IMG/VR virus record: IMGVR_UViG_3300007512_001664
Coordinates: 96,001 to 160,000 of that record
Strand: one strand, 5' to 3'
Length of the DNA: 64,000 nt
Source of the DNA: a virus
Taxonomy: Duplodnaviria; Caudoviricetes
Of the stretch, positions 1-64,000 are shown piece by piece. Numbering within the stretch: position 1 is the stretch's first letter; every line of letters begins with the position of its first letter. The translations under genes and the position numbers were made by a program. Under the pieces are notes generated by a model that searched no databases, had not been told where the DNA came from, and saw only the letters and a program-made list of their open reading frames with translations.

Positions 1-3000
1 TATATGTTCTCTGTCCTAACGGATAAGACCAAATTACGTCTTTGTCATCAATATGATAATTATAATGTGCTAGCATATCAAAATAATTCATAATCTTATT
101 ATAGATTTTAAATCCCTTTATCTTTGCGTTATGCACAAAATATTTTTTCTCTTGTAGTAGTTTATTAGCCAGTGTTATATAATATGGAGTTGATACTGCA
201 CCTACATATAATCCTGCTTCAAGTATATTTGTTAAGGCATATTTAGCAGGTGAAAAGTCTACTTTATTAGCTAATCTACCATTTACATATAAACACATAA
301 ACCCTTTATTTAAAGATACGTTAATAAAGAAATGATTATATCCTGGGTTTAACGTAGAAAAGTCAAAATCAATTATTGACGTTTTTCTAGGGTACTTACC
401 TGTACTTGAGAACTTCGGTCTTTTCTTTAATACAACTTTTAGTCTGTTTTTATTTGCTCCTGTCTTTTTTAAATAACCATATGATGTGACTGTCTTAGTT
501 AGACTAAGAGAACCAATATCAATACCATGAAGTTTCTTACTGTAAACTATTTTTAATGTATCTGGATCGAGTTTTGATAGTCTAGTGCCTCCAATAAATT
601 CTTGTATCAGTAATATATATTTTTTATATTCCCCTTCTTCGAAGTCATAAATTAAGTCTATATATGATGCACCTTCCGTCCATCTTAAACTACAAAATTC
701 TCTAGTGCGGAGTAACTTGCGATCATTATCTAATATGGAAATAACATTCTCATCATGTAGTACAATTATGTTATTTATTTCGTCATTTATAACACTATGA
801 ATTTTAGATCGTTTATCTAGACCAGATAATATTCTATCATTTTTATCGTCTTGTTGTATTTTTCTATAATCTGTTATATTTCTTTTCTTTAATTTTTTAA
901 TGTGAGTTTGTTCGTTAGCTTGATCGGTCGGATCATCTTGTCTTATAACCCAAGGTATATTATTATTGTCAATTGTTACTTCATTTCCATTTCCAAACTT
1001 ATCAACATCAAATTTATATAGTACACCATCCTTTCTTATTAACTTACCCTTTCTACCTTTCGGTATTGGGAACTCTGTTCGTCCACCTTGACTAGCAGCA
1101 GGGCAAGCTGAACTCGCTGTTGTCCATGTAGAAGGTCTCCATTTACCTTGAACATCACCACCGAATTTATTTGTATTAGTATTGTAGGTAAAGTATTTAA
1201 ATTCGTCTACAGGTGCAAACAATACATCAATTTTATCTTCGTCAACATCAAAGTCGTCTATTTGAATATCTGAATCTTTTAAGTTTTCTATCTTACCAAT
1301 TAGATGGTTATTATTGTTAAAAATATATATTATATATTGTTTTCTTTTTCGACATTCTACATCTCTCTCTAATACGGAGTCATATGCTCTACTCGACACC
1401 TCCGTATGTCCTAGTACATAAAATTCAGAGAAAATGTCTTTACGAGCAATACCATCGATAGTAACTTCTTGGGAGCCTTCTTTTAAAATAATATAATCAT
1501 ATACTTCGAAATCATTATTTAAAAATAATAACTTACTATAGTATCTTTTACTTAAACTATTTTTATTTGTTGTATTGACAACAGGTAATATAATATTTGG
1601 TGTTACAAGATCAGTATTAAATATTCCTATTCCATCCTCCTGCAGGTTACCTAATAAGTGATAACAAAAAGGCTTATTATTGTCTTTAGTATGTAGCCAA
1701 AAATTCATACTAAAGTCACCTATTATGTCTGATTTATCTCTAGCAAAATTATTACCATCTAGAATTATCTCACGGTCTGTCTTAACAAATTTTTCAGTTA
1801 TTGGTACGCCTTTATAATTTAAATATTCGGCTTTTTTTGTTTTGGTATATTTACTATCAAATGCATCAAATAATTTTTCATAATCTTGATCACCAACATG
1901 ATAGTATCCATAATCGTTATTAGGCTCAAATGTTAAGTTAGACGACACATCAAATGTTTCTGTTGTTTCAGCTCCTGCAGCTGTTATTACTTTATAATGA
2001 GAGGTGCCTGATAATGCGGCAGAAAAATTAGAAGCTAGCGGGTTGTAATATCTATCTACCCATCTTGTATCTCCGTCGCTATTACCTGACAGCCAACTAC
2101 ATAGGTACGCTGGATTAGGAGAGTCGCTAAACGAATTATTTTTAATTACTTCTCTTCTTTTGAAAACTTTATCTGACATTAATGGATTAGTACCAGGTAT
2201 GGCACCTAAGTTTTCAATTTTAGAATCATTAATATTAAGTGATGTATACGGTGATATAGAGTTAGGTGTTGTAAAATATGTTAGCTTATTAGGTTTAAAG
2301 GTTAGGTCATATGTACCAATATTATACGACAATCCTATATTAGGGTATCCGTGCTGTTGATGAACACCTGCATGTATTTTTTCATAAACTCTATTATTAG
2401 TATCAGCTTCATAGTTGTAATGATTATTTTCAGAATAATACTCATGTAGAGTTGCTTGGTTTTTTAAAGGGAAGAAATCTACATGAGCAATAAAGTTATT
2501 TTGGCTATTGTCTTGATAAAAATTATAATTATTATTGAATACAAAATAATTGTTACTTACCGCTTCTACATTAGTTAATGATACCTTATCAGCGTTATAA
2601 TCTGATTTATATTTAACAAAGTTACTAGGTAGTGTTTTAAAGTCTTTAGTTAAAACATTTCTATTTATAGTGAAGAATCCAGCACTTAAATCTGCTACAG
2701 TATTTTGCCAAGCACCAGGAGCGGATAGATATAATAAATCAGATTTATTTATTAAAATATTTGCACGACCGGGTGCTGTAGTTCCGATACCAACATTAAC
2801 ATCAAAGTCTGTTGTTGGTTTATGATGTAAAGTTATTTTATCATTGTCAATAGTAAAACTAAGCCAGGCTCTATTATCAGTAAGTGGGGTAATAGTTATC
2901 CATTTTGCTGCTTCATCTTGATGGTATGGTGCACTTAAATGGTATGTGTTACTATTATATGTTTGAGTTATAAAAAGCGCCTCTCTTTTATTTAGTGGTT

Positions 3001-3433
3001 TATTAGAACGACCGTCATGATGAGTTGGAGTTGGAATGCTACTAATATGAAACGTATAGAAAAATTGGCTACTTAGAGTACTAAATTCTGATGCATCAAC
3101 AAAAACACTACTAACTGGGTCGCCGTCAGACGTGTAGCAATTCTTCAGATACTTATCTCCTTGTTTTATTGTTGTAGTAAATGAACTAACAGCATTAGTT
3201 GTAAATGGTATTTTAAGTTCTGCTATAGTAGATAATTCTGCTAACTCCGTTAATGAATATTGTGTATTGAAGTTTGTCTTTTTATCTTTTAAATTTTGAT
3301 TAAAATAATATTGATTTGTAATTAATCCGAAGTTAAAATTTTCTCTATATTTACGGAGTACTATAGTTGCATCGTGTATGTGACGATACTCAATTATCGG
3401 TAGAGAGCTACTATCAATAATTTGTACATTCAT
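1..3433 (-). CDS. Large virion structural/fibre protein with LamG (ConA-like) domain; 3'-truncated by window edge, >=1144 aa
   Basis: Not in the ORF track. ATG at 3433, two bases after the stop of the 350-aa ORF, reads MNVQIIDSSSLPIIEYRHIH. The same frame is open at the points I spot-checked: 1720 (GDFSMNFWLHTKDNNKPF, LamG-like) and the window edge (KGFKIYNKIMNYFDMLAHYNY). I did not translate the full length. Confidence 0.75.
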   Translation of the reverse strand, partial: MNVQIIDSSSLPIIEYRHIHDATIVLRKYRENFNFGLITNQYYFNQNLKDKKTNFNTQYSLTELAELSTIAELKIPFTTNAVSSFTTTIKQGDKYLKNCYTSDGDPVSSVFVDASEFSTLSSQFFYTFHISSIPTPTHHDGRSNKPLNKREALFITQTYNSNTYHLSAPYHQDEAAKWITITPLTDNRAWLSFTIDNDKITLHHKPTTDFDVNVGIGTTAPGRANILINKSDLLYLSAPGAWQNTVADLSAGFFTINRNVLTKDFKTLPSNFVKYKSDYNADKVSLTNVEAVSNNYFVFNNNYNFYQDNSQNNFIAHVDFFPLKNQATLHEYYSENNHYNYEADTNNRVYEKIHAGVHQQHGYPNIGLSYNIGTYDLTFKPNKLTYFTTPNSISPYTSLNINDSKIENLGAIPGTNPLMSDKVFKRREVIKNNSFSDSPNPAYLCSWLSGNSDGDTRWVDRYYNPLASNFSAALSGTSHYKVITAAGAETTETFDVSSNLTFEPNNDYGYYHVGDQDYEKLFDAFDSKYTKTKKAEYLNYKGVPITEKFVKTDREIILDGNNFARDKSDIIGDFSMNFWLHTKDNNKPFCYHLLGNLQEDGIGIFNTDLVTPNIILPVVNTTNKNSLSKRYYSKLLFLNNDFEVYDYIILKEGSQEVTIDGIARKDIFSEFYVLGHTEVSSRAYDSVLERDVECRKRKQYIIYIFNNNNHLIGKIENLKDSDIQIDDFDVDEDKIDVLFAPVDEFKYFTYNTNTNKFGGDVQGKWRPSTWTTASSACPAASQGGRTEFPIPKGRKGKLIRKDGVLYKFDVDKFGNGNEVTIDNNNIPWVIRQDDPTDQANEQTHIKKLKKRNITDYRKIQQDDKNDRILSGLDKRSKIHSVINDEINNIIVLHDENVISILDNDRKLLRTREFCSLRWTEGASYIDLIYDFEEGEYKKYILLIQEFIGGTRLSKLDPDTLKIVYSKKLHGIDIGSLSLTKTVTSYGYLKKTGANKNRLKVVLKKRPKFSSTGKYPRKTSIIDFDFSTLNPGYNHFFINVSLNKGFMCLYVNGRLANKVDFSPAKYALTNILEAGLYVGAVSTPYYITLANKLLQEKKYFVHNAKIKGFKIYNKIMNYFDMLAHYNYHIDDKDVIWSYPLGQRTY

Positions 3434-3435
3434 TA

Positions 3436-4488
3436 TTAGAACATCCTTACACCAGAAAACGATGAACCTTTACCGATCTTTGGAGCATTAACGCCGGTTT
3501 TTCCGGTACTGCCAAACTTTATAAGAACCACATCATCGTTTGAAACTTCTTCGACGAGACTAAAATCATATATATATGTGGTACCTATCCTATTAGTCCG
3601 ATACCCTTTACGTACTTCAGTACCATTAATATATACTGTAATAGGAATAGAGTCAGCACTAGTACCGGCGTTTGCATATATTATCTCTATATACACATCA
3701 AAAGATATTGTACTTGTTAAAAATTGCGTTGCAGAAGGGTATGTCATTTTAAATGGATTCTGAACTATAGTTCCAATAGCTGGATCAATAGTAGTTCTAT
3801 TAAAGGCTAGATTTCCGCTAGCTGGTATTGTTATATCATTCCCTGTAACTGATACTTTAAAGTTTACAGAGTCAACTGTTGACGATGTTGTATCTAATAA
3901 TCTAGGTGGTATTGTGACAATATCTGTATCTGTTCCATCACTTCGAACTTCAAGGTCTGCTGGTATGCCGTCATACCATTCATGGTCATTCCTTTGATTG
4001 GAGTCACCAGCAGATGCCCATGATTTCACTTTGTATAAGCGTAATTTTGCCCCGGCTTTTAAAGTAACTTTTTGTTCGGTTTCTAATAGGGCTGTAATTT
4101 GACCTATTCTAGCTAATATGTTTTGTATGTCACTTCGGTTCCGGGCTACATTACCTGAAATATCTTGTAATGTTGTATACGCATTATAATTGCGTACACT
4201 TAGATCAATGGTACCTTGTAAGTCTGAATATGTAGGTTTATGATCTGTATCTGTATCTGATCTTAATATATTGAACCCACCAACTGAGAAAAATTGTTTA
4301 TTACCGGTGTTATCTCCGCGACCGGATATTAAATGATAAAAACTAATATTATCAAGACCGATGACAAAATCTCTAAAGTTTAATAGCTTAGTACCGTTGG
4401 TTGTTTCAACAAGCAACTTATCTGTTTTTAATATTTCCGTCCCGATATCTAAATCAGATATATTTACAATTTCGTCTTCTATAGCCAT
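3436..4488 (-). CDS. Short tail fibre/spike-like protein (fibre N-terminal motif, coiled coil, C1q/TNF-like head)
   Basis: N-terminal ISDLDIGTEILKTDKLLVETTNGTKLL resembles fibre anchor motifs; heptad segment NVARNRSDIQNILARIGQITALLE; C-terminal beta domain ending GSSFSGVRMF (gC1q-like). Confidence 0.5.
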   Translation of the reverse strand: MAIEDEIVNISDLDIGTEILKTDKLLVETTNGTKLLNFRDFVIGLDNISFYHLISGRGDNTGNKQFFSVGGFNILRSDTDTDHKPTYSDLQGTIDLSVRNYNAYTTLQDISGNVARNRSDIQNILARIGQITALLETEQKVTLKAGAKLRLYKVKSWASAGDSNQRNDHEWYDGIPADLEVRSDGTDTDIVTIPPRLLDTTSSTVDSVNFKVSVTGNDITIPASGNLAFNRTTIDPAIGTIVQNPFKMTYPSATQFLTSTISFDVYIEIIYANAGTSADSIPITVYINGTEVRKGYRTNRIGTTYIYDFSLVEEVSNDDVVLIKFGSTGKTGVNAPKIGKGSSFSGVRMF

Positions 4489-4493
4489 ATAAT

Positions 4494-4499
4494 TATTTA
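4494..4499 (-). promoter_or_regulatory. Late promoter TAAATA
   Basis: 5 nt upstream of ATG 4488. Confidence 0.65.
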
Positions 4500-4503
4500 G
4501 TCG

Positions 4504-5622
4504 TTAATAATCTACAAACGCAGTAATTGTACTTATTCCAGTTGATATAGTACTACAGCTTTGTGGATCAAACACATCTACCATGAAATAACCACCAATA
4601 GGTAATTGCGAAACAGATACACCTGTACCTACGTTAGTAAAATAGAAGTATTGTGCGTCTGCTAATGATGATCTTGTTCCTGTAATATCTAATAATGGTA
4701 CTGATATTACCTTTTCAGTTAGACTAATATCCTTAATAAAGTCTCCAGGGTTCCAGTTTATATAACCAGTCAAATGCATAAACGCTGAATTAGCAGTAAG
4801 AGGCACATATGCAGTATCTCCCGCTGCTAGTGATTGACCTGGCATGTATATATTCCCAGTGTCGGGATGTGCAGCACGAGTTCTATATTTCAGAGTAATA
4901 TTATCATTATCTTTTGGTTTTTTAGTAACTGGATTATAGACATCGTTAACTCTTACTATAATAGAATCTCCAGTATTAGATTCATTAGCATCTATTTGTA
5001 AGTATTCAGTTGTAAATCCAACGTTAAATGACTCAGAGCTAATAGTTTGACTATACGCCAATGCTGGATCAAATTCACTCCTTGCTACAGCGTTAATATC
5101 AATTAAATTCAATCCTAATACTTCAGGATTCTTATTAACAAATGTTAATAATAGTTTTTCATCTGTAGTATCTTTATTATTAAAATAATCTGTTTTAATT
5201 AAATTTATATCTTCAAATGTTTCAATACCAGGTTGATTCATTGTGAATTGAATATCAATCATGTCAACTTCGAGATCGTCTCTGTATAAAGTTAAATATA
5301 CATTTTTTGTTGAACTATCAACCGGTTCAGTTTCAATAACTTTAGTAAATGTAGTTGTAGATATTGGTGGTATTGAAGTTGTTGTTATTGGTCTGTTTAT
5401 TATTAATTCATCAGATCCATCCTGTTCAAAATCAACAATTATTTTATTAAGTTTTCTAGTTGCATGGTCGTCATATGCTGATAAACAAGACAAGGAAAAT
5501 GTTACATTAGTGGTACCAGTAAGCGAGACAGAAAACGTAGATACCGTACTAGTAGCAGTTGGAGTTCCATGCTTATGACCGCTGGAATTTCCTCCTGTTA
5601 CATTATATGTATACGTATTCAT
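4504..5622 (-). CDS. Hypothetical virion structural protein (beta-rich, Thr/Ser-rich)
   Basis: 372-aa ORF within the co-oriented baseplate/fibre cluster; no family motif recognised. Confidence 0.55.
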   Translation of the reverse strand: MNTYTYNVTGGNSSGHKHGTPTATSTVSTFSVSLTGTTNVTFSLSCLSAYDDHATRKLNKIIVDFEQDGSDELIINRPITTTSIPPISTTTFTKVIETEPVDSSTKNVYLTLYRDDLEVDMIDIQFTMNQPGIETFEDINLIKTDYFNNKDTTDEKLLLTFVNKNPEVLGLNLIDINAVARSEFDPALAYSQTISSESFNVGFTTEYLQIDANESNTGDSIIVRVNDVYNPVTKKPKDNDNITLKYRTRAAHPDTGNIYMPGQSLAAGDTAYVPLTANSAFMHLTGYINWNPGDFIKDISLTEKVISVPLLDITGTRSSLADAQYFYFTNVGTGVSVSQLPIGGYFMVDVFDPQSCSTISTGISTITAFVDY

Positions 5623-5640
5623 ATTATTCTATTTCTATGT

Positions 5641-8600
5641 TCATCCTTTCTCTTCGACACTTTCGCTCAAGGCGTTGTGAAGGCTGTCGTCGGCATCGCC
5701 CATAATTTTTTTATTTCGGCCTTCTTCGTCATGACGCCACTCCCAAGCTTCTTTATTCGTCCATGTTTTGCCAGTACTATGATCTTTATAGGCATATTTA
5801 TTATCTCTTTCTGGTGAACCATCACCTGCATGCCACATTGCTGCACCATGACCACCTGGCTGGCTAGCCTCCATTGCATGTTTTAAATAGTTACCGCGCA
5901 CAATGTAACAACCCTCAGGATCACATGATATTGTTATATCTTTACCAGCAGCATTCTTCTTAGTGACACAGTTTCTTCCCTGGTTCCAGATGATATTACC
6001 ATTCCAATTCCTATCTCCCCATTTGCGGAAATACGTTATACCGTCCGGAAAATTCTTTTTAACTTCTTCCTTGAGACCTACTAGAGAGTCTAGATTGTCC
6101 CGGGAATAATATTCAACTCTTCCAAATAATTGACCCCATTTATGACGGGTATATTCATGTTCATATGTTTCATACACTGTCCGGTCATTATCACCGGTTG
6201 GTTCGCTTAAATTAGATTTATACCCTATATAATCATGACAAGCTTGTGGTGTATCACCCACGCATAGGTTATTATATTCCTGAAGCAGGGCGTCAATTTG
6301 GTCCCACGTTTTAACCCAGCAATGACCTATTTTCCGTATAGGTTCAATTACCACAGGTTCGCCCTCATCACCCGATGTAGCTTCCTTACACGCACCAGCA
6401 GCTGTAGCTTGTTCAGCAGTAAGCCATACAGCTATTTTAACCCAGTCTTGACCTAACGCCTTACCCACTGGCTTATGTGAAACGGTAGCTTTATAATGTG
6501 TAAGTGCGAAGTTTCTAGGATTTATAAACTTAACATCATTTACAAGAATAGGTTGACTACTGTAACCTGTTTGTTTAGGATCTACTATATACGTGGTCGT
6601 TATATTTTGTGTAGTTTTCTCTTCACTACCAGCGGCTGTTTCCCACTGAATTAAATAACTTATTCCGTCTATCTCATATTCTCTAATCATGTCGTTAACG
6701 GCAGGATTATATGCATTGGAATTTAATTGACTCTTCGAAATTCTATTCCAACCTAGAATATACTGAGTCCTTCCGCTACCTTTTCTTTGACCTTCTGTAT
6801 CACCTTCCGTATCGAATATAGGCTCGAACCAACCAGCACATTCTTCGGGAGGTCGCAGTTTTGGTGGGTCGACTATTACTGGGTTTGGATCACCGGGAGG
6901 ACCAGGTATATCGTTTCTCCTTGTGTTAACAGCTGTCCACTTAGCTTCAATCTCAGTAGTTTTCCATTCCGGGACCGAGCATAAATCAATCCTGTCGAGC
7001 AGTTTTTCTCGTTTTATTAACATTGTAATATCGATAGGATCCGGGGTAGGAATAGTAACTAAATCTCTCCTTAAATTAGCAGACGATTCTTCTAGATATT
7101 CTACAGTAGTTATATTGTCTATTTTTTCTATTGCTTTAGTTGGGCGACCCATTCTTACACCTGTTACTTTAAATGAATGTAATTCGAAGTGACTACTAAA
7201 ATTCGATGTTGTAAATGATAGACCTACGTTAAGAGGGGCAGGTTCAAGTTTACCTGATTGATATGTACCACTATTACTAACATCAACTGGAGCTGTACTA
7301 CCTACACCAACTCCTGGTGCATATGTAGTACCAATACCAACAGCTGTAGTACCAATACCAATGCTGGGCAAAGCTTCAGGAGTATCAATACCAACGGACC
7401 ATGGCTGATAATATGATCCTTTATTATCTTTTACGCTATTTAAGTCAAACTCCATTATTGTATTGTAGTCTGTAGCGCTTGTAAGTTTATTATATATCGT
7501 GACTCGATTACCTTTATTAGTGAGATCAATTCTATAGTCTTGAAAATCAACATCAGACCCTGTAGCGTTAGCTGATTGCTGGTGCATGGAAACTGCGCTA
7601 GCAGCTACTGTTGATATTGACATACACGTTAATACCCTTGTAAAGGAATCTCTATTACCTCGAATACCTACTGAGCTTGGAGCTGTCTTATTAGTATGAT
7701 TGCCAGACCATTTTCCATGGCTCCATGTACCGGCTCCTCCACCAGCGGATAACCAGCCTTCTTTGCCATCAGCAGTAGTACAAAAATCTCCTCTAATATC
7801 AAACCCTACTCCTAAAAAACAATCAGCTGGTGCACCATAATTAGCACCATACATATTAGAATTATTAACAATTAAGCCTTCAACATTACCTGCGCTTAAC
7901 GGTATTCTACCAGAAGAAGCATTTTCTTCAATTTCGGTTGCCAAGGTAGATGCTTTTGCGTAACCTAATGTACTACCTACTCCCATTGGTTCAACAATAC
8001 CATTAGTAGGATTCCTATAAAAATATGCGCAAAAACCTTCACCGAACCCTGTTAGTCCACCGTTCGCAGTAGTAGCTATATCTATATATCTAGACGGGTG
8101 ACTATCAGAATTATTGGATTGAAGTGACCTATAAGCAGTCATTGTAGGAACCTGAAATGACTTTGCTGTAAAATCTACACGTATATCATAATTAGAATCA
8201 AATGCTGCGTATTTAGGGTTATACGTAATATAGCCTCCAGAATATTGAAATACAGATTGTTTAGTTGCAGTTAGACAAGTTTTTTCACTACTACCTGCAC
8301 CTGTACCTTTACGACAATAAGCCATTAAATTAAAACCTAAGCTATCGTTATAATCGACATGTGTCGGTGTAAGAGAATAATCCGTAACTCTCTCTTGATA
8401 AGCAGTGTCAATCTCTTCGTTCCATCTAAGTGGATTACCACCTATAATAAGATCAGAATTTAAATAACCACTTTTAAATGTAAATCGGTTGGTGCCCAAT
8501 TTGTCATTAGGTAAAAATGCTTCTGTATCTAATAAATAAAAATCAGTATCTATATATTGAAAAATATAATTTAATATTCCAAAACCATCAGCTCTTGCCG

Positions 8601-8943
8601 TGTATCTACCTATACATGTAACTGAATATCTATCAGATGTTTTATTATAATTTATAAGTGGTTTTGTAATAGAATTAAAATTCGTATCATCACCGTAATA
8701 GTTTTTCGGGAGTAAATCAAATAAATCACTCCTATTATCATCTTTAAATGTATCGAGATTTTTAGGATATATTACTGATTGATAATTTGTGTTTTTATCA
8801 ATTTTATATACTATAGGTAATGCACCATAAACTATATCAGTTGATCCTTGACATCTTTGACCAGAAATGGAGCTAACTTTGCACACAAACATTTCTCTTG
8901 TTTGGTCATTATAAAAAACGTCTGATTGTTTTGTTGTGAACAT
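5641..8943 (-). CDS. Large tail fibre/receptor-binding protein with L-type (legume) lectin-like domain
   Basis: 1100 aa; lectin-like motifs GEGFCAYFY, FLGVGFDIRGDF, YRIDLTN, VGLSFTT; GIGT repeats; own late promoter at 8950-8955. Confidence 0.55.
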   Translation of the reverse strand: MFTTKQSDVFYNDQTREMFVCKVSSISGQRCQGSTDIVYGALPIVYKIDKNTNYQSVIYPKNLDTFKDDNRSDLFDLLPKNYYGDDTNFNSITKPLINYNKTSDRYSVTCIGRYTARADGFGILNYIFQYIDTDFYLLDTEAFLPNDKLGTNRFTFKSGYLNSDLIIGGNPLRWNEEIDTAYQERVTDYSLTPTHVDYNDSLGFNLMAYCRKGTGAGSSEKTCLTATKQSVFQYSGGYITYNPKYAAFDSNYDIRVDFTAKSFQVPTMTAYRSLQSNNSDSHPSRYIDIATTANGGLTGFGEGFCAYFYRNPTNGIVEPMGVGSTLGYAKASTLATEIEENASSGRIPLSAGNVEGLIVNNSNMYGANYGAPADCFLGVGFDIRGDFCTTADGKEGWLSAGGGAGTWSHGKWSGNHTNKTAPSSVGIRGNRDSFTRVLTCMSISTVAASAVSMHQQSANATGSDVDFQDYRIDLTNKGNRVTIYNKLTSATDYNTIMEFDLNSVKDNKGSYYQPWSVGIDTPEALPSIGIGTTAVGIGTTYAPGVGVGSTAPVDVSNSGTYQSGKLEPAPLNVGLSFTTSNFSSHFELHSFKVTGVRMGRPTKAIEKIDNITTVEYLEESSANLRRDLVTIPTPDPIDITMLIKREKLLDRIDLCSVPEWKTTEIEAKWTAVNTRRNDIPGPPGDPNPVIVDPPKLRPPEECAGWFEPIFDTEGDTEGQRKGSGRTQYILGWNRISKSQLNSNAYNPAVNDMIREYEIDGISYLIQWETAAGSEEKTTQNITTTYIVDPKQTGYSSQPILVNDVKFINPRNFALTHYKATVSHKPVGKALGQDWVKIAVWLTAEQATAAGACKEATSGDEGEPVVIEPIRKIGHCWVKTWDQIDALLQEYNNLCVGDTPQACHDYIGYKSNLSEPTGDNDRTVYETYEHEYTRHKWGQLFGRVEYYSRDNLDSLVGLKEEVKKNFPDGITYFRKWGDRNWNGNIIWNQGRNCVTKKNAAGKDITISCDPEGCYIVRGNYLKHAMEASQPGGHGAAMWHAGDGSPERDNKYAYKDHSTGKTWTNKEAWEWRHDEEGRNKKIMGDADDSLHNALSESVEEKG
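7324..7361. repeat. 17-nt direct repeat, period 21, encoding GIGTT repeats
   Basis: tgtagtaccaataccaa at 7324-7340 and 7345-7361 (IGIGTTAVGIGTT). Confidence 0.8.
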
Positions 8944-8949
8944 TTAAAT

Positions 8950-8955
8950 TATTTA
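8950..8955 (-). promoter_or_regulatory. Late promoter TAAATA
   Basis: 6 nt upstream of ATG 8943. Confidence 0.65.
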
Positions 8956-8960
8956 CTATG

Positions 8961-19325: not shown

Positions 19326-20181
19326 TATCATTCATAGTAAACCCTCGCCACGAGTCTTGAATTGCATTCATTAAATCATCTACTTCTTGCTCAGTGTTTT
19401 CAACTCTAAGAGTATGTACGACGGGAACAGCTTCTTGTTTATTAGCAATTTTGTTGCATGTTAACCAATATAACACTTTATATGTCCCACTTAAAATTCT
19501 TCCTATCTCTATCATAATATCACTATGTATTTCTCCTAAACGTTGATAGTGTATATAATCAGTAACGAGATTAGTCCCATGAGGAAGATTTGGTTGACCT
19601 TGTTCTCCGTAAATAACTTGTTGCATATTTCGTCCAAAAATAGCTTCCGCTCGTTTACTTAAACCTAATATATTTTTACGTGTATCAAAGTCTAACTTAT
19701 CATCTATTATACTATTATAAGGAAATGGAGTAACACTCGGGTCGTTTGGGTCACGTGCGGGTCCATCTGGTGTTGGATCGAATTCATCTGCATAGTGCAT
19801 ATTTCTACGTTGCGGTGTTAAATATTGAGTGAATAATAAACCGACGCTTTCTGATATAGTTTGAAGTATTGTATCTTCTATATTAGGTAGTCTTTGCTCA
19901 ACTAAATCTCTTACTAAAGGATGACTTTTACGGTACTTATCTAACCACCATGCAATAAATTCTCCGCTATTATCTAGTTCTGATATATCAACCGGGTTCG
20001 CATTTGCTAAATTTACCCAGAAGTCGGCTTCTTCTGTTATTGGGTCATTTGTATATTTTATATTATCATAATCTTTAGCTAAAGAATTAAAATCTATATA
20101 TTGTGGATCTAGTGTATTTGGATTTAAAAGATTACTATCCACTATATCTGGTATGCCTGTTTTTAATGGTACTGTACTCAT
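19315..20181 (-). CDS. Hypothetical protein in the baseplate hub operon
   Basis: 288 aa; start overlaps the stop of the gp27-like gene. Confidence 0.6.
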   Translation of the reverse strand: MSTVPLKTGIPDIVDSNLLNPNTLDPQYIDFNSLAKDYDNIKYTNDPITEEADFWVNLANANPVDISELDNSGEFIAWWLDKYRKSHPLVRDLVEQRLPNIEDTILQTISESVGLLFTQYLTPQRRNMHYADEFDPTPDGPARDPNDPSVTPFPYNSIIDDKLDFDTRKNILGLSKRAEAIFGRNMQQVIYGEQGQPNLPHGTNLVTDYIHYQRLGEIHSDIMIEIGRILSGTYKVLYWLTCNKIANKQEAVPVVHTLRVENTEQEVDDLMNAIQDSWRGFTMNDIKS

Positions 20182-21563
20182 ATTTTTTCTTTATCTAATT
20201 TTCCACAAACAATTTTTGATTTAAACGTTCCCGGGCGAAGGACAGTTGTGTTTTGTAGTATAAACCATGATCCTGAAATATCTCTCATTTCTTGGTTAAG
20301 TGGAATCCCGGTTAGTTCAACGTTTATAAAATTACTACCTTTTAAATATAAATTACCATTTATTGGTATTGTTAATTTTTTAGACGTATTTATGAATTTT
20401 TGTTGCAGTGCTAATCGACCTGAATAATTATATTCATTTTTAATATTTTCAAAATTAGATAATACTGCTTTATTGGGTTTATTTAAATGAGATTCATCAA
20501 AGGCAATTGTTCTAGACGTATAATTATTAATACTTTCTTTTAATTTACCTACAGTACCTTCCTGGTTGAATAAGTTAAATTGTTTATTAGAAATATTATA
20601 TGAAGATACAGAATGATCTATTATCCAATCAGAACCAAGCCTAGAAGCTTGCGGTACAATGTTTATTGTAGATATATGAGCGGGTATAGGTTGATGGTTA
20701 TTCCAGATTGATCTGTTTGGTGGTATTCTATTAGTATATGGTTCTCTATTATCTTCTGTTTCTATTCGTATTAAACCAGTGTAATTTTTTGTTGACGCTT
20801 GTTTTATAAGCTTATCTAAAGAGTTAAGTTGATATAACCCTCTGTTTTTTGTTAGTATGCCCATATCATGAGTTTTAGATTCATATTTAGACATTAAATA
20901 GTTTAGACCTATAATTGCAGGTTCTTGATTTTTTAATGTGTATTCTACTTTTGAAGAACTTTCATCCCAATTCTTTAGATCAATAATTGACTGCGGTTTA
21001 GACTCTTTTTGGTATAGTGAGACTAATAAGTGTTTAATTGCATCACTAACTAAAATTTGTTTATCGTTTGTATTTTTTTGAGCAGCGGCTTCTACATAAT
21101 TATTTGTCGACCATGGTAATTTAGTATACATTAATGGTCCATAGTCTATATTTACAAAATAATAATTTAATACTTTTTTCTCGTCGTTAAGACCTAGTTC
21201 TACGTTTTGTACTATATATTGTTCAGCTAATATTGTAACTTTTTGATTTGTGGTAGGGTTATAAATTTGTTCAATAGTAATGTTAATAATTTCTGCTCCA
21301 CTACTAACCATATTGTAATCAAATGTTTTAAATGCTGCTATTGATTGAAATGTACTCTTTTCATTGGTGTTGTCTACTTGTAGTCTACCTCGCATAAACG
21401 GAGTAAGGTATGATGATTCAAATTGTAATTTCTTAAAATCCCTGCTAATAGTTTTAACTTGACCTTTATGATTTAAAAATTTAATTGTAACTAGATATTC
21501 AGTACCGTTAGCAGTAACTTTAAGCGGTTCATTAACTGATGGGTCTGGGACATTACTGGGCAT
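20178..21563 (-). CDS. Baseplate hub protein, gp27-like
   Basis: ESSYLTPFMRGRLQV near the N-terminus, and C-terminal INGNLYLKGSNFINVEL...DISGSWFI; follows gp53. Confidence 0.6.
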   Translation of the reverse strand: MPSNVPDPSVNEPLKVTANGTEYLVTIKFLNHKGQVKTISRDFKKLQFESSYLTPFMRGRLQVDNTNEKSTFQSIAAFKTFDYNMVSSGAEIINITIEQIYNPTTNQKVTILAEQYIVQNVELGLNDEKKVLNYYFVNIDYGPLMYTKLPWSTNNYVEAAAQKNTNDKQILVSDAIKHLLVSLYQKESKPQSIIDLKNWDESSSKVEYTLKNQEPAIIGLNYLMSKYESKTHDMGILTKNRGLYQLNSLDKLIKQASTKNYTGLIRIETEDNREPYTNRIPPNRSIWNNHQPIPAHISTINIVPQASRLGSDWIIDHSVSSYNISNKQFNLFNQEGTVGKLKESINNYTSRTIAFDESHLNKPNKAVLSNFENIKNEYNYSGRLALQQKFINTSKKLTIPINGNLYLKGSNFINVELTGIPLNQEMRDISGSWFILQNTTVLRPGTFKSKIVCGKLDKEKI

Positions 21564-21569
21564 TATACT

Positions 21570-21938
21570 TTATATTAATTGTTTTTTTATTTCTGCTAGG
21601 ATGGTGTTTATATATGATGGTTTTATAAGTTTATAACCCTTACCAATTTCAGGATTAATAGTCGGGTTTTGTATCTTATTTACACCACATATAATCCACC
21701 ATAAATTTTGATCGCCATATACTTCATATGCTAATGTCGTCCATGGAATACTAGCAGTGGTATATTGTTCAATATATACTTCTGATCCTAGTTCATCTGG
21801 AAAGTTAATTTTTTTAATAATATTATAAAAAAAATAACCATCGCATTTATTCATATTAAATATATTTTCATACCTAGTATCACTAATTGGTGATAGAGTA
21901 TCAATATTATTCCTCTTTGTTTGTAAGTCAGTTATCAT
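21570..21938 (-). CDS. gp53: Baseplate wedge protein gp53 (LysM-like)
   Basis: PWTTLAYEVYGDQNLWWIICGVNKIQNP. Confidence 0.8.
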   Translation of the reverse strand: MITDLQTKRNNIDTLSPISDTRYENIFNMNKCDGYFFYNIIKKINFPDELGSEVYIEQYTTASIPWTTLAYEVYGDQNLWWIICGVNKIQNPTINPEIGKGYKLIKPSYINTILAEIKKQLI

Positions 21939-23245
21939 TCGTCTGGTGTATTATCGCTGCCGCCGCGGCGGGTTTGTTGGTGTTTTTCAAGCGGTGATTG
22001 TTTATAAGAACCGTTCAGTTGTCCCTGAACTTTACTCATCTCCTCTGCAGTCGGTTCTCTAAATTCTTCAGTAGCATTTACAGCATTATTAAGACTATCA
22101 AAAAACAAGTTCTTCGTTTCTGGTGTAAGGCTAGTTAAGGTTAATTGTACCTCGTATCCTTCCGGAATAATAGATTCTGTTTGTTCACCTCCAATGTTTG
22201 CATGAAAGGGTCGTCTTACTCCGCAAAAATTTACATTAATCTTACTTAAATAACTCCATCGATAACTAAAAACACCCGGCAAGAAGGCTTGATATATAAC
22301 TGGTGGTGTTATTGCTGTTCTATTAATCCTGTTAGGTAAATTTTGATAAAGTAACAAATATATAAAAGTAAGATTATCGAGCGCGGTTGATTTACCGTCA
22401 TATACTGTGTTGTCTAAGTAAAAGTTTATGTTATAACTTGGCCCGGATTGAGGGTAATCGAATGTTTTAGCAAAATCAACACCTACAGCTGGTGAGAGTA
22501 AATTTGTAAGACCTGCCATCATATTAACACCTTTCATGAGCAAACCACTTGTATTTTCACCGCCCCATGAACTGCTTATTTCCTTATACGAGTCTTCTAA
22601 ATAAGGTATCTTATATTTAAAACCAGTGTAATGTATACCATATATTCTTTCATATTGTCTTAAATATGCTGGTCCAGATATAGGATCATTTCCTAGTGCA
22701 TATTGTCGTAGTGCTTCAAAGTCACTTGATATTGCGTTTGCTCCAGCTACCGCAGAGCTAAAGAAGTGATCACCCAGCAGATTGAAGTTACTTGCCAATA
22801 GATTTGCCCACCCTGATGGAGCGTTGGCGTCGACGCCGGCGTCTGACAACCCTTGCCCAATTGCACCCTGATCTGCTCCTGAAAATAATCTGTCACCTAT
22901 ATTAAGTAGTCCTGTTTTTTCTCTATTTACTAATTGATCTATAAAAAGAGCTATATTATTAAAAAACGCTGGATTTATTACTTCCATTTCCCTTAAGGTA
23001 ATAGTTGGTGTGTTATTTACAGTAACAGAATTTAATGACGATTTTGTCCACCGAAAACTCTTTACAATATTAAACACACCACCGTTAGTAGGTACCGCCA
23101 CCTTAGCCATATTTTTAGAATACCTTTGACTCTTAGCTACAGTTTGTATTGATTTAAGAAGCGTACTACCAGTAGCATTTATTGCTGGAGTAGTTCTTGG
23201 TTCAACTTCTTGAAATTTAAAATATTTTGATGTTGTTTTTATCAT
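21935..23245 (-). CDS. Baseplate tail-tube initiator, gp48-like
   Basis: GPSYNINFYL, YLSKINVNF and PEGYEVQLTLTSL resemble gp48/gp54 tube-cap motifs; lies between the tape measure and gp53. Confidence 0.55.
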   Translation of the reverse strand: MIKTTSKYFKFQEVEPRTTPAINATGSTLLKSIQTVAKSQRYSKNMAKVAVPTNGGVFNIVKSFRWTKSSLNSVTVNNTPTITLREMEVINPAFFNNIALFIDQLVNREKTGLLNIGDRLFSGADQGAIGQGLSDAGVDANAPSGWANLLASNFNLLGDHFFSSAVAGANAISSDFEALRQYALGNDPISGPAYLRQYERIYGIHYTGFKYKIPYLEDSYKEISSSWGGENTSGLLMKGVNMMAGLTNLLSPAVGVDFAKTFDYPQSGPSYNINFYLDNTVYDGKSTALDNLTFIYLLLYQNLPNRINRTAITPPVIYQAFLPGVFSYRWSYLSKINVNFCGVRRPFHANIGGEQTESIIPEGYEVQLTLTSLTPETKNLFFDSLNNAVNATEEFREPTAEEMSKVQGQLNGSYKQSPLEKHQQTRRGGSDNTPDE

Positions 23246-25422
23246 TATTTTATATTGGATAATGTGGGAGGTTTGCCGTAGTTTTGATTATCTGCTTGAT
23301 CAATGTGGTACTCATCACCAACCGTGTTCATCACCACAACCGGGCTTTGTGTTGCTCTGTTTTGTATTTGTTCGTGACGATCTAACCATTGTATAAGATC
23401 TTTTCTATTCGCATTTAAAAATTCTTGAAATATTCTTTGAGTATCGCCCTGTCTTTTTTGGAATTGAGCTGCTCCATAATCGGTCGAGAGCATTGTCTCT
23501 TTTTCTTGGTGGTGACGTGCCCAACCCTCAGCACCTACATGTTCCCTCAGAAATTCCGCTTGGCCTTGACCGTAAGCTCTAGCTAAGAGGAATTGGTTCC
23601 TGTCCGTCATGTAGGGTAGGTCAGATGCGTTAATAATACCTGCCTCGAACATTGCTTTTAACCTATTTCCTTTTATTTTATCGATGTCAGAGGACCTAGT
23701 ATAAGTTACACTTTTAATTCTATCTTGTCTTTCTGTTTTCACCTTGTCGCTCTCTTCGGCCTGTTTCATTTCCGCCCATGTCATTTCCTTTCCGTCATGT
23801 TTATATGCTTTAATAGTAGAAACCTCCTTAAGAGAGTCATCGATGGTTCTTAAATTTGTTAAGTTTTGTGTTAAAAGCTCCCCATTAGACATGTAACGTT
23901 TTTGACCGAATATTTGGTGCGAGGTAGGTGCAAATCCAGGGAACCCGTATGGGTAGTGAAGACCGTCATCATGTTTTTGTATAGTTTTTATTATCCTCAT
24001 CCGACTTTTATGGTACCTGTCATATGTATACCCAGCTACTGTCATTTGTCGGTTTTGAGCGACGTCGCTGGTTGGATCCATAAATTTAGACTCGTGCTTT
24101 TGTAAATCAGCATCAAATCCGAAGGCTCCTTGTAATATCGCTTCTGAACCTCTTTCGAGTGCCGCAGTAGGATTCAATAATACAAGACCGGCTTTTCCAA
24201 CAAGACCAGCATTATCAAATTCTTCTTTATATGATGAATACGCGTCTGGATCTGTCATGAGATCATGTGCATCTGATATTGTCATTCCTAATGTAATAAA
24301 TAGTCCAACAAGAGGTATTGCTCGAGCTCCCGTTTTTAATCCTATTTTACCGCCCATTTTGGTTGCGTTTTTTGCGAGGGTTTTATTAAATGCTTTGTTT
24401 TTCTTTCCGGGAACTCTCTTCGCTAGTTTACCAGTGTCCGCATCCTCAATACCTGTAATTTTACCGTTTGTAAAATGAAGTATACCAGCTTTTGTTATTT
24501 TAGTTCCATTATATCCTTTTAATCTCTGATATACATGAGCTGAACCTTCACCGACTCGCCGGTAATATCCACTCTTTCCCATTACTTGACCGAATGCACC
24601 TCCTACATATTGACCAGCACCTTTTGCAGCTCCCTTAATACCACGGCCCATACCACGGATCCGTTCCCGACCAAGTTTTGTTACTCCTAATCGTGTATAC
24701 TTAGCTAGACCGATTCCGCCGACACCGACAGCGGCTGTGGGTGCGAGTTTTCCTAACTCTCCAAAGACCCCAGTGCCTTCTCTACCCTCCCAGATTCCTC
24801 CAGGACCTCGAGGCCATCCGAGTTGACCGAGCCCACCTTCAGCATAATCACGACCTAAGTGCATTGCAAGTAATACAGGTACTGCAGTTGACAACCCCGC
24901 TACAGCTTTATACAACATTTGAGGAATTCCGAGCGCCGCTGCCCCTCCTCCATAAAGAAGAGACTTAAAGGGATTTTCAGACACCCATCCTAACATACCT
25001 TTATTAGATTTTTTTAATAAGGCTTCTAATTGACCTTTTGTGAGGGAGCTAGCTGGACCACTAACTGGAGCGCTAATACCTTTACCTTTAGTAGCTCCTG
25101 ACAGTCCAGGTCCGCCGCTAAGTTTCTTTAATTCCTGGAGTTGCTTTTTATTGAGGTCAACTAGGTCTGCGATGCCGCCTAATTTTGTATCTATACTCTT
25201 AAGGTGACCTTTTGTAGACTTACTAATAGAAGTATCTTTTAAGAGGAGTTTTGAAAGAGCGCTTTTTCCTCCAAATAATGTAATAAAGTCTTTGTTTAGT
25301 TTATCTATTGCCTCTTTCGTCTCTGAAGTATTAGTATCAACGTCACCAAGCCCAATAGATACATTTTCTAGAGCATCTGTTAGTTTATTTATTAGACTCG
25401 CACCTATAGATTCATTAGCCAT
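23245..25422 (-). CDS. Tape measure protein (gp29-like)
   Basis: 725 aa, Gly/Ala/Lys-rich, helical with hydrophobic segments; located between hub and gp48-like genes. Confidence 0.7.
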   Translation of the reverse strand: MANESIGASLINKLTDALENVSIGLGDVDTNTSETKEAIDKLNKDFITLFGGKSALSKLLLKDTSISKSTKGHLKSIDTKLGGIADLVDLNKKQLQELKKLSGGPGLSGATKGKGISAPVSGPASSLTKGQLEALLKKSNKGMLGWVSENPFKSLLYGGGAAALGIPQMLYKAVAGLSTAVPVLLAMHLGRDYAEGGLGQLGWPRGPGGIWEGREGTGVFGELGKLAPTAAVGVGGIGLAKYTRLGVTKLGRERIRGMGRGIKGAAKGAGQYVGGAFGQVMGKSGYYRRVGEGSAHVYQRLKGYNGTKITKAGILHFTNGKITGIEDADTGKLAKRVPGKKNKAFNKTLAKNATKMGGKIGLKTGARAIPLVGLFITLGMTISDAHDLMTDPDAYSSYKEEFDNAGLVGKAGLVLLNPTAALERGSEAILQGAFGFDADLQKHESKFMDPTSDVAQNRQMTVAGYTYDRYHKSRMRIIKTIQKHDDGLHYPYGFPGFAPTSHQIFGQKRYMSNGELLTQNLTNLRTIDDSLKEVSTIKAYKHDGKEMTWAEMKQAEESDKVKTERQDRIKSVTYTRSSDIDKIKGNRLKAMFEAGIINASDLPYMTDRNQFLLARAYGQGQAEFLREHVGAEGWARHHQEKETMLSTDYGAAQFQKRQGDTQRIFQEFLNANRKDLIQWLDRHEQIQNRATQSPVVVMNTVGDEYHIDQADNQNYGKPPTLSNIK

Positions 25423-25431
25423 CTCTATAGA

Positions 25432-25437
25432 TATTTA
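25432..25437 (-). promoter_or_regulatory. Late promoter TAAATA (tape measure)
   Basis: 9 nt upstream of ATG 25422. Confidence 0.55.
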
Positions 25438-25445
25438 ATTTAAAA

Positions 25446-26126
25446 TCAATAAAAAGAAGAGTAATCGGCTTCAAGTAATCGTATGTTAGTTACTTTTTCA
25501 AGCGTTTCAGATAGTGTTTTTGAAATAGTTCGAAGGTGTTCTATATCAAATAATAAAAATAATTCATATAATTCTTGTGTAGTTATATTATCAATAAGAT
25601 ATTCATGATTATCAATATCTATTGAATGTAGGAATCTAAAAACATCAAAAAAGATTATATCCATATCAGTGTTTTTGCTGTTACTATTTTCCAGTAAGAA
25701 CGTTAATATTGTATTCTCTTGTTGTAAGGTAGGTTGTTTAAATTTAATTTTAGGATGCATAGTACCTAAATTAAGTTTTAATTCTACATCATTTAATTTA
25801 TCTATACATTTTAAATCTTCTAATATATTAGAAGGTTTATCAGATGACTCTATATCGTTTTTCCAAAAATCTAGAAGAAATAATTTATCTCTATAAGTAA
25901 ACGTTCTTTCTGAATGTAGCTCGATTATGTGCTTGTTAATAAATTTAATATATTCAAGTACAAAAAGATTGTCTGTATTTTCCGACTCATTCGGAAGATT
26001 AGTAAAATGAGAATGTAATTTAGTTTGAAAATTTACATTTAATTTATTTAATGTTATTTCGTTACTATCTGGCAATATAACATTCGTTGTACATATATTT
26101 TTAAATTTATCTAATAGATCAGTCAT
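25446..26126 (-). CDS. Baseplate hub assembly protein (gp26-like)
   Basis: 226 aa; KFKQPTL motif; paired with the gp51-like gene upstream of the tape measure. Confidence 0.4.
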   Translation of the reverse strand: MTDLLDKFKNICTTNVILPDSNEITLNKLNVNFQTKLHSHFTNLPNESENTDNLFVLEYIKFINKHIIELHSERTFTYRDKLFLLDFWKNDIESSDKPSNILEDLKCIDKLNDVELKLNLGTMHPKIKFKQPTLQQENTILTFLLENSNSKNTDMDIIFFDVFRFLHSIDIDNHEYLIDNITTQELYELFLLFDIEHLRTISKTLSETLEKVTNIRLLEADYSSFY

Positions 26127-26790
26127 CTTTATTAAGTTTTAAATTAATTACCTTTACATATGCATTTATTGAATTTATTGTAATATTATTAAAGTCTTGA
26201 TATGTAAAATTATATTGCTTCATAAGAAGTAGCTGTTGTTGTATTAAACTTTCATAGTCTTGAACGAAACATAAATATATTATATTTATAATTATATCTC
26301 TATGATATAGAAATCTACTATTGTAGTTTTTATTTACGTAATATACATACCCGTCATTTAATTTATCAATATACGTTTGTATGTATGGCATACTTTTTTT
26401 AACTAATGACAGGGGTATATGGTCGTAGTTGTTTGGATTAACGTCTAAAAATACATTTTGGTATTGAATTCTTTTAATACAGGAAGCAGGTAATGTTGAA
26501 TCTATTCGCGGGTAACCTATAGTAATTTTATAATTATCAATATGATAGATGTCTTCATTATCGTTAGGTAGGTTTTTGAGAAAGTCATCTTTATAAATTA
26601 TTAATTCCTTTTTATCTATATCTAATTTTACACAGTCATTAGTTTCTATAAATTTTTCTCTTTTACATTTATTTAAAAAATCTATAATATTTTTACTTGG
26701 AATTTTTTGTGTAATAAACGAAAATACTTTATCATATTGTTTATGTTTATAAAGTCTTGAAACTTCTAATACGTCATTATAACTTATCAT
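26119..26790 (-). CDS. Baseplate hub assembly catalyst (gp51-like C-terminus)
   Basis: C-terminal LLLMKQYNFTYQDFNNITINSINAYVKVI parallels the gp51 FALMQHHKYSL.EIENM pattern. Confidence 0.5.
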   Translation of the reverse strand: MISYNDVLEVSRLYKHKQYDKVFSFITQKIPSKNIIDFLNKCKREKFIETNDCVKLDIDKKELIIYKDDFLKNLPNDNEDIYHIDNYKITIGYPRIDSTLPASCIKRIQYQNVFLDVNPNNYDHIPLSLVKKSMPYIQTYIDKLNDGYVYYVNKNYNSRFLYHRDIIINIIYLCFVQDYESLIQQQLLLMKQYNFTYQDFNNITINSINAYVKVINLKLNKDD

Positions 26791-26796
26791 TTAATT

Positions 26797-28209
26797 CTAA
26801 TCACCACCTTCACCGCCTTTTTTCTTTTGTCGTTCTTGATATTGTTTTGTCCATTTATCTACTGTGACGGGATTGAAGGGTACTTCCACAGGAGGTATTG
26901 TAGATTTTTTAGAAGTAGCGCTCCCTTCACGCATATCTTTTCCTTTATCTTCTATTCTTTTCTTATTTCTCTGTATTGATTCATTAAACAATCTATTCGT
27001 TTCAGCAGCGGTACGTTCCGCGATTGCAATATCTTTTTGGCTTTTATACGATTGAAAATCTGGTTGCTTTTTCAATAAGTCGATAATAGCTTTATTATCC
27101 TTTTGATTTTGTATATTTTCACGAGCTTTTTGAATTCTTTCCTCTTGTTTTGGATCAACGAGAGGTTTTATCGGTCCACCTATAGGTGGTGCACCAAGGA
27201 AGGTACCTGTTGTATTTTGATCTGCAGTTGGATCTGGTTCCGGGAAGTTCGGTAACAACGGAGGTCGTTCAGGTAGAGGGTCATATTTCGGAAGACCAGT
27301 GGGGAATTGTTTTTTCTGGGCTTCTTCTAATGTTAAATCTTCATCACCAATCTTTTTATCACCAAGCTTTTTCCGTTCGGGTGGTGTTAATGGTAATTGC
27401 GGGGCTGGGTCTTCTGGTTTAATTATTGCCTCTTTTTGACCAAGATGTGGGAATTCATGTTCTGTTGGTTCCGGCATAAAATCTTCCATAATACCTTTTA
27501 CTAAGGTCGCGCCTCGTACTGGTATACGAACATCATATTTAGAGAACCTCCAACCTACTGCTATAGAACCTAATTTTGTATCACCGTCATATTCGGCGAC
27601 ATTAGCATCCTTTATTACATATGGTATACAATCTTTATATGTATAAATTTTAGTAATTAGTGGCTCATTATCATATGGATTGTCGTTTTGTTTTGATATA
27701 AAATATATAGATATATCTGTTGTTAACCGCTGATCTCCTAAGTTACCATATACACTATATAATTGAACCCACGATCTAAATAAACTATCTATAATACTTA
27801 CATTAGTTTCAGAAAATTGTATATCTAAATCATTATCAGGAAATTCTCTTGATTCCATAAAAGGACCAACTGGTAATAACCCGTTAATTAATGTACCTTT
27901 ATTATTTACAGATGTAGTTTCTGTAGTTAGATTAACACCTGTTGATAAAAACATCCAATTATTACCACCACCAAAAAACGGTTGGAATACTTGTTTAGTA
28001 GCTAAATCTAATCCAGTTGAGTGACCGGTACCTGGTCGTATACCTAAATTATCTACATTTAACTCTATAACAGTTCCTGGTAAGTCATGGATTTGTACAA
28101 GAAAGAAATTTTGTGCAGCAGGGAAAGTTGCAAACTCCTGTAACAGTTGATAGAACTTTTGTCTTAGATCTGTTACACCAGAACTTTGTAATTGAAGGCT
28201 CGTCGCCAT
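26797..28209 (-). CDS. Tail tube paralog (gp54/gp19-like) with Pro/Lys-rich C-terminal extension
   Basis: LDIQFSETN..IIDSLFRSWV, YTYKDCIP and IAVGWRFSKY form a tube fold in the first ~230 aa; the remainder is low complexity. Confidence 0.6.
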   Translation of the reverse strand: MATSLQLQSSGVTDLRQKFYQLLQEFATFPAAQNFFLVQIHDLPGTVIELNVDNLGIRPGTGHSTGLDLATKQVFQPFFGGGNNWMFLSTGVNLTTETTSVNNKGTLINGLLPVGPFMESREFPDNDLDIQFSETNVSIIDSLFRSWVQLYSVYGNLGDQRLTTDISIYFISKQNDNPYDNEPLITKIYTYKDCIPYVIKDANVAEYDGDTKLGSIAVGWRFSKYDVRIPVRGATLVKGIMEDFMPEPTEHEFPHLGQKEAIIKPEDPAPQLPLTPPERKKLGDKKIGDEDLTLEEAQKKQFPTGLPKYDPLPERPPLLPNFPEPDPTADQNTTGTFLGAPPIGGPIKPLVDPKQEERIQKARENIQNQKDNKAIIDLLKKQPDFQSYKSQKDIAIAERTAAETNRLFNESIQRNKKRIEDKGKDMREGSATSKKSTIPPVEVPFNPVTVDKWTKQYQERQKKKGGEGGD

Positions 28210-28216
28210 ATGTAAA

Positions 28217-28222
28217 TATTTA
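28217..28222 (-). promoter_or_regulatory. Late promoter TAAATA (gp54-like)
   Basis: 7 nt upstream of ATG 28209, within the palindrome TAAATATTTA. Confidence 0.6.
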
Positions 28223-28228
28223 AGGCAA

Positions 28229-28819
28229 TTAACCTACTAAAGCACCGGCTAGTTTACCTATAGTATTTACAGTACCACGTATTGCAGCATCTCTCCTGAA
28301 GAATTGATAAGCCATAGCTATGGTAACTGTTGCAATTTCACCGTCACCTGCCATTGAATAACCAATTTCTCCACAATCAACCGGGAAAACACCGTGAAGC
28401 TTATATGTACGCATTGGTTCAAATTGAGTATTTAATTGAACTAATGTAATAGTACTATTATTATGAAGTACACCATCACCAGTAGTAGTTTCATCGTTAT
28501 AAGTTTCAGTTATCCAATTTTCCATTGCAATACGAGCATTAGTTGTCGCATCACAATAAAAGTCAATTGTATAAGAATCACTATTAGTATACGAAACAGT
28601 GCCTGGTACTTTAAACTCAAAACCATTATAAGGGACAGGTTTCGTGGCAATAGTTTTGCCTGGTAATACTGCTGTCGTAGCATATACTAGATCATTTTCA
28701 GTAAAAACAGGCACCCCCTTATTAGAAATATCTAATACACGAAATTGAAAGTCACGTGCGAAATCTCTTGTTTGCGCTACCTTATAAAAATCTTGAATTG
28801 TTTGTTTAATATCAGCCAT
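28229..28819 (-). CDS. gp19: Tail tube protein gp19
   Basis: FQFRV, LPGKTI, VPG..SY, MENW, YKLHGVFPVDCGEI, ATVTIAMAYQ; directly follows the sheath gene. Confidence 0.85.
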   Translation of the reverse strand: MADIKQTIQDFYKVAQTRDFARDFQFRVLDISNKGVPVFTENDLVYATTAVLPGKTIATKPVPYNGFEFKVPGTVSYTNSDSYTIDFYCDATTNARIAMENWITETYNDETTTGDGVLHNNSTITLVQLNTQFEPMRTYKLHGVFPVDCGEIGYSMAGDGEIATVTIAMAYQFFRRDAAIRGTVNTIGKLAGALVG

Positions 28820-28830
28820 GATGTTATAAT

Positions 28831-28836
28831 TATTTA
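28831..28836 (-). promoter_or_regulatory. Late promoter TAAATA (gp19)
   Basis: 11 nt upstream of ATG 28819. Confidence 0.6.
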
Positions 28837-28852
28837 ATGTTTACTTTAACTT

Positions 28853-31699
28853 TTATTGTCCAACTATCTCCTGAAAATTAACATCTGTGTTAACAGCGTA
28901 GAAGTTAACCAATATAAACTCTGCTGCTCGAACTGGCTTCAAATAGATATCTACTCTTAGCTCATTTTGATCAATAACACTAGCAGGGTTATTCCTGTCA
29001 TCACAAACAATAAGGTAATCATATACACCTTCTGTTTGTTTGCAGTTTTCAAACATAGGTGTTAATGTATTAACGACCTTGTTTCTTGTTAAGAACGTAT
29101 TAGGTTCAAAGATAAAGAATTTCAATGTCTCTCTTGTTCTTTTCTCTAAATCGAGGAACAATCGACGTACATTAATCCTATCAAATGCCGTAGGTGCTCG
29201 TTGTAATGTCTTTTGACCAAATATAACTATCCCTTCACCCGGGAACTGTGTAACAGGGTTAATTGCAATTTTATATAATTGATCTCGTTGACGTTGGGTC
29301 GGGCTTATTGCGATGTCAGATACACCAGTAACAACACCTCTATTAAACCCAGCTGGTGCATACCAAGGAGCAAACGCCGCATCGTTTTGTGCGTAAATCT
29401 TCGCAGCTACACCAGAGAACGGAATCCATACTTGAGCACCAGCTACAGAATCTTCTACTTTCGCCCAGTTGCCGTATGTTGTCGCAAAATTACTATTAGT
29501 AACACTAAATTGATGCCTCAAAGGCCAATATACGTGCTTACTAAAGTTCTTAGTTTTATCATCTAATACTTTTTGACCAGGTCCAGATCCTTGAACAACT
29601 AACGGGCGGAAGGCGTCAGCAATAAAGATATGATCTTTTCTTGTTTCACGTGCAAATGATTCAAATCTATTGAATACAGTTATATAATTATCCCTATAGG
29701 TTATTGCTGTACCGGCAGTGTTGTCTTTCATGTTAGGGTCTGGTGTATAGAATCCTGTACCTGCACTTGCATCACCAATATCTTTAAAAATAGTATCATC
29801 AAATGTTGATCCATTACCTATAGCATGAACTGTTCCTAATCCAGCTTCAATAGTAACGTCCATTTCAAACACATCAACGTTACTACCAATTTCAAACACT
29901 CTATCCAACTTATCTGGAATACTGCCAATATTTTTATTAGTTACATCATTAGTTGTACTACTATAAACACCTAACGGCCATAACCCTTGCTCTTTCGAAA
30001 AGTTAGCATGTGTCCTTAATCTCGTTGATATTGGTGCTGTTGCTATCGCAGGGTTGCCTGCTGAGTTGTTCGCGGCGCTAATTACACCCATAGCGGCTTG
30101 CAAGCAACCAGCATTTGTACTATTAGTATGAAGTGATCGTACGAATTTACTAGGTGCTCCTCCACTCGCTGTCCATGATCCACTCTTTGTACTAATATAC
30201 GGGTTTACTAAAACTTGAATATTAGGAGAACCAGATTCAACATTTTCAATGAAAAACGAGTTTTGTGGTCCACCGTTTTCGTTTTGAACCCTTCTAGAGG
30301 AATCTAATGAACCTGTATATCCTTCCGCTAAAAATTGAGTTAATTCAATTTCAGAATTTGAGAATGGAGTGTTTCTAATTTTAAAAATACCTAAATTAAT
30401 ACAGTCAATAAATTCAGGCCCTAGTTCCCATTTAGAGATATTTTCAAGAGATTTACTCACATTACTCTTTTCATCAGTTGCAGCGCCGGATAATGAAAAG
30501 TCATATCGGGATGTTGGAACAGTCGCAAAAGCAGCTGGAGTTTTATCTCCTGTTGATCCTGTAGTATAAATACGAGCACCAGCTGTATCATAAGGAGTGG
30601 ATGGGTTAGTACTAGAACTATCTGATATCGCAGCATAATAACCTTCAAAATTGTCGTTAGTATACGTAGCGCCTTTATTTAAAACAATAATACCTGCTTT
30701 ACCTAATTCAGTTGTATTACTAGTAAATGTATTATTAGTTCCTGCGGATAAGTTATTTGACCAAGTAATATTACCATCCTTTACTGCATTGAATTCGTCT
30801 TCGGTTAATTCAATTAAAGACGGATTACCAATAACATAATAATTAGACGAACTTAAAGATACTGTTGTACCGTTATCAGCAGCAAATGGCATATTACCAA
30901 AATTATGTGCGTCTTTACAAAACACCTCACCAGCCACTAATGTCGCACCTGTAGCAGTAAGAGCAGCAAATTCAGTAGCTCCCGACCAGGCAGAGGCAAC
31001 TGCAGTTAGGGTGGTAGAGAAAGAATCAGGTCCAGTGTTTGCACCGTTGCCTTTAGCGTCTCCTTTATGTCCAGATAACGCGGCATAAATGTTCGTGGTT
31101 GTAGATATATAATTTAAGTTATCGTTAGCGTCTTTTATGATTAATTCTACACCTAATTCTGAACCGGTGCCGCTGACGCCATATGAAAACCCTTGTGAAT
31201 TGTAGCCCGTTGGCGGCGCGGCCCAACCTGCGGAATCACCTGAAGGCGATCCTACTGTTGTACCATTGTGTTGTGCATTCGTGGAATCCCAGGCGGCGCT
31301 AGCCATACCAAATACAGATTTATTAACAGAGAGAGACCCGGTTGTAGAATTAAAGCCTGTAACTGTAGCTGTATTAAGCGCAGCGACTGGGTAAGCTAGA
31401 GCAGAGTACCTTCTCGCACCAGTACTGGTACCGTATGGTAAACGAGAACAAAAAACATTAGCATCACTGTTGAATACTTGGCGTGCTGAATGATAAAAAT
31501 ATCTCTCCGCGGCATTAGTTGGCTGGCCGTAAATTTCTTGAAATTCTGCGAATGTACCTACATTAAAAATCTCATCTGTTGGTCCCTGATCGGAGAATCC
31601 TGCAATAAATACACTTGTTCCTACTGCGGCAGCAGGTCGTTGTGTTAAATCGATTTCCCTTATTTCTACACCTGGTGATTGGATTGTTCGTCTACTCAT
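28853..31699 (-). CDS. gp18: Tail sheath protein gp18
   Basis: SPGVEIREIDLT, PWYAPAGFNRG, RDQLYKIAINP, FGQKTLQ, FDRINVRRLF, FEPN, YLIVCDDRNN, KPVRAAEFI. Confidence 0.96.
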   Translation of the reverse strand: MSRRTIQSPGVEIREIDLTQRPAAAVGTSVFIAGFSDQGPTDEIFNVGTFAEFQEIYGQPTNAAERYFYHSARQVFNSDANVFCSRLPYGTSTGARRYSALAYPVAALNTATVTGFNSTTGSLSVNKSVFGMASAAWDSTNAQHNGTTVGSPSGDSAGWAAPPTGYNSQGFSYGVSGTGSELGVELIIKDANDNLNYISTTTNIYAALSGHKGDAKGNGANTGPDSFSTTLTAVASAWSGATEFAALTATGATLVAGEVFCKDAHNFGNMPFAADNGTTVSLSSSNYYVIGNPSLIELTEDEFNAVKDGNITWSNNLSAGTNNTFTSNTTELGKAGIIVLNKGATYTNDNFEGYYAAISDSSSTNPSTPYDTAGARIYTTGSTGDKTPAAFATVPTSRYDFSLSGAATDEKSNVSKSLENISKWELGPEFIDCINLGIFKIRNTPFSNSEIELTQFLAEGYTGSLDSSRRVQNENGGPQNSFFIENVESGSPNIQVLVNPYISTKSGSWTASGGAPSKFVRSLHTNSTNAGCLQAAMGVISAANNSAGNPAIATAPISTRLRTHANFSKEQGLWPLGVYSSTTNDVTNKNIGSIPDKLDRVFEIGSNVDVFEMDVTIEAGLGTVHAIGNGSTFDDTIFKDIGDASAGTGFYTPDPNMKDNTAGTAITYRDNYITVFNRFESFARETRKDHIFIADAFRPLVVQGSGPGQKVLDDKTKNFSKHVYWPLRHQFSVTNSNFATTYGNWAKVEDSVAGAQVWIPFSGVAAKIYAQNDAAFAPWYAPAGFNRGVVTGVSDIAISPTQRQRDQLYKIAINPVTQFPGEGIVIFGQKTLQRAPTAFDRINVRRLFLDLEKRTRETLKFFIFEPNTFLTRNKVVNTLTPMFENCKQTEGVYDYLIVCDDRNNPASVIDQNELRVDIYLKPVRAAEFILVNFYAVNTDVNFQEIVGQ

Positions 31700-31706
31700 A
31701 GTAAAA

Positions 31707-31723
31707 ACCTTTACAATTATTTA
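31707..31723 (-). promoter_or_regulatory. Late promoter TAAATA plus SD-like AAAGGT (gp18)
   Basis: TAAATA 31723-18, AAAGGT 31712-07, ATG 31699. Confidence 0.6.
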
Positions 31724-31747
31724 TTGTTTCCTGTGAACATATTTTAG

Positions 31748-31776
31748 TTGATTTGGCGAAATAAGCAGTATAATAT
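31748..31776 (+). promoter_or_regulatory. Sigma70-like promoter of rmlA (leaderless)
   Basis: TTGATT (31748-53)-N17-TAATAT (31771-76), then 6 nt to the ATG; an overlapping TATAAT lies at 31769-74. Confidence 0.5.
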
Positions 31777-31782
31777 AAATAT

Positions 31783-32676
31783 ATGAAGGGCATCATTTTA
31801 GCTGGCGGGACTGGATCGAGAGTATATCCTAGTACAAAAACAGTTTCAAAACAGCTTTTACCTATTTACGATAAGCCTACAATTTATTATCCTCTATCAA
31901 CTTTAATAAAATTAGGTATTAAAGATGTGATGATTATCACTAATGGTATATCATATCCTCATTTATTAAGTATGTTTAATCAAGGAGATGGTAAGAGTAA
32001 ACCATACTTAGGAATTAATTTTACTTTTAAAGTTCAACCATCTCCTAAGGGTATAGCTGAAGCACTTATTATAGGTGAAGAATGGCAAGGCGATGACGAT
32101 GTATGTTTGATTCTTGGAGATAATATTTTTACTGGTATAAGAAAACCGAAACTTGCGCCACTGGTGCATGCTGGACAGCGATTTGGAAATAAGGCATGTA
32201 TTGTGAGCTATAAAGTTTCAAATCCATCGGAATATGGTGTGGTTGATTTAAATTCACATGGCGATGTTATTTCTATACAAGAGAAACCAACCTGCCCTGA
32301 TAGTAATTTAGCAGTAACGGGTATTTATTTTTATGATAATACTGCTGGAAAAAGAGCACGTGCATTAAAGCCATCTAAGAGAGGTGAGTTAGAAATTACA
32401 GATTTAAATAAAAGTTATTTAGAAGATAACGTATTGGGACATAATACATTAAATAGTAATTATGCTTGGTTTGATACCGGTAATCCTGATGAAATGTTCG
32501 CTGCGTCTATGTATGTTAAATCTATACAAGATAGAACTCAAACAATGATTGGATGTATTGAAGGAGAGGCATATAAACAAGGGTTTATTACACGAGATGA
32601 GTTTATAAAAATTAAAGATAAGATGCCGATGTGCTCATATAAGGCTAATATGGTTATGAGTTATTGCTTTGATTAA
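31783..32676 (+). CDS. rmlA: Glucose-1-phosphate thymidylyltransferase
   Basis: KGIILAGGTGSR, KQLLPIYDKP, QPSPKGIAEA, LILGDNIF, EKP, KPSKRGELEITD, WFDTG. Confidence 0.95.
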   Translation: MKGIILAGGTGSRVYPSTKTVSKQLLPIYDKPTIYYPLSTLIKLGIKDVMIITNGISYPHLLSMFNQGDGKSKPYLGINFTFKVQPSPKGIAEALIIGEEWQGDDDVCLILGDNIFTGIRKPKLAPLVHAGQRFGNKACIVSYKVSNPSEYGVVDLNSHGDVISIQEKPTCPDSNLAVTGIYFYDNTAGKRARALKPSKRGELEITDLNKSYLEDNVLGHNTLNSNYAWFDTGNPDEMFAASMYVKSIQDRTQTMIGCIEGEAYKQGFITRDEFIKIKDKMPMCSYKANMVMSYCFD

Positions 32677-32684
32677 ATATTTTT

Positions 32685-32861
32685 ATGGACGATAAAAAGC
32701 AAAAAGAATTAGCAGAGACTATTGCTGCGTTTGAAGAGAGCGAAAAAATTGCAGCTTTATCAGGGAAGTTAGAAGCTAAAAAAATTACAGTTGCAATTGC
32801 ACGTGCTAATCGAAGAGATGGAAAGAAAAGGCCTTGTTGCTCTGTTGATCCTATAAAATAA
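32685..32861 (+). CDS. Small hypothetical late protein (58 aa)
   Basis: Below the track cut-off; MDDKKQKELAETIAAFEESE...RPCCSVDPIK*; TAAATA 5 nt upstream. Confidence 0.6.
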   Translation: MDDKKQKELAETIAAFEESEKIAALSGKLEAKKITVAIARANRRDGKKRPCCSVDPIK

Positions 32862-32868
32862 TAAGACG

Positions 32869-32961
32869 ATGATTAGCAAAAAACAAAAATATGTATGGTG
32901 GGTAATTATATTTATTTTTGCCATACTAAACGGTGTAATTATTGGTAAGTATCTATCCTAA
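32869..32961 (+). CDS. 30-aa single-pass membrane peptide
   Basis: MISKKQKYVWWVIIFIFAILNGVIIGKYLS* fills the gap between neighbouring ORFs. Confidence 0.5.
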   Translation: MISKKQKYVWWVIIFIFAILNGVIIGKYLS

Positions 32962-32964
32962 ATA
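32959..32964 (+). promoter_or_regulatory. Late promoter TAAATA of the DUF1552 gene
   Basis: 5 nt upstream of ATG 32970; overlaps the upstream TAA stop. Confidence 0.6.
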
Positions 32965-32969
32965 ATTCT

Positions 32970-34214
32970 ATGAACAGGAGGCAGTTTATAGGAGCATTAG
33001 GAGCGTCGTTTGCTTTACCGGGATTGGAGTGTTTCGGTAATGTTTCTGAAGACATAAAAAGATTAGCTGTAGTTTATGTACCTAATGGTATAAACATGCA
33101 CCATTGGACTCCAAGTGCATATGGAGATATAATTGATATACCAAATACTCTATCTCCACTTGAAGCTCATTTAAATGAAACGCAAGTTATTTCTGGTTTA
33201 ACCCACGATAAAGCACGAGCTAATGGTGACGGGGCTGGCGATCATGCTCGAGCAGCTTCTACATTTTTAACTGGAAAGCAAGCTCATAAACATGAATCAA
33301 AAATTAGATCAGGTAAATCTGTTGATCAATACATAGCCGACAAATATAATGGAGTCACTCGATTCGATAGTTTACAAGTTACTGGCAGTAAGGCTCGTTT
33401 AGTAGGTAAATGTGATTCAGGTTATAGTTGTGCTTATCAATATAACTTGTCATGGAAGAATGCTCAACTGCCTATGGCAGCAATGCATGACCCGCAAGAT
33501 ATTTTTAATAGACTTTTTAATGTAAAGACGTTAGAGCAAAAACAATTAGTACATAAAAAATCTATTCTTGATTTTGTATTGGAGGAAAGTAAGACCTTGT
33601 CAGAAAAACTACCTACATCTGATAGAGTTAAGCTTGATGAATATATGTATGCAGTAAGGGAGGTTGAAAAGGACTTACAGACTAGAGAAAGGTTTAAACT
33701 TGATAAAGATTTTGAGCTCGATTTTGAAGTAAATAAAAAATCAAATAAAATAAGACTTTTATATAAGCTTATGCATCTAGCGTTCCTTAATGACACAACA
33801 CGTGTTATAACCTTTCTGACACAACACGATGGTTATAATGGCCCGCATAGAGAGATAGGAATAGCTGATGGTCACCATAGTCTGTCTCATCATCAAAAAG
33901 ATCCTAAAAAATTACATGACCTAGCAATGATAGATTTGTTTAATGTAAGATTGTTTTCTGAGTTTATTACTAAACTTAAAAAAGATAACTTACTAGAAAA
34001 TACAGATGTAATTTATGGTGCAGGTATATCAGACGGAAATAGACATAATCATGATGAATTACCGGTATTATTAGTGGGTGGAAAAAATAAAGGTAAACAT
34101 TTTAGAGTAGAAAAAGAAAAACCAATGTGTGATTTATTTGTAAGTTTGTTGCATAAGCATGGAATAGATATGCACCATTTTGGAGATTCTACGGGAGAGT
34201 TAAATATCGTTTAA
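32970..34214 (+). CDS. DUF1552 (HxxSHH) family protein with Tat signal peptide
   Basis: MNRRQF Tat motif; YVPNG, GDHARAASTFLTG, SVDQ, CDSGYSCAY, HHSLSHH, GISDGNRHNHDELPVLLVGG. Confidence 0.88.
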   Translation: MNRRQFIGALGASFALPGLECFGNVSEDIKRLAVVYVPNGINMHHWTPSAYGDIIDIPNTLSPLEAHLNETQVISGLTHDKARANGDGAGDHARAASTFLTGKQAHKHESKIRSGKSVDQYIADKYNGVTRFDSLQVTGSKARLVGKCDSGYSCAYQYNLSWKNAQLPMAAMHDPQDIFNRLFNVKTLEQKQLVHKKSILDFVLEESKTLSEKLPTSDRVKLDEYMYAVREVEKDLQTRERFKLDKDFELDFEVNKKSNKIRLLYKLMHLAFLNDTTRVITFLTQHDGYNGPHREIGIADGHHSLSHHQKDPKKLHDLAMIDLFNVRLFSEFITKLKKDNLLENTDVIYGAGISDGNRHNHDELPVLLVGGKNKGKHFRVEKEKPMCDLFVSLLHKHGIDMHHFGDSTGELNIV

Positions 34215-34798
34215 ATTAACTTTGTTTCTAATCGTGTAAATTCAAAAGTAGCAGAAGAGGTAATTTCTTCTCCTGTAGCATAGTTCCATTTAATTTCAGT
34301 TAATCTAGTAGGGAATGCGCCAATATAGTCCCATTGAATTTTTTTATTTTCATATTCATCTAAACCGTATACTGTTAAATTAGAGGAATATATAGGTAGT
34401 TGTTGGGACGGTGCCATTAATTGTTGAGGTGATTTATATTTTATAATATCATCTTCATTAAAATTGCCAGTTTTAACATCGTTAATAATATCAAGCCATT
34501 TATATATTGCCCAATAGTTATTAAATTCATTATCAATTCTAAAATCTAGATTTAAAGATTCATATGCTGGTCGAGCATGAGAACTGACTTTTATAGTTTG
34601 CGCACCGTATGGTAGTGTTTTTTCTGGTATACTAATGGTAGGTGTTACGGTACCAGCGACACTAATTTCTAAACTATTAGCATCGATTCTATTTGTGTTT
34701 CTGGTTATGTTATCTACAATATTTTTTATACCTTCAGGTAAATTTAAAACCAGTATAAATTTATCATGTCTATTTTTATTAAGTGGTGCTTGATTCAT
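34211..34798 (-). CDS. gp3: Tail completion/sheath stabiliser gp3
   Basis: YESLNLDFRIDNEFNNYWAIYKWL, then GAFPTRL and ATFEFT. Confidence 0.75.
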   Translation of the reverse strand: MNQAPLNKNRHDKFILVLNLPEGIKNIVDNITRNTNRIDANSLEISVAGTVTPTISIPEKTLPYGAQTIKVSSHARPAYESLNLDFRIDNEFNNYWAIYKWLDIINDVKTGNFNEDDIIKYKSPQQLMAPSQQLPIYSSNLTVYGLDEYENKKIQWDYIGAFPTRLTEIKWNYATGEEITSSATFEFTRLETKLI

Positions 34799-36513
34799 AC
34801 TTTAATATATCCTTGTGCTTCTAATTCGTCCATATCTGTATTGTAGTTAGGAGCTCCGTCCTCATTAAAAATATTTATATCTGTAAAATGTACTGAAGGC
34901 GGATTCCAGCTGTCATCAATATTTTGCATTTTATAATCTTGCAAGAAGTTACTAAATTTTTGATCAATATATGGACCTAGTTCGATTTTTGCGGGGCGTT
35001 GATTATCGTCGATTTCTATAACATTATAATATTTTTGTATAACGCTATTTTCTAATATTAATAACGCCCATACCATTGCCATTACTCTGTCGTCAAAATC
35101 AAAGCCAGGCTGAGCAGCCCAAGAACCGTTCGGATACCGTACGAAGTTTTTCATTTCTACGACAGATGTTTTTGATTTTATGTCAACACATTTAATATCG
35201 TTAACCCAATATCTCATATTAGTAATACCCTTATATTTGGTATTAGTATGAGCGTATACTCCTAACCTGTCATATTTAATTTGACCTATTTTAGGGGACC
35301 AATTGACGATACTTCTATAATTATATTGGTGATATAAATTATCTACAACTTGACTACCGCAATTATTTCTTTCAATTAACACAGGAGGTGCTCCCCAGTG
35401 ATAACATATATCTCGAACTTTAGTAGTAAATTCAAACGGATTAATTTCGTTAGATGCATACTCTGCAACTTGTTTTATATGTTGTAAGTCAGTTATATCT
35501 AAGACTTGTATAACGCTATAGTTTTGACCGACACCTTCAGCTACATCAACACCAATAGTATATAAATGATCTTTATCTGGTTCTTCCCACACTCTATAAC
35601 ACCCATCGTCAAATACATATGTCGGTTCAGTTGTATTCGATAATAATTTTTCAAAGAAAATTTCATCAATAAACGAATCTCCTGTATCAAGAAACTTACA
35701 ATCAAATTCTTGAGCGAACGCTTCTTCACTACCTATAGACTTAATAGTGTCTTGTTTCCATTTTTCATCTCTACCGGGAACTTCATGCCATAGTATAGTT
35801 TCTGATTTCCAGTTGTTTACTCCTTTTTCTGCTTCTGTATATAACGTATAAAATAAGTTACCACTACCATTAGGGGTAGATGCTACAAATATTTTAGATT
35901 TTGTTGATGAGGAAATAATTGGATATACTGACTTCCAAAATTCTTCAACAAGATTATTTGGGATAAAAGCTAACTCATCTAGAATTAATACATTTACAGA
36001 TTCACCGCGACCAGCGTCCGAGCTAGTAGTGCTAATACCTATACTACTACCGTTTGCTAATTTCATGGATGTTTTACCATATTCTAAAACCCCGGGTTTA
36101 AGATAGTTCGGTAAATTTTCATATGCGAGTCTAACTCTCGAAAAAATACTAATTGCAGTTTGTTCTTTGTTAGCCACGATTAATATTCGCTGATCGTCCT
36201 GAAAGCAGGCAATCCATAAAGCGTAAATCGTCATCATGGTAGTTTTGCCTGTTTGTCTACTAGCTAAGCAAGCTACAAATCTGTTATCTCTCAGACTACG
36301 TAATACTCTTTTCTGACAAGGGTATAAGTTTATTTTTATTTTACCTCGATCAAGGTTAACAATGTGAAAAAAGTTTTCTGCAAAATAGAGAATGTTCTGT
36401 TTAGCTTTTTTAAGCGATTTGACCATGTCTGGAGTCCATTCATACTCCATGTTAGGGTTAGGTAAATTTGTATTACCTAAATAGAATTTATCGTCTTTTT
36501 TTAGCCTGGGCAC
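34795..36513 (-). CDS. gp17: Terminase large subunit gp17
   Basis: SRQTGKT (Walker A), LILDELAF (Walker B), ASTPNG, FAQEFDC, nuclease GVDVAEG...IERNN...DDRVMA; GTG start. Confidence 0.96.
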   Translation of the reverse strand: MPRLKKDDKFYLGNTNLPNPNMEYEWTPDMVKSLKKAKQNILYFAENFFHIVNLDRGKIKINLYPCQKRVLRSLRDNRFVACLASRQTGKTTMMTIYALWIACFQDDQRILIVANKEQTAISIFSRVRLAYENLPNYLKPGVLEYGKTSMKLANGSSIGISTTSSDAGRGESVNVLILDELAFIPNNLVEEFWKSVYPIISSSTKSKIFVASTPNGSGNLFYTLYTEAEKGVNNWKSETILWHEVPGRDEKWKQDTIKSIGSEEAFAQEFDCKFLDTGDSFIDEIFFEKLLSNTTEPTYVFDDGCYRVWEEPDKDHLYTIGVDVAEGVGQNYSVIQVLDITDLQHIKQVAEYASNEINPFEFTTKVRDICYHWGAPPVLIERNNCGSQVVDNLYHQYNYRSIVNWSPKIGQIKYDRLGVYAHTNTKYKGITNMRYWVNDIKCVDIKSKTSVVEMKNFVRYPNGSWAAQPGFDFDDRVMAMVWALLILENSVIQKYYNVIEIDDNQRPAKIELGPYIDQKFSNFLQDYKMQNIDDSWNPPSVHFTDINIFNEDGAPNYNTDMDELEAQGYIKV

Positions 36514-36526
36514 TATAAATATTTAC
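36514..36526. promoter_or_regulatory. Overlapping bidirectional T4-type late promoter
   Basis: TATAAATATTTAC: + TAAATA 36516-21 lies 5 nt before ATG 36527; - TAAATA 36525-20 lies 6 nt before GTG 36513. Confidence 0.75.
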
Positions 36527-37774
36527 ATGAACAGCAAAGATTTAAACTCTATTAATGAAGCCTTTGCAAATGCTACGGCAAAGGTAGTTGCTGAAGACAC
36601 TGCGAAGACGGAAACTATTCTTGAAGAGGATAGTAAGAAAGTTAATGAAGACCTCGGTCCAGATTTTGGTGATGAAGAGGATTTTGGTGATCCTTCTCGT
36701 CATAGTGGTGATTATTTAGATGATGAGCCATTAGATGTCGGGGATCTAGTAGAGGTTGAGGGTGAGGATGATGATTACGTAGTTATTGATGTTGACGGTG
36801 AGTATCTTAATTTAGCTGCCGTTGGCGACGCAATCGAGGTTAAAAGAGACAGTGTTGTAAAGAAAGAATCAGTTAGAGTTGAAAGAAAGCTAGTCACACT
36901 TAAGGAGAAAAAGAAAATTATGAGTTTTACAAATATAATGGAAGAGTATGAAAGTCGGTTATCTTCAGGTTCAAAAGGCTTTTCGTTAAAAGCTAGATTA
37001 AATGAAGAGGACGGTACGTCATATAAGCAGCCTGATGAAAGTAAGTATAATAAGGTTGACGATAAAACACAACGTCCTGCTGAAGAAACCGATTCAACAA
37101 AGGAGTCACCTACATGTAATGTCGAGGATGATTTGCAAGAGCCTAAAGAAGCAGAAGAAAAAGTTGCTGAAAAGGAAGAGAAAGTTGTTGAGGATAGTAT
37201 AAATAATTCTAACAAAGGTAATATTATGTCAGAAGATAAATCTATATTTGATAAGCTCTACGAGCAAGTTATGAATGAAGACGATGAATTCGGTGCTGAG
37301 TTAGGTCTGCCTAGCCCTGATGATCTCGGGTTTGATGACGACGAAACAGGTGATGAAAACGGTGATGTTACTATCACATTAACTGCCGATCAAGCCGCTG
37401 CCATTCAAGCCGTCGCTGATCAATTAGCTCCAGCCGACGACGACACAGCAGAAGATGAATTTGACGCTGCTGAAGAACCGGAAGAGGGAGTTGCACATGA
37501 AAGTGCAGAGAACGCTGAAACAGTGTCTGAGGGAGATGAAACATCTACTGGAAAGCCGACAGGCGCTGGTGCAAAGACAGGTGTTGATCCTTCTGATGGT
37601 GGTGGTAATGCTACAGATCCAGCTGCTGATAGTTTAGGTGGTAAGTCTACAGGTACGGGTGATGCTAAGGTTACGGACGACGATCCGACAACTGGCAAGC
37701 CGACGACTGATGGTAAAAAGACTGGTGATACCAAGTATGGCAAAGGCCCGTTAAAGGCTAATGCAAAGACATAA
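36527..37774 (+). CDS. Highly acidic late protein, probable prohead core/internal head protein
   Basis: 415 aa, strongly D/E-rich with a Gly/Thr-rich tail; late promoter upstream and strong terminator downstream. Confidence 0.6.
   Translation: MNSKDLNSINEAFANATAKVVAEDTAKTETILEEDSKKVNEDLGPDFGDEEDFGDPSRHSGDYLDDEPLDVGDLVEVEGEDDDYVVIDVDGEYLNLAAVGDAIEVKRDSVVKKESVRVERKLVTLKEKKKIMSFTNIMEEYESRLSSGSKGFSLKARLNEEDGTSYKQPDESKYNKVDDKTQRPAEETDSTKESPTCNVEDDLQEPKEAEEKVAEKEEKVVEDSINNSNKGNIMSEDKSIFDKLYEQVMNEDDEFGAELGLPSPDDLGFDDDETGDENGDVTITLTADQAAAIQAVADQLAPADDDTAEDEFDAAEEPEEGVAHESAENAETVSEGDETSTGKPTGAGAKTGVDPSDGGGNATDPAADSLGGKSTGTGDAKVTDDDPTTGKPTTDGKKTGDTKYGKGPLKANAKT
37198..37228 (+). promoter_or_regulatory. 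Internal late promoter plus SD-like AAAGGT and in-frame ATG (37226)
   Basis: TATAAATA 37198-205, AAAGGT 37214-19, ATG 37226 = Met234 of the 415-aa ORF. Confidence 0.55.
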
Positions 37775-37797
37775 GATAAATATATAATACCTTTGAT

Positions 37798-37829
37798 AGC
37801 CCTCTACATTAATGTAGGGGGCTTTTTTT
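37798..37829 (+). terminator. Rho-independent terminator
   Basis: AGCCCTCTACAT-TA-ATGTAGGGGGCT stem (one G:U pair) running into a T7 tract. Confidence 0.88.
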
Positions 37830-37843
37830 ATTAAATAATTAAA

Positions 37844-47244: not shown

Positions 47245-47882
47245 TTTCTTTTTAATATTTCGTTAATGGTTTTCGTTAATTTTATTCCCAATGGTTTGAT
47301 TTTTTTCGAAAATGTATATTTCGATCTCAAACTACTTAAAGTATTATAGAAACTACTACATACAAATTCAACTATATTTTTTTCTAGCTTAATATTTTTC
47401 TCTGATACGTTAAGCGCTAATAAACTATAATAACTGATGTCTCTGTTTTTTAAATCTAAAATAAAATTTGGATACATACCTGATTCTACCTGTAGATATT
47501 CATTACACGTTGTAAGGTTATTCTTGACACAGGTATCGTAAATAAATTTAAAGCTATCTCTTAATTTAACAATATTAAATTCGTGATCAGGTTCTGTTAA
47601 TTCTAATTCTGTTACGTATTTTTTATATGTAGAAATAGCATTAAATGTACTGTAGAAATCTAAAGGCACGTATTTTTCTGAATATAATTTATATGGTGCA
47701 TTAAAAAATATATCTGGATCTATATTTTTATTTTTTAAAGTACGTGATATTTTTTTTAATAGAACGTATTTTGTATCGTCTAGTTTTTGAAAATCTTTTC
47801 TTGGTGTGAATCCTTTTTTATTTCTAGAAGTCTTCAGATAAAGATTATATATATTTTTTTCAAAAACTGATAATTCGCTCAT
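47241..47882 (-). CDS. Helicase loader gp59-like
   Basis: 213 aa (T4 gp59 about 217 aa), directly upstream of gp32; IYNLYL near the N-terminus and DISYYSLLAL near the C-terminus. Confidence 0.55.
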   Translation of the reverse strand: MSELSVFEKNIYNLYLKTSRNKKGFTPRKDFQKLDDTKYVLLKKISRTLKNKNIDPDIFFNAPYKLYSEKYVPLDFYSTFNAISTYKKYVTELELTEPDHEFNIVKLRDSFKFIYDTCVKNNLTTCNEYLQVESGMYPNFILDLKNRDISYYSLLALNVSEKNIKLEKNIVEFVCSSFYNTLSSLRSKYTFSKKIKPLGIKLTKTINEILKRK

Positions 47883-48157
47883 AAATCAATAGAATTTCTT
47901 TTGAGATATTTAGTTATATATTTACTTTTATACAAATAAGGATCATGTTGTAAAAATAATTTAACTAACTCAAAATTACTATCTAATAATAACGACGCTT
48001 TAAATAATTCTCTATACTTTTCTTCTTTAAGAACTAATAAAAATACATTGGCGAGATTAATTTTTCGGTTCTCGGAAATTGAAATAAAACTACATAATGA
48101 CAAGAAAACATGTACAATATCTTTTCGTTCTAAAATTGTATATGGACTGTCTGTCAT
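47879..48157 (-). CDS. Hypothetical protein
   Basis: 92 aa with ATGA-type overlaps on both sides. Confidence 0.6.
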   Translation of the reverse strand: MTDSPYTILERKDIVHVFLSLCSFISISENRKINLANVFLLVLKEEKYRELFKASLLLDSNFELVKLFLQHDPYLYKSKYITKYLKRNSIDL

Positions 48158-49053
48158 TTTGTATCTAGTGGTTCGAATTGCTTGCTCAAAGAGAGCACAT
48201 TATCGTTTAACATACCACCGGCTGCATATTCATGACCACCACCGTCGCATATCTTCTTAGCAAAAGTACTTAAATTAAAATCTATATTTCTATTTCTTCG
48301 GAGATATACTCTTTTGTTTTTTAAATTAATCATCATACATACATCGCAATCATAAGTATCAACAATATATTGACCTAAATCGTTAATATATTCATTTGCA
48401 AATGTACTAATAAAGTTATATTCCTTTCCACCTATAGATAATTTTGCTTTAAATAAATCTATGGTTTCTCTCATTTTTTTAAATTTATAAAAATGATAAC
48501 TAATTATTTTATTTTGTTCGTTTGTGAATCCGAAGAAACCATTTTCAAAATCGTTAATAAAGTTTTGCAGCTTATCACCATTTTTGTACCATAGATAGAA
48601 ATTTAATTTATTACTCTCCGGGTATTTTAATTCATAACAATCATAATCATTTGCAAATGTAATTAATTTTTTCTGTTCCTTAGTAAGATTTACATTTGGA
48701 TATATATGATTTAATATTTGATATAAATGTTTACTGCATGATGGTTGATTTACATTTATATATGTTTTAGCAAAAGAATAATCATCCTCATGAGATTTAT
48801 GATGATCAAAAATAATTACATTTTTTTTGTCTATTAAATCTTTAATTTCTGTAGTATCTAAATCAAAGAAGTATACTCTTTTATAATCCTCAATTTTATT
48901 ATAATTGAGCCATCCTAATAGTTTTTCACGTATGTTAGAAACCTTTAATGTAACAGCTTTTGGTTTAGTCTGTTTAAACCATGTATAAATTAAATAGCTA
49001 CAACAACCGTCGAGATCTAGGTCGGTAAAAATTATTTCATCCTTATTATTCAT
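48154..49053 (-). CDS. DHH/DHHA1 phosphoesterase
   Basis: TDLDLDG, FDL, FDHH, CSKH, GGGHEYAAG. Confidence 0.88.
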   Translation of the reverse strand: MNNKDEIIFTDLDLDGCCSYLIYTWFKQTKPKAVTLKVSNIREKLLGWLNYNKIEDYKRVYFFDLDTTEIKDLIDKKNVIIFDHHKSHEDDYSFAKTYINVNQPSCSKHLYQILNHIYPNVNLTKEQKKLITFANDYDCYELKYPESNKLNFYLWYKNGDKLQNFINDFENGFFGFTNEQNKIISYHFYKFKKMRETIDLFKAKLSIGGKEYNFISTFANEYINDLGQYIVDTYDCDVCMMINLKNKRVYLRRNRNIDFNLSTFAKKICDGGGHEYAAGGMLNDNVLSLSKQFEPLDTK

Positions 49054-49198
49054 TTAGTTCTTCTTCTGTTAAAATATTACCATAATGAGGCCAACCGTAA
49101 TCTTCTGGATGTTCTCCTAAATATCTCCAACGTATTACATTAGTATCGGGATTGCGTTCGTATATCTTTGGTCTTTTTTTATTGTTATCCTCAGACAT
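49046..49198 (-). CDS. Small hypothetical protein (50 aa)
   Basis: Below the track cut-off; MSEDNNKKRPKIYERNPDTNVIRWRYLGEHPEDYGWPHYGNILTEEELNE*; TAAATA 6 nt upstream. Confidence 0.6.
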   Translation of the reverse strand: MSEDNNKKRPKIYERNPDTNVIRWRYLGEHPEDYGWPHYGNILTEEELNE

Positions 49199-49207
49199 TA
49201 TATATAT

Positions 49208-50560
49208 TTACATCACTCTTCCGAATTGTACAGCGTCATCTTCCGCAGCGTTCACATCTTCATTTATATTCAAATCGTTATTTTCTGTAAGAGTAAGAGT
49301 GTTATAGTCTATAGACACTCGAGTACTACCCGTGTTAGAACCAAATCGATTTTTAATAATACCTATATGAAGAGCATCATCTTCTTCATCCTCTTCTGTT
49401 CTCCATATACTAACTATTGCATCAGCAGTAGCTCCTAGACCATAACTTTCACCAATAGCATCTAAACCAGGACCACCAGCGTTATTACCTGTACCGTACC
49501 CTGTTCTGTTTACTTGTGTTGCAGATACAATTGGACATTCAAAGGTATATGACATTGCTCTTACTTGTTCAGATATACTTTTTATTCGTTCATATGAATT
49601 ATTACCATATGTACTTGCCATTAAGTTTAAATAATCAAGTACAATAATATCAGGTTTAAATTTTTTGTTTATTAGTTTTTTTATAAAACCTTCTAATTGT
49701 GGAGGTGTAATTGAACTCGGAGCAAATTCTTTAATTATAATATTTCCTCGAGGGTGTGTTATTTTAAATTTACCTACTCTATCTCTCAATTCTTCGACGT
49801 GATCATCTAAATGATTTATAGGTAATCCAGTAAGCTTAGATGTAATTCGTTTACAATAAATCATTTCTGACATTTCGAGAGAAATAACTAAAACATTTTT
49901 ATCTTCTGCTGCAGCGTTACTTGCTATATTACTCAAGAATATAGATTTTCCAACGTTAGTAGGTCCAGCAAAAATATACATACTACGCCCTTGTTCGAGG
50001 AATCCTCCTCCTAATCTAGTATCAAGCCAATCCCAGCCTGTTTTAATTTTTTCTTCCCGTGTCGTTAGGTCAGTAATATGTTGCTCTACATCTTTAAAAT
50101 AATTATGACCTGTATTTGTCGTAATAGAGATGTTACATGCTTTTGAGAACTTATCATGAATGCTTTTTACATCTCTTTCTTTATTATCAACAATTTCTAA
50201 AAACGTATTAAACACAGCTTGTTCTTGTAAAAACTTCTCTGTGTAAGAAAGTAATAAGTCATTAGATAATTCTACTTCTAAAACATCAATGATTTTTTTA
50301 CTTGCTTCGTAATGCTGTTTAAGTTGTGGTGTGTTTAAATATAATTGTAATTCAGTAATAGTCGGACGTCTATTATTCTTCCGATAAAGTGCTTGAATGA
50401 TTTTAATTATTTGCTGAAAGTCTTTATTCTTAAAAAATTTATAATTAAGATTATCAATAATAGAATTTAGATAAACTTCGTCTTCAAGACAATTCTTAAA
50501 AACTACCTTTTCTAAATATTCTAAATCTATATCTAAGTAATTACTTTCGTTTGTTAGCAT
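49208..50560 (-). CDS. gp41: Replicative DnaB-like helicase gp41
   Basis: GPTNVGKS, ISLEMSE, IKEF, VLDYLNL, SATQVNR, ESYGLGATAD, IKNRFG. Confidence 0.95.
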   Translation of the reverse strand: MLTNESNYLDIDLEYLEKVVFKNCLEDEVYLNSIIDNLNYKFFKNKDFQQIIKIIQALYRKNNRRPTITELQLYLNTPQLKQHYEASKKIIDVLEVELSNDLLLSYTEKFLQEQAVFNTFLEIVDNKERDVKSIHDKFSKACNISITTNTGHNYFKDVEQHITDLTTREEKIKTGWDWLDTRLGGGFLEQGRSMYIFAGPTNVGKSIFLSNIASNAAAEDKNVLVISLEMSEMIYCKRITSKLTGLPINHLDDHVEELRDRVGKFKITHPRGNIIIKEFAPSSITPPQLEGFIKKLINKKFKPDIIVLDYLNLMASTYGNNSYERIKSISEQVRAMSYTFECPIVSATQVNRTGYGTGNNAGGPGLDAIGESYGLGATADAIVSIWRTEEDEEDDALHIGIIKNRFGSNTGSTRVSIDYNTLTLTENNDLNINEDVNAAEDDAVQFGRVM

Positions 50561-51242
50561 GTTCTAACAGAGTATTATAGAAGTATTCTTCTGATTTGCT
50601 ATATTCTTCTGTGTGGTTGAGTAGGCCAGGTGATTCATGAATAATGTGAATAGGGGCAGTGGTTAAGCGCAAACCAGCTAAATGACAATCTAAACAAAAT
50701 TTTAGATCATAATAATGGAATCCTTTAAGGTTAGTATCAAATTTTATTTTTTTCTCGGAAATTGATTTTGTCCGAATTGCAAGAAACACTCCGTCTAATA
50801 ATACTACTTCTTTAGGTGTTTGGCCGAAGATTGTAGGGGCATAATCTGTATTATTATGATAATGTGACACTATACCAGACATAGTATCTGGCTTACATAA
50901 TAAATGCCATAAACAAGGTTTTTGAACTTGTAACTTACTTCCTCCAGCGACACCGATAATATCAAATCCTCGCTTAAACGCATTACGAATTTCTACTAAG
51001 AAATTTATGCTATCAATAAATACATCATCATGTACAAAAAGGATACAGTCATATTTTTTAAAATTTTCTGGTATAAGATAATTATTATAAACAGCACACA
51101 ATCCACTAGTATTTTTATATGTAGGCTGTAAGTCGAAAGTAGTTATAGTGTTTTCATCGTGATGAGTTAAGCTTTTAGATAATCTAGTTGTTTTAAAGAT
51201 GGCTTCAGTAGTTTGAGTTGCAACCGCAATTAAAGTTTTCAT
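50541..51242 (-). CDS. GT-A fold glycosyltransferase (GT2-like)
   Basis: ILFVHDDV (DxD-type), GVAG, VLLDGVFLA, FHYYDL. Confidence 0.85.
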   Translation of the reverse strand: MKTLIAVATQTTEAIFKTTRLSKSLTHHDENTITTFDLQPTYKNTSGLCAVYNNYLIPENFKKYDCILFVHDDVFIDSINFLVEIRNAFKRGFDIIGVAGGSKLQVQKPCLWHLLCKPDTMSGIVSHYHNNTDYAPTIFGQTPKEVVLLDGVFLAIRTKSISEKKIKFDTNLKGFHYYDLKFCLDCHLAGLRLTTAPIHIIHESPGLLNHTEEYSKSEEYFYNTLLEHANKRK

Positions 51243-51877
51243 ATAAAAAATGGAGAATTTAATTTAAATGTATTAGTTTTAGTAAAGTTATTTTTACTAA
51301 AATTAAATTCATATACTGTACCCTCTTCCACCATTTCCCATTCCGAATATGGCGCTGAACTAAATGATTTATTATCAGTAAATAATGTGGAACCGGATCT
51401 AAAAATACGTAACCTACCCATATCTGGTTCATACATCCAGCATCCAAATGTTCCTTCAATTTCCGATAGAGCGTTTTGTATACCAGACATATATATCAAC
51501 GGTAATATTATACTACTATCTACTTTATTTACCTTACTTGATAATGTGTATTTTTCTTTTAATTTATCAAAATTTTGTAGTACGCCGTTATGCGCTAAAT
51601 ATGTATTTTTATATGAAAATGGATGTGATGTATCAATATTAAAAGTTCTAACTTCTGTCGTAGGGGACTGTACATGTCCTAGGTAATATAAACAAAATGG
51701 ATTTTCTTCTATATGTCTATTAAAATCTTGTTCGTATTTCGTCATTACGCGGACATTATTTTTCATTCCGCTAGGAAACATCATTGTTACGCTACGTACA
51801 AAATTACCCCTTTCTGAGTTCTTTGTATATAACTCTCTAAATGTTTTAATATCTGTTGAACCAAAAATACCACACAT
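51239..51877 (-). CDS. Class II (Ntn) glutamine amidotransferase
   Basis: N-terminal MCGIFG, LGH, HPF, AHNG, VDS, EGTF. Confidence 0.88.
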   Translation of the reverse strand: MCGIFGSTDIKTFRELYTKNSERGNFVRSVTMMFPSGMKNNVRVMTKYEQDFNRHIEENPFCLYYLGHVQSPTTEVRTFNIDTSHPFSYKNTYLAHNGVLQNFDKLKEKYTLSSKVNKVDSSIILPLIYMSGIQNALSEIEGTFGCWMYEPDMGRLRIFRSGSTLFTDNKSFSSAPYSEWEMVEEGTVYEFNFSKNNFTKTNTFKLNSPFFI

Positions 51878-51878
51878 A

Positions 51879-52835
51879 TTATTTTAATTGTATGAACTTT
51901 GTATCACTCAGGCAACTTAAATCTTTACACCCGGCGTATGAAATAGAGCTCTTAAGAGCTTTTTCGATTTCTTTTAATCTAATATTATACTCTGGAGCTA
52001 AGTCTATTGCTATCTCTCTCCCTTCAACGAAATTTAATTTATTTCCCTTTTGCATATATGATGTACTTCCATAATATTCCTTATACCCATCAACAATTTT
52101 AGCTGGTGAGTCTACACACCCTGCAAAGAAAGAACCAGCCATTACACAGTCTGCTCCAGCAACTAATGCTTTTGCGACATCTCCAAATTCTCGACAACCA
52201 CCATCGGCCATTATTTTAGCTTTTGTTTTATGTGAGGTAATTTTTAACAATGTTGAAAACATTGGTGTACCAAAGCCTGTTTTATATCTCGTAGTACAAA
52301 TAACTCCAGATCCGATTCCTACTTTAATAACGTCAGCACCGGAGTCTTCTAAAAAATGGAACCCGTCGTATGTTCCAACATTACCAGCGATAACTATTAC
52401 ATCAGGTAAATTCCTTTTAACGTATCTAATCATATTACCGACTTTTTGATGATGTCCGTGCGCAACGTCAATTGTAATAATATCAACTTTATAATTATTA
52501 TCTATAATCGCTTCTAATTCTTGATATGATTTTTCATTTACCCCTATACTGACACTCACACAATTACAATTAAGCTCATTAAGTTGTCGCACTGTTTCAA
52601 ATACATCCTGAAATCGATGCATAATATAAAAATAATTATTATCATCTAATTGCTTACAGAGTTTGAGATCTATTACCGTTTCCATGTTAGATGGAACAAC
52701 TGGTAGATTAAATGTAAACTTACCTAATTTAAAAGATGTGTCGGCGTTGTTTCGAGTATCTAATTGACTATATCCTGGTACTAATAAGATATCAGAATAT
52801 TCTAGCTCTTTACCATGGTATATCTGTTCGCTCAT
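51879..52835 (-). CDS. guaC: GMP reductase (type 2, no CBS domains)
   Basis: YFYIMHRF, IDVAHGH, AGNVGT, KVGIGSGVICTT, ADGG, VEG, SSISYAG. Confidence 0.9.
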   Translation of the reverse strand: MSEQIYHGKELEYSDILLVPGYSQLDTRNNADTSFKLGKFTFNLPVVPSNMETVIDLKLCKQLDDNNYFYIMHRFQDVFETVRQLNELNCNCVSVSIGVNEKSYQELEAIIDNNYKVDIITIDVAHGHHQKVGNMIRYVKRNLPDVIVIAGNVGTYDGFHFLEDSGADVIKVGIGSGVICTTRYKTGFGTPMFSTLLKITSHKTKAKIMADGGCREFGDVAKALVAGADCVMAGSFFAGCVDSPAKIVDGYKEYYGSTSYMQKGNKLNFVEGREIAIDLAPEYNIRLKEIEKALKSSISYAGCKDLSCLSDTKFIQLK

Positions 52836-53496
52836 ATTCGATTGGGTCTTTGATTTTATTCTCTAAAAAGCCTTGTATACGTGAACTACAAGCAGTACAA
52901 TAACCGCATGCAACTTCTTTACCTTCATAACAAGTCCAAGTGTCTTCAAAACGCACACCATTATCTAATCCCAGTTTTACGATTTCTCGTTTAGATAACT
53001 CAATTAACGGTGCTTCTATTTTAATTAGATTTTTTCTATTTAAACTTGTAACGTTATTAATTTCAGTTAAAAATTCCTTACTACCATCCCAGTATCCAGC
53101 CTGACTATCTACCAAGGCTGATCCATGATAAACAGTATTAGCTCCGACCGCTTCAGCATATGAACATGCAATAGACAGCATCATCATATTACGAAATGGC
53201 ACATAGTTTACAGTTTGAGCGTCTCCTAGAACATCTCTCGTATGAGCGACTTTAATTTTATTGTTTGTTAAGGAAGAAGTATTAGCAATAGTTTTAAAAA
53301 ATTGTATATCTAATATTTTATGTTGTTCGATACAATCATAATTAATTAATTGAAACCCTGCGAATTGAATTTCTTTACGATGCTTTTGACCGTAATCAAA
53401 AGTTATTGCATATATATCATCATGTCGATCCGCTGCTATGCTTAGTATTACGGAACTATCTAAACCTCCTGAAATAGGTACAACTGCTTTACTCAT
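52810..53496 (-). CDS. queC: 7-cyano-7-deazaguanine synthase
   Basis: SGGLDS, FDYGQKH, YVPFRN, TWTCY...CGYCTAC..R. Confidence 0.93.
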   Translation of the reverse strand: MSKAVVPISGGLDSSVILSIAADRHDDIYAITFDYGQKHRKEIQFAGFQLINYDCIEQHKILDIQFFKTIANTSSLTNNKIKVAHTRDVLGDAQTVNYVPFRNMMMLSIACSYAEAVGANTVYHGSALVDSQAGYWDGSKEFLTEINNVTSLNRKNLIKIEAPLIELSKREIVKLGLDNGVRFEDTWTCYEGKEVACGYCTACSSRIQGFLENKIKDPIEYERTDIPW

Positions 53497-54577
53497 CTTC
53501 TTGTTCTAATATAGCACCCTCGTCTAATGATTTACCATACCGGTATTTTTCATTTATAGAAGATTCTAACTTAGGTAATATAGATTTCCACGTCTCTTCG
53601 TCATTGCGCCAATTCTTATAATAACCTAATTTTTTATCCCCCATACTATATGTAGAACCATTTTGTTGTACAATACCGTGAGATACGGCAATATCTTTTA
53701 ATCCAGAATATTTTTCTAGACCTGTTTTGAAATTTAAATATGCTTCCGCTTGTAAAAATGCTGGAATAAATCTATTTTTTACGGTAAGCATTCTAAGAGT
53801 AACTCCGGAATAGTTTCTACTTTCTGATAGCGCCTCGTCGTTGTCGTTTGAAGCGTCAGTTCTTTCTTTTTTAGCTGCCATTTGGACTAATAAAGAAGCC
53901 ATGTACATAGGGCCCGACCCACCAGCTTGTTGCTTGACTAAGGTAGGATGGAGTGCACCAGGATCAGCATATGTATGATTACTACATATAATAGTTGTAC
54001 CGGTCACCGCGGCCTTATATGTAATAATACGCATCATGGATTTTAGCTGTTTGGCCCGCAGCCCCATGTCCATGGCTCCTTTATTAGACTCAGCATCAAG
54101 AATTTCTTTTGATGATGCTAAATTACCTAATGAATCTATTGATATAATAAATTTTCCGTGAAGTTCTGGTTCATTTTCTACTTCATCTAAAAATGCCATT
54201 ATTTGATTACGACAGTTTTCTACAGTATCTATTGGAACATACTTTACATTAGAAACATCTAGACCTACATTTTCTGCACCTTCTTTTTCAATAGCGACCT
54301 CTGTGTCAAATATTATAGGTATCATTCCTTGCTTTTGAGCTTTAGCGAGAATTTTATTTAAAATAAAAGTCTTACCGCATTGAGACTCTCCAGCGAAAAT
54401 TGTAATTCTACCCTTAGGTACGCCACCATGTAGTGACCCAGATAGGATAGAATTTAATACTAAACAACCTGTATCAATCCACTCTGTTACATTACTCAGA
54501 GTGTTTTTCTCTAAAGTAGTAGCATTGCTGTTAAGCTTTTGGAGCTTAGCAAATGCCTTATCAACCAGTTTTGACAT
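53489..54577 (-). CDS. uvsX: RecA-like recombinase UvsX
   Basis: AGESQCGKT, FDTE, IDSLGNL, NHTY, GG.G..Y, KNRF. Confidence 0.93.
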   Translation of the reverse strand: MSKLVDKAFAKLQKLNSNATTLEKNTLSNVTEWIDTGCLVLNSILSGSLHGGVPKGRITIFAGESQCGKTFILNKILAKAQKQGMIPIIFDTEVAIEKEGAENVGLDVSNVKYVPIDTVENCRNQIMAFLDEVENEPELHGKFIISIDSLGNLASSKEILDAESNKGAMDMGLRAKQLKSMMRIITYKAAVTGTTIICSNHTYADPGALHPTLVKQQAGGSGPMYMASLLVQMAAKKERTDASNDNDEALSESRNYSGVTLRMLTVKNRFIPAFLQAEAYLNFKTGLEKYSGLKDIAVSHGIVQQNGSTYSMGDKKLGYYKNWRNDEETWKSILPKLESSINEKYRYGKSLDEGAILEQEDE

Positions 54578-54578
54578 A

Positions 54579-54935
54579 TTATTCCTCGAATAATGTTACT
54601 TCAGGTATGTTCTCGTCAGATAGCGTGGTCGCGGCAGGTTCAGGGTTTGACTCTTCCTTGACATTAATCTTAGCATTATAATGAACTAATATTTTATCAG
54701 AAATAGTAACCTCGACTTCTGTGTATTGAGTGTTTAGATATTTAAATATTGGCGCTTCACCGCTAGAAAATTCAGTAAAGAATAACGGCATAACATCAAC
54801 TTTCATATTAGCAGCGTCATTGGGCGTTACCATAATCATCGCTGGTGCTTTAACTCTTAAAGATGAATCTGTTTGCTCTACTAGCTCTCCGAAACACGTC
54901 CTACCTATACTATCAATGTATGTAATGATATCCAT
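54579..54935 (-). CDS. Hypothetical protein (small beta-barrel-like)
   Basis: 118 aa with its own sigma70-like promoter. Confidence 0.7.
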   Translation of the reverse strand: MDIITYIDSIGRTCFGELVEQTDSSLRVKAPAMIMVTPNDAANMKVDVMPLFFTEFSSGEAPIFKYLNTQYTEVEVTISDKILVHYNAKINVKEESNPEPAATTLSDENIPEVTLFEE

Positions 54936-54941
54936 GTAATT

Positions 54942-54969
54942 ATTATATTATCAAAAAATTAATTTGCAA
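54942..54969 (-). promoter_or_regulatory. Sigma70-like promoter heading the uvsX-queC-guaC-gat-GT-gp41 operon (leaderless)
   Basis: TTGCAA-N16-TATAAT, then 6 nt to ATG 54935. Confidence 0.65.
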
Positions 54970-54974
54970 CGGAT

Positions 54975-64000: not shown

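Follow-up and report, generated by a model that had tools for sequence, protein, structure and literature searches.

Introduction

Why does a large marine phage keep a single DUF1552 gene among its structural genes, and what could the encoded protein do there in the absence of its usual partner? Few gene families have expanded as much in Planctomycetes and Verrucomicrobia as those of the DUF1552 and DUF1501 proteins and their PSCyt/PSD partners. PSCyt/PSD-type domains were first defined in Rhodopirellula baltica. To our knowledge, the DUF1552 and DUF1501 families have been without known function for about 20 years, and we are aware of no experiment on any DUF1552 protein. Marine T4-like phages carry exported auxiliary genes, such as pstS and phoA of cyanomyophages, and very few phages of marine PVC bacteria are known to us. 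Pairs of PSCyt3/PSD (DUF1587-DUF1595-DUF1592-DUF1588-DUF1585) and DUF1552 genes occur in Planctomycetes and Verrucomicrobia (He et al., 2017, PMC5615132). The function of this module was called unknown (PMC5615132), as was that of the sister module of DUF1501 with PSCyt1/PSCyt2/PSD1, a 'conserved genetic module' of PVC bacteria (Kamneva et al., 2012, PMC3542564). P8625, the first lytic verrucomicrobial phage, was reported in 2015 (PMC4642752).

The window analysed here is a stretch of 64,000 nucleotides belonging to a complete 200.8-kb (200,819-bp) genome of a T4-like marine phage with terminal repeats. An initial annotation, made from the letters of the window, described a Tat-exported DUF1552 protein captured by the phage, placed under a late promoter and pointing to a PVC host. 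We describe the gene and its surroundings (Table 1), the predicted structure of its product, and the roles and hosts that may be considered.

A complete DUF1552 gene in a phage structural region

The open reading frame is intact, starts with ATG and encodes 414 amino acids; just seven open codons precede the ATG. Its assignment to DUF1552 was confirmed by a match to PF07586 (DUF1552/HXXSHH) with an E value of 4.5e-78 and 263.4 bits (gathering cut-off, 30 bits), which spans profile positions 1–306 of 307, i.e. the full length; a six-frame search of the whole phage genome gave 264.4 bits. The leader and His/Cys motifs listed in the initial annotation (RRQF, GDH, CDSGYSCAY, HHSLSHH and HNH) were all found by regular expression.

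Table 1. Features of the DUF1552 locus and of the predicted late transcription machinery (positions in the window)
Feature	Position	Strand	Evidence or remark
Tail sheath (gp18-like)	28853..31699	-	Homology; left border of cassette
RmlA-like glucose-1-phosphate thymidylyltransferase	31783..32676	+	Pfam NTP_transferase, 3.5e-54; first plus-strand cassette gene
ORF of 58 aa, no assigned function	32685..32861	+	Own TAAATA-N5-ATG; variable cassette slot
TAAATA promoter-like hexamer	32959..32964	+	Context matches 6/8 bases of T4 late core
DUF1552/HXXSHH coding sequence	32970..34214	+	PF07586 match, AF2 model, dN/dS (see text)
Twin-arginine (Tat-type) leader, residues 1-23	32970..33038	+	N-R-R-Q-F-I-G, mildly hydrophobic stretch, C-F-G end
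G90-D91-H92	33237..33245	+	N-terminus of helix 91-101
CDSGYSCAY loop (C148, C154), motif start residue 148	33411..33437	+	Invariant in family alignment
HHSLSHH (H302-H308), motif giving the family its name	33873..33893	+	75-sequence alignment
H359-N-H361, part of D355-G-N-R-H-N-H-D	34044..34052	+	H359 invariant (75 sequences)
Tail-tube-fold protein (gp19/gp3-like)	34211..34798	-	phrog_45 tail tube, 1.1e-17; right border of cassette
Terminase large subunit (gp17-like)	34795..36513	-	~36% identity to cyanomyophage gp17
gp55-like late sigma factor	61749..62189	-	Gene order uvsW-gp55-gp47-gp46

The cassette is bordered by structural genes. On the right, the stop codons of DUF1552 and of the tail-tube-fold gene, whose product also has a weak blastp match to gp3 of P-SSM7, overlap (TTAA). 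The RmlA-like gene, which scores 301.6 bits against TIGR01207 (rmlA), under the equivalog cut-off of 360.65, accompanies DUF1552 in syntenic phages. The slot of the 58-aa frame is filled in one contig (L002) by a gene for a 78-aa 4Fe-4S ferredoxin-like protein, and other populations have 404 additional bases at 32864/32865. The 64-kb window contains no tRNA genes.

A bacterial gene may be put into a phage contig by chimeric assembly or cellular contamination, and a chimera was the hazard raised by the initial annotation. It is ruled out by the order sheath/NTP-transferase/DUF1552/tube-like/TerL, which is identical in about 12 independent IMG/VR and assembly contigs from many samples, and by Logan contigs of three studies that span the junctions at 31.7 kb and 34.2 kb with no differences. 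In addition, the GC content of the gene (34.2%) equals that of the phage (33.6%) to within a point, a phage-type promoter motif stands in front of it, and no copy of more than 46% identity was found in cellular genomes (185,579 species representatives), so that an artefact of either kind has practically no chance of explaining the locus.

A predicted late promoter and a putative Tat leader

As the initial annotation had it, TAAATA is separated from the ATG by five nucleotides. The context here is CCTAAATA; several phage homologues show the complete T4 late core, TATAAATA, upstream of the gene. Across the genome, 66 of the 270 genes called have TAAATA 3–13 nt 5' of the ATG, where its genome frequency predicts 3.5. 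Within the window it is restricted to the structural and island part, where the baseplate-wedge and tail-tube genes are among those that it precedes, and is missing from the replication module. Most phage homologues of DUF1552 have kept the motif at the same spacing, including those in different genomic contexts. The phage also encodes a gp55-like protein (49% identity over 73 aa to P-SSM7 gp55, E 6.6e-19 by blastp). The genome-wide, position-fixed motif, the gp55 gene and the conservation of the motif in homologues support the phage late promoter proposed for DUF1552, and expression of the gene is accordingly predicted from these sequence features to be late; none of the RNA runs searched contains the DUF1552 region.

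The leader fits an S/T-R-R-x-F-L-K-like Tat motif, with N-R-R-Q-F-I-G followed by ALGASFALPGL. In the 75 family members compared, R3 never varies, R4, L7, L16 and P17 reach 90% conservation or more, and the RR pair is present in every phage copy. Neither Pfam TAT_signal (E up to 0.01) nor the NCBIfam Tat-signal models (E up to 1) matched, short models of this sort being insensitive. Judged from its motif, the phage protein is probably exported by the Tat pathway.

Fold and conserved residues

The AF2 model of the phage protein (pLDDT 91) has the core fold of the alkaline-phosphatase superfamily. Foldseek matches had E ~1e-6 and a probability of 1.00, and sulfatases, NPPs, PafA, LtaS and EptA were matched with Z 15–17, the envelope transferases LtaS, EptA/MCR-1 and PbgA being neighbours at Z 15. 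The superfamily alignment covers residues 28–414, with an rmsd of 3.3–4.5 Å over 240–270 residues and about 10% identity, and no single subfamily is closest. By sequence, a profile search of the PDB returned chance matches only (E 0.12 or worse) and no solved relative. Type I sulfatases, NPP, PafA, LtaS and EptA have the same core fold, whereas the phage DUF1552 has G-D-H at the equivalent helix start, a His-rich conserved set and an inserted long helical hairpin (residues 190–241). Because the formylglycine motif C/S-x-P/A-x-R does not occur in the 414 residues (regular expression), the phage protein is not classed as a sulfatase.

From the order of secondary-structure elements only, GDH would occupy the place of the nucleophile of alkaline-phosphatase-superfamily enzymes, and the fold, together with the invariant His, Asp and Cys residues, suggests a bound metal centre. 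In an alignment of 75 family sequences, H303 and H307 occur without exception and H302 with at least 90% conservation; the phage protein has 8 of 8 invariant and 31 of 31 near-invariant columns. Of 95 positions with at least 90% conservation in cells it retains 85, among them every His/Asp/Cys motif as well as D355 and G356. One of its 10 departures from the cellular consensus, E172 to M, sits in the interface predicted below, as does the CDSGYSCAY loop. Several loop deletions have shortened the phage protein to 414 aa from the 430–450 aa found in cells, i.e. by 20–35 residues.

Distribution and origin

DUF1552 proteins of the phage lineage comprise 77 protein clusters with 62–91% identity and are found on 25 IMG/VR contigs. 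The dN/dS ratio between phage copies is 0.01–0.10, indicating strong purifying selection. No matching family exists in PHROGs v4, no match was obtained among 50,697 GenBank phage records, and we found no mention of a phage-borne DUF1552 in the literature. The gene is of cellular type, lies in a complete viral genome between hallmark genes and is under purifying selection, as expected of an auxiliary gene.

Two trees were built, a quick one of 98 rows and a careful one of 70 rows plus distant outgroups. In both, the viral copies form one separate, long-stemmed clade, whose monophyly may be inflated by compositional attraction because several viral rows deviate in amino-acid make-up. This clade falls into a polytomy with Verrucomicrobiota, Planctomycetota, Acidobacteriota and Armatimonadota in the two trees, which name no donor phylum. 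Of the capture initially proposed, the phage-borne gene in a bona fide phage stands. The capture was neither recent nor a one-off event: the gene is old and mobile, belongs to the entire phage lineage and has adapted to it in composition.

In a second group of virus-like contigs, DUF1552 of the same viral clade occurs next to DUF1501, and a PSCyt2/PSD1 haem protein is encoded within this group too; one related virus-like contig bears DUF1501 and an N_methyl gene; DUF1501 is absent from the present phage genome. The DUF1501 module resembles that of DUF1552 in combining an enzyme-like protein with a Tat leader and a large haem-motif protein, often with carbohydrate-binding domains. DUF1501 is nevertheless another Pfam family, and a profile comparison shares the leader and first strand only.

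The haem partner

A haem protein of the architecture PSCyt1-PSD3-PSD5-PSD4-PSCyt3-PSD2 is encoded directly upstream of DUF1552 in about 39 of 80 cellular loci, and it accounted for 7 of 10 cellular DUF1552 neighbours in a Pfam scan; cellular haem partners carry CBM60. The initial annotation had found no such partner in the window, and a custom partner HMM, PF07631 and PF07627 extended this result to the whole 200,819-bp genome. The flanks of 10 other viral DUF1552 loci also lack it. Two frames with RR leaders in the same phage (L148:1064-2383 and L148:3765-5141) were considered as hidden partners and rejected: they belong to no Pfam family, and only their leader aligns with that of DUF1552.

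When residues 24–414 of the phage protein were modelled with the partner of a marine Verrucomicrobiales bacterium, the complex reached an ipSAE of 0.86, whereas the best-scoring of three controls had 0.01. Of 80 solved complexes 58 attain the ipSAE mark used, as do 2 of 110 mismatched pairs; these counts apply roughly, since own alignments were used here. The predicted interface comprises phage residues 141–235 and 290–304 and is formed mostly by the helical hairpin, which the phage protein keeps, and the modelled interface residues are no less conserved from phage to cell than the remainder (0.48 versus 0.42). The model, made with a heterologous partner from a bacterium of 58% GC, suggests that the binding surface of the family is kept and speaks of that surface, not of binding in the real host.

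Compared with cellular PSCyt3/PSD-DUF1552 pairs, the phage protein thus belongs to the same full-length Pfam family, has the invariant residues and the twin-arginine leader, and is still predicted to dock onto the haem partner. It differs in being virus-encoded with no partner gene in the genome, in its shorter length and 34% GC, in its separate clade and late-type promoter at the start codon, and in its identity of at most 46% to any copy among the species genomes searched.

Possible roles

On balance, we lean towards a functional subunit of catalytic type that would be made late, exported by Tat and paired with a PSCyt3/PSD haem protein of the host. A lineage of large marine T4-like phages would keep DUF1552 as an auxiliary gene and transcribe it from a gp55-type late promoter abutting the start codon. 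The protein would fold in the cytoplasm, be exported by the host Tat pathway via its twin-arginine leader and, in the periplasm, join a host-encoded haem protein of the PSCyt1-PSD3-PSD5-PSD4-PSCyt3-PSD2 type. The pairing is proposed because the phage encodes no haem half of its own, so its subunit most likely uses that of the host, as the complex model would allow. Late in infection, the phage subunit may then augment or take over the periplasmic system of the host. An esterified or otherwise modified carbohydrate is the likely class of substrate, since cellular partners carry carbohydrate-binding modules and phage copies repeatedly lie near sugar-nucleotide or glycan genes. Such neighbours occur in three different virus contexts: the present genome, with its adjacent RmlA-like gene, contig L005, where DUF1552 stands among NTP-transferase, glycosyl-, pyruvyl- and carbamoyl-transferase genes, and contig L008, with a HAD-NTP-transferase gene nearby.

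The same glycan neighbours would suit a periplasmic esterase or group transferase that works without a haem partner, like LtaS, EptA or OpgB, and remodels envelope or surface glycans within a glycan programme of the phage, leading to superinfection exclusion, receptor masking or release. Such a role would agree with the lack of a partner gene at all viral loci inspected (the whole genome and the 10 others), with the compaction of the protein, with its changes at conserved positions, one of them in the predicted interface, and with the envelope transferases among its structural neighbours. Nevertheless, the complex modelled with the cellular partner far outscores its controls, the interface residues show no relaxation and the hairpin that forms the interface is kept, and we consider a stand-alone enzyme rather unlikely. 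The kept binding surface and the presence of one subunit only in the phage could also indicate a decoy or modulator, displacing host DUF1552 subunits from the haem partner and thereby shutting down or redirecting the system; a pure decoy, however, would need neither the invariant candidate catalytic residues, all of which are kept, nor strong purifying selection, and this explanation appears very improbable.

The phage DUF1552 has parallels in the pstS and phoA genes of cyanomyophages, of which pstS can be seen in P-SSM7; these are likewise host-derived genes for periplasmic proteins in or next to the structural module. DUF1552 differs from these in family and presumed chemistry, in its putative Tat-type export and in its probable dependence on a host partner.

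The host

A PVC host, as the initial annotation suggested, is plausible. It is favoured by two prepilin-type genes in the phage genome, in which the H-X9-DG/DA motif was found by regular expression and whose relatives are named H-X9-DG or DUF1559 proteins; profile matches to DUF1559 (PF07596, 13.9 bits) and to TIGR04294 (H-X9-DG, 14.2 bits against a cut-off of 19) were sub-threshold. What does not agree is the GC content, 33.6% in the phage and 47–70% across all 80 cellular DUF1552 loci, so that each carrier sampled is 13 or more points away. The phage may instead infect another marine lineage, with or without DUF1552 modules, and have received its PVC 'hallmark' genes via other viruses, a prospect that we rate below even and still take seriously. 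Besides the GC gap, this would be compatible with the single viral clade whose cellular sister is not resolved and with the presence of Acidobacteriota and Armatimonadota within the same DUF1552 radiation. The adjoining RmlA-like gene is uninformative on the host, as its best 120 relatives (69–97% identity) and their cluster members give no host taxon. On the other side, the best cellular matches of the phage DUF1552 are from Verrucomicrobiota, the two H-X9-DG prepilin-type genes and the DUF1501 and N_methyl genes on a related virus-like contig speak for PVC bacteria, and T4 is itself about 16 GC points away from its host. Among the relatives of the RmlA-like gene, some are found on contigs about 220 kb long, which possibly represent further large phages.

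Significance

A lone enzyme-like subunit that is under selection and, by its predicted promoter and leader, made late and exported would be useful within minutes to hours, and is probably able to work with partners with which it has not co-evolved. The protein is small and tractable enough to be expressed, analysed for metals and solved structurally, and it offers a natural 'add-back' experiment. DUF1552 and the H-X9-DG pseudopilin genes together form a candidate marker for marine PVC phages in ocean viromes. We tentatively suggest, as a wider reading that we hold possible without expecting it, that abundant uncultivated T4-like myoviruses of marine PVC bacteria, and the virus-like contigs carrying DUF1501, hijack the haem/phosphatase-fold machinery of their hosts late in infection. 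If this is true, it would be the first viral stake in the PSCyt/PSD-DUF1552 system, and the phage would provide a minimal, partner-less and compacted subunit from which to learn what this system does.

The DUF1552 gene and its product

The initial annotation described an intact 414-aa open reading frame with an RRQF leader, the family histidine and cysteine motifs and a TAAATA-N5-ATG start, and each of these features is present (Table). Because only seven codons are open upstream of the ATG, the start is unambiguous. The product matches the whole PF07586 profile (DUF1552, 'HXXSHH') with an E-value of 4.5e-78 and 263.4 bits, far above the cut-off of 30 bits, and regular-expression searches locate RRQF at residue 3, GDH at 90, CDSGYSCAY at 148, HHSLSHH at 302 and HNH at 359. 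Residues invariant among 75 sequences include D201, D218, H303, H307 and H359, while H92 reaches at least 90% conservation. Of the 95 positions conserved at 90% or more in cellular copies, the phage clade retains 85.

The leader reads N-R-R-Q-F-I-G and continues into a mildly hydrophobic stretch. Across the family R3 never varies, conservation at R4, L7, L16 and P17 is 90% or more, and the arginine pair is retained in every phage copy. No Tat-signal model in Pfam or NCBIfam matches the leader; export through Tat is predicted from the motif and its conservation. Two further phage ORFs, of 439 and 458 aa, open with the twin-arginine-like leaders NRRGFL and SRRDFF, contain no Pfam family and align to DUF1552 in the leader only. 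Several phage proteins may pass through Tat.

An AlphaFold2 model built from 75 diverse homologues reached a mean pLDDT of 91 and a pTM of 0.86. Foldseek searches of the PDB and Swiss-Prot models returned type I sulfatases, LtaS and phosphoglycerol transferase (E around 1e-6, about 10% identity), and an exhaustive structural scan gave Z-scores of 15-17 to NPPs, sulfatases, PafA, LtaS, EptA/MCR-1 and PbgA, none of these subfamilies standing out as closest. On these matches the modelled protein is assigned to the alkaline-phosphatase superfamily. By topology, G-D-H occupies the helix start at which members of this superfamily carry their nucleophile. Judging from the fold, the conserved residues would form a metal centre. 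A search for solved structures related by sequence to DUF1552 found none. Identity as a formylglycine sulfatase was rejected, as a regular-expression search found no C/S-x-P-x-R motif.

Table. Features of the phage genome discussed in the text (window coordinates unless G000, the whole phage genome, or a contig is named)
Feature	Position	Strand	Remarks
RmlA-like nucleotidyltransferase gene	31783-32676	+	
Variable slot	32862-32969		between 58-aa ORF and DUF1552
TAAATA element of DUF1552	32959-32964	+	five bases to ATG
DUF1552 ORF	32970-34214	+	414 codons, ATG start
Shared stop codons (TTAA)	34211-34214		DUF1552 and convergent tube-fold gene
Close TAAATA-ATG examples	4488, 8943, 16116, 16163, 18864, 28209, 32685, 36527, 37844, 39862		
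Prepilin-type genes, 331 and 330 aa	G000 63416-65385 (L038:3416-5385)		tandem, overlapping; outside the window
RR-leader ORF, 439 aa	G000 79064-80383 (L148:1064-2383)		NRRGFL
RR-leader ORF, 458 aa	G000 81765-83141 (L148:3765-5141)		SRRDFF

A complete phage genome

The window covers bases 96001-160000 of a 200,819-bp IMG/VR record that has direct terminal repeats, is rated complete by CheckV and has a GC content of 33.6%. By gene content the phage is a distant T4-like myovirus: its terminase is about 36% identical to cyanomyophage gp17, and T4-type homologues include sheath, tail tube, baseplate wedge, portal, prohead protease and major capsid protein, as well as uvsW, gp55, gp47, gp46 and gp44. 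DUF1552 closes a small plus-strand cassette, after the RmlA-like gene and a 58-aa ORF, bordered by a minus-strand sheath gene on one side and on the other by a minus-strand tube-fold gene and then TerL.

The placement of DUF1552 in this genome is no artefact. About a dozen independent contigs of different samples show this gene order, their DUF1552 being 76-99% identical, and Logan contigs from runs of three studies read across 31495-32898, 32872-33210, 33823-34439 and 34133-34503, differing little or not at all, so that the junctions of a possible chimera at 31.7-34.2 kb are spanned and none was found. Runs in which the region occurs belong to 13 studies of marine, seawater and estuary metagenomes, and no RNA run is among them.

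The cassette varies among relatives. In other populations (run X5; also contigs L011 and L012) 404 extra bases lie at 32864/32865, within the variable slot, and in contig L002 a 78-aa 4Fe-4S ferredoxin-like gene replaces the 58-aa ORF. In the window DUF1552 and the tube-fold gene share their stops without spacer or terminator; about 200 bases separate them in L011 and L012, which are close relatives. Marine relatives of the RmlA-like gene are very numerous (70-87% identity); some sit on contigs of about 220 kb that occur in dozens of samples, and the gene may be common in large marine phages.

Distribution and origin

In a collection of 5.8 billion proteins the phage type comprises 77 clusters (62-91% identity), almost all with lengths of 414-416 aa; below these, identity drops to 49% or less, and clustering at 50% reduces the whole group to a single representative. 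A search of IMG/VR for further phage copies yielded 25 contigs of this type. About half share the present gene order; in the remainder, from related phages, the gene has replication genes as neighbours or belongs to a glycan-gene island that also encodes carbamoyltransferases, a glycosyltransferase and a pyruvyl transferase. Pairwise dN/dS among phage copies is 0.01-0.10, and the GC content of the gene (34.2%; GC3 21%) equals that of the genome. The low ratios, genome-like composition and varied contexts together indicate a long-standing phage gene that moves within phages and is subject to strong purifying selection. The proposed capture by a phage holds insofar as the gene resides in a bona fide phage, but a one-off capture does not, since the gene is fixed in a phage lineage. 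The only other DUF1552 found in IMG/VR is on contig L147 (62.8 kb, 48% GC, 37% identity). It, too, lacks a PSCyt3/PSD gene within 5 kb, and the contig could represent either an independent copy in a virus or a piece of cellular or prophage DNA.

DUF1552 has no PHROG family and no match among GenBank phages, and no literature report of a phage-borne copy was found. The family and its pairing with a haem protein are already known, though unexplained in function (PMC5615132), as is the sister module DUF1501 (PMC3542564).

Among 185,579 species genomes the best matches reach 38-46% identity. The phage clade is supported at 100/100 in two trees, on a stem of 0.83, and its sister in both is a second metagenomic group (support 100/99) whose contexts look viral: contigs L008 and L123 have GC contents of 31-35% and PHROG hits. 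L008 (1-17302, 35% GC) carries ThyX, Hsp70, DnaJ, DUF1552, an N_methyl gene, DUF1501, a HAD-NTP-transferase fusion and tubulin; its DUF1552 is 47% identical to the window copy and its HAD-NTP-transferase matches G000 177140-178540 at 57% identity. This contig probably represents a large phage with a similar host. L123 (2048-8091, 31% GC) has consecutive genes for DUF1501, DUF1552 and a 1,111-aa PSCyt1/PSCyt2/PSD1 haem protein; behind them come a phage-type RNA ligase, polynucleotide kinase and T5orf172 gene. It seems to be a virus that carries a haem partner too. With distant outgroups the viral supergroup falls inside the core radiation, and the trees resolve neither its cellular sister nor a donor lineage. 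Several viral rows deviate in amino-acid composition, which may inflate the monophyly of the viral sequences.

Probable late expression

The proposal of a phage late promoter gains from comparison. Of 270 called genes, 66 have TAAATA 3-13 nt (mostly 5-9) ahead of the ATG, where 3.5 would be expected. Inside the window the element is characteristic of the structural and island part (1-40.7 kb), and in the replication module it occurs at this spacing only before a 50-aa ORF at 49046-49198. It precedes the baseplate-wedge and tail-tube genes and lies 18 nt upstream of the sheath gene. The genome encodes a homologue of the late sigma factor gp55, in the order uvsW-gp55-gp47-gp46 as in cyanophages. 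Most phage homologues keep TAAATA upstream of DUF1552 at the same spacing, despite different surrounding DNA and genomic context, and several carry the full TATAAATA; the window copy reads CCTAAATA. With this placement, the gp55 homologue and the conservation of the motif, the predicted late transcription of DUF1552 is well supported by comparison. Genome-wide, 54 genes have TAAATA 5-9 nt from the ATG without a Shine-Dalgarno sequence between (consensus TAAATA-ATTAnATG), a spacing that implies leaderless or nearly leaderless late mRNAs.

The host

A host of the PVC grouping, suggested in the initial annotation, appears somewhat more likely than not. Most of the best matches to DUF1552 come from Verrucomicrobiota; Planctomycetota follow, and there are some from Acidobacteriota and a single one from Armatimonadota. 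Independent support comes from the two prepilin-type genes, which show a G|FTLIELLVVIAII cleavage site and H-X9-DG/DA motifs and have a Trp-rich tail, DSWGWYWND, in common. Sources label related proteins as H-X9-DG proteins, some of them with DUF1559 and one from Pedosphaera. By sequence the two genes represent a second PVC-style family in this phage. The assignment is weakened by GC content, which is 47-70% in all 80 cellular DUF1552 loci and 33.6% in the phage.

The cellular haem partner and the proposed role of the phage protein

Among these 80 loci, taken from named species genomes, about 39 have a same-strand gene for a protein of 600-1,000 aa directly upstream of DUF1552. In a Pfam scan of ten large neighbouring ORFs, seven had the architecture PSCyt1-PSD3-(CBM60)-PSD5-PSD4-PSCyt3-PSD2 with two CxxCH motifs; the other three comprised two HEAT-repeat proteins and an argininosuccinate synthase. 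The usual partner, reported missing from the window, is absent from the complete genome as well: a profile of 39 partners run in six frames with filters off gave a best E-value of 1.4, and PF07631 and PF07627 had no match. Ten other viral loci likewise lack a partner in the 5-8 kb around DUF1552.

When phage residues 24-414 were modelled together with residues 55-651 of a partner from a Red Sea Verrucomicrobiales MAG, the complex scored 0.86, and the best of three controls 0.01. Of 80 solved complexes 58 attained this mark, as did 2 of 110 mismatched pairs; these counts apply only approximately, since the model was run on our own alignments. The predicted interface comprises the CDSGYSCAY loop, a helical hairpin (190-235) and residues adjoining H92 and H302/H303 on the phage side, and mainly PSD3 and PSD5 on the other. 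Phage-versus-cell conservation is no lower at the interface (0.48) than elsewhere (0.42; p 0.14). The complex model and interface conservation support a predicted docking of the phage subunit onto a host haem protein. In the partner alignment the CxxCH motifs are conserved (C58/C61/H62 and C528/C531/H532, numbered by the L119 protein); predicted contact falls mainly on residues 139-195, a highly conserved part of PSD3, rather than on the haem motifs.

Two other roles were weighed. The protein might act alone, as an enzyme that remodels envelope or glycans within the glycan programme of the phage itself; sugar-nucleotide and glycan genes do lie near viral copies, the docking model speaks for a pairing, and we hold this main rival to be rather unlikely. 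A decoy function fits poorly with the conserved catalytic-type residues and seems very improbable. We lean, with some reserve, towards an auxiliary subunit that pairs with a host protein: the phage would make DUF1552 late in infection and export it through Tat, and in the periplasm it would serve as catalytic subunit to a host-encoded PSCyt3/PSD haem protein. Given the CBM60 domains on cellular partners and the glycan genes near viral copies, its substrates would probably be modified carbohydrates.

What the first reader, a model, noticed from the sequence alone, without database searches (positions are those of the whole stretch)
50541..53496. queC-guaC-Ntn amidotransferase-glycosyltransferase operon wedged between uvsX and gp41: candidate new guanine-modification system
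Seen: four genes tightly coupled to each other and to uvsX and gp41 (overlaps or a 1-nt gap), downstream of one sigma70-like promoter. Established: QueC makes preQ0; QueC paired with a class II Gat domain is linked to archaeosine (G+) synthesis; phages use 7-deazaguanines in DNA; GuaC converts GMP to IMP; T4 places its DNA-modifying genes (gp42, beta-gt) next to uvsX; inosine and deazaguanine replacement of G has been reported in T4-like Campylobacter phages. Inference: this phage may deplete or divert GMP, make a deazaguanine (or inosine) nucleotide and glycosylate it, a combination I do not recognise as described. folE, queD, queE and dpdA are absent from this window. Alternatives: tRNA queuosine support, or QueC-type protein deazaguanylation (QatBC/Cap9-like).
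Basis: partly seen in the sequence, partly recalled or inferred. Interest (0 to 1): 0.82.

Follow-up and report, generated by a model that had tools for sequence, protein, structure and literature searches.

The report
Deazaguanine genes plus added GMP reductase
The four genes are real, but they are not one new pathway. QueC and its glutaminase partner supply one step of a known type of phage system that replaces guanine in DNA with a 7-deazaguanine. The GMP reductase is a recent add-on found in only one sub-lineage. Only the small glycosyltransferase, always coupled to the glutaminase gene, remains unexplained.

Summary
On the minus strand, QueC (52810-53496), a GMP-reductase-type protein (51879-52835), a class-II (Ntn) glutaminase (51239-51877) and a GT-A glycosyltransferase (50541-51242) lie packed between uvsX and the gp41 helicase, behind a conserved promoter.

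The complete 200.8-kb phage genome also carries FolE, QueD and QueE 2.5 kb beyond the window. 82 kb upstream it carries a DpdA3-DpdN-orf116-kinase-QueF operon. [quoted passage not shown] QueC is the genome's only QueC, so it makes that pathway's preQ0.

The glutaminase belongs to a large standalone family. It follows QueC in unrelated Vibrio and Pseudomonas phages and matches the Gat half of the phage 9g Gat-QueC fusion. It is probably QueC's ammonia donor.

GuaC sits in a variable slot and occurs in only one sub-clade. Its 50%-identical relatives lie in other phage-like contigs with no QueC nearby. It is most likely a purine-pool auxiliary gene.

The GT is nearly always abutted to or overlapped by the Gat gene across a deep, uncultured marine T4-like lineage. 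Its acceptor is unknown, and this is the only new element.

Overlapping windows of this same genome had noted the same stretch. No other DNA had.

The parts
54942..54969 (-). sigma70-like promoter TTGCAA-16-TATAAT in the pol/orf118 gap; it heads the orf118-uvsX-QueC-GuaC-Gat-GT-gp41 run
   Evidence: Found in the scan. Both hexamers are conserved across relatives while the spacer varies.
54579..54935 (-). orf118, a conserved small protein of unknown function, first gene of the run
   Evidence: No Pfam, NCBIfam or PHROG match. Present in the same place in relatives.
53489..54577 (-). uvsX (RecA-family recombinase), upstream flank
   Evidence: PF00154 63 bits. 48-100% identical in the related loci.
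52810..53496 (-). QueC, 7-cyano-7-deazaguanine (preQ0) synthase; the only QueC in the genome
   Evidence: PF06508 201 bits and TIGR00364 178 bits, above the 150 cut-off. SGGLDS PP-loop and the C-x7-C-x2-C-x2-C zinc motif are present. Single copy in the genome.
51879..52835 (-). GuaC-type GMP reductase, an accessory gene inserted in the variable slot between QueC and Gat
   Evidence: PF00478 206 bits and NF003966 317 bits. Scores 253 bits against B. anthracis GMP reductase 1ypf, and the GIGSGVICTT catalytic loop is kept. Present in only one sub-clade. Homologues about 50% identical lie in other phage-like contigs without QueC.
51239..51877 (-). Standalone class-II (Ntn) glutamine amidotransferase, probable glutaminase partner of QueC
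   Evidence: GATase_6 43 bits. N-terminal MCGIFG; C2, R23, N97-G98 and D120 are invariant. Follows QueC in Vibrio and Pseudomonas phages. Aligns to the Gat half of 9g Gat-QueC at hhalign probability 91%. Profile matches to GlmS, PurF and AsnB glutaminase domains run from residue 1.
50541..51242 (-). Small GT-A glycosyltransferase (PF13712) whose start overlaps the Gat gene; acceptor unknown
   Evidence: Glyco_tranf_2_5 50.6 bits. H71-D72-D73 is invariant. The AF2 model has pLDDT 93 and TM 0.67 to the UDP-bound majastridin structure 2qgi. Gat-GT abut or overlap in nearly all related loci that show both genes.
49208..50560 (-). gp41-type DnaB replicative helicase, downstream flank
   Evidence: DnaB_C 96 bits. 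Conserved position in the relatives that hold the uvsX-gp41 region.

Best explanation
The block is a mosaic, not one pathway.

1. QueC is the single preQ0 synthase of a complete phage pathway for replacing guanine with a 7-deazaguanine. The other parts lie outside the window. FolE, QueD and QueE are at genome 162.5-165.0 kb. The DpdA3-DpdN-orf116-P-loop kinase-QueF operon is at 10.4-13.6 kb. A Gpt-like phosphoribosyltransferase is at 19.0-19.5 kb. [quoted passage not shown]

2. The Ntn glutaminase is QueC's split partner. It is inferred to hydrolyse glutamine and pass ammonia to QueC for the amide-then-nitrile chemistry.

3. GuaC is an ordinary GMP reductase (GMP + NADPH to IMP + NH3) that landed in a variable slot between QueC and Gat in one sub-lineage. 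It is inferred to rebalance purine pools for an A+T-rich genome. It may also drain the guanine that base exchange releases, after the phage's Gpt-like enzyme salvages it to GMP.

4. The GT is a soluble GT-A enzyme that uses a nucleotide sugar. Its gene is coupled to Gat across the whole lineage. Its acceptor is not established.

Shown: gene identities, motifs, synteny, and the pattern of presence and absence.
Inferred: the fdPreQ1 product, ammonia transfer from Gat to QueC, and the GuaC role.
For: Gene identities.

Pathway parts elsewhere in the genome:
- FolE, QueD and QueE.
- QueF, the kinase and the DpdN-like formyltransferase.
- The 272-aa protein is 46% identical to the annotated DpdA of immuto phage and 40% to the CP220 DpdA3 homologue.
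- DpdA3-DpdN-kinase-QueF stand in the same order in immuto. Published data for immuto: fdPreQ1 at 345,000 per 10^6 nt with the dG peak gone (PMC10516641).
- The same operon is kept in relatives G001, G002 and G005.
- Only one QueC in the genome.

Gat:
- It lies directly after QueC in Vibrio phages 1.081.O, 2.275.O and phi-Grn1 and in Pseudomonas phage pf16, all of which also carry QueF.
- phi-Grn1 DNA has dPreQ1 and mdPreQ1 but no dG+.
- It is homologous to the Gat half of 9g Gat-QueC.
- The standalone family is large: 130 clusters at E<=1e-30.

GuaC:
- Absent from relatives that keep QueC-Gat-GT.
- On a uvsX tree, GuaC carriers form one starred clade of 11 rows plus one further row. Direct QueC-Gat adjacency is seen in 17 rows, including deep branches.
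- Its relatives at about 50% identity lie in other phage-like contigs without QueC.

PRT: the Gpt-like gene is present in this genome, in GuaC-less relatives and in immuto.
Against: - No chemistry was measured. The lineage is uncultured: the DNA polymerase is at most 31% identical to that of any phage in the phage record collection searched.
- immuto phage, the experimental reference, has neither the Gat nor the GT. So these two genes are not needed for fdPreQ1 as such and may point to a different end product here.
- The QueC+Gat pair is homologous to Gat-QueC, which makes G+ in phage 9g. A G+ branch therefore cannot be excluded.
- The complex prediction for QueC, GT and Gat gave no verdict.
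- GuaC overlaps QueC by 26 nt and is under purifying selection. A pathway-linked role in its own sub-clade is therefore not excluded.
- The conserved kinases and the PRT could mean that part of the pathway runs on nucleotides. That would change the role proposed for GuaC.
Confidence: 0.6

Rival explanations
1. The GT, working with or downstream of Gat, adds a sugar to a 7-deazaguanine derivative. The target could be the free base, a nucleotide, or the base already in DNA. This lineage would then carry a glycosylated deazaguanine not yet described.
For: - GT homologues down to about 36% identity lie in the Gat-GT arrangement between QueC and gp41 in the loci that show that region.
- In a second arrangement, the GT lies beside gp5 with an AAA_28 kinase and QueF nearby, and in L041 also a QueD-type PTPS gene.
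- It is the only PF13712 gene in the genome. It sits among early replication genes, as the T4 DNA glucosyltransferases do.
- No hydroxymethyl-pyrimidine route exists that could offer another DNA acceptor.
Against: - fdPreQ1 and preQ1 have no hydroxyl group, and N-glycosylation by a GT-A enzyme is unusual.
- The fold matches are generic GT-A.
- Linkage within a single viral lineage may reflect only inherited synteny.
- The nearest cellular homologue sits in an unrelated bacterial context.
- The full-text searches made here found no report of a glycosylated deazaguanine.
Confidence: 0.15
2. The GT has nothing to do with DNA. It would glycosylate a phage or host protein or glycan. Its position next to Gat would be inherited gene order in a compact T4-like core.
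For: - The genome carries many other glycosyltransferases and a large glycan island, according to earlier unchecked notes. A further GT32-like gene was seen.
- The best structural matches are sugar- or polymer-acting GT-A enzymes.
- immuto phage makes fdPreQ1 without such a GT.
Against: The overlapping start with Gat is kept across very deep divergence, while the neighbouring slot between QueC and Gat turns over. The GT stays near deazaguanine genes even in the second arrangement.
Confidence: 0.25
3. QueC and Gat work as a split Gat-QueC. They would make the amidine base G+ (archaeosine base) rather than merely preQ0, alone or alongside the QueF/DpdN branch.
For: Both halves are homologous to phage 9g Gat-QueC. 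That enzyme yields dG+ in DNA (PMC6884629).
Against: - This is the genome's only QueC. QueF, which is conserved, needs preQ0.
- phi-Grn1 and phi-ST2 DNA have no dG+. phi-Grn1 carries the split pair and QueF.
- QueC scores above the canonical QueC equivalog cut-off. It matches the plain-QueC PHROG far better than the fusion PHROG.
- The gene order, QueC then Gat, is the reverse of the fusion.
Confidence: 0.12
4. One reading: the four genes are one new pathway. It would drain or divert GMP, build a deazaguanine or inosine nucleotide and glycosylate it. GuaC would act like ToyE/TubD of toyocamycin/tubercidin biosynthesis on a 7-deaza-GMP.
For: - The four genes are tightly coupled and under purifying selection.
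- A Gpt-like PRT and two P-loop kinases are conserved beside the pathway genes, so a nucleotide-level stage is conceivable.
- From my own knowledge, not tested here: the toyocamycin cluster pairs QueC with a GMP-reductase homologue.
Against: - GuaC is missing from most of the lineage, which keeps everything else.
- Its nearest relatives are stand-alone genes in other phage-like contigs.
- A DpdA3 transglycosylase is present.
- There is no adenylosuccinate-synthetase homologue to take a deaza-IMP onwards.
Confidence: 0.07
5. The block would support host tRNA queuosine, or QueC would be a QatC/Cap9-type protein-deazaguanylating enzyme.
For: QueC-family membership only.
Against: - No match to the tRNA-guanine transglycosylase family PF01702 in the genome.
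- The full DNA-type set, DpdA3, DpdN and QueF, is present.
- QueC is above the canonical equivalog cut-off and has the canonical motifs.
- No QatA/B/D or CBASS genes are next to it.
Confidence: 0.02

Closest known systems
[quoted passage not shown]
   Same: Every named component has a homologue in this genome. DpdA3 is 46% identical, DpdN 40%, QueF 43%, FolE 52% and QueD 42%. DpdA3-DpdN-P-loop kinase-QueF stand in the same order, with an extra 116-aa gene here between DpdN and the kinase. A small Gpt-like PRT is also shared.
   Different: The virus backbone differs: T4-like with a family B polymerase here, against a family A polymerase in immuto. The genes are split over three loci. This lineage adds a standalone Gat and a GT next to QueC, and in one sub-clade a GMP reductase. 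immuto has none of these.
Gat-QueC fusion of Enterobacteria phage 9g and Crenarchaeota (G+ synthesis; PMC6884629)
   Same: It combines a class-II Ntn glutaminase with a QueC PP-loop ATPase. The Gat profile aligns to residues 1-202 of the 9g protein (probability 91%). QueC aligns to residues 253-468 at 31% identity.
   Different: Here there are two separate genes in the order QueC then Gat, often with other genes between them. They co-occur with QueF and DpdN, so the product needed is preQ0, not G+.
QueC-Gat gene pair of Vibrio Schizotequatrovirus phages (1.081.O, phi-Grn1), jumbo Vibrio phage 2.275.O and Pseudomonas phage pf16
   Same: The same standalone Gat family (26-31% identity; invariant C2, R23, H68-Q70, N97-G98 and D120) lies directly after QueC, with QueF and FolE nearby.
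   Different: Those phages have a larger TGT-like gene upstream of QueF rather than DpdA3. They have no GT after Gat and no GuaC. Their Gat is annotated only as hypothetical or 'nucleophile aminohydrolase' (PHROG 12378, unknown function).
Bacterial type-2 GMP reductase GuaC (e.g. B. anthracis, PDB 1ypf) and phage-borne GuaC genes (Bacillus phage G gp120, Caulobacter phage Cr30)
   Same: Similar length of about 320 aa and no CBS insert. The catalytic Cys-Thr loop is kept. It scores 253 bits against 1ypf and is 44% identical to phage G gp120.
   Different: The score is slightly below the NCBIfam equivalog cut-off (317 against 344). It is embedded between QueC and Gat in this sub-clade only.
Majastridin (Rhodobacter blasticus ATP-operon ORF6, PDB 2qgi/2nxv), a small GT-A protein solved with UDP
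   Same: This is the best sequence and fold match for the GT: profile E 2.9e-5, Foldseek E 3.5e-12, TM 0.67, and a similar size of about 240 aa.
   Different: Only 18% identical. From my own knowledge, majastridin's acceptor is also unknown, so the match gives the fold and nucleotide binding but no function.

Membership tests
QueC, preQ0 synthase (PF06508 / TIGR00364) | Score above the curated equivalog cut-off | tested here: met
   TIGR00364 177.9 bits against a cut-off of 150.3; PF06508 201 bits.
QueC, preQ0 synthase (PF06508 / TIGR00364) | SGGxDS PP-loop and a four-Cys zinc motif | tested here: met
   SGGLDS at residues 9-14 and C189-x7-C197-x2-C200-x2-C203, read from the translation. The motifs are as described in PMC13329287.
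QueC, preQ0 synthase (PF06508 / TIGR00364) | Converts CDG to preQ0 | not testable with these tools
   Inferred: it is the only QueC in a genome that also encodes QueF, which needs preQ0.
Phage 7-deazaguanine DNA modification, fdPreQ1 type (DpdA3 + DpdN) | FolE, QueD, QueE, QueC, QueF, a DpdA3 and a DpdN all encoded | tested here: met
   All seven were found in the complete genome. DpdA3, DpdN, the kinase and QueF stand in the same order as in the reference phage.
Phage 7-deazaguanine DNA modification, fdPreQ1 type (DpdA3 + DpdN) | G in virion DNA replaced by fdPreQ1 | not testable with these tools
   The virus is uncultured and there is no DNA to analyse.
GMP reductase (GuaC), IMPDH/GMPR superfamily | IMPDH/GMPR TIM-barrel domain, no CBS insert, catalytic Cys loop | tested here: met
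   PF00478 206 bits over residues 11-315. The GIGSGVICTT loop aligns with GIGPGKVCIT of 1ypf.
GMP reductase (GuaC), IMPDH/GMPR superfamily | Score above the NCBIfam GMP-reductase equivalog cut-off | tested here: not met
   NF003966 316.8 bits against 344; TIGR01306 288.6 against 465.7. GMP-reductase models still outscore IMP-dehydrogenase models about two to one. I therefore call it GMP-reductase-type, not a proven equivalog.
GMP reductase (GuaC), IMPDH/GMPR superfamily | Substrate is GMP rather than a 7-deaza analogue | not testable with these tools
   Needs an enzyme assay.
Class-II (Ntn) glutamine amidotransferase | Cys directly after the initiator Met as nucleophile, the Asn-Gly oxyanion pair, and an Asp that binds the glutamine amino group | tested here: met
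   MCGIFG at the N-terminus. C2, R23, N97-G98 and D120 are invariant in the family. The profile aligns from residue 1 to GlmS, PurF and AsnB glutaminase domains. GATase_6 scores 42.9 bits against a cut-off of 27.
Class-II (Ntn) glutamine amidotransferase | Delivers ammonia to a partner synthase (here QueC) | tested here: inconclusive
   Gene adjacency in four phage lineages and the existence of the 9g fusion support it. The complex prediction gave no verdict.
Gat-QueC (G+ synthase) | One polypeptide, Gat at the N-terminus and QueC at the C-terminus | tested here: not met
   Two genes in the order QueC then Gat, with GuaC between them. No fusions among the 150 best family representatives.
GT-A glycosyltransferase (PF13712, Glyco_tranf_2_5) | Pfam score above the cut-off, a DxD-type metal motif and the GT-A fold | tested here: met
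   50.6 bits against 27. H71-D72-D73 is invariant. The AF2 model has pLDDT 93.3 and TM 0.67 to UDP-bound 2qgi.
T4-type DNA glucosyltransferases (alpha-gt, beta-gt) | GT-B fold and a hydroxymethyl-pyrimidine acceptor made by a ThyA-family hydroxymethylase | tested here: not met
   The fold is GT-A. The genome has no PF00303 member and no TET/JBP.
Toyocamycin/tubercidin-type deazapurine nucleotide pathway | PRT, GMP-reductase homologue, and adenylosuccinate synthetase/lyase homologues | tested here: not met
   A PRT and a GuaC are present, but there is no PF00709 match. GuaC is absent from most of the lineage. The ToyE and TubD sequences themselves were not compared.
QatC / Cap9 protein-deazaguanylation systems | Divergent QueC with QatA/B/D or CBASS partners nearby | tested here: not met
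   QueC is canonical by score. Its neighbours are uvsX, GuaC, Gat and GT.

The most novel reading that the evidence does not exclude
The Gat-GT pair, coupled to QueC in a deep and abundant uncultured marine T4-like lineage, would make a further hypermodified 7-deazaguanine, for example a glycosylated or glycosylamine-bearing derivative. This would occur in DNA or in its precursors. It would add a sugar-bearing member to the known deazaguanine DNA bases.
Probability: 0.15. Interest if true: 0.8.

Novelty: new variant of a known kind. Interest (0 to 1): 0.45.

Why it matters
7-Deazaguanine replacement of G protects phage DNA from restriction and Cas9 (PMC6884629, PMC10484667). This analysis places a whole deep, uncultured marine T4-like lineage in the DpdA3/DpdN class that replaces G completely. 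So far that class is known from one Flavobacterium phage and a few uncultured sequences.

It also shows that a standalone glutaminase is a regular partner of QueC in several phage lineages. PHROGs still lists that family as of unknown function.

It separates a true add-on, the GMP reductase, from the conserved core. It also isolates one specific, testable unknown: a small glycosyltransferase locked to the glutaminase gene. If that enzyme acts on the deazaguanine, it would define a new DNA base. If it does not, the locus is an ordinary member of a known system.

Tried and rejected
- Megablast of the block against the phage record collection found nothing. tblastn with the GT also found nothing. 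No phage in that collection carries this GT.
- The Pfam TGT model found no DpdA in the genome. That negative was misleading: DpdA3 is too divergent for PF01702.
- The complex prediction for QueC + GT + Gat scored 0.01 against a mark of 0.34, which is no verdict. It is not used for or against binding.
- A profile search of 1.84 billion proteins with the Gat family looked for Gat-GT or Gat-QueC fusions. The 150 best hits are nearly all standalone proteins of about 215 aa.
- The toyocamycin-like route was rejected for lack of a PurA homologue and because GuaC is patchy.
- The hydroxymethyl-pyrimidine + GT route was rejected because there is no ThyA-family enzyme and no TET/JBP.
- The GT fold search gave only generic GT-A matches, including a nucleoside-glycosylating AvpGT at TM 0.56, no better than the others. 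I draw no acceptor from it.
- A first dN/dS script timed out. The rerun used 25 random pairs per gene.
- Literature searches for DpdA3, and for glycosyltransferase together with 7-deazaguanine, found nothing beyond the 2019 and 2023 papers.

Full report
**1. What is there**

The window is bases 96001-160000 of a complete 200,819-bp viral genome. The genome has direct terminal repeats and 33.6% G+C. The minus strand between 57617 and 49208 carries a run of genes with no real gaps:
- a family B DNA polymerase;
- a 118-aa ORF;
- uvsX;
- QueC;
- an IMPDH/GMP-reductase protein;
- a class-II amidotransferase;
- a Glyco_tranf_2_5 glycosyltransferase;
- a DnaB-type gp41 helicase;
- a DHH phosphoesterase.

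The overlaps are 8, 26, 4 and 20 nt, with a single 1-nt gap.

The only intergenic gap upstream lies between the polymerase and orf118. It holds TTGCAA-16-TATAAT. Promoter-like strings are not enriched in this A+T-rich region. However, both hexamers of this one are kept in relatives while the spacer drifts, so it is probably real.

All four genes are under purifying selection, with median dN/dS of 0.13-0.17. For comparison, uvsX is at 0.05 and gp41 at 0.08.

**2. The proteins**

QueC is canonical.
- TIGR00364 scores 178 bits, above the 150 cut-off.
- It has the SGGLDS PP-loop and the four-Cys zinc motif.
- It is the only QueC in the genome.

The second protein is of the GMP-reductase type.
- Its best models are GMP reductase NF003966 at 317 bits (cut-off 344) and TIGR01306.
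- The IMP dehydrogenase models score about half as much.
- Its best solved relative is B. anthracis GMP reductase 1ypf at 253 bits. The catalytic Cys-Thr loop is kept and there is no CBS insert.

The third protein begins MCGIFG.
- C2, R23, N97-G98 and D120 are invariant in its family.
- Its profile aligns from residue 1 to the glutaminase domains of GlmS, PurF and AsnB.

The fourth protein has an invariant H-D-D motif.
- Its AlphaFold2 model is confident, with pLDDT 93.
- The model is a small GT-A fold closest to UDP-bound majastridin 2qgi (TM 0.67) and STIV A197.
- The remaining matches are generic GT-A enzymes.

**3. The rest of the pathway lies elsewhere in the same genome**

Three further gene groups were found:
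- FolE, QueD and a QueE-type radical-SAM protein lie 2.5 kb past the window's end (genome 162.5-165.0 kb). They are followed by a P-loop (AAA_28/dNK-like) kinase.
I confirmed it as a bimodular QueF, a second AAA_28 kinase, a 116-aa ORF, a PurN-like formyltransferase and a 272-aa protein.
- A Gpt-like phosphoribosyltransferase lies at genome 19.0-19.5 kb. It is 29% identical to the PRT of immuto phage.

The 272-aa protein has no significant Pfam match, and the TGT model had missed it. [quoted passage not shown] It is 40% identical to the Campylobacter CP220-group protein. It is therefore a DpdA3.

In immuto phage, DpdA3, DpdN, a P-loop kinase and QueF stand in the same order. FolE, QueD, QueE and a small phosphoribosyltransferase lie just upstream.

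Cui et al. (PMC10516641) reported three relevant results:
- The dG peak is gone from immuto DNA, and fdPreQ1 is present at 345,000 per 10^6 nt.
- They named the formyltransferase DpdN.
- DpdA3 is the subfamily associated with complete replacement.

By gene content, the genome belongs to the fdPreQ1 type, and the window's QueC supplies its preQ0.

**4. Comparative anatomy of the block**

*The lineage.* The polymerase is at most 31% identical to that of any phage in the phage record collection searched. The lineage is therefore uncultured.

*The conserved layout.* Searches with GuaC and with a GT profile brought in about 100 related loci from IMG/VR and other assemblies. Mapping the genome's proteins onto them gave the following:
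- uvsX-QueC-[slot]-Gat-GT-gp41, mostly followed by DHH, is kept throughout a deep clade.
- Within that clade, polymerase identity falls to 49%, GT identity to about 36% and Gat identity to about 30%.
- The Gat and GT genes abut or overlap in nearly all of these loci.

*The variable slot.* What lies between QueC and Gat differs from locus to locus:
- nothing, in 17 of 34 distinct uvsX rows;
- GuaC, in 12 rows;
- other cargo, in 5 rows. This is an 87-aa ORF, or a reverse-strand gene of 288-476 aa that in some loci is followed by an HHH protein.

*Where GuaC arose.* On a uvsX tree, GuaC carriers form one well-supported terminal clade of 11 rows plus one further row. Direct QueC-Gat adjacency is found in deep branches. 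GuaC is therefore a derived insertion.

*GuaC relatives.* Its closest relatives outside the clade, at about 50% identity, lie in other phage-like contigs beside Nudix, metallophosphatase and hypothetical genes. There is no QueC within 6 kb.

*Other pathway genes in relatives.* The DpdA3-DpdN-kinase-QueF operon and the Gpt-like PRT are present in GuaC-less relatives. One of these is a complete 230-kb genome.

*A second arrangement.* A second group of phages has the GT beside the gp5 baseplate gene, with an AAA_28 kinase and QueF nearby. In locus L041 a QueD-type PTPS gene lies nearby as well.

**5. The glutaminase**

The same standalone family lies directly after QueC in four phages that also carry FolE and QueF nearby:
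- Vibrio phage 1.081.O (a Schizotequatrovirus);
- Vibrio phage phi-Grn1 (a Schizotequatrovirus);
- the jumbo Vibrio phage 2.275.O;
- Pseudomonas phage pf16.

The family profile aligns to the N-terminal Gat domain of the phage 9g Gat-QueC fusion, with hhalign probability 91%. The window's QueC aligns to the C-terminal half of that fusion at 31% identity. The fusion is a Rosetta-stone argument that QueC and this Gat work together.

In 9g, the fusion yields dG+ (PMC6884629). However, phi-Grn1 and phi-ST2 DNA contain dPreQ1 and mdPreQ1 and no dG+. phi-Grn1 carries the split pair and QueF.

QueC and its closest relatives with glutaminase domains are PP-loop enzymes, as in asparagine synthetase B. 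I therefore infer that Gat feeds glutamine-derived ammonia to QueC. A G+ branch stays open as a rival.

The family is large: 130 clusters at E<=1e-30 and 898 at E<=1e-10. Among its 150 best representatives, nearly all are standalone proteins. PHROGs lists it as of unknown function.

**6. The GMP reductase**

Sequence and distribution point to an ordinary GMP reductase picked up as an auxiliary gene. Phage-borne GuaC genes are also known in Bacillus phage G, Caulobacter phage Cr30 and others.

A plausible local rationale, which is inference only, runs as follows:
- DpdA-type base exchange releases one guanine for each G replaced.
- The conserved Gpt-like PRT would return that guanine to GMP.
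- GuaC would then pass part of the GMP to IMP and on to adenine nucleotides, which a 66% A+T genome needs.

A ToyE/TubD-like role on a 7-deaza-GMP is not excluded for this sub-clade. It is disfavoured by the patchy distribution and by the absence of an adenylosuccinate-synthetase homologue.

**7. The glycosyltransferase**

This is the part no known system accounts for.
- It is the genome's only PF13712 protein.
- It has no PHROG and no homologue in the phage record collection searched.
- Its close family is mostly viral.
- Its gene is locked to Gat over a divergence at which neighbouring positions have turned over.
- The genome shows no route to a hydroxymethyl-pyrimidine acceptor.
- immuto phage makes fdPreQ1 without any such enzyme.

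Either the GT adds something to the deazaguanine pathway in this lineage, or it acts on an unrelated acceptor and its position is inherited. I could not separate these two readings. The complex prediction gave no verdict.

**8. Verdict**

- The locus is a new variant of a known kind: a DpdA3/DpdN-type 7-deazaguanine system.
- It has a split QueC/Gat step, a lineage-wide coupled GT of unknown acceptor, and a sub-clade-specific GMP reductase.
- It is not a new four-gene guanine-modification pathway.

Noticed in passing
G000:C1:19011-19490 (L006:11012-11491, minus strand), outside the window: A small Gpt-like purine phosphoribosyltransferase (PRK09177, 74 bits). It recurs near the DpdA3 operon in GuaC-less relatives and has a homologue between QueE and FolE in immuto phage. 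It may be a conserved companion of DpdA3 systems, for guanine salvage or for making a deazaguanine nucleotide.
   Followed up: partly
G000:C1:11333-11908 (minus) and 165054-165812 (plus), outside the window: Two AAA_28/dNK-like P-loop kinases (PHROG 'thymidylate kinase'). One is inside the DpdA3-DpdN-QueF operon and one lies directly after QueE. The operon copy is conserved in relatives and in immuto phage. Their role in a pathway said to work by base exchange on DNA is unexplained.
   Followed up: partly
G000:C1:41993-42547 (L005:5994-6548), outside the window: A second PTPS/QueD-family gene. It is followed by a methyltransferase, an MptE-like protein and an NAD-dependent epimerase/dehydratase, with a GT2 gene further on. 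It may be a pterin- or sugar-related module separate from the deazaguanine pathway.
   Followed up: no
G000:C1:161335-162501 (L004:5336-6502), outside the window: A 388-aa protein with a weak cytidylyl/adenylyltransferase-like C-terminal half, directly beside FolE. Together with the AAA_28 kinases, it recalls the two halves of NadR.
   Followed up: no
L041:10305-12524; also L101-L103: In a second phage group, a metallophosphatase gene stands where DpdA3-DpdN stand here, upstream of the AAA_28 kinase and QueF. The GT lies on the other side of gp5. No DpdA3 was seen in the stretches fetched.
   Followed up: partly
L044:4571-6291, L134:6443-7309, L137:936-2917: In deep-branching relatives, the slot between QueC and Gat holds a reverse-strand gene of 288-476 aa with no Pfam match. 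In L044 and L137 an HHH DNA-binding protein follows it. The slot looks like an insertion hot spot.
   Followed up: no
window 57650-58870 (minus strand): A 406-aa ORF just upstream of the DNA polymerase. It had no NCBIfam match here, and Pfam was not run on it.
   Followed up: partly
window 48154-49053 (minus strand): A DHH/DHHA1 phosphoesterase directly after gp41. It is conserved in most loci that reach that far, followed by small ORFs and gp32.
   Followed up: no
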